The notes beneath the pieces are model-generated. The model saw nothing but the letters and a program-made list of their open reading frames with translations. It searched no databases and was not told where the DNA came from. This document shows, piece after piece, positions 1 to 64,000 of a stretch of 64,000 nucleotides of DNA (the first letter of the stretch is position 1; each line of letters starts with the position of its first letter). The DNA lies in the NCBI GenBank assembly GCA_046160345.1, contig JBJXGO010000027.1, forward strand, positions 20,135 through 84,134, written 5' to 3'. The stretch comes from Saprospiraceae bacterium. Lineage in GTDB: Bacteria > Bacteroidota > Bacteroidia > Chitinophagales > Saprospiraceae. Made by a program: the position numbers and the translations under genes.

Positions 1-774
1 CAGGCGCGGCGCCCGGTTGAGTCTTTGCAGACCGAAATGGGCAAAAATTCGGTTTTCTCCGGTCATCGGAACGATATCGCAGGCGGTGCTAACGGCTACA
101 AGATCGAGTAAAGAGGCGATCTCTTCACTTGGGGTGTTATGGTGCAACGCAAAAGCCTGAGCGAGTTTAAAAGAAATACCGCAGCCGCTGAGCTCTTTGT
201 ATGGATAAGGACAGTCTTCTCGTTTTGGATCAAGGCAGGCTACCGCCTCAGGCAAATCACCCTCGGGAAGGTGGTGGTCGCAGACGATGAAGTCTATGCC
301 ATAGGTTTTGGCCAATGCAATGGGTTTATGACCTTTGATGCCACAATCCATGGCAATGATAAGTGTGCAGCCCGTTTCTTTGGCGTATTCAACTCCTTGA
401 AGGCTCACCCCATACCCTTCTTTATCTCGATCTGGCAGGTAATAATCGAGGTTTGTATGAAACCCCGAAAGAAAAGCAAACATCAGCGCTACGCTGGTTG
501 TGCCGTCCACATCGTAATCGCCATAAAGCAGGATACGTTCGTTGTTTTGGATGGCAGCATCGAGGCGTTCCACGGCAATGTCCATATCCTTCATAAGGAA
601 TGGGTTGTGCGTGTTGTTCAAATCGTGCCGGAAAAAAATCCTAGCCGCTTCAAGGTTAAAAATGCCGCGTTGCACAAGCAATCGGCAAAAAAGTAACGGA
701 ATATTGAGTTCTGCTTGAAGCCGTTCGGCAGCGGCTTCGTCGGTGGGAGTTAAATTCCAGGTAGCAAGTTTCAT
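1..774 (-). CDS. recJ: Single-stranded-DNA-specific exonuclease RecJ, N-terminal part (gene runs off the window start)
   Basis: I translated the minus strand from the ATG at 774-772: MKLATWNLTPTDEAAAERLQAELNIPLLFCRLLVQRGI...ILLYGDYDVDGTTS...IVCDHHLPEG...LSGCGISFKLA. It carries the DHH-family motifs (DVDGTTS, DHH) and a RecJ-type N-terminus. The listed + ORF 139..696 is its antisense shadow. Confidence 0.85.
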   Translation of the reverse strand, partial: MKLATWNLTPTDEAAAERLQAELNIPLLFCRLLVQRGIFNLEAARIFFRHDLNNTHNPFLMKDMDIAVERLDAAIQNNERILLYGDYDVDGTTSVALMFAFLSGFHTNLDYYLPDRDKEGYGVSLQGVEYAKETGCTLIIAMDCGIKGHKPIALAKTYGIDFIVCDHHLPEGDLPEAVACLDPKREDCPYPYKELSGCGISFKLAQAFALHHNTPSEEIASLLDLVAVSTACDIVPMTGENRIFAHFGLQRLNRAPRL

Positions 775-924
775 TGGTGAGGAGCGGATTTTACGTGTTT
801 GCTACGAAGTTAATTGAATTTCCGCAATATCACGCTGAAAGATTAATTTTTGACCCTCAAAATTACAATGACAAACTTATTCCGGCATTGACCAATTCAC
901 AGTTTCGACCAAATATGTGAATTG

Positions 925-932
925 TACCTTTG
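925..932 (+). promoter_or_regulatory. Candidate Bacteroidota -7 promoter box (TACCTTTG, fits TAnnTTTG) upstream of the DEAD-box helicase
   Basis: The octamer matches the TAnnTTTG consensus. It lies about 110 nt upstream of the ATG at 1042, which would give a long 5' UTR. Confidence 0.3.
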
Positions 933-1004
933 GGATTCCAAATCGCCACTCCATCGCTTTTACTCGCCTTAGTCTCTGGCGTCGGCAAGCGGCTACGGTA
1001 GCTA

Positions 1005-1040
1005 AACCAATAACCAATCAACCAATCACCGTCAACCACC
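1005..1040. repeat. Short heptamer tract (ACCAATA/ACCAATC units) abutting the helicase start codon
   Basis: The sequence aaccaataaccaatcaaccaatcaccgtcaaccacc ends 1 nt before the ATG at 1042. It belongs to the same unit family as 46441-46632 and 51046-51115. Confidence 0.7.
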
Positions 1041-1041
1041 C

Positions 1042-2292
1042 ATGAAGTTCGAAGAATACCGCATCGCTATCGAGATCAAGCGCAATCTGGAGGAAATGGA
1101 GTTTCGGCGACCCACGGATATCCAATACAAGGCTATTCCGCCCATATTGAAAGGCGAGGATGTGCTGGCCATTGCTCAAACCGGTACGGGTAAAACAGCT
1201 GCATTTGCCATTCCGATCATTCATTTGTTGCACGACCGCAAGGTGTCTGGCCGCTCCGAGGGCATCAAGTGCGTTGTGATGGTGCCCACCAGAGAACTTG
1301 CTTTGCAAATAACAGAAGTATTTGAAAAATTGGGCCGACACACGCGGGTGAAAACCTTTTGTGTGTTTGGCGGGGTGGAACAAGGCCCGCAAATCGAACG
1401 ACTGGAAAAAGGGATCGATATCCTCGTGACTACACCCGGTAGGATGTTTGACCTGGTGAGTCAGGGCCATATTCGGTTGGAACGTGTGGAAATCCTGGTG
1501 CTCGACGAGGCAGACCACATGCTTGATCTCGGCTTTATCCGTGACATTCGAGATTTGATGAAATTCATCCCACGCAAGCGTCAAACCCTGTTTTTCTCTG
1601 CAACTATTAACGAGACGATCAAAGAGTTGGCCTACTCGCTGGTGACCCGCGCTATCCGAATTCAAATTTCACCCAAGGACCCGGTAGCTAAAAACATCAA
1701 TCACTCCGTGGTTTTTGTTGAGATGGACGACAAGCGTTTTTTCCTCGAACGGCTCATCAACGAAAATCCTGAAAGCAAAATCCTTGTGTTCGTGCGCACC
1801 AAGGTCCGGGCCGAGCGCGTAATGAAAGCCATGGAAAGAGTTGGTATTCAAAGTATTACGATTCACAGCGACAAGGAACAAAAAGATCGGTTGACGGTGA
1901 TGAGCCAATTCAGAAGCGGCGCTGTTAAAGTGCTGGTGGCTACCGACGTGAGCGCGCGCGGCATAGACATTCCCGATGTTGATTACGTGGTCAATTATGA
2001 TCTCCCTGATGTATCTGAGAATTATGTACACCGAGTGGGCCGTACTGGTCGTGGTGACAAAAAAGGATTGGCCGTGTCTTTTTGCAGTCAGGAGGAAAAA
2101 GAAATTTTGACTGAAATTGAAACCTTTCTCGACAAACCGATTCAGGTCATGAAATTAAGTAAAACGGAATACAGTGAAACGCTGGTACTCACCAAAGAAG
2201 AGCCGGATAAGTGGAAAGTCGTCATGCAGGAGATTGAGCAGGCGGAGGAGTGGAAGGCGAAAAACAAGAAGAAGAATAAAAAAAGTAGGTAA
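1042..2292 (+). CDS. DEAD-box ATP-dependent RNA helicase (RhlE-like) with Lys-rich C-terminal tail
   Basis: Helicase motifs are present: motif [15 protein letters not shown], motif II VLDEADHM, motif III SAT, and HRVGRTGRG. The tail ends KAKNKKKNKKSR. Confidence 0.95.
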   Translation: MKFEEYRIAIEIKRNLEEMEFRRPTDIQYKAIPPILKGEDVLAIAQTGTGKTAAFAIPIIHLLHDRKVSGRSEGIKCVVMVPTRELALQITEVFEKLGRHTRVKTFCVFGGVEQGPQIERLEKGIDILVTTPGRMFDLVSQGHIRLERVEILVLDEADHMLDLGFIRDIRDLMKFIPRKRQTLFFSATINETIKELAYSLVTRAIRIQISPKDPVAKNINHSVVFVEMDDKRFFLERLINENPESKILVFVRTKVRAERVMKAMERVGIQSITIHSDKEQKDRLTVMSQFRSGAVKVLVATDVSARGIDIPDVDYVVNYDLPDVSENYVHRVGRTGRGDKKGLAVSFCSQEEKEILTEIETFLDKPIQVMKLSKTEYSETLVLTKEEPDKWKVVMQEIEQAEEWKAKNKKKNKKSR

Positions 2293-2352
2293 GGGGAATT
2301 TAGTTGGGATTCATGTAACTCCAATAATCTTAAAAGTCACAACCAAGCAGGC

Positions 2353-2673
2353 TTAGGAAATTACATAGGTTTTGCCTTTCTCAAAATCAGGCACTTGAGC
2401 AAGAAAGCTTGGGACTAGCAGCGCCAAATATTTAATGTTACTTTTGACCGCGTCGAAAACTACAAGGGTAAGTTTGAATTTGCTGATATTCTGTTGGTAA
2501 TCAATGTTTTTATCAATAGTGAGCAATACTTCGAATCCCATTTGCTCGGCAGCAGCAAGCAGGTTGCCATTTTTTACTCCAGATAAATCTAATTCCGTTA
2601 CAGTCTGCACCGCATGCCCAGACAAATGTTTTCTCAGCTTTCGAGTAACGCATTCGTCAAGCAAAATTTTCAT
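2353..2673 (-). CDS. DUF5615-family PIN-like putative toxin
   Basis: The N-terminus MKILLDECVTRKLRKHLSGH... is typical of DUF5615 proteins paired with DUF433. I prefer the internal ATG at 2673, which overlaps the upstream DUF433 gene by 17 nt. Confidence 0.65.
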   Translation of the reverse strand: MKILLDECVTRKLRKHLSGHAVQTVTELDLSGVKNGNLLAAAEQMGFEVLLTIDKNIDYQQNISKFKLTLVVFDAVKSNIKYLALLVPSFLAQVPDFEKGKTYVIS

Positions 2674-2890
2674 GTAAGATTTCAGCAGAAGAAACAATCA
2701 GTCTTTGAGAAAGAGCCAATACCTGCTCCACCTGTTCGCGGGTAACAGAGGGAAAGTCCTCTAAAAACTCCTCAATAGTGTCGCCTTCTTCCAAATAGTC
2801 AAATAGATTTTTTATAGGCACTCGTGTGCCCCAAAAAACGGGAGTTCCACCAAGGATTTCTTTGTCAACGTTTATGACTCTATGTGACAT
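2657..2890 (-). CDS. DUF433-domain protein (putative antitoxin / DNA-binding partner)
   Basis: The 77-aa product contains ILGGTPVFWGTRVPIKNLFDYLEEGDTIEEFLEDFPSVTREQVEQVL, the characteristic DUF433 core. Confidence 0.7.
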   Translation of the reverse strand: MSHRVINVDKEILGGTPVFWGTRVPIKNLFDYLEEGDTIEEFLEDFPSVTREQVEQVLALSQRLIVSSAEILHENFA

Positions 2891-2939
2891 AGCTTGAAAA
2901 TAATTTGTTCAAAAGTACGGAGAAAACTCGAAAAAGCAA

Positions 2940-5867
2940 TCAATGCGCCTCCAACCAATTCTCACCCACCCCGATCTCCACCAAAATCGGCACTTTCAGA
3001 TTCGGCATTGCATGGGTCATTTTGTCCAGAATAAGTGGTTTCATCTGATCTAACTCATCCTTTCGCACGTCAAACACCAATTCGTCGTGTACCTGCAGGA
3101 TCATCTGCGATTTTAATCCAGCCTTGCGCATGGCTTCGCGGATATTGATCATCGCCACCTTGATCAGATCAGCGGCGGAGCCTTGAATGGGTGTATTGAT
3201 TGCAATCCGTTCGCTCATGGAACGCATCATGCCGTTGCCAGAATTGATGTCGCGCAGATAGCGGCGGCGACCCAGCATTGTTTCGACATAACCATGCGCG
3301 CGGGCGAATTCGACGATACTGGTCATGTAGCCCCGCAAGCCGGAATATTGACGGAAGTAATTCTCAATCAACTCTTTGGCCTCGGTGCGCTTGATGCCAA
3401 GTTGCTGACTGAGATTGCTCGCCCCGGCACCATATATTATGCTGAAATTGACGGTTTTTGCGGCCCGACGCTGGTCGCTCGTAACTTGGTCGAGTGCCAC
3501 ACCGTAAACCCCGGCCGCGGTCGCCGTATGGATGTCCAGATTATTCTGAAAGGCATTTAGCATGGCTTCATCTCCACTGATCTCTGCGATTAAGCGAAGT
3601 TCAATTTGCGAATAGTCCGCACTGACGATAAGGTGATTTGAATCTCTTGGAACGAATGCTTCCCGCACTTTTCGGCCTTCAGCCGTGCGGATTGGAATGT
3701 TTTGCAGGTTCGGGTTTTGGCTGCTGAGCCGCCCGGAGGCGACCAGGGCCTGATTGAACGAAGAGTGAACCCTGCCTGTGCGCGGGTTTACGAGTGCAGG
3801 CAATGCATCTACATAGGTCGATTTTAATTTCATCAGACCGCGGTGCGAAAGAATGTCGGCACAAATCGGATAATTAGCGGCCAAATCGGAGAGGATTTCC
3901 TCATCGGTGGAATACTGGCCAGATTTCATTTTTTTACCGGGATAGGGCAATTTCAACTGGTCAAATAAGGCCTCTCCGACTTGTTTAGGGCTTGCAATGT
4001 TGAAATTGAACCCAGCTTCTTTCAAAATTTTATCCTCCAGATCAACGATGAGCACGGCTAATTCACTGGAATATTCCTTTAAAAAATCGGGGTCAATCCG
4101 AACGCCTGCATGCTCTATATCAGCCAAAACCTTCACAAGTGGCGTTTCAACCTCCTCGAATAGTTTGACCAACACAGCTCCACCTTCTTCAAGCTTTGGT
4201 TTCAGCACATCGCGCAGGCGAAGCGTCACATCGGCATCTTCAGCGGCGTATTCTTTGATAACCTCAACCGGCACATCGCGCATGGAACCTTGGGCAGTCC
4301 CGCCTTTTTTCTTCCCGATAAGTTCTTCGATTTTGACAGGAGCGTAATTCAACAGGGTTTCCGCCATATAATTCATGTTATGACGAAGATCTGGTTCGAG
4401 CAGGTAGTGTGCCAGCATTGTGTCCCAATACGGCCCGCGGAGTTCACAGTTGTAGTTCAGGAGCACAATTGCATCGTATTTGAGATTTTGCCCAATTTTC
4501 ACGATCTGTTCATCTTCAAACACTGGCCGGAATTCTTCCACAATTTTTTGCGCTTCCGCAGGGTTGGCAGGAATAGGCACATACCATGCATCAAAGGTTT
4601 TTACAGCAAAAGAAAACCCTACCAGATCCGCTTGCGACGCTTCGAGGGCTGTTGTCTCGGAATCGTATGAAAAAGCCTTGGCTTTTTTCAGAATGGCAAG
4701 AAGTTGTGCCCGCTTTTCTGGGGTATCTGCCAGATGGTAGGTGTGTTCTGTGTTTTCGATGTTGTGCGTGCCTCTCGTGTGGAAGGTGCCTTCCGGGTTG
4801 GCAAGCGGTGAAGCTATGGATTGAGATTCCATTTCAGGCTCGCCAAAAAGGTTTCCTTGTATTCCGGCACCTGTTGCAGAGGGTTTACTAGGCTTTGCGG
4901 TGCCGGATGCCTTGGCAGTAATGGCGGCGTTGGCGGCAGGGTTATTATCTGAAGATTCGTTGGATGACGTCGCTGGCATAGCCGCTCCTCCCCATTTGCT
5001 CCGCAGAATTGCATCTGCCAAAGTCTTGAATTCCAACTCCTTAAAGATCTCCAATAATTCCTCCCGATTGAAAGGCTCGATCTCAAAGTCTTTTTCGTGA
5101 AATTGAACTGGAGAGTTGATGTCGATGGTTGCCAGCCATTTGGAAAGCGTAGCTTTTTCGTGGTGGGTTTTTACAATTTCCTGTTGCTTGCCTTTAAGTT
5201 TGTCGGCATTGGCAAGCAGGTTTTCAATGGTGTCGAATTCGGCCAGCAGTTTGGCAGCCGTTTTTTCGCCAATACCTGGCAGGCCGGGGATGTTGTCCAC
5301 CGCGTCGCCCATGAGTCCGAGCATATCGATCACTTGATCTACGCGTTGGATACCCCAACGTTCGCAGACCTCTTTGGGCCCCCATATTTCAGCAGGTTCG
5401 CCACCCTTGCTGGGTTTATAAAGTTGAATATTTTCCGACACCAATTGCCCAAAATCCTTGTCGGGCGTGACCATGTAGGTGACGTACCCTACTTGCTCCG
5501 CTTGTTTGGCAAGCGAACCGATCACGTCGTCTGCCTCGTAGTTAGGCACAATAACGACGGGTATATTCATCGCCTTCACGATCTTGTTTACCCAGGGCAG
5601 CGCGAAAGTAATATCTTCGGGTTGCGCCTCCCGGTTGGCTTTGTATGCCTCGAATTTATCGTTGCGGAATGTGCCTCCCTTTGGGTCGAACACCACAGCG
5701 ATATGGGTGGGTTTTTCATTTTGCATCAAATCCCACATGGTGCGCATAAATCCCTGAATGGCTGAAACATTCCAGCCTTTGGAGTTGATAAGCGGGCGAG
5801 CGATGAAAGCGAAATGTGCACGATAGATCAGCGCGTGGCCGTCGAGGAGGAATAGTTTTTTTGCCAT
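2940..5867 (-). CDS. polA: DNA polymerase I
   Basis: It has a 5'-nuclease N-terminus (MAKKLFLLDGHALIYRAHFAF), a 3'-5' exonuclease motif (FSYDSETT), and polymerase motifs A (DYSQIELR), B (RRAAKTVNFSIIYG) and C (QVHDELVF). The start is set at the ATG at 5867, because the longer ORF reaching 5933 would overlap psuG. Confidence 0.97.
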   Translation of the reverse strand: MAKKLFLLDGHALIYRAHFAFIARPLINSKGWNVSAIQGFMRTMWDLMQNEKPTHIAVVFDPKGGTFRNDKFEAYKANREAQPEDITFALPWVNKIVKAMNIPVVIVPNYEADDVIGSLAKQAEQVGYVTYMVTPDKDFGQLVSENIQLYKPSKGGEPAEIWGPKEVCERWGIQRVDQVIDMLGLMGDAVDNIPGLPGIGEKTAAKLLAEFDTIENLLANADKLKGKQQEIVKTHHEKATLSKWLATIDINSPVQFHEKDFEIEPFNREELLEIFKELEFKTLADAILRSKWGGAAMPATSSNESSDNNPAANAAITAKASGTAKPSKPSATGAGIQGNLFGEPEMESQSIASPLANPEGTFHTRGTHNIENTEHTYHLADTPEKRAQLLAILKKAKAFSYDSETTALEASQADLVGFSFAVKTFDAWYVPIPANPAEAQKIVEEFRPVFEDEQIVKIGQNLKYDAIVLLNYNCELRGPYWDTMLAHYLLEPDLRHNMNYMAETLLNYAPVKIEELIGKKKGGTAQGSMRDVPVEVIKEYAAEDADVTLRLRDVLKPKLEEGGAVLVKLFEEVETPLVKVLADIEHAGVRIDPDFLKEYSSELAVLIVDLEDKILKEAGFNFNIASPKQVGEALFDQLKLPYPGKKMKSGQYSTDEEILSDLAANYPICADILSHRGLMKLKSTYVDALPALVNPRTGRVHSSFNQALVASGRLSSQNPNLQNIPIRTAEGRKVREAFVPRDSNHLIVSADYSQIELRLIAEISGDEAMLNAFQNNLDIHTATAAGVYGVALDQVTSDQRRAAKTVNFSIIYGAGASNLSQQLGIKRTEAKELIENYFRQYSGLRGYMTSIVEFARAHGYVETMLGRRRYLRDINSGNGMMRSMSERIAINTPIQGSAADLIKVAMINIREAMRKAGLKSQMILQVHDELVFDVRKDELDQMKPLILDKMTHAMPNLKVPILVEIGVGENWLEAH

Positions 5868-5895
5868 GGGGCAAAAGTAGCCAAAGTGCCGGTTT

Positions 5896-6831
5896 TTAGA
5901 TGTTATCTGTGCGGCGTAAATGCTGAAACGCAACCGCGATCGCTCCGCCCAGCCGGGCGTTGTTCAACACCAGTTCTATATTGGTCTGCAGGCTGCGCCC
6001 ACCCGATAAATTTTCAATTTTGGCCAATAAAAAAGGTGTGAGCGCCTTGCCTCGAATTCCTTTTTGTTCCCCTTCTGATATGGCTTCTGCAATCGTTTTT
6101 TCAATCAAATTGCCATCCAATTGATATTCCTCTGGCACGGGGTTGGCAATTAATGCCCCGCCGCGTGCGTCTATTTCCCATTTTGTTTTCAAAATCTGCG
6201 CGATTTCGGTTGCGGAACTCATCTGAAAATCTACCATAAAATTGCTATGGCGGGTAAAAAACGCTGGAAATATGTTGCTGCGGTATCCAATTATCGGCAC
6301 GCCCATTGTTTCAAGGTATTCAATCGTAAGGCCTAGATCGAGGATGCTTTTGGCCCCGGCACTCACTACAGCAACAGGTGTGTGTGCCAATTCCTGTAAG
6401 TCAGCAGAAATATCCATGGTGCTGGCTGCGCCCCGGTGAACCCCTCCGATCCCACCTGTAGCGAAAATACGAATGCCGGCCAGGTGGGCCACCATCATGG
6501 TTGAGGCTACCGTTGTAGCACCGTGTTTGCCTTGACTGACCAGGTAAGCCATGTCCCGCCGACTGGCCTTAGGGATTTTTGAACCCTCTTTGCCAAGTAA
6601 TTCGATTTCGTCAATATGAAGTCCTGCTTTGAGCTTTCCGTCGATAATGGCACAGGTTGCGGGGGTTGCGCCAGCCTCTCGTACCGTTTTTTCTACGAGA
6701 AGAGCGGTTTCTACATTTTGTGGGAAGGGCATTCCATGGGCGATGATAGTGCTTTCCAGGGCAACTAAAGGCCGGTTTTCTTGGATTGCCTTTTGTACTT
6801 CAGTTGAAAAGGCAAGGTGTTTGTTGTACAT
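5896..6831 (-). CDS. psuG: Pseudouridine-5'-phosphate glycosidase
   Basis: The 311-aa product shows PLVALESTIIAHGMPFPQN...GGIGGVHRG, the typical PsuG/IndA family pattern. Confidence 0.9.
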   Translation of the reverse strand: MYNKHLAFSTEVQKAIQENRPLVALESTIIAHGMPFPQNVETALLVEKTVREAGATPATCAIIDGKLKAGLHIDEIELLGKEGSKIPKASRRDMAYLVSQGKHGATTVASTMMVAHLAGIRIFATGGIGGVHRGAASTMDISADLQELAHTPVAVVSAGAKSILDLGLTIEYLETMGVPIIGYRSNIFPAFFTRHSNFMVDFQMSSATEIAQILKTKWEIDARGGALIANPVPEEYQLDGNLIEKTIAEAISEGEQKGIRGKALTPFLLAKIENLSGGRSLQTNIELVLNNARLGGAIAVAFQHLRRTDNI

Positions 6832-6954
6832 TTGACTGGTTATATTTTTTGACAGGATGAACTGGATGGCCGGGATTTGGGTCTATTCATGACCTTTTTG
6901 GATTTTCTGAAATTTTTTAAGGCACAAAGGTTGTTATTTTGCACAATCAGAAAT

Positions 6955-6962
6955 TACCTTTG
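6955..6962 (+). promoter_or_regulatory. Candidate -7 promoter box (TACCTTTG) for the tRNA-Asn locus
   Basis: The TAnnTTTG match lies 24 nt upstream of the first tRNA-like sequence. A TTG sits about 22 nt further upstream at 6931. Confidence 0.4.
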
Positions 6963-6985
6963 CCGCCGCTTTTGAAAAAAGCATT

Positions 6986-7067
6986 GTCTCATTAGCTCAG
7001 TTGGTTAGAGTCCCGATTTGGATCGGGATTAATCCGCAGGGCCAAGGCTCAAGTCCTTGATGGGTCG
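6986..7067 (+). pseudogene. Degenerate tRNA-Asn-like copy whose anticodon arm 5' half is replaced by a small hairpin
   Basis: The acceptor 5' strand, the D-arm (gtctcattagctcagttggttagag) and the 3' part (taatccgcagggccaaggctcaagtccttgatgggtcg) match the adjacent tRNA-Asn. However, 'cggcggactgt' is replaced by the hairpin tcccgatttggatcgggat. No 7-nt anticodon loop can be drawn, and the acceptor stem has a T-T mismatch. Confidence 0.6.
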
Positions 7068-7087
7068 AGTAAGAAGAAAAAAGCATT

Positions 7088-7161
7088 GTCTCATTAGCTC
7101 AGTTGGTTAGAGCGGCGGACTGTTAATCCGTAGGTCCAAGGTTCAAGTCCTTGATGGGACG
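7088..7161 (+). tRNA. tRNA-Asn (anticodon GTT)
   Basis: I folded the cloverleaf by hand: acceptor gtctcat/atgggac, D-arm gctc-agttggtta-gagc, anticodon stem gcgga/tccgt with loop ctGTTaa, T-arm caagg-ttcaagt-ccttg, discriminator g. Confidence 0.9.
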
Positions 7162-7166
7162 CATAA

Positions 7167-7197
7167 GCCACTCCGAAAATCCGGGGTGGCTTTTTTT
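7167..7197 (+). terminator. Rho-independent terminator-like hairpin after tRNA-Asn
   Basis: The stem gccactccg/cggggtggc is 9 bp with one G-U pair and is followed by 7 T. The T-run ends 2 nt before the GIY-YIG ATG. Confidence 0.6.
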
Positions 7198-7199
7198 CG

Positions 7200-7511
7200 A
7201 TGACATACTTTGTTTACATCCTTTATTCGGAGAAGTTTGACAAGTACTACATTGGGCAGACAAATTCATTGGAACAGCGATTGGAACGCCACAATGAATT
7301 TGACTCAACAAACTCCTTCACCTCAAAATACCGCCCCTGGATGCTGAAGGCGTTTGTTGAAATTGGGGAAAGCCGAGCGGATGCCATGAAAGTCGAGCGT
7401 CGCTTAAAGGCATTAAAATCAAAAAAAGCAATTGCGGAAATTGCCGCAAACCCAGAAAAGTTAGTGGGCTTGGCCCAAAAAGTTCTTTCTTCTGATATCG
7501 CGTCTCATTAG
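7200..7511 (+). CDS. Small stand-alone GIY-YIG domain nuclease-family protein
   Basis: The 103-aa product shows YFVYILYSEKFDKYYIGQTNSLEQRLERHN, i.e. GIY...YIG motifs plus a conserved Arg/Glu region. Its 3' end and stop codon lie inside a tRNA 5'-half copy. Confidence 0.85.
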   Translation: MTYFVYILYSEKFDKYYIGQTNSLEQRLERHNEFDSTNSFTSKYRPWMLKAFVEIGESRADAMKVERRLKALKSKKAIAEIAANPEKLVGLAQKVLSSDIASH

Positions 7512-7557
7512 CTCGGTTGGTTAGAGTCCCGACCGGGTCGGGATTGATCAGTAGGGC
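7502..7557 (+). repeat. Truncated copy of the hairpin-bearing pseudo-tRNA (5' half only)
   Basis: The sequence gtctcattagctcggttggttagag + hairpin tcccgaccgggtcggga + ttgatcagtagggc aligns to 6986-7041 and then diverges. Together the two copies form a direct repeat flanking tRNA-Asn and the GIY-YIG gene. Confidence 0.65.
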
Positions 7558-7617
7558 TTCTTTAAAAATTTCCGCCGGCTTCTTTGACCACATTTATCAC
7601 ATTTCTCGTATTAAAAA

Positions 7618-8526
7618 ATGAGCCTCTTAACCGTTGGCACCGTCGCTTTTGACGACATCGAAACACCCTCAGGAAGGGCAGAAAAAGTAGTAGGTGGTGC
7701 TTGTACCTATATTTCTTTAGCCGCTTCCTATTTCACCAGCCCTGTGCGCGTTGTGTCGGTAGTTGGCGACGATTTTCCAAAACAAACGCTGGATTATTTG
7801 CACAATAGAGGCGTGGACCTTCAAGGGTTACAAGTTAAGGAAGGCGAAAAATCCTTTTTCTGGGCAGGTAGATACCACAGCAATTTTAATAGCCGGGATA
7901 CACTCGACACACAACTGAACGTACTGGCAAACTTTGATCCGATACTGCCTGAATCCTACCGTCAAAGCGATTATCTGATGCTCGGCAACCTCACCCCACA
8001 AGTGCAGATGCGTGTGTTGGAGCAGCTCACGCACCGACCCAAACTCGTAGCACTGGATACGATGAATTTTTGGATGGATATTGCCCTTGATGACCTTCGA
8101 AAGGTAATCGAAAAAGTAGATGTCCTGACCATCAATGACGAAGAAGCGCGCCAACTTTCGGGCGAGCATTCTTTGTTGAAAGCTTCCAGGGTGATCCATC
8201 AAATGGGGCCTAAATACCTGATCATCAAAAAGGGAGAGCATGGGGCCCTGCTGTTTCATCGCGGTCAAACCTTTTTCGCGCCGGCCCTTCCGCTGGCTGA
8301 ACTGGTGGACCCCACAGGTGCCGGCGACACTTTCGCCGGGGGATTCATGGGGTGGATAGCCAAAACGGGCGATACCTCGTTTGAAAACATGAAGCGGGCT
8401 GTAATCTATGGTTCTGCCATGGCGTCTTTTTGCGTCGAAGCGTTCAGTATCGAGCGCCTAAAAGGCTTAAGTCCCGCTATGATTGAAAATCGCGTGGAAC
8501 AATTTGTAGAATTGGTACGGTTTTAA
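7618..8526 (+). CDS. PfkB-family carbohydrate/nucleoside kinase
   Basis: The 302-aa product carries the PfkB signature DPTGAGDTFAGGF near its C-terminus and an N-terminal GG-containing motif (VVGGACTY). Confidence 0.85.
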   Translation: MSLLTVGTVAFDDIETPSGRAEKVVGGACTYISLAASYFTSPVRVVSVVGDDFPKQTLDYLHNRGVDLQGLQVKEGEKSFFWAGRYHSNFNSRDTLDTQLNVLANFDPILPESYRQSDYLMLGNLTPQVQMRVLEQLTHRPKLVALDTMNFWMDIALDDLRKVIEKVDVLTINDEEARQLSGEHSLLKASRVIHQMGPKYLIIKKGEHGALLFHRGQTFFAPALPLAELVDPTGAGDTFAGGFMGWIAKTGDTSFENMKRAVIYGSAMASFCVEAFSIERLKGLSPAMIENRVEQFVELVRF

Positions 8527-8528
8527 CC

Positions 8529-9641
8529 ATGAGCGAAAACCCACTAAAACCCTTGCCTTTGGATGAATCCGAAAGCCAAAAATTCGTCCGCTCGATGCGT
8601 CTGTCGAGGGTGTTGCTCCCTATAAGCTTGGGGTTGATTGCAGTAGGATATCTTTTTTACAATCAGTTTGATGCCGAAAAATTTCGAGAGATAGAGTGGA
8701 CAGGTCGGGCTTTTGCCTGGATTGGCCTGGCATTTTTGTTGCTTCTGGCCAGGCATTTTTTCTATGCTTACCGGTTAAAAGTGTTGACAGGCGGCAATTA
8801 TTTTTCCTGGAAGCAGTGTTTGAAACTTATCGTGATTTGGGAGTTCAGCGGGGCACTTACGCCGACCAGCAAAGGTGGGCCCTTTGTGATGCTTTTCGTG
8901 CTCACTCAAGAAAAGGTGGCTGCAGGTCGCACCGCAGCAGCTATATTTTACACCATGGTCTGCGATTCAGGCTTCTTTGTCATCGTGATGCCTCTTTTGC
9001 TTGCCATCTATGGCCCCCCGATGCTTTATCCGGGAATGAAATCCTTTTCTGATGAAAACCTGGCCTCCAACGTACTGTTCGTCACCTATGGAATGATGGT
9101 TAGTTATTGGTTGGTCCTTGTTTTTTTTGTTTTTTTTAGGCCCCAATATGCCAAACGCAGTTTGAATTGGCTGGCGAAGGCCCCTTTCTTAAAAAAGTTT
9201 GCTCCAAAATTCATTCGCTTGGGCGAAGAGTTCGAACTTGCTGCCACCGAAATGCGCCAGCAAAATTGGCGGTATCACTTACAGGTTATTCTTTGTGCCG
9301 TGGGCGCATGGACGAGTAAATTTCTGATGATCAACTGTTTGATCATAGCAGTGGTTCCAAGCACACCGATCGATGGAGGTACCCAGGCCTTTATTTATGC
9401 ACGCCTGGTAGCCATGTTTATCATCATGACTTTTAGTCCTACACCAGGAGGGGCCGGGCTGGCAGAAATTGCCCTTTCCGGATTTATTTCCGACTATGTG
9501 CCTCAAGGAATTGGCTTGGTGGTGGCCTTGCTTTGGCGCGGTATGGCATATTATGGCTATCTTTTGGCAGGCACACTGATTGTGCCGGGCTGGATAGCGG
9601 CAAAGGTTATCAGGCAAAAAAGTCCAGTTAAGGCCTTATAG
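8529..9641 (+). CDS. Polytopic membrane protein, lysylphosphatidylglycerol-synthase-TM/flippase-like (UPF0104) family
   Basis: It is 370 aa with about 8 hydrophobic segments. The SPTPGGAGLAEIAL motif resembles the PGGxGxxE signature of that family. Confidence 0.6.
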   Translation: MSENPLKPLPLDESESQKFVRSMRLSRVLLPISLGLIAVGYLFYNQFDAEKFREIEWTGRAFAWIGLAFLLLLARHFFYAYRLKVLTGGNYFSWKQCLKLIVIWEFSGALTPTSKGGPFVMLFVLTQEKVAAGRTAAAIFYTMVCDSGFFVIVMPLLLAIYGPPMLYPGMKSFSDENLASNVLFVTYGMMVSYWLVLVFFVFFRPQYAKRSLNWLAKAPFLKKFAPKFIRLGEEFELAATEMRQQNWRYHLQVILCAVGAWTSKFLMINCLIIAVVPSTPIDGGTQAFIYARLVAMFIIMTFSPTPGGAGLAEIALSGFISDYVPQGIGLVVALLWRGMAYYGYLLAGTLIVPGWIAAKVIRQKSPVKAL

Positions 9642-9772
9642 CGCGGTTCTGCACGATTTGAACCTAATTTGGCACATTTTTGTCTCCTTGTTAAAATGCG
9701 GCGGGTTGAATTGCCGTTTTCCAAGTTGTGAGCCCGTACTTTTGTTGAAGTTTTTCCAAATATGATAAGCAC

Positions 9773-11596
9773 ATGAATGTCCAAACATTATGCTACCCCG
9801 CTTTTGTCCTTCTGTTTTTCTGTTTAAATTTGATTGGTTTGCGCGCTCAAAGCCCTGACCCGAATTTGGCAAACCAATATTTTTCGGACGGTGAGTTTGA
9901 AAAAGCGGCAACCCTGTATAGTCAATTGGTTGAAAAGGAAAGCCGCAGCGATTTCTATTTTACACGATATATTGACTGCCTTGCCAAATTAGAAAAATGG
10001 GAGGAGGCTGAAAAATCGGTCAAAAAACAAATAAAGGGGCAGCCTGAAAACAATGCGCTTTATGTCACCTACGGCAATATCCTGGACGAACAAAACAAGA
10101 AACCGGAGGCTGAGGCGCAATACCAGCGCGCCATTGACAAGATGGCAAGTGATCATGCAGCGGTTGTTCGGCTTGCTAACTTGTTCATCACTGATTCGCG
10201 CTACGACTTTGCTATCAAAACCTATGAGCGCGGCGCAGCCCTTACAAAAGACCCCAACCGGTTTGCATACAACCTGGGCGACCTTTATCGTCGGAAGGGC
10301 GAACCTGTTAAAATGACGGAGCAATATCTCAACGCCCTCGCTGCCGACCCAGGCAAATTGCCCACGCTTCAAACAATATTTGCCCGATCGCTGGGGGCAG
10401 AAGATATCACTGAGCTGCAAACCCAGCTTTATACGCGTATACAAGAAAGCGAAAACCCGGATTTTATCGAATTGCTCGCTTGGTCCTTCGTACAGCGCAA
10501 GGACTTCAAAAGTGCCCTTCGACAATACAAAGCACTCGATAAACGCCTGGGAGAGAGTGGTCAGCGTATCATGCGTCTGGCCGATGATGCCTCTGAGGCT
10601 CGCGATTACGAAGCAGCCATCGCTGCTTATGAATACGTAATTACTGAGAAAGGCCAGATCAGCCCTTTCTTTTACGATGCAAAGCGGGAGGCCATGCAGT
10701 GCCGCCGCCGTAAAATCACCGAGGGCTTTAACTTCACACAACAAGACTTGTTGATACTAGAATCCGAGTATGAAGCTTTTTTAGCCCAATACGGCAAAAG
10801 CAACCTTAGTGCCACCATCGTTCTGCAACTTGCTGATTTAGAGGCAGTTTACTTGCGCAATTTGCCAAAATCCATAGTGCTATTGGAAGAACTAAAACAG
10901 ATGCCTGGACTCCGGCCAGATGTGCTCGCCCGACTTAAAATCAACCTGGGCGATTATTATATGATGAATGGTGATATTTGGGAAAGCACCCTGCTTTACA
11001 GTCAGGTGGACAAGGCGTATAAAGAAGACACCATTGGCCAGGAGGCGCGATTCAAGAATGCCCGGCTTTCGTATTTTAATGGCGATTTTCAATGGGCACA
11101 GGCACAATTTGACATTCTGAAGGCATCCACGTCCAAGCTCATCGCCAACGATGCGCTCGACCTCTCTGTGTTTATCATGGACAACCTGAACCTCGACACC
11201 ACCTCCGATGCCATTTCGCTTTATGCGGCTGCTGAGCTTTTGGTACTTCAAAACCGCTTTGAAGAGGCGTTTCTTAAACTCGATACGCTCGCCTCTGGTT
11301 TCCCCGAACACTCCTTGCAAGACGACATACTTTATTTGAAAGCACGGATTTGGGACAAACAGCGCGATTACGCCAAGGCCATCCCACTCTATACCGAAGT
11401 GGCAGAAAAATTCAAGGATGATATCCGCGCTGACAACTCCCTGTATGCCCTGGCGCAGATTTACGAACTAAAACTGAACGACTTGGAGAAAGCCAAAGAG
11501 ATTTACGAAAAGATTTTCCTCGACTACTCGGGAAGCGTTTTTGCAGTAGATGCAAGGAAAAGGTTCAGGATATTGAGGGGGGATAAGATACAGTAG
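9773..11596 (+). CDS. Secreted tetratricopeptide-repeat (TPR) protein
   Basis: It has a signal-peptide-like N-terminus (FVLLFFCLNLIGLRAQ) and many 34-aa TPR-like units (e.g. ANQYFSDGEFEKAATLYSQL; YALAQIYELKLNDLEKAKEIYEKI). Confidence 0.8.
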   Translation: MNVQTLCYPAFVLLFFCLNLIGLRAQSPDPNLANQYFSDGEFEKAATLYSQLVEKESRSDFYFTRYIDCLAKLEKWEEAEKSVKKQIKGQPENNALYVTYGNILDEQNKKPEAEAQYQRAIDKMASDHAAVVRLANLFITDSRYDFAIKTYERGAALTKDPNRFAYNLGDLYRRKGEPVKMTEQYLNALAADPGKLPTLQTIFARSLGAEDITELQTQLYTRIQESENPDFIELLAWSFVQRKDFKSALRQYKALDKRLGESGQRIMRLADDASEARDYEAAIAAYEYVITEKGQISPFFYDAKREAMQCRRRKITEGFNFTQQDLLILESEYEAFLAQYGKSNLSATIVLQLADLEAVYLRNLPKSIVLLEELKQMPGLRPDVLARLKINLGDYYMMNGDIWESTLLYSQVDKAYKEDTIGQEARFKNARLSYFNGDFQWAQAQFDILKASTSKLIANDALDLSVFIMDNLNLDTTSDAISLYAAAELLVLQNRFEEAFLKLDTLASGFPEHSLQDDILYLKARIWDKQRDYAKAIPLYTEVAEKFKDDIRADNSLYALAQIYELKLNDLEKAKEIYEKIFLDYSGSVFAVDARKRFRILRGDKIQ

Positions 11597-11916
11597 TGAG
11601 TTGGAGCAAAAATGAAGGAGTTACGCTGATTTTTTTGCAAACTTTGCCTTTGCAAAACGCCACGCCCTTGAGCGCGGCGTTTTTTATTCGATACGAAATA
11701 TGCCTTCCTTCGTTGTTTTGCGTACGTTTTCTCAGATGGCTTGTCCGCACAGAAAAACCTGGTTTGAAAAAATCTTTGAACGAAATGACGATGATGAAGG
11801 TTTGGAAACAGGAGAACAAACACCCATAACAAAAAACAATTTCTCCAATTCTCCTGACAAAACAAGATCAGAGCAGGCAATATTCCGCCTGAACAATTCG
11901 AATTTTTATCCTCGCT

Positions 11917-12948
11917 ATGACAGATATTTTTGAAAAAGCCGAACAAATTCTTGCTGAAATCGCAACACAGGCGCCCGCCAATGCTGCGGAATTGGAAAGT
12001 TTTCGGATTCAATACCTTGGCACGAAAGGCTTGATAAAAAGCCTGATGGAAGAAATGCGCAATGTGCCAAATGAGCGCAAACGCGACTACGGCCAACTCA
12101 TGAACCGACTCAAACAGGAAGCCGAAGCAAAACACGATGCACTAAAAGAAACATTTGAAAACCAGTCTCAAGGCTCCGCCGCACAAACCATTGACCTCAC
12201 TGCTCCCGGCGAACCCCTCCCGCTCGGCTCCCGGCACCCGGTGGCTTTGACGATGAACCGCATCGTGGAAATATTTACCCGTATGGGCTTTAGCGTGGTT
12301 GACGGCCCGGAAATAGAGGACGATTGGCACAATTTCACGGCGATGAACACGCCCGAAGATCACCCGGCGCGTGACATGCAGGACACGTTTTATGTCGTGG
12401 ATGCCCCTGGGATGCTTCTGCGTACGCACACTTCGCCTGTGCAGGCTCGTGTTATGGAAACCCGTCAACCACCTATCCGGATCATCGCTCCGGGCAGGGT
12501 GTACCGCAATGAGACGATTTCAACGCGTTCGCATGCCCAATTCCATCAGGTGGAAGGATTGTATATTGACCAGGGCGTTTCTTTTGCCGATTTGAAACAA
12601 ACCCTGCTGTACTTTGCACAAGAAATGTTTGGAGCCACCAAAATTCGGCTCCGTCCTTCATTTTTCCCCTTCACAGAACCATCGGCAGAGATGGATATAT
12701 GGCTTGGAACGGAAACCGAGAAAAACTTAAGGCTCACCAAAGGCACCGGATGGCTCGAAATACTCGGTTGTGGTATGGTGGACCCACAAGTGCTTGAAAA
12801 CTGCGGAATCGATTCAAAAAAATACAGTGGGTTCGCATTCGGAATGGGCATAGAACGGCAGGCGCTTCGTTTGTACGAAATAGGCGACATCCGGCTGCTT
12901 TTCGAGAACGACGTGCGGTTTTTGCGGCAGTTTTCGGGGGCGATGTAG
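11917..12948 (+). CDS. pheS: Phenylalanine--tRNA ligase alpha subunit
   Basis: The 343-aa product has class II synthetase motifs (LRTHTSPVQ, GRVYRNE, FPFTEPSAE, GMGIER). Confidence 0.95.
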   Translation: MTDIFEKAEQILAEIATQAPANAAELESFRIQYLGTKGLIKSLMEEMRNVPNERKRDYGQLMNRLKQEAEAKHDALKETFENQSQGSAAQTIDLTAPGEPLPLGSRHPVALTMNRIVEIFTRMGFSVVDGPEIEDDWHNFTAMNTPEDHPARDMQDTFYVVDAPGMLLRTHTSPVQARVMETRQPPIRIIAPGRVYRNETISTRSHAQFHQVEGLYIDQGVSFADLKQTLLYFAQEMFGATKIRLRPSFFPFTEPSAEMDIWLGTETEKNLRLTKGTGWLEILGCGMVDPQVLENCGIDSKKYSGFAFGMGIERQALRLYEIGDIRLLFENDVRFLRQFSGAM

Positions 12949-12992
12949 CCTGAAAATTAAAACAGGAACAGGCCGTACCTTCGTCGCCTATT

Positions 12993-14110
12993 ATGCCCTC
13001 CGCTCCACACCCGCACTTCCAAAATCTCCGCCAGCTGCTCCGTCAGGAAAAAGAGGCCGACCACCGCGCTTTCCTGGAACTGGTACGTGAAAATTTGAAT
13101 CCGTCCCAACAAATTGCCGTTGAATCCATCCTCCACAACCCCGATGTCGCGATAATTCACGGTCCTCCGGGTACCTGGAAAACGACCACCTTGGTGGCAG
13201 GGATCAAGGCCCTTTGCCAAACTGAAAACACGATACTGGTGGCAGCCCCCAGTAACACCGCCGCCGACTTGCTCACTGAGCGGCTGGCTGCACAGGGACT
13301 GAACGTAGTGCGCATCGGAAACATCAGTCGGGTGGACGATAGTGTGCTCCATCATACTGTGGATGCGCTTCTCGCCGCTCACCCAGAGGCAAAAAATATC
13401 AAAAAAGTAAAAATCGAAGCGGCAGAATACCGTCGGCAAGCGGCACGATTCAAGCGAAGTTTTGGAGCCGAAGACCGCCGCGAACGCACACACCTCAAAC
13501 AACAAGCGCGTGATCTGGATGGCTGGGCCAGAATGTTGGAAGACCGCATTGTAGAGGAAATCTTGAGCAGTGCCCAGGCCATCACCTGTACTCTGGTAGG
13601 TGCTGCGCATCCGCTTTTGGAGAAACGGCGGTTTCGTACTTGTGTGATTGATGAGGCCGCACAAGCCTTGGAACCTGCCTGCTGGATTCCGATTGCCAAA
13701 TGTGGCAGGGTGGTGCTGGCCGGTGATCCGTTCCAACTGCCTCCTACAGTTAAAAATATGGAAGCTGCACGGAAGGGGCTTTCCACTACTTTGATCGAAC
13801 GATGTTTCGAGAGGATGCCTTGCTGTCGCCCCTATTATTGTCGGGAAATATTGAGATCAATACCATAGATGGTTTTCAGGGTCAGGAGCGTGATGTGATC
13901 TACATCAGTCTGGTACGTTCAAACGACCAGCATGAAATTGGCTTTTTGCAGGACTACCGTCGCATGAACGTGGCCATGACCAGGGCACGGATGGTTCTGG
14001 TGGTGATAGGGGATTCGGCAACCATTGGGCAGAATAAGTTTTATCAGGAGTTCCTGGATTATTGCGCAGAGCATGGGGCATATCGGACGGCTTGGGAGTT
14101 TATGGGTTGA
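12993..14110 (+). pseudogene. Decayed SF1 (Upf1/IGHMBP2-like AAA_11/AAA_12) helicase
   Basis: The gene is split into two frames (12993..13868 and 13802..14110). The Walker A reads GPPGTWKT, with W in place of the invariant G. Only about 40 aa separate QLPPTV from NTIDGFQGQERD, where intact family members have well over 100 aa. The N-terminal region before the P-loop is also far shorter than usual. Confidence 0.75.
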
Positions 14111-14211
14111 GATGTTAACACCAATATGGATTTCGACCGCGTTCCTTAGCAGTTAATTTCGATATTTGGCCCCTAAATATCCCAAAGTGTCCTTCTAAAT
14201 GCTTGGTAACA

Positions 14212-15903
14212 ATGAAAAGACCGCTCCTCCTCCTCGTTTTTGCGCTTCATTTTGCAAATATTTATGCAGCCAGCTTTTATGTCTCTACCAATGCAACAGC
14301 ATCGGGCAATGGTAGTTTTGACAAGCCCTGGCAATTGCAAACAGCCTTGAATCATCCTGCTGCGCTGCATCCGGGGGATACGGTATGGATAAAAGGAGGC
14401 GTATATACCAATGCCTTTGATGCGCAAACATCCTTTAGCTGCTACACCCACGGCACCGCCGATGCGCCCATTGTTTTTAGAAATTATAAAGATGAAAGTG
14501 TTACCCTTGATGGGCAGTTGTTGTATAGCCTATATATCGGGTTGGGCAATTGCAGCTATACCTGGTTTTGGGGGCTGGAAATAACCAATTCGGGCTCGGT
14601 TGATCGGAACCATAATATTCCGGGAGGGATTACTTGCACGGCTGAGCACATAAAGTTCATCAATATGATTGTTCATGACACGGGCAGTGGATTGGATGTC
14701 TGGAAAACTGCCAAAAATTCGGAGATATATGGCTGCCTGGTGTATCATATTGGGAACAACCTGAATAACAATGGGAATCTCGAAGGCCATGGGCATGGAA
14801 TGTATTTGCAAAACGACACTTTCGGCACTAAAAAAATCCACAACAATATCATTTTCAGCAATTACGGAAATGGCATAAAAGTATGGCAAACCACTACGAC
14901 AGCTGCTCTGGGGAATTTTGACATTCAACACAACATTGTTTTTAATGGCGGTTCTGCTTCTGAAAATTTGGGCGGAGTAGGCAACAATTCCAGAACACAC
15001 AATTTTTTTGTCGTCGCCAATGGTGTAAACAACCCAGTGGTCAACACCGTCATTAAGCACAATTACACATATTCGGGCATCAATACGCCCCGGCCTCCTG
15101 TAAATGCATTTGGGCTTAATTATGGTGTGAAAAACATGATTTTGGACAGCAATTATCTAACTTGTCAAACGAGATTGGGCTTCAACAATACCCCTATATT
15201 CGAAGCTTCTGTAAAAGACAACAAGATAATTGGAGGCATTCCGCCCGTTTATGGGGTTTATCTATGGGGTTTTACGCAACCCGATTTTCCGCAGAATACA
15301 TATATTCCTAATATACCTACCACCGGGCTGGAATATTTCGTGACACCCAATAAATATGAAAAGGGGCATGCACATATAGTCGTCTATAACTGGGATAGCC
15401 TTGAAACCGTACAGATAGACATTTCCAATATAGGGTTAAGCCCTGGCGATCAATACGAACTGATAAACACTATGGACTATTTCAATGATATTACCATAGG
15501 AACCTATGATGCAGGCGGCATTATTTCTGTTCCCATGACAGGCCATAGTTTCACGCAAGCCATAGGCTCCAACAAGGCCCCGGTGTCTCAATTTCCCACT
15601 TTTGGGGCCTTTGTTATTCGCAAAAAATTTATGCAAAATCCCAGTGGGGTATCGGAAACCTCAGGTAGTAATACCTTATTAATAACGCCCAACCCATCTG
15701 CCGGAAAATTTACCATTAGCGGGTTTGAAAATATTACCTCGATTGTAGTTTTTAATATGCTGGGAGCACGTGTTTATGATTTACGGCGTATTACCGCACA
15801 AATACCGTTTGAGATTGACCTTTCTGCTTGTTCTAAGGGGGTATATTTTTTGAGGAAGGAGGAAAAGGGGATTTATGAAACTTATAAAATTGTAATTCAA
15901 TAA
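14212..15903 (+). CDS. Secreted right-handed beta-helix (pectin-lyase-fold) protein with T9SS C-terminal sorting domain
   Basis: It has a signal peptide (MKRPLLLLVFALHFANIYA) and beta-helix-like NxxI/hxGNGIKVW repeats. The C-terminus LLITPNPSAGKFTISG...VVFNMLGARVY...GVYFLR...YKIVIQ is typical of a T9SS CTD. Confidence 0.8.
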   Translation: MKRPLLLLVFALHFANIYAASFYVSTNATASGNGSFDKPWQLQTALNHPAALHPGDTVWIKGGVYTNAFDAQTSFSCYTHGTADAPIVFRNYKDESVTLDGQLLYSLYIGLGNCSYTWFWGLEITNSGSVDRNHNIPGGITCTAEHIKFINMIVHDTGSGLDVWKTAKNSEIYGCLVYHIGNNLNNNGNLEGHGHGMYLQNDTFGTKKIHNNIIFSNYGNGIKVWQTTTTAALGNFDIQHNIVFNGGSASENLGGVGNNSRTHNFFVVANGVNNPVVNTVIKHNYTYSGINTPRPPVNAFGLNYGVKNMILDSNYLTCQTRLGFNNTPIFEASVKDNKIIGGIPPVYGVYLWGFTQPDFPQNTYIPNIPTTGLEYFVTPNKYEKGHAHIVVYNWDSLETVQIDISNIGLSPGDQYELINTMDYFNDITIGTYDAGGIISVPMTGHSFTQAIGSNKAPVSQFPTFGAFVIRKKFMQNPSGVSETSGSNTLLITPNPSAGKFTISGFENITSIVVFNMLGARVYDLRRITAQIPFEIDLSACSKGVYFLRKEEKGIYETYKIVIQ

Positions 15904-15940
15904 CCATAGACTTGTCGGCAGTCGAGCCGAGAGGGAGTGC

Positions 15941-17620
15941 TCAGTCATCCATCCGCTCTACTTCCACAAACCCAAATTGCTCCACATCAAACAAGCCCCT
16001 GTCTGTCATTTTCAACTTCGGAATAACCGGCAGCGCAAGAAAAGACAAGGACATAAATGGTGCCCTTAACACACAACCCAGTTCGGATTTTACCCAGGCG
16101 TCAAGTTGGGAATAATCCTCGGCCAATTGCCAGCCGTCACTTTGGCTCATAAGTCCGGCTATCGGAAGTGGGAGAGTCCGGATATCGCCTATGCCGTCCG
16201 TGGCAGCAATGCCGCCTTTGGCTGCGATAACTGCGTTTACCGCTTGAGCCATAGCCTCGTCTGAAGTACCTACGGCTACGATATTATGAGAATCATGGGC
16301 TACGCTGCTGGCCAAAGCACCCCGTTGCAGGCCGAAACCCCGCACAAATCCCAAAGCAGGTTTCGCATCCGGGGAATAACGGTTTAGCACCGATATGTAA
16401 AGTATGTCCTTCCCAATATCAGGCAGGTATTGCCCTGTGCGCATTTCACTGACAGTACCCACATCTTCGCCAGTTACAATTTCGCCGTCGAATACTTGAA
16501 TGATGCGGAGTTTTGGCAAGTGTGGCACAGCTCCAAGGTGTGCCTCACTTGCGCGCCGAAACAATTGAAAATCACTCGATTGTCTTGGCTTCGCCAAAAA
16601 CTGGTTGGGCGCGTCCACCGTCAAGCGTTGAATCAAAGTCTTGCCGCGTTCGGCCACCTTTTGGCCGTCTATCCAGGTTTCCATCACCTGAAAGTTTTGC
16701 AAATCTGCCACCCGCACAAAATCTGCCGGGTCGCCTTCGCGCAAAAGGCCAACAGGCAGGCTGTAATGTTCTACAGGGTGGATGCACGCGGCCCGCAGCG
16801 TGTCGAACAAGTCGCAGCCATGCGCAACAGCCCGGGCTGCCAGTTGATTAATATGCCCATGCACGAGATCGTCGGGGTGTTTGTCGTCAGAGCAGAACAT
16901 GGTCAGCGCTGGAAATTCTTTCAACAAAGGCCAAAGTGCCTCAAAGTTTCGTGCAGCGCTACCTTCACGGATCAAAATTTTCACGCCCAATTCGGCTTTT
17001 TCACGTCCTTCTTCAAAAGTAAAGCACTCGTGGTCGGTGGTGATTCCGGCTGCAAAATAGCGTCGGGCATTTTCGCCACGGAGCCCGGGGGCATGACCAT
17101 CAATGGGTTTGCCGAGGCGTTTCGCGGCGGCAATTTTTGCCAGTACCTCCGGGTCGCTGTGCAGCACACCTGGAAAGTTCATCATTTCCGACAAATAACG
17201 GATCTCAGGGTTTTGCAATAAATTTTCAACCTCGGCGGCATTAAGTACCGCACCGGCAGTTTCAAACCCCGTTGCGGGTACACAGGAAGGAGCGCCAAAG
17301 CAAAATTTAAGTGGTGAACGCCTGGCGTCTTCGAGCATAAATGCAACACCCTGACTCCCAAGTACATTGGCGATCTCGTGCGGGTCAGACACCGTGGCTA
17401 CCGTGCCATGCACCACGGCCATTCGAGCGAATTCGCTGGGCGGCAACATGCTGCTTTCGATGTGGACATGCGCATCCACGAATCCGGGGAGAATATAACC
17501 GGCATCCTCAGAGACGCTGGCGATTTCCCGAATTTCCCGAATTCGGCCATCTTCCACCGTAATTTCAGCAGGGTAGATGCGGCGCTGGTGGAGGTCGAGG
17601 AGATTGGATTGATGTATCAT
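15941..17620 (-). CDS. ade: Adenine deaminase
   Basis: The 559-aa product shows PGFVDAHVHIESSMLPPSEFA and downstream amidohydrolase motifs typical of Ade. Confidence 0.9.
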   Translation of the reverse strand: MIHQSNLLDLHQRRIYPAEITVEDGRIREIREIASVSEDAGYILPGFVDAHVHIESSMLPPSEFARMAVVHGTVATVSDPHEIANVLGSQGVAFMLEDARRSPLKFCFGAPSCVPATGFETAGAVLNAAEVENLLQNPEIRYLSEMMNFPGVLHSDPEVLAKIAAAKRLGKPIDGHAPGLRGENARRYFAAGITTDHECFTFEEGREKAELGVKILIREGSAARNFEALWPLLKEFPALTMFCSDDKHPDDLVHGHINQLAARAVAHGCDLFDTLRAACIHPVEHYSLPVGLLREGDPADFVRVADLQNFQVMETWIDGQKVAERGKTLIQRLTVDAPNQFLAKPRQSSDFQLFRRASEAHLGAVPHLPKLRIIQVFDGEIVTGEDVGTVSEMRTGQYLPDIGKDILYISVLNRYSPDAKPALGFVRGFGLQRGALASSVAHDSHNIVAVGTSDEAMAQAVNAVIAAKGGIAATDGIGDIRTLPLPIAGLMSQSDGWQLAEDYSQLDAWVKSELGCVLRAPFMSLSFLALPVIPKLKMTDRGLFDVEQFGFVEVERMDD

Positions 17621-17673
17621 TCTAGTATGAACCGATAGGGCAAGTCGTCCAAGGCTATTTCATAATAAGATTT

Positions 17674-18213
17674 TCACCAAAGCTTCCACGAGTATATTCT
17701 TCTTTTTACATGACTGGCATGATTCAAGTCAAAAATTTGGATAGTAGCACTTCCTCGCCTCTGATCTTTTGGCTCAGATGATGGATTTACCTCGATTTGG
17801 TGACTATTAAAGTTGTAGATAAAAAATCGTTGAAATGAAAAGTCAGAGTCATCAGGCCGTAAAAGGAATTCGTTATGTTGCTCTCTTTTTGATTTCTGAC
17901 AGTCAGCGCAAGCCCAATAGAGGTTACCCCAGGAGTAGGCTAAATGGAAAAACAACGGATTCCCCTTTGGCTTGAAATGGTCGATCGTTTCATCTGAAGG
18001 CCCCATGGGGTATGCATCGCAATAGGAACAATGGCCTTGGGTTTGAATGGAAAGGGTTGGGATTAGCTTTTGATTTACAGGCTGACCTTTATGCTGATAC
18101 CATGTGAACTTAGCGCCAGGGGTACGTTGCTTTAGGTTGCTCCATTGTTGATTCCATCGCTCACCATTCTTCGATAGAAAATCAGGGGCATTTAGACGGC
18201 TGAAATGTTTCAT
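17674..18213 (-). CDS. ptuB: HNH nuclease of the TIGR02646 / PtuB type (Septu-like defence component)
   Basis: The 179-aa product has the core CSYCDAYPMGPSDETIDHFKPKG...NLYWACADCQKSK, i.e. CxxC...DH...CxxC HNH geometry. It lies directly downstream of the ATPase gene. Confidence 0.65.
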   Translation of the reverse strand: MKHFSRLNAPDFLSKNGERWNQQWSNLKQRTPGAKFTWYQHKGQPVNQKLIPTLSIQTQGHCSYCDAYPMGPSDETIDHFKPKGNPLFFHLAYSWGNLYWACADCQKSKREQHNEFLLRPDDSDFSFQRFFIYNFNSHQIEVNPSSEPKDQRRGSATIQIFDLNHASHVKRRIYSWKLW

Positions 18214-18282
18214 TTGGTCAAATTAAAGGCTGAGTTGCAGCCCTTTTTGGCGGTTTAGTTGGCGGATTTCCATTTGTATGAT

Positions 18283-19503
18283 TTAGTTGACTTCTGCGCT
18301 TTGTCTGGCCAGTGCACGGCCTATTTCGATCAGCTTGTCGGAGTTTTGACCATTTACACCCCGCAAAAAGGCATCCCTCAAAGTATAAAAATGCTTTATG
18401 TCATGCTCTACTTCAGGGCCGAACTGCTCCCTAATTCCAAAAACCTCATCAAGCCAATACTGATAACTTTTAGCGTCCTCTGACACCATTGGATATTCTT
18501 TTGCCAAATGGCTGTCGCCATTTGGTTTGACCAATTTGTGAATCCAAGCTCCATCTACCGACCCGACTACAAATGGCGAGTGGGTGCTGATAAAAATCTG
18601 TGCATTGGGAAACAAGCCTTGAATTGCAGGGAGGATTTTACGTTGCCAAGCTGGGTGCATATGAACTTCAATTTCGTCAAGAAAAAGGATGAAATTGCGT
18701 TCAAAGACAGGTGTATTGTTTTCCCAGGGTATTCGATCCATTCGCATTAAAAGGTCTCCAATCCAAGAAATCATTGACTTTAAACCGTCAGGGAGGGCAT
18801 TAAAATTGTGTTTTATGCCATCAAGCACAAAATGCACACTTAGCGGATCATAACTAAGTGAGAAATGTATGTTTTTGTCAACAATATTAGAAAGGGTGTT
18901 TTCAATACTATTGATAGCAAAACGAAACTTATTTGCGGCTGTCTGATCAGGCTCGCTTTTAGCCAATGCTTCTTTTGCAAGTGTATTAGAAATCCACCTG
19001 AACATCAATTCGTAATTAACTGAATGCTGAAAATCAAGAGATTTACTTAAAGGATCTTCTGTAATTTCACGAATTCCATCTATTTTAACGTGCTCTATAC
19101 GGCGGTATCCGGAATAGGCAAAAAAGGCGACTGGTCGTACTTCACTCCATTTTTTACTTAGTATATTTTCAACGAAGGTATTGACAGATTCAACTTTAAA
19201 ACTGCCATCTATTGGACTTGAAGAAGATATTTTGAATGGACGGTCTCTATTAAATAACACTGAAAAAGAGTTCGGAAAATCTGAATGGCGTATTTTTTCG
19301 TTCAGAGTTCTATAGAAATTATGGCTTATACCTGAAACCAAAGCCTCCAAAATCGTCGTCTTACCCGTCCCATTTTCCCCAGTTAAGATGTGAATCTCCG
19401 CTTTCTCTTTCATTCCGGTGGGCTTTTCTGGAAAATCCATGGCCAATCGGCCGAAGGGACCAATATTTTCCATTTCCAGTTTTGTAATCCGAAACAATTC
19501 CAT
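18283..19503 (-). CDS. ptuA: AAA_15/AAA_21 (ABC-type) ATPase, PtuA-like (Septu-like defence component)
   Basis: The 406-aa product has Walker A GENGTGKTT, Walker B/D-loop LFLDEIEVHMHP, and a STHSPFV motif. Confidence 0.65.
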   Translation of the reverse strand: MELFRITKLEMENIGPFGRLAMDFPEKPTGMKEKAEIHILTGENGTGKTTILEALVSGISHNFYRTLNEKIRHSDFPNSFSVLFNRDRPFKISSSSPIDGSFKVESVNTFVENILSKKWSEVRPVAFFAYSGYRRIEHVKIDGIREITEDPLSKSLDFQHSVNYELMFRWISNTLAKEALAKSEPDQTAANKFRFAINSIENTLSNIVDKNIHFSLSYDPLSVHFVLDGIKHNFNALPDGLKSMISWIGDLLMRMDRIPWENNTPVFERNFILFLDEIEVHMHPAWQRKILPAIQGLFPNAQIFISTHSPFVVGSVDGAWIHKLVKPNGDSHLAKEYPMVSEDAKSYQYWLDEVFGIREQFGPEVEHDIKHFYTLRDAFLRGVNGQNSDKLIEIGRALARQSAEVN

Positions 19504-19528
19504 AATCTATGATTGGAGGTGTTGTGTG

Positions 19529-19536
19529 CAAAACTA
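19529..19536 (-). promoter_or_regulatory. Candidate -7 box (TAGTTTTG on minus strand) for the ATPase/HNH operon
   Basis: The reverse complement of caaaacta fits TAnnTTTG. It lies 26 nt upstream of the ATG at 19503. Confidence 0.4.
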
Positions 19537-19649
19537 CGTTAAGACTGACATTAATCAATGAATAATTCTAGATATTCATTTTTATCGCTACCATTTTATA
19601 TTCTAATTTCTATTCCAAACCTTCATAGCTCACTGTGATGCTTATAAAA

Positions 19650-20411
19650 TCACCATTCCACCATCAGCCCATCATAAGCTAATTGAACATTTTCCGGCAA
19701 TGCCCGATTTAGCTCCGCCGCTTTGCCCATCTTATGGCTGATATGCATGAGCCAGGCGCGTTCGGGCGCAAGTTTTTCCACAAAACCAAGGCTTTCCTCA
19801 ATATTCATATGGGTTGGGTGTTCTTTGTGGTGCAAGGCGGTAACAATCAAGTATCTAACACCTTCCAGTTTTTTCAACTCTGTACTTGAAATGGTTTTCA
19901 TATCGGTCAAGTAAGCCAGATCACCTACGCGAAAGCCCAGAATTGGCAATCGGCCATGCATCACCTCGAGCGATCGTACTGTAATATTTCCAAATGTAAG
20001 GCTCGTGTCTTTGTCAATCGGCACCAGATCGATCCGGGGCAGGCCAGGAACCTGCTCGGTGAAAACATAGTCGAACCTCCGCCTGACTTCGGCTGCTACC
20101 CTGGGCAGGGTGTACACAGAAATTGGCTTGCCTGAGCGATGATTGAAGGGGCGAATGTCGTCCAATCCAATTACATGGTCATTGTGTTCGTGCGTGAGCA
20201 GAATAGCATCCAAATGCTTTATATTATGCTTGAGCATTTGTTGGCGAAAATCCGGCCCGGCGTCAATGAGCACATTGGTATGGCCATCAGTCAACAGCGC
20301 TGCCGAGCGCAGGCGATTGTCCCAAGGATCGGTAGAAGTACAAACCGAACAGTCGCAACCGATTACGGGAACGCCCTGAGAGGTGCCGGTGCCGAGAAGG
20401 ATGATTTTCAC
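19650..20411 (-). CDS. MBL-fold metallo-hydrolase (PhnP-like)
   Basis: It has the HxHxDH motif (LLTHEHNDHVIG) and an N-terminus (V/M)KIILLGTGTSQGVP. I prefer the GTG start at 20411, because the longer ORF reaching 20561 would overlap the divergent neighbour. Confidence 0.8.
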   Translation of the reverse strand: MKIILLGTGTSQGVPVIGCDCSVCTSTDPWDNRLRSAALLTDGHTNVLIDAGPDFRQQMLKHNIKHLDAILLTHEHNDHVIGLDDIRPFNHRSGKPISVYTLPRVAAEVRRRFDYVFTEQVPGLPRIDLVPIDKDTSLTFGNITVRSLEVMHGRLPILGFRVGDLAYLTDMKTISSTELKKLEGVRYLIVTALHHKEHPTHMNIEESLGFVEKLAPERAWLMHISHKMGKAAELNRALPENVQLAYDGLMVEW

Positions 20412-20539
20412 AAGGCAAAGGTAAAATGGTTCGAGGTCTTTCAGGTCGATTCTCGCGTTAAGGAAACCTGCATGGTTAAACATGAGAATCGAAGGCCGCG
20501 ACACATTCCCTGCCAACGTTGTTGTAATTTTGCCGCGCC

Positions 20540-22324
20540 ATGCAACATCAAATCCATCCAATCAACGTTCGGCAAGGGTCGCCCTTCTTAGCATTTTTTG
20601 TTTATCAGCTCTTGTTTATTCTCCTGCTAAGCTCCTGTGCCCGCCAAGGTGCGCCGACCGGCGGACCCAAAGATATCAAACCGCCAGGGATTGATACGAT
20701 GGCGAGCACCCCTAATTTTTCCACCCGTTTCGATCGGAAGCGTATAGAACTAAAATTTGACGAATGGGTGGTGCTTTCCGATGTGGCGTCTCAAATTGTA
20801 GTGTCTCCCCCGCTCGCCAAGCGGCCTGAAGTGGTGCTAAAGGGCAAAACTGTAGTGGTCAATTTTGATAAAAGCGAAATTTTTCGGCCAAATACCACGT
20901 ATACTATCAATTTTGGCACCGCTGTTAAAGATCTGCACGAAAAAAATCCAGCCAAAGACCTCCGTTTTGTTTTTTCCACAGGCGATTTTATTGACAGTCT
21001 TTTCTTTAGCGGTGTATTGGTAGATGCGTTCAGTGGCGAGCCCGTAGAAAACGCCTCAGTGCTGCTTTATGAAAATCCCGCCGATAGCGCAGTGCGCAAG
21101 GAGCGGCCGTACTATTTTTCAAGAACAAACAAGGCAGGACAATATGAGTTTAAAAACCTCCGATCCAGCGCTTATCGTCTGGTGGCGATTGAAGACGCCG
21201 ACCAAAATTTGAAATGGGACGGCGAAAACGAACACATTGCGTTTCGAGATTCAGCGCTCCTGGTACAAGACTCAATGAAAGGGCCAGTCAACTTAAAATT
21301 GTTCAAAAACCAGCCCAAATTTAGATTGAGCGGGCAAAATCTCAACCGTTATGGCCTTGCTAAATTGGGGTTCAATACCGCGCTCAACAATTATGCGATC
21401 CAGACAATCGCACCTAAAGAATTGATTGTATGGGCCGAAAAAACACCCGATTCGCTGATGCTCTGGTATGATCTGCCCACCCAGGATACCGCCTGGACTT
21501 TGTTGTTTTCAAGAGGCAAAATACCTGGTCAGGATTCCAGTTCCCAATCCTCGCCGTCTGAGTGGGATACGATTCAGGTGAAAAAACTTTCGCGCCTCGA
21601 ATTCCTTGAAAATCACCACATTGCCTTTGGCGATATACCCTTGCCCTCAGCCCCAAGCGCGGCCCGGGGCAAATCTAAGGGAGGAACTCCAAAGCCTCAG
21701 CCAGCAAAAACCATGGTTCAAGCCTTTGCTTTACCCGCTGTTTTGCCATTTAATTTTCCGGTTGCCGCGTTTGACACCTCGCGCTGGATGCTCATGCTTG
21801 ACTCTAACCGGATCTCAGATTTTAATGTAGAGCCCGACTCGGCGAGCCCACGACGAATTTCTCTTTCCGTTCAATGGAAACAGGGCAAAACCTACATGCT
21901 TATGCTGCTGCCTGGTGCATTAACCGATTTTTGGGGAAAGTCTAATACTGACACGCTGGTGCGACATTTTAACGTACTGGCTGAAAAACAACTCGGAACC
22001 CTGACTTTGACTGTAGAAAAAATTCAGCCCGGAACCTCCTATGTGGTTCAACTTTTGAACGGAACAGCCTTTCAGGAAGAAAAATTTTTTGTTGCAGAAA
22101 CGAACACCCAAAAACTGATTTTCAAGCATTTGCCAGTAGCGGCCTATACAGCTCGTTTGTTGGAGGATACGAACAGAAACGGACGTTGGGACACCGGTGA
22201 CTTCGATGCCCATCGCCAGCCGGAGCGGGTTTTTATCAAAAAACTCGATGCGCTTCGTGCAAACTGGGAGCTTGAGCTCACATTTAGCACCGAAAGTGTC
22301 AACGATCGAAAGAAAAAACAATAA
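20540..22324 (+). CDS. Lipoprotein with Ig-like (SbsA/Big_5-type) N-terminal domain, function unknown
   Basis: It has a lipobox (LLLSSC) followed by ARQGAPTGGPKDIKPP, the pattern typical of this Bacteroidota family. Confidence 0.6.
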   Translation: MQHQIHPINVRQGSPFLAFFVYQLLFILLLSSCARQGAPTGGPKDIKPPGIDTMASTPNFSTRFDRKRIELKFDEWVVLSDVASQIVVSPPLAKRPEVVLKGKTVVVNFDKSEIFRPNTTYTINFGTAVKDLHEKNPAKDLRFVFSTGDFIDSLFFSGVLVDAFSGEPVENASVLLYENPADSAVRKERPYYFSRTNKAGQYEFKNLRSSAYRLVAIEDADQNLKWDGENEHIAFRDSALLVQDSMKGPVNLKLFKNQPKFRLSGQNLNRYGLAKLGFNTALNNYAIQTIAPKELIVWAEKTPDSLMLWYDLPTQDTAWTLLFSRGKIPGQDSSSQSSPSEWDTIQVKKLSRLEFLENHHIAFGDIPLPSAPSAARGKSKGGTPKPQPAKTMVQAFALPAVLPFNFPVAAFDTSRWMLMLDSNRISDFNVEPDSASPRRISLSVQWKQGKTYMLMLLPGALTDFWGKSNTDTLVRHFNVLAEKQLGTLTLTVEKIQPGTSYVVQLLNGTAFQEEKFFVAETNTQKLIFKHLPVAAYTARLLEDTNRNGRWDTGDFDAHRQPERVFIKKLDALRANWELELTFSTESVNDRKKKQ

Positions 22325-22345
22325 GCAATTTGGGTCTTTTTCTGC

Positions 22346-23008
22346 TCAACCTTCAATTTTTACTTTTATAGGTTTGGTATAATATTCAGCCGTGGTTTCT
22401 ACCAAAAAATTTGAAACTTCGGTTTTGACCAATCGTTTGCGCACGAGGTAAAGCGACCAATTGCCTGCGCCAACCTGAGCAAGTTTGGCAGCAGGTAATT
22501 CGATGAGGGGAGCCCCCAAAGTCGTACTCACTTCCATTGGAACAGTCCTGCCTTCTGCGGTATTTTCCCACATAAAAACAAGCGTTTCTCCTTTGTCGAG
22601 CGGTCTGCCAACCCATTGCAGATTTGTTGCGGTTTTTGTGGAAAGCACCATTGTGTCAAAGAAAAACGAATCAATGGCTGGTGCGCTCAGTTTCAGCTCG
22701 CTTTTTTCGCCTTGTTTATTTTTCCAATCAAAGATTACCTCGGGGGTATACCGGGCAGGAAATTCTATGGAATAGGTAATCCCCCGCACAGGCAGGATTC
22801 TCATTTCAGTAGATTGAAAGCGGATTCCTCCGGGCATTTCGACAATTTGTTTGGTGGTGCCGTCTCGAATTGTGGCCTCAGCTTTTACGTTCCGGCCCGC
22901 GGCATCGAACCGGACATAACAGGAAAGCGTGTTTTTAGGTGTTTGAGGGGGTTCCTGGCAATGCAAAAAAGCCAATGCTGTCAGAATTGAAAAAAAGATG
23001 TGCTTCAT
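22346..23008 (-). CDS. Hypothetical secreted protein/lipoprotein
   Basis: The ORF shows a signal peptide from the internal ATG (MKHIFFSILTALAFLHCQ). I recognised no family. Confidence 0.5.
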   Translation of the reverse strand: MKHIFFSILTALAFLHCQEPPQTPKNTLSCYVRFDAAGRNVKAEATIRDGTTKQIVEMPGGIRFQSTEMRILPVRGITYSIEFPARYTPEVIFDWKNKQGEKSELKLSAPAIDSFFFDTMVLSTKTATNLQWVGRPLDKGETLVFMWENTAEGRTVPMEVSTTLGAPLIELPAAKLAQVGAGNWSLYLVRKRLVKTEVSNFLVETTAEYYTKPIKVKIEG

Positions 23009-23224
23009 ATACTTGTCTGAATATCTTTGCCGCTTGTCTGGCAAATGGCAGAGCTTGGTGGAAAAAATGGGTGGGCGCAAATTTCCGCAGATAATGCCGA
23101 AATGCCAACTTCTTTCACGAACCAAGATTCAGCGTTCGCCTGTCCAGAGTTGCCGTTCACACATTTAATAAGCCTTACTAAAGGTAGTGGGTCTATTTTC
23201 GACCTAGTTAACCAGCCCACAAAT

Positions 23225-24169
23225 ATGGGAAGTGTGCTAATAACCGACGATTGTCACCCAATATTGAAATCGGAGCTGGAACAAAAAGGATGGCAATGCG
23301 ATTACAGGCCCGACATCACACCCGAAGAAACAAAGGCCATCATTGGATCATATGAAGGGCTGATAATCAACAGCAAGATTCAAGTGAACCGGGAATTTTT
23401 AGATGCGGCGGCGAAATTGCGTTTTGTGGGAAGACTGGGCTCCGGGATGGAAATTGTGGACCAGGCGTATGCTGCACAACGAGGTGTGGAGGTGTGGAGC
23501 AGCCCCGAGGGAAACCGCAACGCGGTGGCAGAACAAGCTTTGGGGATGTTACTATCCTTGGCAAACAATCTACACAGGGCCGATCGCCAAATGCGCCAAA
23601 ATATTTGGCAACGGGAGGCAAACCGCGGTTGGGAGTTAAAAGGCAAAGTACTTGGGATTGTGGGTTTCGGGCATACGGGTAGCCAGTTTGCCCGAAAATT
23701 GGCCGGGATGGAAATGGAGGTTTTGGCCTATGATAAATACAAACCAGCAGGTTTTGCTGGGCAAATGCCTTGGGTGCGGGAAGTAAATTTAGCCGAGATA
23801 CAAGGTCGTTCAGATATCATTAGTTTACATTTGCCACTGACAGCGGAAACGAAGCATATTTTTAATGCGGGGTTCATCCAAAAATGTAAAAAAGGCCTTG
23901 TTTTGATAAATACTGCACGTGGTAAGTGCGTACAAACAGAGGATTTGGTAGAGGCATTGGAATCGGGGCAGATGTGCGGGGCTTGCCTGGATGTTTTTGA
24001 GAATGAAAAGCCCCAAACATTCAGTGAAAAGGAAAAAGCGCTCTATAATCGCTTGCATTTGCTCGAAAATGCCGTTCTTTCGCCCCACGTGGCGGGTTGG
24101 ACGCATGAATCGAAACGGCTTTTGGCCGAAATTCTTTTGGAGAAAATTATCGTTAAACCTAACAAGTAA
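23225..24169 (+). CDS. D-isomer-specific 2-hydroxyacid dehydrogenase (phosphoglycerate-dehydrogenase-like)
   Basis: It carries the NAD-binding motif VLGIVGFGHTGSQFARKL and a catalytic-region pattern (INTARG...D...PHVAGWT). The start is set at the internal ATG giving MGSVLITDD. Confidence 0.85.
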   Translation: MGSVLITDDCHPILKSELEQKGWQCDYRPDITPEETKAIIGSYEGLIINSKIQVNREFLDAAAKLRFVGRLGSGMEIVDQAYAAQRGVEVWSSPEGNRNAVAEQALGMLLSLANNLHRADRQMRQNIWQREANRGWELKGKVLGIVGFGHTGSQFARKLAGMEMEVLAYDKYKPAGFAGQMPWVREVNLAEIQGRSDIISLHLPLTAETKHIFNAGFIQKCKKGLVLINTARGKCVQTEDLVEALESGQMCGACLDVFENEKPQTFSEKEKALYNRLHLLENAVLSPHVAGWTHESKRLLAEILLEKIIVKPNK

Positions 24170-24188
24170 ATTTTTCAATCTCAGTTCT

Positions 24189-27100
24189 ATGGTACGTTCT
24201 TTACTATTAACATTTGCGATGCTCCTGCTGGGTGCTTCTGTCGCAATTGCCCAGTCAACTGTGTTGACAGGCAATATTACCGACGGAAAAGAGGCGCTAA
24301 TTGGAGCGACTGTGAAGGTGATGAAAGGCACAGACTTTGTGCGGGGCTCTATCACGGATTACAACGGTGACTACCGTATTCAACTTGAGCCAGGCACCTA
24401 TGATGTGGAGTTTTCCTACACAGGTTTCGCAATGCAACGCATCTCCGGAGTACGCGTGCTCGCCGGACAAATCACTTCACAAGACCTGGTCTTGTCCACC
24501 TCTACGGTTCTTGACGAAGTTGTGGTGTTGGCCTACAAGGTCCCGCTGATCCAACAAGACCAGACTTCCAGTGGCCAGACCCTAACCTCCGATCAGATCA
24601 AAAACCTGCCTACTCGTAGTGTGAACACCATTGTGGCTACCACGGTAGGTGCTTCTTCCATTGATGGTGGCGATGTCAACATCAAAGGCGCGCGCGCCAA
24701 CGGCACCGACTACTACATTGACGGAATTCGAGTCTCGGGAGGCGTTCCGCCGGTACAGGACCTGGAGCAGCTGCAGGTAATTACCAGCGGTTTGGGTGCT
24801 GAAATTGGCGACGCTACCGGTGGTATCGTGTCAGGTACAACCAAAGGCCCTGCAGGCGAATACCATGGCGGTCTCGATGTGGAAAACTCTAAAGGGCTGG
24901 ATGCTTTTGGCTACCTCCTTGCTACGGCTAACGTCAGCGGCCCTATCATCAGGAAAAAATTGACCGATGGAAAAAGCCGTACAGTGCTTGGTTTCCGCCT
25001 TTCCGCCCAATATCAGACCCGCGATGAGGATGATCCCCCAATTTTGCCAGTTTACCGCGTTAAAGAAAGCAAATTGAGAGAACTGGAGGCACATCCTATG
25101 CGCCGCTTGGGACCCAATTTTATCAGCAGCGCCTCTGACCTCACCAATAATGATGTGGACATTTTGGACGCTCGGCCTTTTCAGAGAGCAGACAATTTGG
25201 ACCTGAACGGAAAAATTGACCTGCGCCTTACGAATAATATTGATGTAAGCCTGACAGGTACCTTCACAGACAGCCGCAATTTGGTGAATGGAGGATCTGA
25301 ACTAAGTACGCCTACATGGGATTTGCTGAATGCACAAAATAACCCTACGGAATATAACAATACCTATCGGGGCAACTTCCGCTTCCGCCACCGTCTTGGC
25401 GGTTCTGAGCCAAGCAATGATGCAGCAAGCAGCAAACGTGTTTCTATCAGTAACGCTAGCTACACCCTGCAGTTTGCTTATGAGCGCAACCAGTTCAAAA
25501 CTTACGACAAACGGCATAAGGATCGCCTATTTGACTATGGCTACATTGGCCAGTTCCGAACGATCCAATTTCCGATCGCAGAGCCTAATGATGATGGCGT
25601 GTGGGAAAATGTAGGCTACAACGACCTGTTTGATGGCTACACCCCTGGAACACAAAACCCTGTACTGGAGGCTTACAACGAATATGCCATTCGTGATGAA
25701 GAAGACATCCGCTCTTCTCAATTTCAATTTCCGGCACTCCTTACTTACTTTGCAAGAAATGGTGATTTTACAGAAGTATTCGACGACGTTTGGGACGGGA
25801 TGTATTCCAATATCGGGTTGTCCTACAACCGGTTTGAAAAGACGGAGAATGACATTGCCACGCTCAATGCGAATGTAAGCTTTGATTTGAAATTGGGCAA
25901 AAGCGGCACCCACAACATTCAGTTTGGTTTGCTTAATGAGCAGCGTACCAATCGTTTCTACCGTGTAAACCCAAATGAACTGTATCTCTGGGCCAATCAA
26001 TACGCCAACATTCATTTCAATGGATTGGATAAAACGGATACTATTGGCTATTTCTACGTTGAGGACCCTGGTGTTGAGGTTGCCCTGCACCCTTATGCAA
26101 CCGTTGATTTGCCGGAAAACCGCTTTTATCGCGAAATACGCAACTCACTCGGCGTGCCCATCAACGAATGGGTCAATGTGAACGCCCTCGACCCAAGCGA
26201 ATTGAGCCTTTCCATGTTTGCCCCGCGTGAACTCATGGACCAGAACCTTGTAGGCTATTATGGCTATGATTACCAAGGAAAAAAGACAGGAGATGGAATT
26301 ACTTTCAACGACTTTTTTTCAAGTCGTAGCGAAAGCGACAATGTTCGCGATTTCCCCAACGCGCCTTTGCGTCCTTTATACCAGGCTGCTTGGTTGAAAG
26401 ACAAGTTCACTTTCAACAAAATGATATTCAGTTTAGGTGTTCGCGTAGAGCGTTTTGACCTGAATACCAAAGTGTTGAAAGACCCTTACTCGCTTTACAA
26501 GGTAATGGACGCTAAGACATTTTTCTCCACGGTGCCAACGGGCGAAACACAGCCAAACAACATCGGCGATGATTACAAAGTCTATACCGTAAGCGAACAG
26601 GATGTGGCCGTCACGGCATTCCGCAACGGAAACACCTGGTACTTCCCCGATGGGCGTCAGGCGAACGATGGAAACGTAATCTTTGGGGGTGGTGTGGTGA
26701 ATCCATATCTGCTCAATCCAAATGACGACGTTACCACCCCGGATTTTGATCCCAATGGTTCATTCGACGACTATACACCTCAGGTGAACTGGTTGCCTCG
26801 CCTAGCTTTTTCTTTTCCAATTTCTGAAAAAGCTAACTTCTTTGCGCACTACGACATCTTGGTTCAACGCCCTCCGAGCAATTGGGAAGTTACCCCGCGT
26901 AGCTATTTCTACTTCTATCGCCCAGGCACCAAGAACAATGCTAACCTGCGCCCAGAGCGCGTGGTGGACTATGAAGTAGGTTTCCAACAGGAGCTCAACA
27001 AGCGTTCTGCCATCAAATTTTCAGCCTATTACCGCGAATTCCGTGACATGATTCAACGCCGTACCGTCTTGTATGTGCCAACTATTGGCAGCTACGATAC

Positions 27101-27824
27101 TTATGGCAACGAGGACTTTGGAACGGTAAAAGGCTTTACCTGGCAGTATGATCTGCGTCGCACAAAAAATACAGAAGTGCGCATCGCCTACACCCTGCAA
27201 TTTGCAGACGGTACGGGTTCTGATGCTGAATCGCAACGCAACCTGACAACCCGGGGCAATATCCGTTACCTCTTCCCGCTCAGTTTTGACGAGCGCCACA
27301 ACCTGAGCAGCACCATCGATTACCGTTTCGATGGCGGAAAAGCTTATACTGGTCCAATTATCAATGGTAAAAAAATCCTTGCTAATTTTGGAATCAACTT
27401 ACTGTTTACTGCTGCTTCTGGTCGGCCATTCACAGCCAAATTGAGACCCACCAGGTTTGATGCCCTGGGCACCGTAGGGTCAGTCAATGGAAGCCGACTA
27501 CCCTGGCGTTTCAATACCGACCTGCGGGTGGACAAGACATTCCGGGTCAATCCAAAGGCCAAATCACCACTGGATATCAATGTCTATCTCCGTGTTGCCA
27601 ACTTGATGAACCGCCTTAACGTTATTGGGGTGTATCGTTATACCGGCTCACCAACCGACGATGGATTCCTTGCAAGTCCGGACGGGCTTTCCGAAATCCG
27701 TGAAGTAGACCTCAATGGCTTGAACACGCAAGCCTATATAGACTCCTATTCTTGGTTCGTGCGCAATCCAAATAATTTTGCACAGCCTCGCCGGATCTTT
27801 ATTGGAGCTTCTTTATTCTTCTAA
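24189..27824 (+). CDS. TonB-dependent-receptor-like outer-membrane protein with CarboxypepD_reg N-domain and plug
   Basis: It has a signal peptide (MVRSLLLTFAMLLLGASVAIAQ), a CarboxypepD_reg-like segment (LTGNITD...GDYRIQLEPGTYDVEFSYTGF), a plug (GQTLTSDQIKNLPTRSVNTIV...NIKGARANGTDYYIDGIRV) and a terminal aromatic residue (...GASLFF). Confidence 0.85.
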   Translation: MVRSLLLTFAMLLLGASVAIAQSTVLTGNITDGKEALIGATVKVMKGTDFVRGSITDYNGDYRIQLEPGTYDVEFSYTGFAMQRISGVRVLAGQITSQDLVLSTSTVLDEVVVLAYKVPLIQQDQTSSGQTLTSDQIKNLPTRSVNTIVATTVGASSIDGGDVNIKGARANGTDYYIDGIRVSGGVPPVQDLEQLQVITSGLGAEIGDATGGIVSGTTKGPAGEYHGGLDVENSKGLDAFGYLLATANVSGPIIRKKLTDGKSRTVLGFRLSAQYQTRDEDDPPILPVYRVKESKLRELEAHPMRRLGPNFISSASDLTNNDVDILDARPFQRADNLDLNGKIDLRLTNNIDVSLTGTFTDSRNLVNGGSELSTPTWDLLNAQNNPTEYNNTYRGNFRFRHRLGGSEPSNDAASSKRVSISNASYTLQFAYERNQFKTYDKRHKDRLFDYGYIGQFRTIQFPIAEPNDDGVWENVGYNDLFDGYTPGTQNPVLEAYNEYAIRDEEDIRSSQFQFPALLTYFARNGDFTEVFDDVWDGMYSNIGLSYNRFEKTENDIATLNANVSFDLKLGKSGTHNIQFGLLNEQRTNRFYRVNPNELYLWANQYANIHFNGLDKTDTIGYFYVEDPGVEVALHPYATVDLPENRFYREIRNSLGVPINEWVNVNALDPSELSLSMFAPRELMDQNLVGYYGYDYQGKKTGDGITFNDFFSSRSESDNVRDFPNAPLRPLYQAAWLKDKFTFNKMIFSLGVRVERFDLNTKVLKDPYSLYKVMDAKTFFSTVPTGETQPNNIGDDYKVYTVSEQDVAVTAFRNGNTWYFPDGRQANDGNVIFGGGVVNPYLLNPNDDVTTPDFDPNGSFDDYTPQVNWLPRLAFSFPISEKANFFAHYDILVQRPPSNWEVTPRSYFYFYRPGTKNNANLRPERVVDYEVGFQQELNKRSAIKFSAYYREFRDMIQRRTVLYVPTIGSYDTYGNEDFGTVKGFTWQYDLRRTKNTEVRIAYTLQFADGTGSDAESQRNLTTRGNIRYLFPLSFDERHNLSSTIDYRFDGGKAYTGPIINGKKILANFGINLLFTAASGRPFTAKLRPTRFDALGTVGSVNGSRLPWRFNTDLRVDKTFRVNPKAKSPLDINVYLRVANLMNRLNVIGVYRYTGSPTDDGFLASPDGLSEIREVDLNGLNTQAYIDSYSWFVRNPNNFAQPRRIFIGASLFF

Positions 27825-27888
27825 TTTGAGAAAAAACATTTGATAAATCTTTTGAAAACCAGTTTCAAAAATTAAAAACACAATTACC

Positions 27889-30800
27889 ATGCGTATCAAT
27901 AGACTTTGGATAATAGCCTTGCTGGCATTCGGGGTACTGGGTCTCGAAGCCCGCGAGCCTGATGGCCGAAAGGCATTAAAAAGCGCTAAAAAGGCCCAAT
28001 ACCGTGACCTTTGCGCCAACTCAGAAAGCGCCATTGACCAAGCTATCAACAACGTGCGTGCCCGACTTTTAGGGGGCGGCGACTGCTGGTGGGACTTGTC
28101 GAGGGGGCGATACATTGTACCAAAAGTGGACCCGGCTTCCGGCCAACCAGAAGTATCGGCCATTTTTGCAGGAGCAGTTTGGTTGGGAGGCATTGACCCG
28201 GGCAAAAACCTCAAACTGGCCTGCCAGGACTATCGCAACGATAGCAAGAATGATTTTTGGCCTGGTCCGATTTCTCTCGGAGGGGTCACAGAATCCTTTA
28301 CTTGTGCCAACTGGGACCGCCATTTCCGCGTGACCGGGGATGACATTCGTAAGCATTTGGCCAACGTGGCCAAAGGAAATCTCAACCCAAACGATATCCC
28401 ACGCAACATTAGAGGTTGGCCTGCTAAGGGCAACGAATACTTTCAGGCTGTTTGGGGTTTTGACCTTCCGTTTACGACACAGGCTCTTGCCGGGTTCTAT
28501 GACGTAGGCCCTACTCTTGGCACTTATGAGCCGCTCGAAGGCGACTATCCTTCTATCGAAATCAGGGGATGTCCGCTGGACAAATACCCGGACGAGATGA
28601 TATTCTGGATTTATAACGACCATGGCGGCGGCCAGGCGCACGCTCGTACCAATGGTGATGCAATTCAGATGGAGGTGCAAGTGCAGGCTTTCGGCTATAC
28701 CACCAATGATGAGCTGAACGACATGACTTTCCAGCGCTATAAACTGATCAATCGCGCACTTGATCGTATTGACTCGATGTTCTTCGCCATGTGGATTGAC
28801 CCAGATCTTGGTTGCGATGAAGATGATTATATCGGTTGTGATACAGCCAAGAGCTTGATGTATATCTACAATCAAGACCAAGTGGATGGAAATCCGGGGG
28901 CTACCTGTCCTAGTGGTGCCGCCACGTACGGTTCCAATATTCCGTTGCTTGGTGTGGACTATTTCCGCGGCCCATTGGGTATCAGACTTGATTCCATGGG
29001 AGAAGATGAAGAGTATGAATTGGGTATGAATTCGTTCATGTATTACAATCGTGGCGGTGGCGGTCAGGGAGACCCTACTGCTCCTAACCAATACTACAAT
29101 TACATCACGGGCACCTGGGCTGATGGAACCGCGCTTACTTACGGAGGAAGTGGATACAATCCAGGTAATCCTACTGCCCCGCGTATTCGCTACTGCTTTA
29201 CGGAACCACCCAACCAGCCTGGCTGGAGCATGTGTACTGCAGGCCTTCCATTAGGAGACCGCCGCACCTTGCAGGCCTCAGGGCCTTTCACCCTCAAGCC
29301 GGGTGCGGTGAACGAACTTATCATTGGTGTTCCGTGGGTGCCTGACATTGAGTATCCTTGCCCTGACATGGAAAACCTTTTCCGTGCTGACAAACTTGCA
29401 CAGGGACTTTTTGACAATTGCTTCGAACTGCTCGACGGACCGGATGCACCTACTGCAGACTGGATTGAATTGAACAAAGAAGTAGTGGTTGTACTCACCA
29501 ATAAGCAATTCCCGGAATCCAACAACTTCACCGACAGAAATGAAGACTATCAACAGTTGGACTTTCTTGCTCCCGACTCAATTAAGAATAGCCCTATCCC
29601 TGCAATTAAGGAGCAGGCACTTTACAAGTTCGAAGGTTACCTGATTTATCAGCTTCGCGACGAGAACGTTTCGGCCAAGGACTATAGCAATCCAGAAAAA
29701 GGGCGCCTTGTATATCAGGTGGACGTCAAAAATGGTGTAAAAAAGCTGTATAACTGGGTAGAAACCCGCGATCCAGCAACAGATAAGAAGGTTTACTATC
29801 CTGTGTTACAAGTGGAAGGTACCGATAACGGTATCCGTCACACTTTCAACATCACAGAAGACAAGTTTGCCAGTGGCAACGACAAGCGTTTGATAAACCA
29901 CAAGAAATACTATTTCTCCGTGATTGCTTACGCGCACAACAGTTTTGCTCCGCTTGATCCTTTTGCACAGCCAGTAACCGGGCAACAACGCCCCTTCCTG
30001 GCAGGTCGTAAGAACATCCAGATCAAAACGGTGATCCCACGACCAATTGTTGACGTATCGCTGAATACGGCTTATGGCGACGGTGTTGTCATCACTCGAC
30101 TGGAAGGTATTGGCGCAGGCGGCAATTTCATTGACCTGGACGATGATACACGCAATAGAATTCTCAACAGCGACTTCGACAGTACCTTGACCTACAAACC
30201 AGGTCGTGGCCCGCTCACCGTCAATGTATTCAATCCGTTTGAAATACAGGACGGCGAATACGAATTGAAGTTTGTAGATGGCAACCGTTCGGACACAAAA
30301 CTTGACGATACGAGTCGTTGGGAACTCCGCAAACTACCTGACGGGGCCGTAATTGCCGCAGAAAGGACCATTTCAGAGCTCAATGAACAGATTGTTTTGC
30401 AGTATGGCTTCTCCGTCAACATTTCCCAAACCGGTGATCCAGGGCAAAAACAAGATGACCGCAACGGAGGCATTGGAGCTGAGATCGAGTACTCCAATCC
30501 TAATGAATCATGGTTGTTTGGCTTCGAGGATGACCTGGGAGGCAACCCGTTCTTTAATTTTGTTAAAACAGCCGCTCTGGAGGAAGACGAAACGCTAGAC
30601 CCAAAACAAGGCTTGAGTAAGCTTGGTAATGGCTGGTTTGTACCCTACGTTCTGGCGGATTGGGACACAGATGCGACCGAACTTGATGTGATCACGCCCG
30701 CCTGGACAAACTCATTGAATAATGCAGCAGTAGGTGATCGGAAAAAGAAACTTGGCGAACTGCCTAATGTTGACATTGTACTAACCAGCGACAAATCAAA

Positions 30801-31926
30801 ATGGAGCCGCTGTATCGTTATTGAAACCGCTGCAAAGGTTTTCACCAACGATACCAGCAGGTACAAAATCCAGAATAACGGAACCAAGGGTCGTTTGATG
30901 TTTGACACGCGTTATTCACTATCTGTGGGCAAAAACGATAGCAATGGTGACGGCTTGCCCGATCCGGACGGAGAATTGAACCCAACAACAGCGCCAGCCA
31001 ATCAAGGCATACCTGCAGCACTTCAAGGGACTCCTGTTTATGGTATGAGCTGGTTCCCTGGTTATGCCGTGGATGTTGAAACAGGTCAAAGGCTCAACGT
31101 ATTTTTTGGCGAAAACTCGGGCTACTCCAAGAATCTCGACGCAGGCTATACAGGTCGTGATTTGCTTTGGAATCCTACCGATCAGTTTATTGACACCTTC
31201 CCGGGCTATTGGGGCGGTGCTGTATTGGGCGGTCACCACTGGATTTATGTCATGAATACCCGCTACGATTCTTGCACTCAACTTCGCAAGCGCCTGACGC
31301 CTGAGTTTGGTGCGCCAGCCTTCAAAGTACAGCAAGTTGGTAAGATCGCCTGGGCAGGTATGGTTCAGTTGGCAACAGGTTTCAAAATGAAATCGCTCAA
31401 TGATGGACTTATCCCCAACGACACCCGGATTAAACTCCGTGTGGACAATGCTTACCAGACCTGGTATGACGATGACAATCTGATCAATCCAATTGATGGA
31501 AAGCCATGGCGTACAGGCCATCCAAAATATTTGTTCAAAATTCAAGGCCGCGAGCCTTCTGCATTGACATCTGTAGCAGTAGAGAACGCATTGGATTCTG
31601 TAAAAATGGTGCCCAATCCGTACTATGGCTTCTCCGAGTATGAATCTTCGCAGTTCACAAACACGGTCAAAATCACTAACCTGCCGGGTAAGTGCAAAGT
31701 GACGATTTACTCGCTTGATGGCAAGTTCATCCGTCAGTACAGCCGCGACGAAGTTTATATGCCTTACGATCAAATTACACCTGCTATCGAGTGGGATTTG
31801 AAAAACAGCAAGGGCATACCTGTGGCAAGCGGGGTGTATTTGGTGCACGTCGATGCTCCGGGCATGGGTGAAAGAACCTTAAAATGGTTTGGCATTGGGC
31901 GGCAATATGACCCCTCGGGGCTTTGA
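27889..31926 (+). CDS. Very large (1345 aa) secreted protein of unknown function with T9SS-CTD-like C-terminus
   Basis: It has a signal peptide (MRINRLWIIALLAFGVLGLEA). The C-terminal roughly 90 aa (VKMVPNPYYGF...VTIYSLDGKFIRQY...GVYLVHVDAPG) resemble a T9SS sorting domain. I recognised no catalytic motif. Confidence 0.7.
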   Translation: MRINRLWIIALLAFGVLGLEAREPDGRKALKSAKKAQYRDLCANSESAIDQAINNVRARLLGGGDCWWDLSRGRYIVPKVDPASGQPEVSAIFAGAVWLGGIDPGKNLKLACQDYRNDSKNDFWPGPISLGGVTESFTCANWDRHFRVTGDDIRKHLANVAKGNLNPNDIPRNIRGWPAKGNEYFQAVWGFDLPFTTQALAGFYDVGPTLGTYEPLEGDYPSIEIRGCPLDKYPDEMIFWIYNDHGGGQAHARTNGDAIQMEVQVQAFGYTTNDELNDMTFQRYKLINRALDRIDSMFFAMWIDPDLGCDEDDYIGCDTAKSLMYIYNQDQVDGNPGATCPSGAATYGSNIPLLGVDYFRGPLGIRLDSMGEDEEYELGMNSFMYYNRGGGGQGDPTAPNQYYNYITGTWADGTALTYGGSGYNPGNPTAPRIRYCFTEPPNQPGWSMCTAGLPLGDRRTLQASGPFTLKPGAVNELIIGVPWVPDIEYPCPDMENLFRADKLAQGLFDNCFELLDGPDAPTADWIELNKEVVVVLTNKQFPESNNFTDRNEDYQQLDFLAPDSIKNSPIPAIKEQALYKFEGYLIYQLRDENVSAKDYSNPEKGRLVYQVDVKNGVKKLYNWVETRDPATDKKVYYPVLQVEGTDNGIRHTFNITEDKFASGNDKRLINHKKYYFSVIAYAHNSFAPLDPFAQPVTGQQRPFLAGRKNIQIKTVIPRPIVDVSLNTAYGDGVVITRLEGIGAGGNFIDLDDDTRNRILNSDFDSTLTYKPGRGPLTVNVFNPFEIQDGEYELKFVDGNRSDTKLDDTSRWELRKLPDGAVIAAERTISELNEQIVLQYGFSVNISQTGDPGQKQDDRNGGIGAEIEYSNPNESWLFGFEDDLGGNPFFNFVKTAALEEDETLDPKQGLSKLGNGWFVPYVLADWDTDATELDVITPAWTNSLNNAAVGDRKKKLGELPNVDIVLTSDKSKWSRCIVIETAAKVFTNDTSRYKIQNNGTKGRLMFDTRYSLSVGKNDSNGDGLPDPDGELNPTTAPANQGIPAALQGTPVYGMSWFPGYAVDVETGQRLNVFFGENSGYSKNLDAGYTGRDLLWNPTDQFIDTFPGYWGGAVLGGHHWIYVMNTRYDSCTQLRKRLTPEFGAPAFKVQQVGKIAWAGMVQLATGFKMKSLNDGLIPNDTRIKLRVDNAYQTWYDDDNLINPIDGKPWRTGHPKYLFKIQGREPSALTSVAVENALDSVKMVPNPYYGFSEYESSQFTNTVKITNLPGKCKVTIYSLDGKFIRQYSRDEVYMPYDQITPAIEWDLKNSKGIPVASGVYLVHVDAPGMGERTLKWFGIGRQYDPSGL

Positions 31927-32093
31927 TGTAACTGCTTAAAAACAGGGTTGATAAAGGTAGATGAGCGTTTATGAGGGTTGATTGTTGTTGTGCTAAAATT
32001 CAAGTAACGGTTTTTTGGCAAATAATAATCAACCTTCATAAACCCTTATCAACCCTTATCAAGCTTCTTAACACACACACTCATTCATCTGTC

Positions 32094-33134
32094 ATGAATA
32101 GAAAATACACTTTACTGGTCGCTTTTGCAGCCTTTTTTACTGCTGGTATTGCCATCGCGGGTAATCCAGATCGTCAAGGAGAGGCAGGGGCCAACCAACT
32201 CATTATCAATCCTTGGGCACGTTGTGCCGGGCTCCATGCCATGAACACGGCAAATACGACCGGGGCAGAAGCAATGTACCTCAACGTGGCGGGTCTTTCG
32301 CGGATTAATTCCACCCAGATTCAACTCGGCCATACGCGCTACATCGCTGACATTAACCTCAATGCCGTAGGCTTTGCTCAGCCTATTGGTAAAGGGGGAG
32401 GGGCTTTTGGTGTGAGCCTTGTGGCTATGGACCTTGGTGAATTTGACTACACCACCACCGAAAACCCGGAAGGCTCAGGAGCTACTTTCAGCCCCACTTA
32501 CTTCAATATGGCGCTTTCTTACTCACACCTTTTTGAAAACAAGGTGTCGGTTGGAGTCTCCGCCAAAGTTGTGAACGAAGCTATCAATAATGTCTCAGCC
32601 CGTGCCTTTGCGCTCGACGCAGGTGTTCAATATGTAACGGGAGAGAATGACAATTTTAAGTTTGGCATCTCACTTCGCAATGTGGGCTCCAAGATGCGCT
32701 TCACGGGCGAAGGCCTGTCAAGGCAATTGCCCAACCCTGGACCTATCAGTTACAACAACACGTATTACGAACGGTCCACGGCCTACGAATTGCCTTCCCA
32801 GCTCAATATCGGAGCCTCTTATGATTGGCTTCTGGGTGCTCAAAACCGCCTGAGTTTCATGGCCAACTTTACCTCAAATGCCTTTTCACGTGACCAATTA
32901 GGTGGCGGTTTAGAACTCAGCGTAAGCAAAAGTTTTGCACTGCGTGTAGGTTACAAAGCAGAATTGGACGAGGTTACCGAAGAAGCAACGATTGACAATG
33001 GGCTCAGCGGCGGACTCAGTTTTTCAATTCCTGTGCGTAAAGGTTCAGACACCCGCATCGGTTTGGATTATGGCTATCGTCAGACCAAAATCTTTAACGG
33101 AATTCATAATTTAGGCCTCCGCCTGGAATTCTAA
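32094..33134 (+). CDS. PorV/PorQ-family outer-membrane beta-barrel protein
   Basis: It has a signal peptide and the pattern GEAGANQLIINPWARCAGLHAMNTANTTGAEAMYLNVAGLS..., ending ...GLRLEF. This is characteristic of PorV/LptO-like barrels. Confidence 0.7.
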   Translation: MNRKYTLLVAFAAFFTAGIAIAGNPDRQGEAGANQLIINPWARCAGLHAMNTANTTGAEAMYLNVAGLSRINSTQIQLGHTRYIADINLNAVGFAQPIGKGGGAFGVSLVAMDLGEFDYTTTENPEGSGATFSPTYFNMALSYSHLFENKVSVGVSAKVVNEAINNVSARAFALDAGVQYVTGENDNFKFGISLRNVGSKMRFTGEGLSRQLPNPGPISYNNTYYERSTAYELPSQLNIGASYDWLLGAQNRLSFMANFTSNAFSRDQLGGGLELSVSKSFALRVGYKAELDEVTEEATIDNGLSGGLSFSIPVRKGSDTRIGLDYGYRQTKIFNGIHNLGLRLEF

Positions 33135-33395
33135 AAGTAAGAAATTTGGGCCTGGGCTTTTGAGTTTCACCAAACTGCCCATACCTTTGTATCAAGATTA
33201 ATGCAGGAACGTTCTTGTCCACCAGACAAGGACGTTTCTGCTTTTTTCTGCCCCTACCCATCGCCTCTATGTTTTGTAGTAAGGTGGTTGAAGAATGAAT
33301 CAATGATCATTCGCATTTTTGTTTACCGCCAGTCTATGTGTGGGGGGCATCATTCATCACCCGCCAGTCTAAAGGCAGGCTAATTTATTCCTATT

Positions 33396-33875
33396 ATGTC
33401 AAATTACACATACCTGACACAGGGTGGTTACGACAAACTAAAAGCAGAACTGGAAGAACTAAAAACCAAAGGCAGGCAAGAAGCAGCAATTGCCATTGCC
33501 GAAGCACGCGCCCAAGGCGATCTTTCAGAAAATGCTGAATACGATGCTGCGAAAAATGCTCAAGGACTGCTGGAGCTTAAAATAAATGAATTGGAAACCA
33601 TCTTTTCCACAGCTCGCATCATTGATGAAAGCTTGTTGGACGATTCCAAGGTTGCCATTCTTTCCAATGTCACCATCAAAAACCTTAAAACCGGCAAAAA
33701 CATGACCTATAAACTGGTGTCAGAAACAGAAGCCGATGCAAAGCAGATGAAAATATCGGTCACTTCGCCCATTGGGCACGGACTGCTGGGCAAAACTAAA
33801 GGCGAGATCGCAAGGGTGGAAACCCCCGGAGGTGCCATGGAATTCGAAGTGGTGGACATCACTATTGGAGGTTAA
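33396..33875 (+). CDS. greA: Transcription elongation factor GreA
   Basis: The 159-aa product shows LTQGGYDKLKAELEELK...GDLSENAEYDAAK...SPIGHGLLGK. Confidence 0.95.
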   Translation: MSNYTYLTQGGYDKLKAELEELKTKGRQEAAIAIAEARAQGDLSENAEYDAAKNAQGLLELKINELETIFSTARIIDESLLDDSKVAILSNVTIKNLKTGKNMTYKLVSETEADAKQMKISVTSPIGHGLLGKTKGEIARVETPGGAMEFEVVDITIGG

Positions 33876-33955
33876 GACGCCTCAATTACCTTTATTGAAT
33901 TACTTTCGAATCGCCGAGGCTCCAACATGAACCTCGGCGATTTACTTTTGCACTA

Positions 33956-34360
33956 ATGTCGCCACTCGAAATATTCCATAAAATGTACGACAAGGACCCG
34001 TTCAGCAAATGGCTGGGCGCGGAACTCCTGTCGATCGGAGAGGGTACTTGCACACTCCGCATGACCGTCCGGGCCGAAATGCTCAACGGATTCGGAGTAG
34101 CACACGGGGGTATCACCTTTGCCCTGGCAGATAGCGCTTTCGCATTTGCCTGCAACTCTCGTGGACGGCACACGGTTTCCATTCATTGTACAGTAGAACA
34201 CGTAGCTCCGGTCTTTGAAGGCGATGTGCTCACTGCCGAGGCACGGGAAGAGAATCTTGGAAAATCTATTTCAAATTACGCCATCTCAGTCACCAAACAA
34301 GACGGTTCGCCAGTGGCTTTCTTTCGGGGTGTTGCATATAGGAAGCATCAGGAGTGGTAA
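33956..34360 (+). CDS. PaaI-family (hotdog-fold) acyl-CoA thioesterase
   Basis: The 134-aa product shows NGFGVAHGGITFALADSAFAFA, the motif typical of PaaI/YbgC-like thioesterases. Confidence 0.8.
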   Translation: MSPLEIFHKMYDKDPFSKWLGAELLSIGEGTCTLRMTVRAEMLNGFGVAHGGITFALADSAFAFACNSRGRHTVSIHCTVEHVAPVFEGDVLTAEAREENLGKSISNYAISVTKQDGSPVAFFRGVAYRKHQEW

Positions 34361-34402
34361 ACCTCGGAGGTCTACGTAGACCTTGGAGGTCTACCATACA
34401 AC

Positions 34403-37400
34403 TTACCGATTCAATAGCACTTTTTGACGCGTAATCCGCCCCTGCTTCGATTCCGCTTCCAGTAAATAAACCCCAGGGGTTAAATTGCTTACGTTGAAAA
34501 AGCCCGCCACTTCATCTACGGACTCCTCCGAATATTTGGACGACAATATTTCCCGACCAAAAATATCCAGAAGCCTGATAGTAGCCGGGCCATTTGCTTC
34601 GAACTTGAAGTACAGGTTTCCCTTTACTGGATTGGGCCAAACCCGGAGCGTATGGAGAATGTCAATTTGTTCCTCGGTGCCAACACTTCCGCAATTTGGG
34701 TCATATTCCTGGCCGGGTGAGCCACCCAGACACCCCGCAAACCAATTTTCCACGGCATTCAAATTGGCATCAATGCTTTCATTTTCAAGCGTGTAGCCAT
34801 TGCCGTCCGGTCCATCTGGCCAAGGCTCGGCATCATCAAAACACAGACTAAGGTAAAGTCGACCATCCAGAGCGTACAACTGCACCATATCGCCATTGCC
34901 GTTCAGTCCAAAGCCAAGCGGTCCGGTTTTGTTACTTATATTGGGAAATTGTATGCTGAATTTTGCTTCGTCCTGCACAAAAACGTGATAGCCATTTGGG
35001 GGCAAGATCGTCCCCAGCGGGATTTCAAAAGAATTTCCGTTGCCATCCCTGATTTCCCACCCGGCAAGATCTAAGGGGGCATTGGTCCGATTGAAGAGTT
35101 CGATCCAATCACCTGCATCTGCATTCGTTGCCGAATTGTAGTTTATTTCCGTGACGGTGGGCACTTCCAAACAGGCTGAATATGTTGCCCCGGGAGAACC
35201 TCCAACGCAACCCGCAAACCAGGATTCAGGCAAGTTCGGAACCATGCCGGTATCGGCACGCTCCAGGGTTCCGCCAAATCCATCGGCGGTACAAGGCCAG
35301 GGCTTTGTATCCTTGAAAACGAAAGCTTCCAGTTCGGTGCCGTTTCGGTCAAACAAATGCAATTCATCTCCTTCGTTGTCGAGATTGAAAGGCAAAGCCA
35401 CATTCAACACATTGCTTACAACCGGATTTTCAGCCATAAACCGGGAGAGATTTTCGGCTAAAACCAAATGTCCGTTGGGCGGCAAAGTTGTTCCGGTAGG
35501 CAAAACGAATTGGTGGTACCAATCCTTGTCGCGCAGGCTAAAGTCTGAAAGGTCGAGTAAAGAACTGCCTTCGTTCCGAATCTCCAGCCAGTCGCCCGCA
35601 TTGCGCGTGGGGTCTGAATTGTAGTTTATCTCGCTGATCTTCAAGGCAATATTCTGCGATGTGCCTACGAAATTTGCGGTAAAGCTGGTATTTGCCGGAA
35701 CATCAGCAGTAAAACTTTGCCCGGCCAAGTTCCCGATATTCGGGTTGGCTGACCAACTCGTGAAGGCATAGCCGGGGTTTGGGATCGCTGTTACGGTCAC
35801 AGCATTGCCGTGGAAATAAATGCCGGTCCAGGGAAGATCTTGCGGCACTACGGTGGAGATTTTGATGGTGCCGGCACCCAGTGGATTTGCCTGCAAAGTG
35901 ATGCTTACCTCCTGGTCAAGTTGAAAATTGTCAACAATGTGCTGGCGCTGATTGGCAGGTCTCTGGGAATAAAAGTCTTTGAGCCCCTGCACGGCATTGC
36001 TCCAATGGTTGAGATCGCCGGTACCCCATCGCTGGTTGTGGCGGTTTATCTCGGGACCCAATTCAGCAGCATTGGTGTTGACCAAAGCGTGGGCGCGGGC
36101 AGGTAAAAAAGAAGTGTTCATCAAATCTGCAAACCGATTGATGAAGTAGCGGCGGTATTCGGTGTTGTCGAGCAAACTGCGTAGCATTTTCCCGTAGCGT
36201 GAGTTGTTTCCAAGGGTAGTGCCCAAAACATCACAACCCGCACATCCTGATGCATTGCCTGAAGAGTACGATACATCCCAGAGGATAAATTTCCAGGGGG
36301 CATTTTTTTCTGTTTTAAACAGGCGTATGTTGTTGTAATAATCTTGAAGCCAATCGGTGCTGGCTACAAAGACCTCGGTGATGATATAATCAGCAAAATT
36401 GTCTAGATCAAGCAGTTGTGAAGCCTTTTGAAAATTTGCCGCAACACTCAGGTCATTGTTTGATATGAAGTTGGACATAGATTCAAAATCATCAATTGTC
36501 CCTGTTTCGGCTTCGTCCAGGGTGGTGCCAGCATTCAGGTTAAAATAGGTTTTTACCATGTTCACCGAGTCAGGGTCTGCCCCATAATTGTCTCTAACAA
36601 AATAATTATCCAAGCGCTCCCGGGCGACGTAGTGACCCCAGTATTGACCGTTGATGAAACCAATTACGTTTTGGTACGATGCCCGCCCCGCGTGGGTAGG
36701 CGCAGCCAATTCATTCACGATCCGGTCGCGCATTCGGGCACTGGTCCAGTCGTCATCTTCATTTCTGATGCGGAATGAGCGGTATTTTTCTATCGGTTTG
36801 TCTGGCGAAAAAAGAGGGTACTCGATCTCGCCCAGAGAGCCGTAATCCTCATCTGTGTCGAACTGAAGACTTTTTTGTGGGAAACCCACGGACCAGTTGC
36901 CCACTACATAGCCTGCAAACTCCCCCTCGAATTGTTTTTGTTTGTTTTTGTCAAAATATTGCAGGCTCACCACACCCTTGCGGGAATAGTTGTCATAAAC
37001 TTCAGTAAAATCCTGGGGCGAAATGGTGACCGAAACGACCGGAAGCGTTACATCCTCATTGATAAAATAAGTAGCCGTCTCTGTTGCGCTGGGCAATTTG
37101 AAGGCCTCGAACGCTCTGGCGCGAAGCACTGTGTTTTGGCTCGCGACAATTGGGGCAGTATAGAGTGTGGAGCTGGTGTTTGGCACGCTTCCATCGATGG
37201 TATAGCGGATCTCGCCAACGCCCGTGATGCCCACATTTTGGTTTCCCGAATAAAAACCCGCCGAAAGTGTGAAGGAAGGCATTTCAGCATAACTGTTCTG
37301 ACAATCAAAGCCGTTGGCCGTGGTTGGCGTTGGCGTTGCGGTTGTACACCAATCGCCCTCGTCGTTGATGCGCATCAAGCTGTGGCCAGGCTGAAGTTGT

Positions 37401-38392
37401 ACCATGGAAACAGAATCTACCAGATTCCCTAACTCGTCGAAGAGTACAATTTTTTCTGAAAAATTGATTTTAAAATCAGTGTGCAGATTTCCATTGAAAC
37501 CGTTACCAGGGTTGAACCACGGAGGCGTTGGGCCATATAATTGTGCGGAAGTCCCAATGCCAAAATGCAGCCATGTGCGGGCTGAAAGATCGCTGGAGTT
37601 GGTGGCAGTATTGTGTATTTCTACGGCCAATACGTTTTGTCCCTGTTGTAGTAACACAGCCAATGCTGCCTGGTCCAGGGTAAATGCCTCAGGAAGCGCA
37701 GCGTTGTTGTAAAAAGTAGCCTCATGTTCGCCAACCAGGGTATTCCAATTTGGCTGACCGCTTACGGTGCTGCTGCGGGCTATTTCCTGCCCGTTGAGGT
37801 ATGCGATGAAGCCGTCGTCATAATCCATGCTGAGCACTGCGCGAATGATTTGGCTCAAATCTGGCACATCGAAAATTCGGCGGTAGTAAACCGAAAGTGT
37901 GCCATTTGGCACTACGGTGCCGTCGTCGCCATCGGCATAGCCAAAACCGCCCGGTCCACTGGCCCAGGCTGAATCATCGAATCCAAGGGTGTTCCAATCA
38001 GCGGGCGGATTGCTGGTGCCGATTCGGTAGCGCCAAGTGTTGCCTTCGTAAACGGCTGTTTCCCAATGATCTATACTACCTGGCGGCACCATAGAAGAGC
38101 CTCGGTTTTTGCCGGAGGCGAACACCAGTAGTCGCTCACCGGGGTCCAGGCTTAGCTCTGGCAGCAGCCATCGCTGGGCTTTCGACCCATCGCTGAGACC
38201 CCATCCAAGGAAATTGGTTGCTTGAGTCCCACCGTTCCTGATCTCAATCCAGTCGGGCCGGTCGCCATCTTCGTCCTGGATCTGTCCCGTGTTGGTAGGG
38301 GCGATTTCGGTGAGGCGAATTTGTGCGGATAAGGAGCATGTGAAGCTCAGCGCGAGGAGTATGAGTGTGTGTTGTATGAATACCTTTTTCAT
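34403..38392 (-). CDS. Giant secreted CotH-family protein with lamin-tail (LTD) domains and T9SS C-terminal domain
   Basis: It has a signal peptide and three LTD-like segments (ITEI..N....DWIEIRN...L.GW.L). The central region is CotH-like (YFINEDVTLPVVSVTISPQDF...FRIRNEDDDWTSARMRD...). The C-terminus is a T9SS CTD (LRVWPNPVKGNLYFKF...GVYLLEAES). Confidence 0.75.
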   Translation of the reverse strand: MKKVFIQHTLILLALSFTCSLSAQIRLTEIAPTNTGQIQDEDGDRPDWIEIRNGGTQATNFLGWGLSDGSKAQRWLLPELSLDPGERLLVFASGKNRGSSMVPPGSIDHWETAVYEGNTWRYRIGTSNPPADWNTLGFDDSAWASGPGGFGYADGDDGTVVPNGTLSVYYRRIFDVPDLSQIIRAVLSMDYDDGFIAYLNGQEIARSSTVSGQPNWNTLVGEHEATFYNNAALPEAFTLDQAALAVLLQQGQNVLAVEIHNTATNSSDLSARTWLHFGIGTSAQLYGPTPPWFNPGNGFNGNLHTDFKINFSEKIVLFDELGNLVDSVSMVQLQPGHSLMRINDEGDWCTTATPTPTTANGFDCQNSYAEMPSFTLSAGFYSGNQNVGITGVGEIRYTIDGSVPNTSSTLYTAPIVASQNTVLRARAFEAFKLPSATETATYFINEDVTLPVVSVTISPQDFTEVYDNYSRKGVVSLQYFDKNKQKQFEGEFAGYVVGNWSVGFPQKSLQFDTDEDYGSLGEIEYPLFSPDKPIEKYRSFRIRNEDDDWTSARMRDRIVNELAAPTHAGRASYQNVIGFINGQYWGHYVARERLDNYFVRDNYGADPDSVNMVKTYFNLNAGTTLDEAETGTIDDFESMSNFISNNDLSVAANFQKASQLLDLDNFADYIITEVFVASTDWLQDYYNNIRLFKTEKNAPWKFILWDVSYSSGNASGCAGCDVLGTTLGNNSRYGKMLRSLLDNTEYRRYFINRFADLMNTSFLPARAHALVNTNAAELGPEINRHNQRWGTGDLNHWSNAVQGLKDFYSQRPANQRQHIVDNFQLDQEVSITLQANPLGAGTIKISTVVPQDLPWTGIYFHGNAVTVTAIPNPGYAFTSWSANPNIGNLAGQSFTADVPANTSFTANFVGTSQNIALKISEINYNSDPTRNAGDWLEIRNEGSSLLDLSDFSLRDKDWYHQFVLPTGTTLPPNGHLVLAENLSRFMAENPVVSNVLNVALPFNLDNEGDELHLFDRNGTELEAFVFKDTKPWPCTADGFGGTLERADTGMVPNLPESWFAGCVGGSPGATYSACLEVPTVTEINYNSATNADAGDWIELFNRTNAPLDLAGWEIRDGNGNSFEIPLGTILPPNGYHVFVQDEAKFSIQFPNISNKTGPLGFGLNGNGDMVQLYALDGRLYLSLCFDDAEPWPDGPDGNGYTLENESIDANLNAVENWFAGCLGGSPGQEYDPNCGSVGTEEQIDILHTLRVWPNPVKGNLYFKFEANGPATIRLLDIFGREILSSKYSEESVDEVAGFFNVSNLTPGVYLLEAESKQGRITRQKVLLNR

Positions 38393-38577
38393 GATAAACG
38401 GCGGTGCTATTTGTTGGGGCTAATATACGCTGGACCTTTGTGGTGGAGTCTCTTAAATGGTGGTGTTTCTTAAGTGGTATGGTCTTTTAGGCCATAGGGA
38501 CAAGGGGCGTTTATGCCTCTAAGTATGCGTTTCTGTACCATTTTTCCCGGTAGTGAGGGCCTGCGTTCGGGTAAGTA

Positions 38578-38626
38578 TCCCGGAACTCCGTTCCGGGAGT
38601 TTCGTCCCCGGAACGGAGTTCCGGGG
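38578..38626. repeat. REP/MITE-like double palindrome (CCGGAACTCCGTTCCGG + inverted copy)
   Basis: The sequence cccggaactccgttccggg-agtttcgt-ccccggaacggagttccgggg is intergenic. A second copy with similar flanks (AAGTAT...TACAT) sits at 46003-46044. Confidence 0.8.
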
Positions 38627-38635
38627 TACATGCCC

Positions 38636-38974
38636 TCACTTCAACTTCTCATTCCCAGCGTGCCTGGCTGCATCGCGGCTCGTTTTTTTGTCAAGATTTT
38701 TTTGAAGCGCCTCGGTAAGGTCAATACCCGTTTGATTGGCCAGGCAGAGGATCAGAAACAGCACGTCGGCCATTTCATCGGCGAGTTGGGCCGGGGCATC
38801 GGCGGCTAAAGCGGGGTCTTTGAACGACTGTTCACCGTAAAGCCGCGCCATGAGCCGGGCCACTTCGCCCACTTCTTCCATGAGCAGGGCGGTGTTGGTG
38901 AGCTCGGAGTAGTATCGAACACCAATGGTTTTAATCCATTGATCTACCGTAAGTTGGGCTTCTTGAATTGTCAT
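38636..38974 (-). CDS. MazG-like nucleotide pyrophosphohydrolase
   Basis: The 112-aa product shows LMEEVGEVARLM...LADEMADVLFLILCLAN, the EExxE/ExxD metal-binding helices of the MazG family. Confidence 0.85.
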   Translation of the reverse strand: MTIQEAQLTVDQWIKTIGVRYYSELTNTALLMEEVGEVARLMARLYGEQSFKDPALAADAPAQLADEMADVLFLILCLANQTGIDLTEALQKNLDKKTSRDAARHAGNEKLK

Positions 38975-39121
38975 GATATTTCGTAGAAAGAAGACCTTGT
39001 AGATTTTTAAAACCTATGAGGTTTGGACCCTAAAAAATTGTCAGCTCAATGCTCATCTCCGAATAATCGGCATTTCAGATGTCACCTGCCTCGTGCCTCG
39101 GCAGATCACACCTGAAATGCC

Positions 39122-40432
39122 TCATGCCGCAGGTGCCTGCCCTCCGCCACTGCTTCTGCCACCGCCGCCGCCGTTCCGCCGCTGTCCGCCGCGATAAGGC
39201 TGTTTTTGTCCACCTTCCTTTCGTGGTCCGCCGCCGCCACCTCTCTGGGTTGGCTGCGATCTGCCGCCGCTGCCTTGGCGCTGCGTGCGTCGCTGTTCAG
39301 GTTCTTCTGCGAGCCCGGGTGGAAGTGGCAGCCTGGGTACTTCTTTTCCGATAAGTTTTTCGATGCGCTTGAGGCGATGAAGGTCGGCGTGGTTAATGAG
39401 CGTGAGTGCAGTGCCTTTGCGTTCGGCCCGGGCGGTGCGCCCAATTCGGTGCACATAATCCTCGGCATCTCGTGGGGCTTCAAAATTGATCACCAGGTCA
39501 ATCCCGTCAATATCAATGCCTCTGCTAAGCACATCGGTGGCTACCAGGATGTCAATTTTTTGGTTCCGATAGTCGAGCATCACTTGTTCGCGCTCGGCTT
39601 GTTCCAGGTCACTGCTGATGCGCTCTACGGATAGATTACGGCTTTTGAGTTTTTTGTACAGCTCATTGACTGCTAGTTTGCTGGAACAAAAAATAAGGGT
39701 TCTTCCGGTCCTGTCCTTTAAGATATCCGTGATAAGTGGTATTTTTTGGCGGTCGCCTACCAGGAAAACTCCCTGGGTCACTCCTTCTGCCGGCTTTGAA
39801 AGCGCCACGCTGACAGTAGCGGGATTTTTAAGCATTGTTTTTGCCAGTTTCATGATCCCGGAGGGCATGGTGGCAGAAAAAAGCAGGCTTTGGCGCTGCG
39901 GGTTGAGCGATTCGATGATGCGGGTGAGGTCGGGGATAAAGCCCATGTCGAGCATCCGGTCGGCCTCGTCGAGCACCAGAAAACGCAGTCGTGAGAAGTC
40001 AACATAACCCAGGCTCATGTGTGAGAGCAATCGGCCTGGTGTAGCGATCACGATGTCGGCGCCTTTTTGTAACGCATCACGGCCCTGAGCAAAATCTTTG
40101 CCACCGCCACCGCCGTAAATAGCTACCGAAGAAATGCCTGCGAAATACGAATATGCTTCAATGGCCTGGTCAATCTGCATAGCCAGTTCGCGGGTAGGCA
40201 CGATGATCAGTGCTTGTGTAAAATCTGCCTCACCTGAAACCATGATCTTGTGCATGATGGGCAGCACAAAAGCAGCAGTTTTTCCAGTTCCGGTTTGTGC
40301 TGTGCCAATAAGGTCTCTGCCCTCCAGAATGAGGGGAATAGCCTTTTCTTGAATGGGGGTAGCGGTTTTGAAATTTAGGGCCTCGATGCCATCGAGAACG
40401 TCGGGGTGGAGACCAAATTCTGAAAAATCCAA
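39122..40432 (-). CDS. DEAD-box ATP-dependent RNA helicase with Arg/Gly-rich C-terminal tail
   Basis: Helicase motifs are present: [25 protein letters not shown] and HRIGRTARA. The tail is RGG-rich ([12 protein letters not shown]...[14 protein letters not shown]). Confidence 0.95.
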
Positions 40433-40701
40433 TGAATAAATGGTAAAAGGTGATGTTTAGACGTTTTGCTTCCGGATTTTGTCTGTCTGCCGGTAGGCTG
40501 TGCGACTAAATTCGTGGTGCATTTGGGATTGGCCAAGGTCTATAGTTTGATCGATCAATGTCCAATAAAGCGCAAAGGTCGTGAAAATTAGGCAAAGGAA
40601 CCAAAATGAATGCCAAAACCATATTTCCGTTTGAATAAGCCAATCGCCGTATCTTTGTCGTCCAACCCCGAATTTGAAAATCAAAGGCATACCATACATA
40701 C

Positions 40702-42324
40702 ATGAACTACAAACTTAAACTACTATTATTTTCTCCCTTCTTCGCGCTAACGCTCGTTCAGGCACAAGCCAACTACTTTGACATTGCAAAAAACATGGAG
40801 ATTTTTGCCAATGCCTATCGAGAAGTTAACCACTCCTATGTAGATGCGCTTGACCCCAACCAGGTGATGCGTCGAGGGATGGATGCAATGCTTGAAGGGC
40901 TTGATCCATTCACCAATTATATTTCAGAAACAGATATAGAAGGATACCGAATTCAAGTAGATGGTAAATACAATGGCTTGGGAGCTACCGGCGAACGGGT
41001 GGGGGATTATGTTGTTTTGGTGGAAATTATCGAGAACAGTCCCGCTCACAAGGCGGGCTTGAAAGTTGGGGATGCTTTGGTGAGCATTGATGGCCAAGGC
41101 GCCAAAGGTCGAAGCGAACAGCAGGTGCAAGATTTCTTGCGCGGTTTCCCAGGTACAAAAACCAATTTGGTGATCAATCGCCCTGGTGAACCGAAAGAGA
41201 TGAAGATCACCCTGGAACGCGGCGAGGTCAACATCCCGAACGTGCCGCACGCTGGTTTGGTGGCAGATGGTATTGGCTATGTAAACCTTACTACGTTTAC
41301 TGAAAATGCCGCCCAGAACGTGGGCGATGCATTGACCAACCTCAAGCAGAAAAACCCCGGGTTGAAGGGCTTGATCCTCGACCTGCGCCATAATGGTGGT
41401 GGTCTCTTGAACGAAGCGGTCAATCTGGTCAATATTTTTGTTCCAAAAGCTGAACTTGTGGCTAGCACCCGCGGCAAAGTGCCGGAATGGGACCTCAACC
41501 TGCGCACCCAACATTCCCCGATAGACAAAGACATACCGGTGGTAGTTTTGATGGATAAAATGAGTGCTTCAGCGAGTGAAGTTACTGCGGGCGCTTTGCA
41601 AGATCTGGACCGTGCAGTTATCATGGGACAGCGCAGTTATGGGAAAGGCCTTGTGCAAAACACCAAAGAATTGGGCTACAATGCTCGCATCAAACTAACT
41701 ACTGCGAAATATTACGTGCCCTCCGGCCGGTGTATCCAATCGGTACGTTATAAGGATGGTGAGCCGGTGGACATTCCTGAATCGGACCGCGCCCAATTCA
41801 AAACTCGAAATGGCCGTACGGTGCTTGACGGTGGAGGCATCAAGCCGGATGTCGTTTTGCCGCATGATACAGCGAAGGGTGTGGTAAAAGCCTTGCTTGA
41901 TCAAAATATTATCTTTGATTATGCAACCAAATTTGCCCAAACACGGTCTTCTATTGATTCGATCGAAATCTTTGAGTTCAAAGATTTTGATGATTTTTCA
42001 TCATTCGTTCAATCCAGGAACTTTGATTATCAAACCCATTCAGAAAAAAAGATGGCTGAGCTGCGCGAAACAGCTGCCCTTGAAAACTGGCTTATGGATG
42101 CGGAGCTGCAAGCTTTGGAAAGCAAAATAAAGGCAGAAAAGAAAGGAGAGATGCTTAGGGAGCGCAATCGTATTCTGCACGAAATTGAACAGGAAATAGT
42201 TGGTCGCTATTATTTTCAACGGGGCAAAGTGCGCAAGAACCTGGTAAACGACCCGGAAGTAAAAGAGGCCATTAAATTGCTGAATGACCCTGGCAGATAC
42301 AACTCGATCTTGTCCGGAAAGTAA
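40702..42324 (+). CDS. S41-family C-terminal processing (tail-specific) peptidase with PDZ domain
   Basis: It has a signal peptide, a PDZ-like segment (SPAHKAGLKVGDALVSIDG) and S41 motifs (LDLRHNGGG; MSASASEVTAGALQD; GKGLVQ). Confidence 0.9.
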   Translation: MNYKLKLLLFSPFFALTLVQAQANYFDIAKNMEIFANAYREVNHSYVDALDPNQVMRRGMDAMLEGLDPFTNYISETDIEGYRIQVDGKYNGLGATGERVGDYVVLVEIIENSPAHKAGLKVGDALVSIDGQGAKGRSEQQVQDFLRGFPGTKTNLVINRPGEPKEMKITLERGEVNIPNVPHAGLVADGIGYVNLTTFTENAAQNVGDALTNLKQKNPGLKGLILDLRHNGGGLLNEAVNLVNIFVPKAELVASTRGKVPEWDLNLRTQHSPIDKDIPVVVLMDKMSASASEVTAGALQDLDRAVIMGQRSYGKGLVQNTKELGYNARIKLTTAKYYVPSGRCIQSVRYKDGEPVDIPESDRAQFKTRNGRTVLDGGGIKPDVVLPHDTAKGVVKALLDQNIIFDYATKFAQTRSSIDSIEIFEFKDFDDFSSFVQSRNFDYQTHSEKKMAELRETAALENWLMDAELQALESKIKAEKKGEMLRERNRILHEIEQEIVGRYYFQRGKVRKNLVNDPEVKEAIKLLNDPGRYNSILSGK

Positions 42325-42330
42325 ATTGAA

Positions 42331-42366
42331 CAATGACCCCCAATGACTCAATGACCCCCAATTACA
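42331..42366. repeat. Short tandem repeat CAATGACCCC/CAATGACTCA
   Basis: The sequence caatgacccccaatgactcaatgacccccaattac lies just after the S41 peptidase stop. It is a variant of the CCAATNA heptamer family. Confidence 0.55.
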
Positions 42367-42486
42367 CTTCATTCTTGTTAAGATTTCCCCAAAGTATATT
42401 TGAATTAAAGCAAACCCTTTACTTTTGAACTGCTTTTGAAAGCAAAAACAAATTATTTCACATTCAAAATCACATCTTTTTCGCTC

Positions 42487-42903
42487 ATGAAAAAAGCAAT
42501 TTTTTTCTTCGCCTTCTTCCTCGCATTCGGCATGGTCGGTGCTAATGCTCAATCTTGTAAAAGCGCTTCAACTGCTGGCAAATCTTGCTGTGCTAATAAA
42601 GCCGCCAAAGCTGCTGCTTCTGATGCCAGCATTGAAAAGCGTCAGGCAGAAGACGGCTCTATCGCATATGTCCGTAAGGAGGCCGATGCACAAGGCAATG
42701 TTCAGTTCGTAAGTGTACAATTTGATGAAGCTACGAGTGCATTTGTCAATGTTGCTCCTAAATCTGCTTCCGCTGGTACTACTGAAGGCATGGTCAAAAA
42801 ATCATGCTCAGCCGGCGAAAAGAAAGCCTGCTGTGCAGGTGGTGCGGCATCTGCTGGCAAATCTTGCTGCGCTAAGCCCGGTGAGAAAAAATCTGAGCAA
42901 TAA
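42487..42903 (+). CDS. Small secreted Ala/Lys-rich protein with paired-cysteine motifs (GKSCCA x2, KKACCAG)
   Basis: It has a signal peptide (MKKAIFFFAFFLAFGMVGANAQ). CC pairs at both ends flank a non-Cys core. I recognised no family. Confidence 0.6.
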   Translation: MKKAIFFFAFFLAFGMVGANAQSCKSASTAGKSCCANKAAKAAASDASIEKRQAEDGSIAYVRKEADAQGNVQFVSVQFDEATSAFVNVAPKSASAGTTEGMVKKSCSAGEKKACCAGGAASAGKSCCAKPGEKKSEQ

Positions 42904-42923
42904 TTTGCAAAGATTATCGGTAT

Positions 42924-42967
42924 AAAAAAGCCGCTCGGGGAGATTTTCCGAGCGGCCTTTTTATTTT
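42924..42967. terminator. Bidirectional rho-independent terminator between the small Cys protein gene and the CHRD gene
   Basis: The structure is an A-run, a gccgctcgg/ccgagcggc 9-bp stem, and then a T-run. Confidence 0.75.
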
Positions 42968-42996
42968 TGGAACCTGATTGTATTCAACCGGATGGT

Positions 42997-44793
42997 TTAA
43001 TTCTTTATCATTTTGAATGCGGCAATAATCCCGTGCTGTGCGGATCTTATCTGAGCAAAGTATAGCCCCATTGGCAAGGCACTCAGATCAATAGGGAGAA
43101 CCAGGGCGCCCGTGGCAAAAGAATGATTTTCAATACGAATGGGTTTGCCTGCTATATCCATCAAAATTAATTGCCCTTCAAAGGCTTCGGCAATTTCAAG
43201 CCTGATCTCTGTTAAACCCGAACTTGGATTTGGACTGACGGTCATCTCTGAAATTACAGGATTGTTTACGCTTACGTTTTCTGCACAGGTAATGGCACGC
43301 AGTATCTGCCCACGAATTTCCCCTCCTGGATTTGCGGCCGTATGTACATTGAGGTAGGTGTTGTCGGCCTCGATCAACACCGCGTCATTGCCAGTAATTG
43401 GGATTACTCCTGCAGCCGTTGGTGCGGCCGTGGTGAGCGGTTTTAATACAGGCCCATTAACCCCAAATGCTGCATTATGTATATGTGCAGCAGTGGCAGG
43501 CCCACTCAGACCATCTACGATATAGAGATAACTCAGGTTTGTATTCAGATGATCCACACTGACAGCAGCGGCACCCAAAGCGGAAGCATTGTTTGAAGGC
43601 ACTTGCTGGTCCCCGCAAAGATCAAAAGCATACACCCGGCGCAGGTTGGATTCCATTTGCCCGCGTATCTCGCCACCCGGATTTGCTGTAGTGTGAATGT
43701 TGACATACACATCTCCTTTAAGTAGATTGGAAACCTGATTTGGGTTTAGTGCCACTGTACCAGTATAAAAATTTGGAGCAGGCGTTGTTGCCAAAGGGAC
43801 GAGGACTGGACCAGCAGATCCGCTGGGTCCGGTGTGGAAATGCGCGGCTGTGGGGGTAAGCCCAGTGACAGACACGAAGTAGGTCAGCGAGTCCAGGCTC
43901 GAGTTGAGGCTGGCAACCGCAGTGCCAATGGCCGATGTGATAACCGGGGGTGTTTCCTGGTCTCCATTGAGCACTGATTCAAAGGTGATCGGGCCAAGCG
44001 ACCTTAATTGCCCGCGAATTTCTCCTCCAGGACCGTTTGCTGTGTGAACATTGACGTATAACTCTTTGGCTTCCAATTTTTGGAGAAAATTAAAGGGGAA
44101 ACCTTGATAATCAATATCACCCACAAAGGTATTGGGCAAACCTGCAGACAGGGGCGCTACTACAGGGCCAGATACTCCCTGTACTGCATTATGTATGTGT
44201 GCGGCAGTGACAGGGCCAGACAGGCCGTTGTAGGAGCCAATATAATGCCCTTTGCCAAAGCCCGGGGAATAAGTAAACCGAAAGACCCCGGTAGCTGTTG
44301 TCAAAATTGGAGGCACTTCTTCAAGGCCATTCAGGATGGCAGCATATTGAAGATCGGTGGCCAGCACCAATTGTCCGCGAATCTCGCCACCGGGATTGGC
44401 AGCGGTATGCACATTCAGGTAAAGCTCTTTCTTCAATGCTTTAGTGAGCAGGTTGGCAGGTGTAGCGATGGTGGCATTCAAGCTGTTACCGTCAACGTTG
44501 CTCGAAAAATTGGTAAAAACCGGGCCATTTACACCCTCCAGGCCGCTGTGGATGTGACAAGCGGTTACAAGGCCACTTAATCCGCTAAACACGCCGTGAA
44601 CGGTGATGGTCGAGCGGTCCTCAGAAAATAAAAACGTAGCCACTCCACGGGCATTGGTTACCACAGCAGGTACTTGCTGGCTGCCCGAAAGGTCGGCCAC
44701 AAAAAGGAGGCGGTTGGTAGGGCCTTGTGCGGAGGCAAAACTCAATAGGCTGAGCACAAAGAGCAGGGAAAGCAGGTTGGATTTTAATTGCAT
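42997..44793 (-). CDS. Secreted protein with about five CHRD domains and a T9SS C-terminal sorting domain
   Basis: It has a signal peptide. The signature AAHIH(N/S/T)xxxGVxGPV...VNVHTAANPGGEIRGQ recurs about five times. The C-terminal CTD reads MTVSPNPSSGLTEIRLEI...GLYFAQIRS. Confidence 0.85.
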   Translation of the reverse strand: MQLKSNLLSLLFVLSLLSFASAQGPTNRLLFVADLSGSQQVPAVVTNARGVATFLFSEDRSTITVHGVFSGLSGLVTACHIHSGLEGVNGPVFTNFSSNVDGNSLNATIATPANLLTKALKKELYLNVHTAANPGGEIRGQLVLATDLQYAAILNGLEEVPPILTTATGVFRFTYSPGFGKGHYIGSYNGLSGPVTAAHIHNAVQGVSGPVVAPLSAGLPNTFVGDIDYQGFPFNFLQKLEAKELYVNVHTANGPGGEIRGQLRSLGPITFESVLNGDQETPPVITSAIGTAVASLNSSLDSLTYFVSVTGLTPTAAHFHTGPSGSAGPVLVPLATTPAPNFYTGTVALNPNQVSNLLKGDVYVNIHTTANPGGEIRGQMESNLRRVYAFDLCGDQQVPSNNASALGAAAVSVDHLNTNLSYLYIVDGLSGPATAAHIHNAAFGVNGPVLKPLTTAAPTAAGVIPITGNDAVLIEADNTYLNVHTAANPGGEIRGQILRAITCAENVSVNNPVISEMTVSPNPSSGLTEIRLEIAEAFEGQLILMDIAGKPIRIENHSFATGALVLPIDLSALPMGLYFAQIRSAQHGIIAAFKMIKN

Positions 44794-44912
44794 GATAAAT
44801 CAGTTTAAGTTAAGAATATTGGCTTTTGGAAATCAAAATAAAGGTAGAAATTATTAGTGTTACAAAGGTGTGTTTGCCTATTGCCAGTTATGAATAATCT
44901 GATAATAATGAC

Positions 44913-44950
44913 AAAAAAAGCCGCTGGGAGGAAGATCCGAGCGGCTTTTT
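44913..44950 (-). terminator. Rho-independent terminator downstream of trpS
   Basis: On the minus strand the sequence reads aaaaagccgctcggatcttcctcccagcggcttttttt. The stem sequence is nearly identical to the terminator at 42924-42967. Confidence 0.7.
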
Positions 44951-44987
44951 GGTATAAAACCTACTTATCCTTTATTTTCGCATAAAC

Positions 44988-45989
44988 CTACTTCAGCGAG
45001 CCCAAACCCGTAATATCACGCACCTCACGCAGGGTTTGTTGCGCCCGCTTGCGGGTTTCCGCGCTGGATTCCTGGATCTGACTTTTTACGTTACGTTTGT
45101 CGGCCTGCAATTCAGCAAATCGTTCGCGGAAAGGGTTGATAAGATTGACCACTGCATTAGCCACAGCTTCTTTCAGGTCACTGTAGCGAAGCGCGCCGGA
45201 TTGATAGTCGGCCATTAGGGCATGGTGCGCATCCATGTCGTTGCAGGCACGGAGGAGTTCAAAGAGGTTTTTCACGCCTGCGCTCATTTCTCCTGTTGCG
45301 GTTTCTCCGGTGTCGGTCACGGCAGATTTGATTTGTTTCCGCACCCGGTCTTCCTCCCCGAAAAGGTTGATGTAATGTTTCTCGCCCAGGCTCTTGCTCA
45401 TTTTTTTGTTCGGGTCGGCGGGAGAAAGGATTTTGGGCGTTTCTGTATAAAGCGGCTCGGGATGCACAAAATATTCTTTTCCAAACTGGTGGTTGAAACG
45501 TTGTGCTATGTTCCTTGATAGTTCGAGGTGTTGCTCCTGATCTTTTCCAATAGGCACAAAATCAGCATGATAGATCAAAATGTCAGCTGCTTGCAGCACC
45601 GGATAAGCAAACAAGCCCAGACTAACAAAAGAATCTTTATCCAACTCGTGCAGTTGGTCTGTTTTGTCCTTGAACTGGGTCATACGAGTTAATTCACCAT
45701 AGCTGGTGGTGCAACCGAGTATCCATGACAATTCGGCGTGTTCCGGCACCAGGCTTTGGATAAACAGGTTTTCAGGCTTAATACCACAAGCCAGCAGATA
45801 AAAAACCATTTTCCAGGTGTTCTCCCGAAGCTGTATTGGATTATAGGGCATGGTCATGGAGTGGTAATCCACCACACCATAAAGACAATTATAACCTTCT
45901 TGGAGGCGTACCCAGTTCTGCACTGCACCGAAATAATTGCCAAGATGAAGGTCGCCGGTAGGCTGTACGCAGGATAGAACGTTTTTCAT
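44988..45989 (-). CDS. trpS: Tryptophan--tRNA ligase
   Basis: It has a HIGH-type motif (PTGDLHLGNYFGA) and KMSKS. The start is set at the internal ATG (MKNVLSCVQPTG), because the longer ORF runs through a palindromic repeat. Confidence 0.95.
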   Translation of the reverse strand: MKNVLSCVQPTGDLHLGNYFGAVQNWVRLQEGYNCLYGVVDYHSMTMPYNPIQLRENTWKMVFYLLACGIKPENLFIQSLVPEHAELSWILGCTTSYGELTRMTQFKDKTDQLHELDKDSFVSLGLFAYPVLQAADILIYHADFVPIGKDQEQHLELSRNIAQRFNHQFGKEYFVHPEPLYTETPKILSPADPNKKMSKSLGEKHYINLFGEEDRVRKQIKSAVTDTGETATGEMSAGVKNLFELLRACNDMDAHHALMADYQSGALRYSDLKEAVANAVVNLINPFRERFAELQADKRNVKSQIQESSAETRKRAQQTLREVRDITGLGSLK

Positions 45990-46002
45990 AGAGCCAAGTA
46001 TG

Positions 46003-46044
46003 CCGGAACTCCGTTCCGGTAATTGCCCTGGAACGGAGTTCCGG
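46003..46044. repeat. Second copy of the CCGGAACTCCGTTCCGG double palindrome
   Basis: The sequence ccggaactccgttccgg-taattgcc-ctggaacggagttccgg lies between ridA and trpS. Confidence 0.8.
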
Positions 46045-46050
46045 GTTACA

Positions 46051-46431
46051 TTAAATTGAAGCAATAACGGATATCTCGATATTCACGAACTTGGGAAGTT
46101 CAGAGACCTGAACCAATTCACGTGCCGGTGCAAATTCGGGTTTGAAATACTCCCCATACACCGCATTGATTCGGCCAAAAAGGTTCATGTCTTTTACAAA
46201 AACGGTGGCTTTCAGCACTTTTTCAAGGCTACTTCCTCCTGCTTCCAAAATAGCCTTCAGATTTTGGATCACCCGATGTGTTTCGACCTCAATGTTGTCC
46301 AAAACCAGTTCGCTTGTAGCGGGGTCTATCGCGATTTGGCCGGAGACATAGAGCAAGCCATTGAACGCAACAGCCTGATTGTAAGGTCCAATAGGTAAGG
46401 GGGCGTTGGGGGTATTGATGATCTGCTTCAT
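46051..46431 (-). CDS. ridA: RidA/YjgF-family reactive-intermediate deaminase
   Basis: The 126-aa product shows APLPIGPYNQAV...LYVSGQI...ARELVQVSELPKFVNIEI. Confidence 0.9.
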   Translation of the reverse strand: MKQIINTPNAPLPIGPYNQAVAFNGLLYVSGQIAIDPATSELVLDNIEVETHRVIQNLKAILEAGGSSLEKVLKATVFVKDMNLFGRINAVYGEYFKPEFAPARELVQVSELPKFVNIEISVIASI

Positions 46432-46440
46432 GGTGTGAGT

Positions 46441-46487
46441 TGGTTACTGGTTATTGGTTATTGGTTGATTGGTGATAGGTTGTTGGG
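46441..46487. repeat. Heptamer tract, TTGGTNA orientation
   Basis: The sequence tggttactggttattggttattggttgattggtgataggttgttggg begins 10 nt upstream of the ridA start. Confidence 0.75.
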
Positions 46488-46556
46488 CGAGTTTGGTCTA
46501 GATTTTTTTCCCGGGCGGGCGATGGTTAATTACAGATAACATGGAGAGGTTCGCTC

Positions 46557-46632
46557 AATCACCAATCAACCAATAACTAATCAACCAATAACCAATCACC
46601 AATCAACCAATAACCAATCACCAACAACCATT
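46557..46632. repeat. Heptamer tract, ACCAATN orientation (inverted relative to 46441-46487)
   Basis: The sequence is caatcaccaatcaaccaataactaatcaaccaataaccaatcaccaatcaaccaataaccaatcaccaacaaccattc. With the left tract it forms a long imperfect inverted repeat around a roughly 70-nt spacer. Confidence 0.75.
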
Positions 46633-46716
46633 CAACAAAAAACAGAAAAAGCCCCAAATGTCCCGACCTGCGGGATTGGAGCCTCCTCAAATTGCCTGCT
46701 TGAAAAAGAGGCGTAA

Positions 46717-46917
46717 TTATTCTTCTGTGCCTCGAGCTTTGCCCGGCACCAGTACTTGACCACGGTAGTACAAGTCGCCATCCACGGTATAAGCGTGGTG
46801 GAACATGTGTACTTCGCCCGTGTTCTTGCAAGTGCCCAGTGTAGGCATGTCTGCATGGTCGTGTGTGCGGCGAGCGCGAGTGCGGCGTTTAGAGTGCCGC
46901 CATTTTGGATTTGGCAT
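46717..46917 (-). CDS. rpmF: 50S ribosomal protein L32
   Basis: The 66-aa product begins MPNPKWRHSKRRTRARRTHD, the canonical L32 N-terminus. It lies downstream of yceD, as is usual. Confidence 0.9.
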   Translation of the reverse strand: MPNPKWRHSKRRTRARRTHDHADMPTLGTCKNTGEVHMFHHAYTVDGDLYYRGQVLVPGKARGTEE

Positions 46918-47003
46918 GACGCTATTCCTTTGTTCAGCTGCTTTTCAGCAGATGGGTTGTGTAAAAACTTGTAAAGGTTTTCAAACAACCTGTTGTGATT
47001 CAA

Positions 47004-47525
47004 TTAATTATCCTTATTCAAGTCACGGAGACTATCCCAGATAGAACTGGACTGATTTTCATCCGCGTCAGATTTCAAATGTTTGAGCACTTCAAAATTG
47101 CATGGCGGCTTTTCGTCGTTTTCGCAATCATAAGTGTTCGTAATGGGCAAGGCAAGTACAATAAATTCGTACAGGTACTTTGCCACATTAAAAACCGGTG
47201 CATCTCGTTGCAAAAAAATCACCTCGTCGTCCACTTCGATATCTTCTTCTCCAAACTTCACGATAAGTTGTCGTTCATCTTCAATCGGCAAATCAATCGT
47301 AGCGGTGCATCGGTCGCATTCAGCCTTTATGAAGCCCTCCAGGGTAAAATTGAAGCGCATCAAATCGGGCCGTTTGTCCAATTCGAGTTCAAAATGAACT
47401 TTGCCTTCTTGTACAGGCGAATCCTCGAACTGAGCGAAAAACGCGTGGTCAACCTCAAATTTGAAATGGTGTACTCCTGATTTCAGCCCTTGAATCGGCA
47501 AAGAGTACGCAACAAAAGCGTCCAT
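47004..47525 (-). CDS. yceD: YceD/DUF177 family protein (23S rRNA accumulation protein)
   Basis: The 173-aa product has the conserved position upstream of rpmF, the C-x-R-C pattern (AECDRCTATIDLPI) and an acidic C-terminus. Confidence 0.8.
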   Translation of the reverse strand: MDAFVAYSLPIQGLKSGVHHFKFEVDHAFFAQFEDSPVQEGKVHFELELDKRPDLMRFNFTLEGFIKAECDRCTATIDLPIEDERQLIVKFGEEDIEVDDEVIFLQRDAPVFNVAKYLYEFIVLALPITNTYDCENDEKPPCNFEVLKHLKSDADENQSSSIWDSLRDLNKDN

Positions 47526-47710
47526 TGACTTGGCAATTTTTCAAAACGGGCGGCAAAAGTACAAAGACTTCTCTTTTTGGCAAAGGAAAGCTAGAAAGTA
47601 TTTCGGACGAGGGCAAAAAAATCTGCTTGGGATTTCTTATCGACTGTGAAGGTGCTTGCAACAACAGCGATCACGTGGAATAAAATTTTGATAAATGTAA
47701 TTAAATTCCA

Positions 47711-47718
47711 TAATTTTG
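47711..47718 (+). promoter_or_regulatory. Candidate -7 box (TAATTTTG) for the higB-remnant/higA transcript
   Basis: The TAnnTTTG match lies 9 nt upstream of the ATG at 47727. Confidence 0.35.
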
Positions 47719-47726
47719 CATTCTAA

Positions 47727-47851
47727 ATGGTCATCATCAGCAAAACCATACTGAGGGATTTTGGTACTGAACACCCTCAGGCCATACCGTTTTTATTCGG
47801 TTTGTAGACACCCACGCTGAGTACGACAAGGTGGACTTAACAACAATTTGA
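47727..47851 (+). pseudogene. higB: HigB-family toxin remnant (internal deletion plus frameshift)
   Basis: The N-terminal piece MVIISKTILRDFGTEHPQA... stops at 47805-47807. In another frame the C-terminal piece THAEYDKVDLTTI* ends at 47851. Both pieces match the ends of roughly 95-aa HigB toxins, and the middle (about 65 codons) is missing. Confidence 0.65.
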
Positions 47852-47856
47852 CCATT

Positions 47857-48246
47857 ATGTTATACAAAATCAATTCCGAAGAAGAATACCGTCAGGTCAT
47901 GGAAAAAGTGGAGACATATCTCCAAAGGGCCACTCATCACGGAGGGTTTCAAAGCCTGAATTCCACGGAACAGGATGAATTACACCATTTGTCTCTACTC
48001 GCTGAGGCCTGGGAAGATGGCATTCCACTCATGCCCATTCGTCAGCCGAAAACGCTGGTGGAAATGCTCGAATTGAAAATGTACGAGCGCAAACTCAAAC
48101 AAAAAGATCTGGCAGAATTACTGGGCGTTTCAGCTACCCGCCTTTCGGAAGTAATGCAAGGAAAGCGTAAGGTAAATATGGATTTGGCAAAGCGGCTTCA
48201 CACAGTGTTGAAAATTGATGCGGGGTTTATTTTGGAGCAGGCGTGA
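47857..48246 (+). CDS. higA: HigA-type antitoxin / XRE-family HTH protein
   Basis: It has an HTH segment (LKQKDLAELLGVSATRLSEVMQGKRKVNMDLAKRL) and sits immediately after the higB remnant. Confidence 0.75.
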   Translation: MLYKINSEEEYRQVMEKVETYLQRATHHGGFQSLNSTEQDELHHLSLLAEAWEDGIPLMPIRQPKTLVEMLELKMYERKLKQKDLAELLGVSATRLSEVMQGKRKVNMDLAKRLHTVLKIDAGFILEQA

Positions 48247-51166
48247 GTTCGTTCTTCAAAAACTTCCCTGTCCAGCTCTCCTCCACCTTTGCCACCTCCT
48301 CCGGCGTACCCTCCGCCACGATCTTTCCCCCTCGAAAACCTCCCTCCGGCCCCACATCAATAATGTGATCGGCCATTTTTACCACGTCGAGGTTGTGCTC
48401 GATTACGATGACCGTGTTGCCTTTTTCCACCAACTTGTTTAATACGGTAAGTAGTTGGCGGATGTCTTCAAAATGCAGGCCTGTGGTGGGCTCGTCGAGG
48501 ATGTAAATGGTGCGTCCCGTGTCTTTTTTGGAGAGTTCTTCAGCCAGTTTTACGCGTTGTGCCTCACCGCCTGATAGGGTAGTGGCCTGTTGGCCCAAGG
48601 TTATGTAACCTAGGCCTACGTCTTGCAAGGTCTTGATTCTCCGATAGATGTTCGGGATAGGTTGAAAAAATTCTGCCGCCTCGTGTATGGTCATGTCGAG
48701 CACATCGCTGATGCTTTTGCCTTTGTAGAGTACTTCCAGGGTTTCGCGGTTGTAGCGGCGGCCCTGACAACGTTCGCAATGCACCTGCACATCAGGCAGG
48801 AAATTCATCTCGATGGTTCGCAGGCCAGCACCTTCGCAGACTTCGCAACGACCACCCTTAACATTGAACGAAAAACGCCCGTTGGCATAGCCCCGGATTT
48901 TGGCTTCCGGCGTGTCGGCAAATAGCTTTCGGATGTCGCCAAAAACGTTCGTGTAAGTCGCAGGGTTACTTCTTGGGGTTCGCCCGATAGCACTTTGGTC
49001 TATCTCAATTACCTTGTCGAGGTTTTCCAAACCCTTGATATTCTGATACTTGAGTGGGCGTTTAAGGCTGTTGTGAAAATTGCTTTGCAGGATAGGGTAC
49101 AAGGTCTCGTTAATAAGCGAGGACTTGCCGGAGCCGCTCACCCCGGTGATGCAGATGAAAGTGCCGAGCGGAATTCGAAGCGTTACCGCTTTCAAATTAT
49201 GTCCCGTGCAGCCTTCGAGTTCGAGCCAGTGTCCATTGCCTTTTCGGCGGACTTTGGGAATATCGAGTTTAGAACGACCTGCGAGATAGTCGGAAGTTGC
49301 GGTGGGTTTTTTTAGAAATTCTGCAGGTTTTCCTATATCCACGATTTGGCCGCCGTGCTTGCCCGCGCCAGGGCCAAGGTCAATCAGGTAATCGGATTCC
49401 AGCATGATGTCTCGGTCGTGTTCCACTACCAGAACGGTATTGCCTATGTCGCGCAGGTTTTTCAATGCCTCGATGAGGCGGTGGTTGTCGCGCTGGTGCA
49501 GGCCAATACTCGGCTCATCAAGGATATATGTGATGCCCGTGAGTTGTGAACCAATTTGGGTGGCGAGGCGAATCCGTTGGCCTTCTCCCCCTGACAGGGA
49601 TCGTGCTGGCCGGTCAAGTGCCAGGTAGTCCAGGCCAACCTGCAGCAGGAATTTGAGTCGGAAACGGATTTCTTTCAGCACGTCTTTGGCGATTGTTCGC
49701 TGGCGTTCGCTCAGGTTTTCATCTACATTTTCCAGGGTGGCGTAGAGTTCAGCCAGATCCATTTGAGCCAGTTCGGCGATGTTGCGCTCGGCAATTTTGA
49801 ACCATAAACTTTCCCTTTTCAAGCGAGTGCCGTCACAATCCGGGCAAGGTACGATTGCAATAAAATCCTCTGCCCACTGCCGGGCTTTTTCGCTGGTAGC
49901 TTCTACATACTGGCGTTTGATCACGTTGATCAGGCCATCGAAAGCCATATCGTAACTCCACTCCTCTCCGCCCCACATCATATCCACCTTGATTTCGTCG
50001 CCACCATGTAGGATGGCGTTCAGCACATTTTCAGGCAGTTCTTTTACGGGCGTACTGAAGGAAAAGTTGTACTTTTTCGACAATGCCCGAAGTTGTTTGA
50101 AAAGCATGTTTTCACGGACTTCGCCCAATGGAACAATTGCTACCTCGTTGATACTCTTGGTGTTGTCTGGAATAACCCGCGCCATGTCCACCTCATGAAT
50201 TTCGCCCAATCCTTTGCATTGCGGGCACATTCCATAGGGCGAGTTGAAAGAAAAAGTGTTGGGCGAGGGTTCGTCGTAGGAAAGCCCGGTGTCCTGGCAC
50301 ATCAAATTTTTTGAAAAACTGGCCAGATCACCATTTTCGAGTTCTAAGATCTGAATCAGCCCATCGCCCAATTTCAAAGCCATGTTCAGGCTTTCGGCCA
50401 GCCGTTCATTCCGGTCGTCTCCTACTTTCAAGCGGTCCACCACGATCTCGACATCGTGAATTTTGTAACGGTCGAGTTGCATTCCAGGCGTGATCTCCAG
50501 CATTTCTCCGTCCACACGAACCCGGGTATAGCCTTGTTTCCGGATTTGCTCGAAAAGTTCGCGGTAGTGTCCTTTTCTGGAGCGCACAACGGGCGAGAGC
50601 AGCGCGATCTTCTGACCTGCAAACCGCTCAGTAATATTTTCTACGATCTGCTCCTCCGTATATTTCACCATCTTTTTCCCTGTCTCATAGGAGTATGCTT
50701 CACCCGCGCGGGCAAAAAGCAAACGCAGGAAATCGTACACTTCTGTCACTGTACCAACGGTAGAACGCGGGTTGCGGCCGGTGGTTTTTTGCTCAATGGA
50801 AATGACCGGAGAAAGCCCTGTAATTTGATCTACATCAGGGCGTTCCATCTCGCCGATGAATTGGCGTGCATAACTGGAAAGTGTTTCCATGAATCGCCGT
50901 TGGCCTTCGGCGTATATGGTGTCGAAGGCGAGGCTCGATTTGCCTGAACCACTCACCCCCGTAATAACCACCAGTTGATTGCGCGGGATCTGTACGTCCA
51001 CATTCTTCAAATTGTGGGCGCGTGCACCGATGACTTCGATAAAGTGGTTATTGGCGACTGGTGATTGGTTACCGGTTATTGGTGACTGGTTATTGGTAAT
51101 TGGTGACTGGTGGTCAGTCACAGAAACAGTACTTAGGGATGCTATTTGTGCTTTTGCTTTTGCCAT
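48227..51166 (-). CDS. uvrA: Excinuclease ABC subunit A, with repeat-encoded N-terminal extension
   Basis: The 979-aa product has GARAHNLKN, two ABC ATPase modules (GVSGSGKSS twice; LSGGE twice) and zinc-finger CxxC pairs. The first roughly 40 aa (…DHQSPITNNQSPITGNQSPVANNH) come from the heptamer repeat. Confidence 0.95.
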   Translation of the reverse strand: MAKAKAQIASLSTVSVTDHQSPITNNQSPITGNQSPVANNHFIEVIGARAHNLKNVDVQIPRNQLVVITGVSGSGKSSLAFDTIYAEGQRRFMETLSSYARQFIGEMERPDVDQITGLSPVISIEQKTTGRNPRSTVGTVTEVYDFLRLLFARAGEAYSYETGKKMVKYTEEQIVENITERFAGQKIALLSPVVRSRKGHYRELFEQIRKQGYTRVRVDGEMLEITPGMQLDRYKIHDVEIVVDRLKVGDDRNERLAESLNMALKLGDGLIQILELENGDLASFSKNLMCQDTGLSYDEPSPNTFSFNSPYGMCPQCKGLGEIHEVDMARVIPDNTKSINEVAIVPLGEVRENMLFKQLRALSKKYNFSFSTPVKELPENVLNAILHGGDEIKVDMMWGGEEWSYDMAFDGLINVIKRQYVEATSEKARQWAEDFIAIVPCPDCDGTRLKRESLWFKIAERNIAELAQMDLAELYATLENVDENLSERQRTIAKDVLKEIRFRLKFLLQVGLDYLALDRPARSLSGGEGQRIRLATQIGSQLTGITYILDEPSIGLHQRDNHRLIEALKNLRDIGNTVLVVEHDRDIMLESDYLIDLGPGAGKHGGQIVDIGKPAEFLKKPTATSDYLAGRSKLDIPKVRRKGNGHWLELEGCTGHNLKAVTLRIPLGTFICITGVSGSGKSSLINETLYPILQSNFHNSLKRPLKYQNIKGLENLDKVIEIDQSAIGRTPRSNPATYTNVFGDIRKLFADTPEAKIRGYANGRFSFNVKGGRCEVCEGAGLRTIEMNFLPDVQVHCERCQGRRYNRETLEVLYKGKSISDVLDMTIHEAAEFFQPIPNIYRRIKTLQDVGLGYITLGQQATTLSGGEAQRVKLAEELSKKDTGRTIYILDEPTTGLHFEDIRQLLTVLNKLVEKGNTVIVIEHNLDVVKMADHIIDVGPEGGFRGGKIVAEGTPEEVAKVEESWTGKFLKNELTPAPK
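51046..51115. repeat. Heptamer tract (TTGGTNA units) inside the 5' end of uvrA
   Basis: The sequence is ggttattggcgactggtgattggttaccggttattggtgactggttattggtaattggtgactggtggtc. Three heptamers make 21 nt, which gives the QSPITNN peptide repeat. Confidence 0.8.
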
Positions 51167-51256
51167 TTCGAGCGGGAAAACAACTGAGGTGCCGGGAGGT
51201 TTTCGCGAAAAGGCAAAAGTACGGAAGTTCCAATAAAAAAACGAATTGTTTTAAAA

Positions 51257-53452
51257 TTACTGTTTCATCTCACCCCCATCCATGCCCAGCAAACCCATCA
51301 TCCAGGCATATTCCAGTGCCCGTTCTTCCAGGCGTTTGAAACGGCCCGAAGAGCCTCCGTGCGAGCCGCTCATATTGGTTTTGAAAAGCAGTACATTTTT
51401 GTCGGTTTTCAGGTCGCGCAAGCGAGCAACATATTTGGCTGGCTCGAAATATTGCACCTGCGAATCTGCGAAGGAAGTCAGCACCAGCATGTTAGGATAA
51501 TTTCCTTTTTTCATGTTGTCGTAGGGCGAATATTGTTTCATGTAATCGTATTCGGCCTTGTTGGCCGGGTTGCCCCACTCGGTATATTCTCCTGTGGTAA
51601 GGGGTATGCTGGGGTCGCTCATGGTGGTCAGCACGTCCACAAACGGTACGCCTGTGATGATGCCTTTGAAAAGATCGGGGCGCATATTTGTCACCGCGCC
51701 CATAAGCAGGCCTCCAGCCGAGCGGCCTTCGGCAAAAAGGCGATCGGAAGCGGTATATTTTTCCTTTATCAGGAAGTCGGCGCAGTCAATAAAGTCGTTG
51801 AAGGTGTTCATTTTCTTCAACATTTTGCCGTCTTCGTACCATTGGTAACCCATTTCCATGCCGCCGCGTATGTGGGCGATGGCCACTACAAAGCCCCGGT
51901 CGAGCAGACTGATTTTGTCGCGGTTGAAGCCCGGGGCGTAACTGGAGCCATAGGAGCCATAGCCCGTAAGATGACAAGGTGCATTGCCGTTCCGGGGGAG
52001 GTCTTTTTTATGCACCAGCGAGATGGGCACTTTTACACCGTCGCGGGCAGTGGCCCACACAAATTCGGTTTCGTAATGGTTTGAATCGAATCCACCCAAA
52101 ACAGGGGCAACTTTCTTTACCTCTTTTGCCTTCGTTTCCATGTTGTAATCCACAATGGTCGTAGGCGTTTTAAGGGAAGAAAAGGCGTAGCGCAAGGTTT
52201 TAGTGTCAAACTCTGGGTTGTTGTCCACCGAACAGGCGTAGGTCGGCTCGCCCACTTCGATATAGTGGTCGGCTTTATCTGCCCAGCGAAGGATATGAAT
52301 TTGGCTTAGTCCGCCTTTGTGCTCAGAGGCTACGAGGTATTCTTTAAACACGGTGAACCCATCCAGCAGTATGTCCTTGCGATGGGGGAGCACGTCTTTC
52401 CAGTTTTCTCGACGCGGGTCAGACACTGGAGTTTCCATCAGGCGAAAGTTCTTCGCATCCCAATTGGTGCGAATAATGAACTGGTCGTTCCAATGCTCTA
52501 TTTCATAAAAAAAATCCTTTTCTCGTGGGCGAATGCTTTGGAAGTTTCCGGCGGGATTGTTTGCATCAAGATATTGAACCTCAACAGTTTGCGTATATGC
52601 CGAGTTGATCAAAAAGAATTGTTCGCTCTTGGATTTCCCCAGATAGGCGTACTGCGTCTCATCCTTTTCGTGGTACATGAGCACGTCCTGTTTTTGCGGG
52701 GTGCCGATGACGTGTCGCCAGATTTTGTCGTTGCGGAGCGTTACTTTGTCTTTCGTGTCGTATAGAATCGTTTTGTTATCGTTGGCCCAAACGAATGCCC
52801 CGCCGATGTCGAAGGAATCAGGAAGGTCTTTTCCGGTGGCGAGGTTTTTGAAATACACTTTGAACAAATTCCGACCGCTGTAGTCCACAGAATAGGCCAT
52901 CAGTTGGTTGTCGAGACTAACCTGAAGGCCACCAAATTGGCAATATTCCTTGCCTGCGGCGAGTGTGTTCACGTCCACCAGCACCTCTTCAGCGGCGTTC
53001 AAATCCCCTTTTTTTCGCGTAAAAACAGGGTATTCCTTACCTGCCTCAAAGCGGGCCACATACCAGTAGCCATTTTTGAAATACGGTACTGTTTGGTCGT
53101 CTTCTTTGATGCGGGCTTTGAGTTCGTCGTAGAGTTTGGTGCGCAGGCCTTTTACAGGCGCGAGGACCGTGTCGGCGTATCGGTTTTCCGCTTCTAGGTA
53201 GGCGGTCACGGCGGGGTTTTCGCGCTCATTGAGCCAGTAATATTCGTCGGAGCGTTTATCGCCCCAGGGGGTGCTGAGTTCTTTTGGTTTTTGTTCGGGG
53301 TGGGGTGGGGTGGCCGATTGGGGATTGAAAACAGAAGGTTGCACGGTGGTGGTGGGTACGTTGGGAGTGGGTTGGTTCTGACAGGAGGGAAGCAGAGAGA
53401 GCAAACCTGCCGTTACGAATAAAAGAACGGGCGATGGGAGATGTTTCATCAA
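51257..53452 (-). CDS. S9-family serine peptidase (oligopeptidase B / prolyl oligopeptidase-like) lipoprotein
   Basis: It has a lipobox (LLSLLPSC), a beta-propeller region, the catalytic motif GRSAGGLLMG and a C-terminal SGHGG. Confidence 0.9.
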   Translation of the reverse strand: MMKHLPSPVLLFVTAGLLSLLPSCQNQPTPNVPTTTVQPSVFNPQSATPPHPEQKPKELSTPWGDKRSDEYYWLNERENPAVTAYLEAENRYADTVLAPVKGLRTKLYDELKARIKEDDQTVPYFKNGYWYVARFEAGKEYPVFTRKKGDLNAAEEVLVDVNTLAAGKEYCQFGGLQVSLDNQLMAYSVDYSGRNLFKVYFKNLATGKDLPDSFDIGGAFVWANDNKTILYDTKDKVTLRNDKIWRHVIGTPQKQDVLMYHEKDETQYAYLGKSKSEQFFLINSAYTQTVEVQYLDANNPAGNFQSIRPREKDFFYEIEHWNDQFIIRTNWDAKNFRLMETPVSDPRRENWKDVLPHRKDILLDGFTVFKEYLVASEHKGGLSQIHILRWADKADHYIEVGEPTYACSVDNNPEFDTKTLRYAFSSLKTPTTIVDYNMETKAKEVKKVAPVLGGFDSNHYETEFVWATARDGVKVPISLVHKKDLPRNGNAPCHLTGYGSYGSSYAPGFNRDKISLLDRGFVVAIAHIRGGMEMGYQWYEDGKMLKKMNTFNDFIDCADFLIKEKYTASDRLFAEGRSAGGLLMGAVTNMRPDLFKGIITGVPFVDVLTTMSDPSIPLTTGEYTEWGNPANKAEYDYMKQYSPYDNMKKGNYPNMLVLTSFADSQVQYFEPAKYVARLRDLKTDKNVLLFKTNMSGSHGGSSGRFKRLEERALEYAWMMGLLGMDGGEMKQ

Positions 53453-53483
53453 TTTAAATACTTGGAATTCAATAATAAGTTGG

Positions 53484-54326
53484 TCAGGCTCCGGGCCTGG
53501 TGTTTTTTACGGTACGCTCAACTTTAGCCATGCCTGACTCAAAATTATTGCCTGCGATATCAACCGTTAAAACTTCTTGCAATCGTGTCATGATTTTAGG
53601 CAAGTTTTGTCTGAGCCCCTGGAGGCGTTGCCGCTTGGGGATGAGATCGTCGTCCGGGAGGTGCAATTTTCTCCTTTTTTGGGTATCTGCTTCTAAATCT
53701 TGAAGTTTTTTGTCAATATCCTCCACAACGCTATAAATAAAACCATCTTTGAACACCTCATTATCAAGCATTACGGGAATAAATTGCCGCCCCCCGAATA
53801 GACTGGAATAAAAAGCGAGGTCATTTTCTAATCCTACCCACCCTGAGCGCAGACTGTTGCGAGACACTACTGAAAGAATAATGCCTTCTTCCTGCATCAC
53901 GCGATGGATGAAAGCCTGAATACTCTCCCCGGCATGCATATCTTCAGTGTCTCGTATCACCCGAAGGCCTTTTTCTTCCAGATATGATTCTATATTGTCC
54001 ACAGCCTCTCGGTCACCATGGTTGTAGGAGATGAACACACTGTGGAAGGATTCGTTGGGTGCATCAGCGGGTTCGGGTGCAGGCCGAGAGGTTTCGGCGT
54101 CCCTTTGAACAGCTGCCTTGTCAGCAACTTCAAGCAGCGCATAATTTACCTGTGCCTGCAGGCGGCTCCAATCATCAAAGCCAATAAGGCCCATGTTGTA
54201 GTTCTTTTTTCCGCTGGCATAGCGTGCCTGAAGCAGTACGGCGTCATTGGCGTTGTGGGCGACCAAGAGCTGGAGTGCATCTTCGGTCTGACCGGAGGCA
54301 ATAAGTTGTTGGATTTGTTCGCGCAT
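53484..54326 (-). CDS. TIR-domain protein with N-terminal helical adaptor-like module and C-terminal coiled coil
   Basis: The 280-aa product has a TIR core SVFISYNHGDREAVDNIESYLEEKGLRVIRDTEDMHAGESI...ILSVVSRNSLRSGWVGLENDL. The N-terminal roughly 75 aa (IQQLIASGQTEDALQLL...LLQARYASGKKNYNMGLIGFDDWSRLQAQVNYALLEV) resemble short helical 'effector-associated' adaptor domains. Confidence 0.8.
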   Translation of the reverse strand: MREQIQQLIASGQTEDALQLLVAHNANDAVLLQARYASGKKNYNMGLIGFDDWSRLQAQVNYALLEVADKAAVQRDAETSRPAPEPADAPNESFHSVFISYNHGDREAVDNIESYLEEKGLRVIRDTEDMHAGESIQAFIHRVMQEEGIILSVVSRNSLRSGWVGLENDLAFYSSLFGGRQFIPVMLDNEVFKDGFIYSVVEDIDKKLQDLEADTQKRRKLHLPDDDLIPKRQRLQGLRQNLPKIMTRLQEVLTVDIAGNNFESGMAKVERTVKNTRPGA

Positions 54327-54351
54327 ATAAAATTACATGTTTTGGGAGCAC

Positions 54352-54359
54352 CAAAGGTA
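54352..54359 (-). promoter_or_regulatory. Candidate -7 box (TACCTTTG on minus strand) for the TIR gene
   Basis: The reverse complement of caaaggta fits TAnnTTTG. It lies 26 nt upstream of the ATG at 54326. Confidence 0.4.
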
Positions 54360-54395
54360 GAATGTTTATTTAGTGCGAAAACCCATTCATCGTGC

Positions 54396-54403
54396 TAATT
54401 TTG
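54396..54403 (+). promoter_or_regulatory. Candidate -7 box (TAATTTTG) for the LRR-Roc-COR-TIR gene
   Basis: The TAnnTTTG match lies 23 nt upstream of the ATG at 54426. It is back-to-back with the box at 54352-54359. Confidence 0.4.
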
Positions 54404-54425
54404 CTTTTGAAAAAACATTTATCCA

Positions 54426-57400
54426 ATGCATAAAACGCCCACCCCTGAACTTGCCCTACTACTCATCCAGCAAAACCTGGATCAACTAAGCCGAGGGGAG
54501 GATGCCTCATTTCTCGACCTAGGCAATTGTGGTCTAACGTGCATACCCAGCGAACTAGCCGGCCTCAAGCATCTGAAAGCGCTCAACCTGGGGCAATTTT
54601 TTGTGAAATATACGGGTAGGAAAACAATCAATTTGGAACAGTATTACCCAAAAGATTTTTCAGAATTCTTAATTCAAGAAAGTAACAATAAAGGCGCTGT
54701 TAATCGCCTTTCCGCTGAAGATTTAAGTGAAATTGGCTTAAACAGTGAAATTTGTTGTCTATACTTGACTAATCTTCAATTGAAGGATATTGGCGCACTT
54801 AACTCATTTCCCAATTTAGAAGTTTTGTATCTAGGTAATAATGAATTGACAGATATTTCCCCCTTACGGTCGAATGTAAAACTGCGTGACTTATCATTAG
54901 TGCAAAATAAGATTTCAGATTTGTCACCCCTTTCTAATCTAAATAAATTAGAAACCCTTAATTTAAGTAGAAATAAGGTTTCAGACCTTTCGACTTTGGC
55001 AGGATTAAAAAATCTGTCTATGCTATTCATTGGCAATAATTTAGTGTCGGACCTTAGACCAATTGCTTCATTTTCTAAACTGCGACTCTTAGTGGCTTTT
55101 GAGAATAATATCTCTTCGCTGGATCCCCTAAATAATTTGGTACACTTAGAACGTATACATTTAGCATCGAACCAGATAAGCAATGGAATACCTTTACAAA
55201 AGTTATTAAAGGTAAAAGAATTAAACCTACGAGCCAATCAGATTAAAGATATTTCATTCTTATCTTCCATGCTAAATCTTACAATATTAGATATGGGAAA
55301 CAATGTAATAGATTTTTTACCTCCAACGCTTTCTTTACCCTATTTAACTAGTTTATATTTCGGAAATAATCGAATTTCCGATATAAGCCCTTTAAGCGCA
55401 TTTCCCGCGCTTGAAGTACTTGACCTTTCACGAAATCAGATAATAGATATAGCACCACTGCAAAATCTATCGCTAGGCAATCTAGTTCTTACTGGTAACA
55501 ACATCCAAGACATTAAGCCACTCGGCAGCCTTAAAGAGATTGGCATACTTAGTTTGGAGCATAATAAAATTGAATATATAGAGCCGTTTGCATTCGCATT
55601 TACCTCACCCGTAGTGTTGCGATTAGCTGGCAACCCTATCAAAGATATCCCGCTTGAATTAGTTGTTTCGGACAATATTTTGAAAAGAACAAGCTCCACT
55701 GAGATAGATGCCTACTTCAAATCCATTGAGGGAGAAAAAGATGTCGTCCATGCTGCCGAAGTAAAAATCATTCTGGTCGGCAATAGTACAGCCGGGAAAA
55801 CCTCCCTTTCCCGGGTATTGCGCGGACAGCCATTACCAAGCCTGGAGACCTCTACACATGGCATTCAGATACATCAATGGAAAATCCGAAGCAGTGATTT
55901 TCTCGATGTTAAACTCGTGCCAGACACGCCCGAGCAGATTACCGTGAACATCTGGGATTTTGGCGGTCAGGAGTATTACCATGGAACGCACCAACTTTTT
56001 CTTGACAACAACGCCATTTATATATTGGTCTGGGAACCAAGTACCAACCAAAGCGCCGTGGTAGGCACCGAGTATGTCATTCCCGGAGATGTTCCTGAAA
56101 AATTGACTCTACCAGTGGAACAATTCCACTACCGATATTGGCTTGACAGCATTCGTTTCTATGCCAGTGCTCAAAGTGACAGTCCGCCGCCGCCTATATT
56201 TATGGTGCAGAACAAATTGGATAAAGAAGGCAGCAAAGTCACTTGGCCCGAGGCAATAATATTCGAATCTTATAAAGTGGAGGATGCGACGGCACTGAGC
56301 GCCTTCTTGGCCCTATCGCAAAAAACTGCAGATCGAGCCTATCACCATCGCTTCCAAATTTTTCTCGACAAACTGCTGTGTGCCATCCGTCAAAAAGCCC
56401 TGGAAAACCTTGGCCGTGACCGACTTGCGGCCTCTTGGCAACATATTCGCAAAGCGATCCAAGAGGCTACGGACAAGGACACGAGTAAAAAGGCACTTGC
56501 AAAAAATCCATTTGCCCGATCAGCCGATGAAAGCCAATCGCTCGAAGCAGAAAAATTTAGACAAGCATGCCGCGATGTGATCGCGCCCGCTATTATTACC
56601 GATGGCGAGATAGATACGCTGGTTCGTTATCTTAACAGCGTCGGCGCGGTATTTTACAACCCGGCGGTAGTAAACCGCGTGTATCTGCGGCCTACCGTGC
56701 TCACGGAAAAGATTTACCAGATACTTAATCAGGAAGTGTTGCGCAGAAAAGGCCGTTTTACCCAATCAGAAGCAAGTCGCGCCTTGGGCAGAAATCAGGG
56801 TAAATATGCCAAGTTATTAATTGGACTTATGGCCCGCTGGGAAATAATTTTTCCAGCTCCGTCAGCTGCTGCGACCCCTATAAGCGCCTTGCGTTCGGCA
56901 CCAGTTCCGAAAGGCCCAAGCCCTGAAGAAGAGTGGATCGCTACGCAGTATCTTCCCGACGATCACCCGCTGGAAGGTCTGTATCAAATTGCAGCAAGCG
57001 GTTTGGAACAAAACTATTTTATCGTTCGAAGCCCGCTGTTTCATTTTAAAAAAGCGTTGCGCCAATTGGTGTTTTCGATTGGCAATGATTCCAAGGTGCG
57101 CAACAAGGAGTTTTGGAAATATGGCATCCTTTTTACTTCCGTAGAAGGCAATCTTCGGGTGTTGGTTAAGGGAGTCAGGGAAGAAAATTTTGGCCAGATC
57201 CTTGTTTATGTGGAACAGAGGCCTGAAAACGGTATAACGACACAATGGGAAGGAGAGGTGTTTGAGCGGATCATCAGCGCGATGACCGAAAATATGCATC
57301 CTTTTTCCGCTCCCAACCCTACTCAGGTCAGTCAAACCAATAACACAGATGTTTTTATTCGCAGGGCAGAAAAGGCCGCTTCGCCTCAAATTTCTCGCAA

Positions 57401-58016
57401 TGGAATTGATTTTGTCCGGATACCGGATTTGTTAGAACAAGTACGCAACGAGGTTATTTTGGTGCCCTCCTACAAAAAAGACGGTAGTGCGGGAAAAATT
57501 CTGAGCATGGCTGACTTTGCCCCATTCTTGAAGGCATTCGGCCAAAAACCGCCGAAACCGACTATTTTTATGTCCTATTCGCACGAAGATTTAAAGTTGC
57601 GCGAAGAACTGGGCATTTATCTAGGCCCTGTCATCAAGCGCCTCAAGCAAGCCGATATCTGGCACGACGGGCTCATCAAACCCGGTGAGCCCTGGGATGA
57701 AGCCATCAAATCGAAACTTCGTAAGGCGGATGTAGTATTGCTTTTGATCAGTGCTCATTTTATCGATTCAGATTATAGCTGGGACAGCGAGATGCTTCCT
57801 GCGCTCGAACGGCATAAGCTGGGAGAGGCTCGCGTTATCCCCATACTTTTGTCTGATTGTAAATGGGAGGATTCGCCTTTTGCCGAATTGGAAATGGTGC
57901 CCAAAGAACCACAGAATGCCAGGCTTTTGCCTGTTACAGAATGGGATCATCGTGCAAAAGCACTCACTACGGTGGTTAAGCGTATCCAAGAGGTTTTGCA
58001 GGAGATGAAAATTTAA
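54426..58016 (+). CDS. ROCO-type multidomain protein: about 14 LRRs + Roc (Ras-like) GTPase + COR-like region + C-terminal TIR domain
   Basis: The 1196-aa product has 22-aa LRR units (LxxLxLxxNxIxDIxPLxxLxx) from about aa 100 to 415. The GTPase motifs are G1 GNSTAGKTS (55779-55805), G3 DFGGQ (55956-55970) and G4 NKLD (56211-56222). The C-terminal TIR reads TIFMSYSHEDLKLREEL...ADVVLLLISAHFIDSDYSWDSEM...VIPILL. Confidence 0.85.
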   Translation: MHKTPTPELALLLIQQNLDQLSRGEDASFLDLGNCGLTCIPSELAGLKHLKALNLGQFFVKYTGRKTINLEQYYPKDFSEFLIQESNNKGAVNRLSAEDLSEIGLNSEICCLYLTNLQLKDIGALNSFPNLEVLYLGNNELTDISPLRSNVKLRDLSLVQNKISDLSPLSNLNKLETLNLSRNKVSDLSTLAGLKNLSMLFIGNNLVSDLRPIASFSKLRLLVAFENNISSLDPLNNLVHLERIHLASNQISNGIPLQKLLKVKELNLRANQIKDISFLSSMLNLTILDMGNNVIDFLPPTLSLPYLTSLYFGNNRISDISPLSAFPALEVLDLSRNQIIDIAPLQNLSLGNLVLTGNNIQDIKPLGSLKEIGILSLEHNKIEYIEPFAFAFTSPVVLRLAGNPIKDIPLELVVSDNILKRTSSTEIDAYFKSIEGEKDVVHAAEVKIILVGNSTAGKTSLSRVLRGQPLPSLETSTHGIQIHQWKIRSSDFLDVKLVPDTPEQITVNIWDFGGQEYYHGTHQLFLDNNAIYILVWEPSTNQSAVVGTEYVIPGDVPEKLTLPVEQFHYRYWLDSIRFYASAQSDSPPPPIFMVQNKLDKEGSKVTWPEAIIFESYKVEDATALSAFLALSQKTADRAYHHRFQIFLDKLLCAIRQKALENLGRDRLAASWQHIRKAIQEATDKDTSKKALAKNPFARSADESQSLEAEKFRQACRDVIAPAIITDGEIDTLVRYLNSVGAVFYNPAVVNRVYLRPTVLTEKIYQILNQEVLRRKGRFTQSEASRALGRNQGKYAKLLIGLMARWEIIFPAPSAAATPISALRSAPVPKGPSPEEEWIATQYLPDDHPLEGLYQIAASGLEQNYFIVRSPLFHFKKALRQLVFSIGNDSKVRNKEFWKYGILFTSVEGNLRVLVKGVREENFGQILVYVEQRPENGITTQWEGEVFERIISAMTENMHPFSAPNPTQVSQTNNTDVFIRRAEKAASPQISRNGIDFVRIPDLLEQVRNEVILVPSYKKDGSAGKILSMADFAPFLKAFGQKPPKPTIFMSYSHEDLKLREELGIYLGPVIKRLKQADIWHDGLIKPGEPWDEAIKSKLRKADVVLLLISAHFIDSDYSWDSEMLPALERHKLGEARVIPILLSDCKWEDSPFAELEMVPKEPQNARLLPVTEWDHRAKALTTVVKRIQEVLQEMKI

Positions 58017-58059
58017 AAAGGGTTGGTTTTTTGGAATGGAGGAGATTACCTTTGCGGCC

Positions 58060-58242
58060 CGTTTACCCGCCGTAGCCTTGGCGAAGGCGGGTTTGGCCCT
58101 AAACGGCACACCCTTTGTTAAAGTTGGGTGGAAACAGGAAACCCGCCTACGCCCCTGCCCGCCCCTGCCCGCCAAGGCTCGACAGGCGGGAAGGCTGGCA
58201 AATAGAAGAAAACCCGCCTTCGCCAAGGCTACGGCGGGTAAA
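58060..58242. repeat. GC-rich structured repeat (element A) immediately upstream of tRNA-Val
   Basis: A perfect 33-bp inverted repeat (58060-58092 tttacccgccgtagccttggcgaaggcgggttt versus 58210-58242) encloses a core (cccgcctacgcccctgcccgcc aaggctcgacaggcgggaaggctggcaaatagaag). That core recurs in element B. Confidence 0.8.
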
Positions 58243-58316
58243 CGGGTCATAGCTCAGTTGGTTAGAGCGCCACGTTGACATCGTGGAGGTCACAGGTTCG
58301 AATCCCGTTGATCCGA
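58243..58316 (+). tRNA. tRNA-Val (anticodon GAC)
   Basis: I folded it by hand: acceptor cgggtca/tgatccg, D-arm gctc-agttggtta-gagc, anticodon stem ccacg/cgtgg with loop ttGACat, T-arm acagg-ttcgaat-cccgt (one mismatch). Confidence 0.8.
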
Positions 58317-58320
58317 CTTG

Positions 58321-58453
58321 CCCGCCGAAGCCCGGTTAGGGCGAAGGCGGGGCAAAGAAAACCCGCCTACGCCCCTGTCCGCCAAGGCTCGACAGGCGGG
58401 AAGGCAGGCAAATAGAAGGAAACCCGCCTTCGCCCTAAACGGGCTTCGGCGGG
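58321..58453. repeat. GC-rich structured repeat (element B) immediately upstream of tRNA-Pro
   Basis: A 31-bp inverted repeat (58321-58351 versus 58423-58453, one mismatch) flanks the same roughly 70-nt core as element A. Confidence 0.8.
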
Positions 58454-58457
58454 TAAA

Positions 58458-58531
58458 CGGGACGTAGCTCAGCCCGGTAGAGTACACGTCTGGGGGGCGT
58501 GTGGTCGCAAGTTCGAATCTTGTCGTCCCGA
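58458..58531 (+). tRNA. tRNA-Pro (anticodon GGG)
   Basis: I folded it by hand: acceptor cgggacg/cgtcccg, D-arm gctc-agcccggta-gagt, anticodon stem cacgt/gcgtg with loop ctGGGgg, T-arm gcaag-ttcgaat-cttgt. Confidence 0.8.
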
Positions 58532-58555
58532 CTGTTGATTTTAAGCGAGTTATTC

Positions 58556-58583
58556 CGAGTCATCGGCATGACTCGCTTTTTTT
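58556..58583 (+). terminator. Rho-independent terminator after the tRNA-Val/tRNA-Pro pair
   Basis: The cgagtcat-cggc-atgactcg hairpin has an 8-bp stem and is followed by c + 7 T. Confidence 0.7.
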
Positions 58584-58814
58584 CGCGGTGCAGATATAGT
58601 GCAGAAAATTAAAGAAAAAGATCGTGTTTACGAGGGCGTAAGTCTGATCTTTCGGGGTCAAATTTACGCCCTTTTTTGTGGATTTCGCAATATGTTTTTG
58701 GATGATTGCTTCTCTGCAATCTTTTGTATCGTACTTTACAGAAAAGCCCTTTGTTTTGCTGCTCCTCGTCTGAAGTGTGCCCCTGACTGGCAGATATTGT
58801 CCGCCTTTTACCCT

Positions 58815-58997
58815 TCAGGTTTTCAGGTTTTTCCGCACTTCCTTCCGCTTCCTTTTTTGCTTACCTCTCTCCCAGATTGTGCTGGCTACAGTATGAAAAG
58901 GTGATTTGTTTCTTCTACTCCACCATACTGCATTTTCCATGAGCCCGCGCCCCAAATTGGGGTGACGAAAATCAAAGACATGAATGATATTTATCAT
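58815..58997 (-). pseudogene. Possible remnant of a tyrosine-recombinase (integrase) C-terminus
   Basis: The minus-strand peptide IIHVFDFRHPNLGRGLMENAVWWSRRNKSPFHTVAST aligns loosely with the integrase pattern hDLRHtfAt.LlenG......kmLGHt..kTT..Y. The positions D, RH, L.EN, K and HT...T are kept, and the catalytic Tyr position is not. No upstream integrase body remains. Confidence 0.25.
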
Positions 58998-59366
58998 CTA
59001 TTTCCGAATAATTAGTGCCCCACCTTTAATCACTTAAAAAGAGATGGCAAAGTAGCTGTGATGCAGTTTTTAATACTTCAATATGCAGCAGATCAGCGAT
59101 GATAATTTTTTCGGGGGCAAATTTATGCCTCCGGATTCGCCTGACTCCCTCACACATAAGCGCGTCTCCTGTCCAAATACTGATTTTACCACGTGTCCGA
59201 AGAAAGATTGGAGTTGCGTTTCAGCAAAAGTGGGGCAGTACACCAAAAATTACGAAGATGCCTAAAACGTCATTTGACATAAAATTGAAAAAATTTGATA
59301 TAAATCGCATCGTGGAGGCGATTTGGAACAAAAATTCTCATAAAATCTAAAAAAAGAAGGAATACC

Positions 59367-60929
59367 ATGGCATGCAATATCACAATATTGAGTGTTCTCG
59401 GAACGACAGATGATGCAGGTGTACTAGTTAGTGTCACAGTCCAAGGCACTGCCCAAGATTGTACATCGCTCAAAGTAACATTGGTCTGTTCTGGACACCA
59501 CGTACAAGAAACATTGGATAATCCGGATGCGATTTGGTCGGTCACTTTTGCTGACCCGCCGGGTTGTATCTGCGACAACAACGTGATTGTAAAAGCGGAG
59601 TGCGAGGGGAATCCGAGTTGCACGGCCGTTTTCGAAGATGAATTGGATTGCCTTTGTTTGGAAGCCAGCGATATCGGTGTTGCTCCCTCTGACTGTAACG
59701 ATGAAGGTACCGAACGCGAAATGATTTTCACTTTTCCGGCTGGAACCGCTGGCAATTTGGATTATGGTGACGGGAATAACGCAGGTTTTGCAGGTGTCAT
59801 GTTAACTCATTTCTATATTCCGGGAGTTTATGATGCAATACTGAGTATAGATGGCTGCCCGGATATTTCCATTGAAGTCCATGTTCCTGAGTGCCTGCCC
59901 ACGGGTGCGTGCTGCTTTAAGGATAAGCGCTGTCAGTTGCTAACCGAAGCGGAGTGTATTGAGCAAGGCGGCGAATACCTAGGGGATGGCAAGACGTGCG
60001 ACGAGTGCCCACCCCCACTCACAGGTGCATGCTGCTTTAAGGACGGGCACTGCGAAGAAGGGCTGACCGAGGAGGAATGTCGTGCACAAAGTGGCGAATA
60101 CAGAGGGAATGGCACGACGTGCGCCGACTGCCCACCACCGCCTACGGGTGCATGCTGCTTGCCGGATGGGACTTGCGAGTTGTTGACCCAACGTGTGTGT
60201 GAATTAGAGCGGCATGGCGAATGGAAAGGTCCTGACTCAACTTGCGCCGATTGTCCGCCTCCACCCCCGCCCACGGGTGCATGCTGCTTTACGGATAGGC
60301 CCTGCGCACTTCTGACCGAAGAAGAATGCCGTGACCAAGGTGGCGAATACAGAGGGAATGATACGATGTGCGCCGACTGCCCGCCCACGGGTGCATGCTG
60401 CTTTACGGATAGGCCCTGCGCACTTCTGACCGAAGAGGAATGCCGTGTCCAAGGTGGCGAATACAGAGGGAATGATACGACGTGCGCTGATTGTCCGCCC
60501 ACAGATGACGATGATGACCGCAGTGACCGGGGCGGCTGTTTAAGTGTTAACTGCGCAACGTTGCTCTATGCCGCAATCAGTGCACTTATTATAGCAAGCA
60601 TCCTTGCAATTATCGGATGTTATGTTCCGGTGATATTGATCGTTGCTATTATCGCCGGTATAGTAGCGTTAATGCTTTTTGGCCTTTGGGCTTTGTTTTG
60701 TTACAGGTTTACACCATGTTGGGTGATGCGAAGAGTCCAATGTTTTTTGTGGTGGATGGTCGCTAGGATCATACCGGGTATCCTTATTATTGAAGTAGTG
60801 TTACTCATTTTCGGCGTTGATATATGCCCCTTGTTGGCAACGTTGGCTGCGGCGGCTGGCTGGGCATTTATATATGCCAACCTTAACGATGTAATGCGGA
60901 GGGTTGACTGCGAGCGTATTTGCCCCTAG
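59367..60929 (+). CDS. Cys-rich repeat protein: N-terminal Cys-rich region + PKD-like segment + five 'TGACC' six-cysteine repeats + Asp-rich linker + 4-5 C-terminal TM helices
   Basis: It is 520 aa. The PKD-like signature is DYGDGNNAGFAGVMLTHFYIPGVYDAILSIDG. The repeats follow TGACCfxDxxCxxLTEEECxxQGGEYRGNxTxCADCPP. The TM helices include LLYAAISALIIASILAIIGCYVPVILIVAIIAGIVALMLFGLWALF. No N-terminal signal peptide is visible, and an in-frame stop lies at 59301. Confidence 0.75.
   Translation: MACNITILSVLGTTDDAGVLVSVTVQGTAQDCTSLKVTLVCSGHHVQETLDNPDAIWSVTFADPPGCICDNNVIVKAECEGNPSCTAVFEDELDCLCLEASDIGVAPSDCNDEGTEREMIFTFPAGTAGNLDYGDGNNAGFAGVMLTHFYIPGVYDAILSIDGCPDISIEVHVPECLPTGACCFKDKRCQLLTEAECIEQGGEYLGDGKTCDECPPPLTGACCFKDGHCEEGLTEEECRAQSGEYRGNGTTCADCPPPPTGACCLPDGTCELLTQRVCELERHGEWKGPDSTCADCPPPPPPTGACCFTDRPCALLTEEECRDQGGEYRGNDTMCADCPPTGACCFTDRPCALLTEEECRVQGGEYRGNDTTCADCPPTDDDDDRSDRGGCLSVNCATLLYAAISALIIASILAIIGCYVPVILIVAIIAGIVALMLFGLWALFCYRFTPCWVMRRVQCFLWWMVARIIPGILIIEVVLLIFGVDICPLLATLAAAAGWAFIYANLNDVMRRVDCERICP
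59901..60500 (+). repeat. Five tandem coding repeats (120, 123, 129, 114, 114 nt) encoding the TGACC six-Cys module
   Basis: The units start at 59901, 60021, 60144, 60273 and 60387. The last two units differ at only a handful of nucleotides. Confidence 0.85.
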
Positions 60930-60983
60930 CACCTGCGGTAGCGGAGTATTGTATGAGTAGGTACTGAAAGGTGGAAGAATGTA

Positions 60984-61115
60984 ATGAAGAAGACGCGTTT
61001 GGGAATTAGTGTTGGCCTTGGGCAGATTGGGCACATAATCAGTGTGGCGGACCTGACCGCATTGGGGTGTGGCAAGGAATTCATTGGATACATTGGCGAT
61101 GACGTAAGGCTCTAA
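60984..61115 (+). CDS. Possible small ORF (43 aa) between the Cys-rich gene and the beta-helix gene
   Basis: The ATG at 60984 opens MKKTRLGISVGLGQIGHIISVADLTALGCGKEFIGYIGDDVRL*. The only support is that the frame is open. Confidence 0.2.
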   Translation: MKKTRLGISVGLGQIGHIISVADLTALGCGKEFIGYIGDDVRL

Positions 61116-61140
61116 AAATCAAAAATCATTTTTCTACCAT

Positions 61141-61167
61141 AACTGGTCAGCCGGAGGCTGACCAGTT
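61141..61167 (+). promoter_or_regulatory. Perfect 12-bp stem / 3-nt loop hairpin 15 nt upstream of the beta-helix gene start
   Basis: The hairpin is aactggtcagcc-gga-ggctgaccagtt. It has no T-run, so it is not a classical terminator. It could be an RNA stability or translation element. Confidence 0.45.
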
Positions 61168-61181
61168 ACAAATCAACAATC

Positions 61182-63908
61182 ATGGAAATCCTATCTGAAA
61201 TAATAGTCTTAAGGAATGAAGAGCAATATTTGCTCTCTGCTGGCGAGGAGGTGAGTTTCCCTTTCGACTGGCCTAATGGAATCCTCGTGGATCCGAATGT
61301 AGACCCGTCTTCACATTCATATTTGTTGCACTATCAAGTTGAGAGCATGAACGCTAGCGATGGCGAAATCGCCGTATATATCAATAATAGTGACGGGCAG
61401 GCGGTTCACACAGAGACTTTCCGTTCGGGGAGCGAAAATGTATTTGTGGAAGGGATTCTTCCGGCGGACGTTTTCAATAACCTCCCGGAAACGAATACCT
61501 TTGTTTTTAGACTGGAAAGCCCGGCGGGCAGCACCATCACGTTTTCCAACGTGTTGCTGTGGTTTCCGGTTCAGGGAAAACAGACCCTTGGAACAAATGT
61601 CAAAGCCGCGCCCTTCTTTGCCCGTGGAGATGGAGTTTCTAACGACACCGACGCAATCCAGAAAGCGATAGAATATGTTTGGGCTAAACGCGGCGGTGGT
61701 ACGCTATTATTCCCCGCCGGAGAGTACGTCATCTACGCCCCCGGACTCGTCATTCCACGTGGAGGGTATGATAAAAGGCTGATATTCCGCGGCGAAGGAC
61801 GGAGTGCTACTTTATTGTCCGGCGGCAGCGGCGACCATCGCCTCGACTCCTATACGCCTCTAATCCGCTATGATGACGACTCCAATCAACATGCCTACAA
61901 CCATATTTGGGAAGACATGACGATAGAACGCGGAAATCCAGGGCCGGTCTTTGTCCACGCTCATTCTCACAGTGATTTAGAACAGAGAGCTATTGGTTGT
62001 GTATTTCGCAATATAGAGTTCCGGAGCCTTAGCCGTATCAGAATTAAACTTGACAATGATAATAATAAACTAGATAATGATAATAACACTGTCAGTATTA
62101 ATGATATTATTATTAACTATACTGATTTCTTTACCGCCCTAGACGAGGGGCAAGTACCCGACAACCTCGACAACCTGCTGCATCTGGAAGATTTATTTCC
62201 AAAATTAGGTGAACAAATACCGACCAGAGAGGCTTATGTGGAAGTCGAACAACTTGGATGCAGGTGGACAATTGTCGATGTAAAACCTGAAGAAAATGAG
62301 GCAACGGAGTATGTCATCCGAAAATTCATACCATTACCAATAGATGCCAATCACCAACCAGAACTCAATGTGCACTTGGGCACAGGCCTTATGTTTAGCC
62401 TTGAACGCCTGTATATAAATACCTGGATTAAAGTACTGGATACAGTGGGATTATTGGCTATCTCCTGCTTCTTTAGAGCACACGACATAACTCTTACGAA
62501 CAATGCTACTTTTGAAGTCCAACAAACTGGCAAAAAATGGAAGATTATTGATTCCTTCAAGGTTTATATTATCCAGAAGGCGGACCAAACACTCAACGTT
62601 TTTCAGGACGATGATAAAATCTTTGGAATTGGGTTTGATGAACTGATTTACGAAATTGACAAAGAGAAAGTTTCCGGAGTACTTTGCCTATTTGAATCAC
62701 ACGGCCAAATCCTTTCAGAGAATGCCATTATTAAAGTCATAAAAACCGGAAATAGATGGAAAGTCCTTGATTTAGGCAAGGAATATGTCATCTGGAAAGT
62801 GGACGATAGGCTCTACGTTTACCTTAGCAGAGCGGCGACGCGAATAGAAGGAATGCTTAACTGCGTCCTCGACACGGTGTCCATTAATGGCGGCGTGACA
62901 GCACTCCGTTTGGAAGGCTCACACTTCACGACTATCAACCTACATACCACCGACGATCATAGTCAAGTGAACGCCATCGATGTCGACGGCCGTAACGCGA
63001 CAATGATCAGCACCCGGATAGAGGCTTGTGAGGGTGGCTACGGCCTGCGTCTCAATAACTCCCATAACGTCGTCCTCGAGGGCATCTGGTTTGAGGGCAA
63101 ACGAACACATCCGCGAATCGAGATAATGGATGGCTCATACGGCATCACGATTCTAAATCCTGCGTTAGCGCAACCGAGCATGGAGCATATTATCGGCCTT
63201 CTGGTGCATCGCGGCGTGTCAAACGTCCGGGTGATTGGTGGCGTGACAGGGAATTTCAAGGATACCCATGGCTGCTATGCGCTGAAAGTTGAAAATGGGG
63301 CTCGGCAGATACATATAGAGCGGCTTGATGGACTCCTTGGCATGTCGAGTAACGGCTCCTTCGGGAAGGCTTGCTGGGTCGAAGAGGGCGCCTACGATGT
63401 GGTCATCGAAGCCAATATTAACGGTGCGAAAGGTGACCAGATTGTTTACAAGGCGGGACTAATTTGGTCCGCCACTAATTATGAAGGTAATACAAGCCCC
63501 GACTTTCGAATAGACAATTTCGATATTTTCAACGTCGAGTATGAGGTGGTCGGTGATATCAAGCGAATAGTGTATGGTGGCGAGCCAAGCGGTTACGAAG
63601 GCCAGATCATAAGGCTGCTATTTAAGAACGGCAACGCGACCGTCAAAAGCTGCGAAGGAAATATTCGACTCAGCGACAATGCCCACTTTGATTCGCATGA
63701 AGGCGACACCCTTTCGCTTATCTGCAACGGCAAGGATGAGTGGTTCGAAATCGGACGGAGCAGAGGGTGTAAATGTCCGCCAACGAATTATCCGCCTATT
63801 CCGCAAGATAATGTGCTTCCAGATTGGTTGAGCTGGGTGATAGGCCCGATAAATGACTGGTTGAGAGATCTTAAAGATCGGTTGAGAGGCCTGCTGCGCC
63901 GTTTATGA
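61182..63908 (+). CDS. Pectate_lyase_3-type right-handed beta-helix protein (tailspike/depolymerase-like) with inserted triple repeat
   Basis: It is 908 aa. The sequence ARGDGVSNDTDAIQKAIEYVWAKRGGGTLLFPAGEYVI is the classic N-cap of the pectate-lyase-3/tailspike family, and PbH1-like coils follow at aa 550-780. An insert of about 260 aa carries three related modules (VEQLGCRWTIVD...YVIRKF; VQQTGKKWKIID...YIIQK; VIKTGNRWKVLD...YVIWK). No signal peptide is visible. Confidence 0.75.
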   Translation: MEILSEIIVLRNEEQYLLSAGEEVSFPFDWPNGILVDPNVDPSSHSYLLHYQVESMNASDGEIAVYINNSDGQAVHTETFRSGSENVFVEGILPADVFNNLPETNTFVFRLESPAGSTITFSNVLLWFPVQGKQTLGTNVKAAPFFARGDGVSNDTDAIQKAIEYVWAKRGGGTLLFPAGEYVIYAPGLVIPRGGYDKRLIFRGEGRSATLLSGGSGDHRLDSYTPLIRYDDDSNQHAYNHIWEDMTIERGNPGPVFVHAHSHSDLEQRAIGCVFRNIEFRSLSRIRIKLDNDNNKLDNDNNTVSINDIIINYTDFFTALDEGQVPDNLDNLLHLEDLFPKLGEQIPTREAYVEVEQLGCRWTIVDVKPEENEATEYVIRKFIPLPIDANHQPELNVHLGTGLMFSLERLYINTWIKVLDTVGLLAISCFFRAHDITLTNNATFEVQQTGKKWKIIDSFKVYIIQKADQTLNVFQDDDKIFGIGFDELIYEIDKEKVSGVLCLFESHGQILSENAIIKVIKTGNRWKVLDLGKEYVIWKVDDRLYVYLSRAATRIEGMLNCVLDTVSINGGVTALRLEGSHFTTINLHTTDDHSQVNAIDVDGRNATMISTRIEACEGGYGLRLNNSHNVVLEGIWFEGKRTHPRIEIMDGSYGITILNPALAQPSMEHIIGLLVHRGVSNVRVIGGVTGNFKDTHGCYALKVENGARQIHIERLDGLLGMSSNGSFGKACWVEEGAYDVVIEANINGAKGDQIVYKAGLIWSATNYEGNTSPDFRIDNFDIFNVEYEVVGDIKRIVYGGEPSGYEGQIIRLLFKNGNATVKSCEGNIRLSDNAHFDSHEGDTLSLICNGKDEWFEIGRSRGCKCPPTNYPPIPQDNVLPDWLSWVIGPINDWLRDLKDRLRGLLRRL
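62046..62087 (+). repeat. 21-nt tandem duplication in an AT-rich stretch of the beta-helix gene (KLDNDNN x2)
   Basis: The two adjacent units are aaacttgacaatgataataat and aaactagataatgataataac. Confidence 0.8.
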
Positions 63909-64000
63909 TGGGCAGTCATGACGTGGAAATCCTGAGATGGGAAGAGCCGGTATATCAGGTCACCATCGGTGATTTTTACATCGGCAAACACCCGCTTATT
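63905..64000 (+). CDS. Start of an FGE-sulfatase/SUMF1-family domain protein (truncated by window end)
   Basis: The ATG overlaps the stop of the upstream gene (ATGA). Translation gives MMGSHDVEILRWEEPVYQVTIGDFYIGKHPLI. The segment ...V.I..FYIGK.P(V/L)(T/I) matches the conserved N-terminal strand of FGE/SUMF1 domains (FYIGKYPVT). Only 32 codons are visible. Confidence 0.45.
   Translation, partial: MMGSHDVEILRWEEPVYQVTIGDFYIGKHPLI

Follow-up and report, generated by a model that had tools for sequence, protein, structure and literature searches.

An EAD11-TIR gene and an LRR-Roc-COR-TIR gene in divergent orientation in a Saprospiraceae genome: candidate members of a predicted counter-invader class

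Gene layout and domain composition

We analysed a 64,000-nucleotide stretch of DNA from a Saprospiraceae bacterium (hereafter the window), in which two neighbouring genes, both real and intact, are read in opposite directions. The minus-strand gene (53484–54326) encodes a 280-aa EAD11-linker-TIR protein with a helical tail (ORF; Pfam EAD11 and TIR_2), and the plus-strand gene (54426–58016) encodes a 1196-aa LRR-Roc-COR-TIR protein, referred to as ROCO-TIR (ORF; Pfam; AF2; Foldseek). Coordinates, strands, lengths, divergent arrangement and the 99-bp spacing agree with an earlier sequence-only reading of this DNA (ORF list and sequence); its two-gene observation was confirmed overall, with four corrections, and its interpretation is partly supported.

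The divergent promoter spacer (54327–54425) carries back-to-back Bacteroidota-type −7 boxes. A pattern scan recovered these TAnnTTTG boxes where they had been reported, as TACCTTTG at 54352–54359 on the minus strand, 25 nt upstream of the ATG of the 280-aa gene, and as TAATTTTG at 54396–54403 on the plus strand, 22 nt upstream of the ATG of the 1196-aa gene; the motif is mildly enriched across the whole window (60 seen vs 46 ± 6 expected). The divergent two-gene layout is kept in four related loci (L001, L002, L003/L092 and L010), and L003, L001 and L010 retain both boxes in their orthologous spacers. The reported tRNA cluster indeed adjoins the locus, with tRNA-Val(GAC) (58243–58317) and tRNA-Pro(GGG) (58458–58532) located by ARAGORN on the plus strand just downstream of the ROCO gene.

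The 1196-aa protein matched Pfam LRR_4/LRR_8, Roc, COR-A and TIR_2 above gathering score. Its AF2 model (pLDDT 85.5, pTM 0.70) had Chlorobium tepidum Roco (CtRoco) as best PDB match in Foldseek (6hlu_A, with some 1066 columns aligned at E 1.3e-41 and TMt 0.70); the next matches were LRRK2 structures (8tzf and 7li3). Profile and structural-model evidence identify the protein as a true member of the ROCO family, comprising 14 LRRs, Roc, COR and a C-terminal ThsB-like TIR and with intact GTPase motifs. The LRR block (aa 101–415; 54726–55670, plus strand; LRR_4 2.3e-51; internalin_A-like) is formed by internalin-like repeats of 22 residues, and AF2 places 14 β-strands with this period at residues 111–397, in agreement with the earlier count of about fourteen; a strict regular expression recovers 10. 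The Roc GTPase domain (aa 444–640; 55755–56345, plus strand; Pfam Roc 447–542, 6.7e-18, 65.5 bits vs a cutoff of 27) holds all three nucleotide motifs that had been described as intact, GNSTAGKTS (452), DFGGQ (511) and NKLD (596), with the P-loop Lys K458 encoded at 55797–55799. Among 36 ROCO-TIR relatives, G452, G457, K458, T459, T477 and D511–Q515 (G1, switch I and switch II) are invariant, and N596 (G4) is kept in at least 90%.

Directly C-terminal to Roc lie COR-A and COR-B (aa 641–955; 56346–57290, plus strand), which complete the Roc-COR tandem; the RocCOR HMM spans residues 444–953, and LRR-Roc-COR superposes on CtRoco 6hlu_A. Pfam COR-A matched at 697–813 (2.2e-10, 41.1 bits vs a cutoff of 35.3); a Pfam search gave no COR-B match in the window ROCO but found COR-B in relatives. 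The COR-like region of the earlier reading is present, but at about 315 aa rather than 550 aa, and is followed by a separate α/β linker domain of about 90 aa between COR-B and TIR (aa 956–1044; 57291–57557, plus strand; AF2 secondary structure). This domain changes fast (75, 43 and 35% identity); its assignment as EAD11 was rejected (hhalign probability <1%). Searches of the whole window ROCO for EAD11 were likewise negative (hmmsearch E >1, hhalign profile-profile probability <1%), its three orthologues also lack the domain, and neither a further EAD11 nor an EAD-bearing core was found within the 64-kb window.

The C-terminal domain (aa 1045–1196; 57558–58013, plus strand) is a TIR, as had been proposed, with TIR_2 above the curated threshold (1047–1156, 5e-12) and a PADLOC match to ThsB (PDLC00420, 1.2e-35).

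The 280-aa protein has 117 homologues, mainly in Saprospiraceae and Lewinellaceae, and an AF2 model with pLDDT 84.6. Its N-terminal module, earlier described as helical and about 75 aa long, is indeed helical and can now be named: it is a four-helix EAD11 domain, a predicted homotypic adaptor (aa 1–71; 54114–54326, minus strand; Pfam PF19964 at 3–70, 6.9e-14; purpose-built HMM 6e-33), with model helices at 2–10, 14–23, 27–44 and 50–79. The Pro/Ala linker was recovered at residues 73–94 (AF2 pLDDT <50 at 79–90) and precedes the TIR core (aa 95–205; 53712–54044, minus strand; TIR_2 97–205, 3.1e-19), for which the TIR assignment was upheld by Foldseek at probability 1.00 to RPS4, Cat1 and SPARTA TIRs, the top matches also including Roq1. 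The remaining tail (aa 206–275; 53502–53711, minus strand; sTail HMM 3e-27) had been called a coiled coil. It is helical, with three helices in the AF2 model that together span 196–275 (196–220, 228–251 and 259–275); these fall mostly inside Foldseek matches of about 190 columns to plant TIR domains, so at least part of the tail corresponds to the αD/αE region of an extended TIR. By the sTail HMM, the tail travels with the TIR, also in Flavobacteriia and Cytophagales loci without EAD11.

TIR_2 scores for the two proteins were 46.8 and 70.1 bits (cutoff 28). Both TIRs retain a Glu at the catalytic position, E1122 in the large protein (codon 57789–57791, plus strand) and E167 in the small one (codon 53826–53828, minus strand); the strict S-x-W-x(3)-E pattern claimed for both fails in the ROCO TIR, where the Glu stands at W+3 (YSWDSEM). 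In the HMMER alignment E1122 is matched to the Glu of Cat1 (WCWD-EL) and AbTIR (WTNYEL), the W+3 spacing needing a one-residue indel. E1122, F1048, S1050, Y1051, D1081 and W1090 are invariant in 36/36 ROCO-TIR relatives, and E167 is kept in at least 90% of 38 sequences, where S161-G162-W163 is also conserved. Judged by fold, profile and catalytic-position Glu, both TIRs are putatively NADase-competent.

LRR divergence, homologous architectures and genomic context

The LRR-coding part differs from its surroundings in composition and in rate of change. Its higher AT content, noted earlier by eye, was borne out (GC 0.33–0.38 vs about 0.48–0.50 in the flanks), and the block is a low-GC3 mosaic, with GC3 of 0.30, whereas the gene's N-terminal cap has 0.43 and its domains downstream of the LRRs 0.45–0.51. 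LRR identity to the closest orthologue (P0002) is 46%, vs 82–88% for Roc, COR and TIR, and over the three orthologues it is 46, 50 and 32%, vs 59–88% for those domains; furthermore, the LRR block is phylogenetically incongruent. Arms-race sensors typically show hypervariability and a mosaic make-up of this kind, and the LRR block is the presumed sensor. The proposed reading of an LRR sensor, a GTPase switch and a TIR effector fits the domain order, the fast-evolving LRR and the finding that C-terminal effectors are displaced from one homologue to another.

This displacement of effector and adaptor is seen in the range of homologue architectures, in which the ROCO carries TIR, EAD11-...-TIR, EAD11-TIR, EAD11 alone, TIR-...-TIR or none of these; in the paralogues with EAD11, the domain is N-terminal, lies between COR and TIR, or replaces TIR. 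In one locus (L062), LRR-Roc-COR and the small protein's type of TIR and tail are joined in one protein of 1590 aa, which, at the sequence level, constitutes a Rosetta-stone type link between ROCO and that TIR module within the family. In another (L090), a ROCO-EAD11 gene lies in a defence island with type I R-M, McrBC and nSTAND3, together with another EAD11 protein. In L026, EAD11-TIR is the third gene, directly after SIR2-EAD11 and nSTAND1-FGS, and an EAD11 ORF precedes EAD11-TIR at the same spacing in L017, L028 and L046. Coupling through the same EAD on core NTPase and effector is thus present in relatives (L090, L026, P0005-8), though not in the window, where the ROCO has no EAD11.

As a separate observation, phage-like contigs encode EAD11-only proteins that are 56–66% identical to host effector-type EAD11, and we read these as mimics.

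The window neighbours are an S9 peptidase, UvrA, the tRNAs, a Cys-rich ORF without Pfam match and a pectate-lyase-like ORF. Here the locus lies among housekeeping genes and tRNAs rather than in a defence island, and the picture in relatives is mixed: L090 is a clear defence island, and others have housekeeping surroundings. Sixteen distant ROCO-TIR loci, compared without a control set, have mostly non-defence neighbours, with some R-M, Avs4-like, LmuA and nSTAND genes; two-component regulators and metabolic genes are frequent beside ROCO-TIR, and some distant relatives are found on plasmids. The small gene occupies a fixed chromosomal position beside housekeeping genes across relatives with 57–82% identity.

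Relation to known systems

The locus had been put forward as a candidate novel system, a claim that does not hold for the class: LRR+AP-GTPase(Roc)+COR+TIR proteins were catalogued in 2021 among predicted counter-invader systems centred on AP-GTPases (Roc-COR) (Kaur, Iyer, Burroughs and Aravind, eLife 2021, PMC8195603, Fig. 6D and source data). Rows in the searched part of that table assign this architecture to Nostoc (Npun_F6039), Haliscomenobacter (Halhy_6078 and Halhy_6543), Archangium, Methanosarcina and Aquaspirillum, and the +COR+EAD11 and +COR+EAD11+TIR architectures to Haliscomenobacter and a Saprospiraceae MAG; there, at least 24 different effectors, TIR among them, can occupy the C-terminus, EAD11 appears as an adaptor associated with the class, and the class as a whole is a computational prediction. 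The window protein has the features of this class, namely its architecture, effector displacement among homologues and a rapidly evolving LRR, in the same order as in the rows searched (fast-evolving N-terminal LRRs, Roc, COR, variable C-terminal effector) and in the same phylum and family neighbourhood. It differs in that the ROCO has no EAD11 while a stand-alone EAD11-TIR gene lies divergently alongside, an arrangement absent from the searched part of the published table. The literature searched held no biochemical or phage-challenge evidence for a bacterial ROCO-TIR.

CtRoco and human LRRK2/LRRK1 share the LRR-Roc-COR tandem with the window ROCO, in which G1, switch I, switch II and G4 are intact. 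The output differs, being a TIR in the window ROCO, a kinase in LRRK2 and no catalytic domain in CtRoco, and the window protein has the extra α/β domain before the TIR. The logic of sensing by repeats or a lectin, switching by an NTPase and acting through a suicide effector, with small helical adaptors that link effectors in trans, is shared with STAND systems coupled through EADs (nSTAND1-FGS with EAD-effectors; Kaur et al. 2020, 2021) and, in an analogous sense, with the bacterial NLR-like proteins Avs and bNACHT; their switch is a STAND/AAA+ ATPase, whereas the window ROCO switches through a Ras-like GTPase and COR. Membership of the window ROCO in the STAND/NLR-like proteins (NACHT, NB-ARC or AAA+ core) was rejected on this ground, and the likeness is one of functional analogy.

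The TIR fold and catalytic-position Glu are common to the window TIRs, Thoeris ThsB, AbTIR, Cat1 and SPARTA TIR-APAZ, and Cat1, PdTIR, AbTIR and SPARTA are among the matches by sequence and structure; unlike these, the window ROCO's TIR shares one polypeptide with a Ras-like GTPase sensor, rather than being free-standing or attached to Argonaute or CARF. An assignment of the locus to Thoeris was rejected, as a ThsB-like TIR is present but no ThsA-like receptor-effector gene lies nearby in the window.

Proposed mechanism and alternative explanations

With a probability of roughly 0.55, we read the locus as two adjacent, probably separable members of a predicted counter-invader or programmed-death class that combines NTPase switch, adaptor and effector (Kaur et al. 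2020, 2021). This reading builds on the domains identified, with their catalytic and GTPase motifs intact, on fold matches, on the hypervariable and mosaic LRR, and on how homologues are distributed and built; ligand sensing, GTP gating, NADase activity, an immune role and EAD11 pairing are what we infer. The 1196-aa protein would be a self-contained sensor-switch-effector, in which the fast-evolving LRR horseshoe may bind an invader- or stress-derived ligand and, by analogy with CtRoco and LRRK2 biochemistry, couple binding to the Roc-COR GTP/GDP cycle and to a change in oligomeric state. TIR NADases need oligomerisation, and on this ground the ThsB-like TIRs, once brought together, might form an active NAD+-cleaving assembly; the cell would then either lose its NAD+, as in abortive infection or suicide, or make an ADPR-derived signal. 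The 280-aa protein would serve as a trans-acting TIR effector, its EAD11 docking onto EAD11-bearing NTPase cores, which in relatives are ROCOs or nSTAND1-FGS, a pairing that is computationally predicted. As the window ROCO has no EAD11, cooperation between the two proteins would need TIR-TIR contacts or a core encoded elsewhere. The 280-aa gene may be the older resident of the site, beside the S9 peptidase and UvrA genes; an indel between this gene and the tRNA cluster would have added or removed the ROCO-TIR gene.

A more far-reaching version, which we hold tentatively and think rather unlikely, is that ROCO-TIR is a GTPase-gated immune receptor with a cassette-swapped LRR, that EAD11-TIR is a shared trans effector recruited by ROCO and nSTAND1-FGS cores via asymmetric pairing of core-type and effector-type EAD11, and that phages counter it with EAD11-only mimics. 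LRR cassette swapping, if it occurs, would account for the LRR block being a low-GC3 mosaic with an incongruent phylogeny, and the phage mimics, if the model is true, would parallel, in prokaryotes, the CARD-, DED- or Pyrin-only decoys of viruses.

The 280-aa protein had also been proposed as a dedicated second TIR partner. Such a two-gene system, with EAD11-TIR as obligate partner, co-regulated from the shared divergent promoter and co-assembling with the ROCO TIR into a hetero-oligomeric enzyme (for example as an amplifier or filament extender) or supplying a second enzymatic activity with another product, seems doubtful to us. The divergent pair kept in four loci with conserved spacer and boxes, at 50–71% identity for the ROCO (full-length ROCOs of L001 and L003, that of L010 being cut) and 72–82% for the small protein, would fit a tighter functional pairing than our preferred reading allows, as would the L062 fusion, and the ROCO paralogues with EAD11 at several positions, whose architectures recur in the searched part of the published table (PMC8195603), point the same way. 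However, by the yardstick of conserved co-occurrence that the earlier reading had itself set, a ROCO adjoining the small gene is confined to those four loci, which form one narrow syntenic clade, and all of them share the S9-peptidase synteny, so the adjacency could be plain vertical inheritance. The syntenic relatives L005 and L173/L174 hold an intact EAD11-TIR gene and no ROCO, and linkage was found in just 2/80 EAD11-TIR loci and 1/80 ROCO loci. In L005 the homologous tRNA cluster directly adjoins the EAD11-TIR gene where the ROCO is missing, which, on sequence comparison, marks the cluster as the apparent distal boundary of the ROCO indel. Neither the window ROCO nor any of its three orthologues carries EAD11, which also removes the predicted docking route. 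The case for a dedicated pair is thus weak, and two separable genes remain our preferred reading.

We think it quite improbable that the ROCO TIR makes a cyclic-ADPR- or His-ADPR-type messenger instead of depleting NAD+, the messenger being read by an effector elsewhere or by the small protein's helical tail, as in Thoeris-like signalling. Several bacterial TIRs are signal generators, ThsB is the ROCO TIR's best defence-database match, and the small protein weakly matches the Thoeris type III ThcB4 and SAVED-TIR models; yet the ThsB-model matches are limited to the generic TIR core, Pfam and Foldseek detected no ligand-binding domain in the small protein, and neither a receptor of the ThsA type (SIR2, Macro or TM with SLOG) nor a SAVED or caspase-like effector is encoded in the surveyed 27.9–64 kb of the window. 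A non-immune role, either endogenous signalling or developmental cell death in filamentous, multicellular Saprospiraceae, or TIRs as non-enzymatic scaffolds with the LRR binding a self protein, strikes us as equally improbable. It would suit the fixed position of the small gene, the housekeeping surroundings of the window, the regulators and metabolic genes beside ROCO-TIR, and the link drawn by Kaur et al. between such systems and a multicellular habit (PMC7159879). Against it stand the catalytic Glu kept in both TIR families, the hypervariable and mosaic LRR, the L090 defence island, the close EAD11 mimics on phage-like contigs and the relatives on plasmids.

Domain architecture and the shared spacer

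Both open reading frames were confirmed at the positions proposed by the sequence-only reading: a 280-aa gene on the minus strand (53484-54326) and a 1196-aa gene on the plus strand (54426-58016), separated by a 99-bp spacer. Pfam assigned LRR_4/LRR_8, Roc, COR-A and TIR_2 to the large protein (ROCO), and the predicted adaptor domain EAD11 (PF19964) plus TIR_2 to the small one (EAD11-TIR). The AF2 model of ROCO (pLDDT 85.5, pTM 0.70) contains 14 LRR strands with a 22-residue period, and its closest PDB match was the LRR-Roc-COR crystal structure of Chlorobium tepidum Roco (CtRoco; 6hlu_A, E 1.3e-41, TMt 0.70), followed by LRRK2. In an alignment of 36 ROCO-TIR relatives, P-loop residues G452, G457, K458 and T459, switch I T477 and switch II D511-Q515 were invariant, as were F1048, S1050, Y1051, D1081, W1090 and the putative catalytic E1122 of the TIR domain. 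In the small-protein model (pLDDT 84.6), a disordered Pro/Ala linker joins the four-helix EAD11 to the TIR core, which is followed by three C-terminal helices. Foldseek matched the protein to plant NLR TIRs, Cat1, SPARTA and AbTIR. Its putative catalytic E167, within an SGWVGxE motif, is at least 90% conserved among 38 homologues, and the INPHARED cultured-phage genomes yielded no match to this protein.

In Bacteroidota promoters, TAnnTTTG serves as the -7 element. The spacer holds one such box on each strand: the minus-strand copy, TACCTTTG (54352-54359), lies 25 nt ahead of the small-gene ATG, and the plus-strand copy, TAATTTTG (54396-54403), lies 22 nt ahead of the ROCO ATG. Window-wide, the motif is slightly over-represented (60 observed, 46 +/- 6 expected). 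Because both boxes are kept in the orthologous spacers of three related loci (L003, L001 and L010), the comparison supports a genuine divergent promoter region of Bacteroidota type. A scan for sigma-70 promoters and terminators returned no enrichment, the sigma-70 model being uninformative for a Bacteroidota genome.

Between COR-B and TIR, ROCO carries a small, fast-diverging alpha/beta domain (aa 956-1044; window 57291-57557) that was modelled confidently and had no Pfam match. This domain fills the same slot as EAD11 in the homologues P0047 and P0082. No cryptic EAD11 was found in ROCO by relaxed hmmsearch (aa 1-130) or by hhalign (aa 1-105 and 950-1046), with P0082 detected as positive control; three orthologues likewise lacked EAD11 by relaxed HMM search and profile-profile comparison.

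Linkage and history of the two genes

The divergent pair recurs at L001/L002 (ROCO 50% and small protein 73% identical to those of the window), at L003, which is the same as L092 (71% and 82%), and at L010 (small protein 72%; contig cut). All these loci share the S9-peptidase synteny and therefore represent one narrow Saprospiraceae clade. We then scanned 80 species-representative EAD11-TIR loci and 80 metagenomic ROCO loci with HMMs built for this analysis. Roc-COR lay within 10 kb in only 2/80 of the former (L010 and L062), and an EAD11-TIR-tail neighbour was found in only 1/80 of the latter (L092), so that linkage of the two families is essentially limited to the window's own clade. The sequence-only reading had proposed a ROCO-TIR and TIR immune pair and looked to conserved co-occurrence. 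The divergent layout would be in keeping with a dedicated hetero-TIR pair, yet such a pair is argued for weakly at best, given these counts, the ROCO-less syntenic relatives described below and a ROCO that itself lacks EAD11; we consider it unlikely.

Three relatives (L005, L173 and L174) retain the synteny of UvrA, S9 peptidase and EAD11-TIR at 57-59% identity, with ROCO absent. At L005, a tRNA-Val/Val/Pro cluster directly adjoins the small gene; tblastn found no leftover of a deleted ROCO there, and homology to the window was limited to the tRNA cluster. These relatives, and the tRNA cluster abutting the small gene, indicate that EAD11-TIR is the older, separable resident of the site and that ROCO is an indel between it and the tRNAs. 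No direct repeats or target-site duplications were found beside the ROCO gene, and around the tRNAs only REP-like GC-rich palindromes were seen.

The LRR block appears to have followed its own course. Identity between the window ROCO and its closest orthologue (P0002) is 82-88% across Roc, COR and TIR but 46% in the LRRs; for P0003, the values are 61-72% for the rest and 50% for the LRRs. LRR history is thus incongruent with that of the remaining domains, as P0003 is nearer in the LRRs yet farther elsewhere. GC3 of the window LRR block (54726-55670) is 0.30, with 0.43 in the N-terminal cap and 0.45-0.51 in the downstream domains. The dip is stronger in the orthologue P0004 (0.25 vs 0.66-0.71 in other domains), mild in P0002 (0.46 vs 0.49-0.56) and absent from the EAD11-bearing P0006. 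The low GC3, together with the incongruent identities, suggests that the LRR cassette has been exchanged, a pattern that would be expected of an arms-race sensor. A compositional mosaic of the ROCO gene was noted also at L001 and L003.

EAD11 across NTPase cores and phage-like contigs

Effector-associated domains, which are small and helical, have been proposed to link effectors with NTPase cores through homotypic contacts, much as Death/CARD/Pyrin domains do (Kaur et al., PMC7159879). EAD11 is among them. The name is absent from both main texts and confined to the supplements of the 2021 paper (PMC8195603), where most entries fall in the AP-GTPase (Roc) protein table.

Among the ROCO homologues, EAD11 sits at the N-terminus in P0005-P0008, a clade sister to the window ROCO, lies between COR and TIR in P0047 and P0082, and replaces the TIR in P0064. 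P0064 is encoded in a textbook defence island (L090, 1-24521) with a VapE-like primase, a 445-aa EAD11 protein, type I R-M HsdM/S/R, the ROCO-EAD11 itself, McrBC, a second ROCO with C-terminal EAD11, and nSTAND3. A single 1590-aa Cytophagales protein (L062, 5759-10531) joins LRR-Roc-COR through a helical linker to a TIR and tail of the small protein's type, with PIN-like genes just 3' of the fusion gene. In a Lewinellaceae locus (L026, 6191-10816), consecutive genes encode SIR2_2+EAD11, nSTAND1+FGE-sulfatase (FGS) and EAD11-TIR, a set that we read as a putative STAND system coupled by EAD11, with two effectors that target NAD; an EAD11 ORF stands at the same upstream spacing from EAD11-TIR in L017, L028 and L046. 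Taken together, the several EAD11-bearing ROCO proteins, the fusion, the island and the STAND set make EAD11-TIR look like a portable effector serving more than one type of NTPase core.

EAD11 domains fall into two subfamilies, core-type and effector-type. The two copies at L026, one of each type, are ~28% identical, and core-type EAD11s fused to ROCO and SIR2 are 17-29% identical to the window EAD11, with an insert present.

Proteins 265-281 aa long with N-terminal EAD11 are encoded on IMG/VR contigs L183-L185 and on a phage-like contig of 75 kb, L188 (P0234-P0236; L183 3246-3449, L184 5001-5807, L185 4992-5789, L188 10001-10846). Their EAD11s are 56-66% identical to the effector-type EAD11 of the window, followed by a ~190-aa C-terminal domain unrelated to TIR. 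One speculation is that they act as viral decoys for the adaptor, and such mimics offer a lead to possible anti-defence decoys.

Predicted function, prior knowledge and surroundings

Our preferred reading, to which we give a probability of about 0.55, is that ROCO-TIR is a self-contained sensor-switch-effector and EAD11-TIR a separable, adaptor-linked effector. Domains, motifs, folds, architectures and evolutionary patterns are directly observed; beyond these, the LRRs would sense a ligand, Roc-COR would act as a GTP-gated switch and the TIR would cleave NAD+, all in one protein with a presumed immune role, and EAD11-TIR would be a separate effector tied in by EAD11 docking. Thoeris-like signalling would fit the match of the ROCO TIR to the PADLOC ThsB model (1.2e-35); we regard it as improbable. 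A non-immune role seems equally improbable. The pair's own neighbours are housekeeping genes (UvrA, S9 peptidase, a class Ib Trp/Tyr-type tRNA synthetase, YceD, T9SS cargo proteins and tRNAs), and 16 distant ROCO-TIR loci, surveyed in a descriptive census that makes no claim of enrichment, had mostly ordinary neighbours, with some R-M, Avs4-like, LmuA, DRT-like RT and nSTAND matches. Distant Roc-COR relatives and related TIRs are also carried on plasmids.

LRRK2, the Parkinson's-disease kinase, has its prokaryotic homologues in the bacterial Roco proteins, which serve as structural models for it; the searched literature holds no experimentally established physiological role for them. As the output domain of ROCO-TIR, a predicted TIR NADase, has a simple biochemical read-out, both this role and the gating of an output domain by Roc-COR would become directly testable. 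The searched literature yielded no experiments that address a bacterial ROCO in immunity, and phage-defence searches gave only two Aravind-lab papers.

The system had been put forward as a candidate novel one, and that novelty is not supported: the locus belongs to a class predicted computationally by Kaur et al. in 2021, whose table includes LRR+AP-GTPase+COR+TIR, +EAD11 and +EAD11+TIR architectures (PMC8195603). In that paper, the N-terminal LRRs of bacterial AP-GTPase+COR proteins are described as rapidly evolving, at least 24 domains are found at the C-terminal position (TIR and "different EADs" among them), and 11 paralogues are reported in Haliscomenobacter hydrossis. Its searchable published table lists no divergent layout of this kind with a free-standing EAD11-TIR. 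With many such genes in existence and the class already predicted, the window supplies a well-characterised example and no new principle. It adds the older, separable EAD11-TIR, the mosaic LRR block, the two EAD11 subfamilies and the effector-type EAD11 mimics on phage-like contigs.

Downstream of ROCO, window 58036-58460 contains REP-like GC-rich palindromes, among them a perfect inverted repeat with 37-nt arms (58058-58094 and 58210-58246). These and a ~210-nt repeat unit stand upstream of both tRNA genes; the L005 tRNA cluster holds similar elements. A 520-aa ORF (59367-60929) with no Pfam match combines a tandem array of five Cys-rich repeats (TGACCFxDxxCxxLTEEECxxQGGEYRGN..CADCPP) with a C-terminal region that is hydrophobic. 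The sole match of a 908-aa ORF (61182-63908), whose exact sequence is absent from a large protein collection, was short and pectate-lyase/RHGA-like (PF12708, 3.7e-08). Elsewhere, ARAGORN called an 84-nt tRNA-like gene with an undetermined two-base anticodon immediately upstream of tRNA-Asn (6985-7068), and UvrA (48227-51166) has low-complexity, NQSPIT-like repeats (SPITNNQSPITGNQSPVANN) inserted in its N-terminal part.
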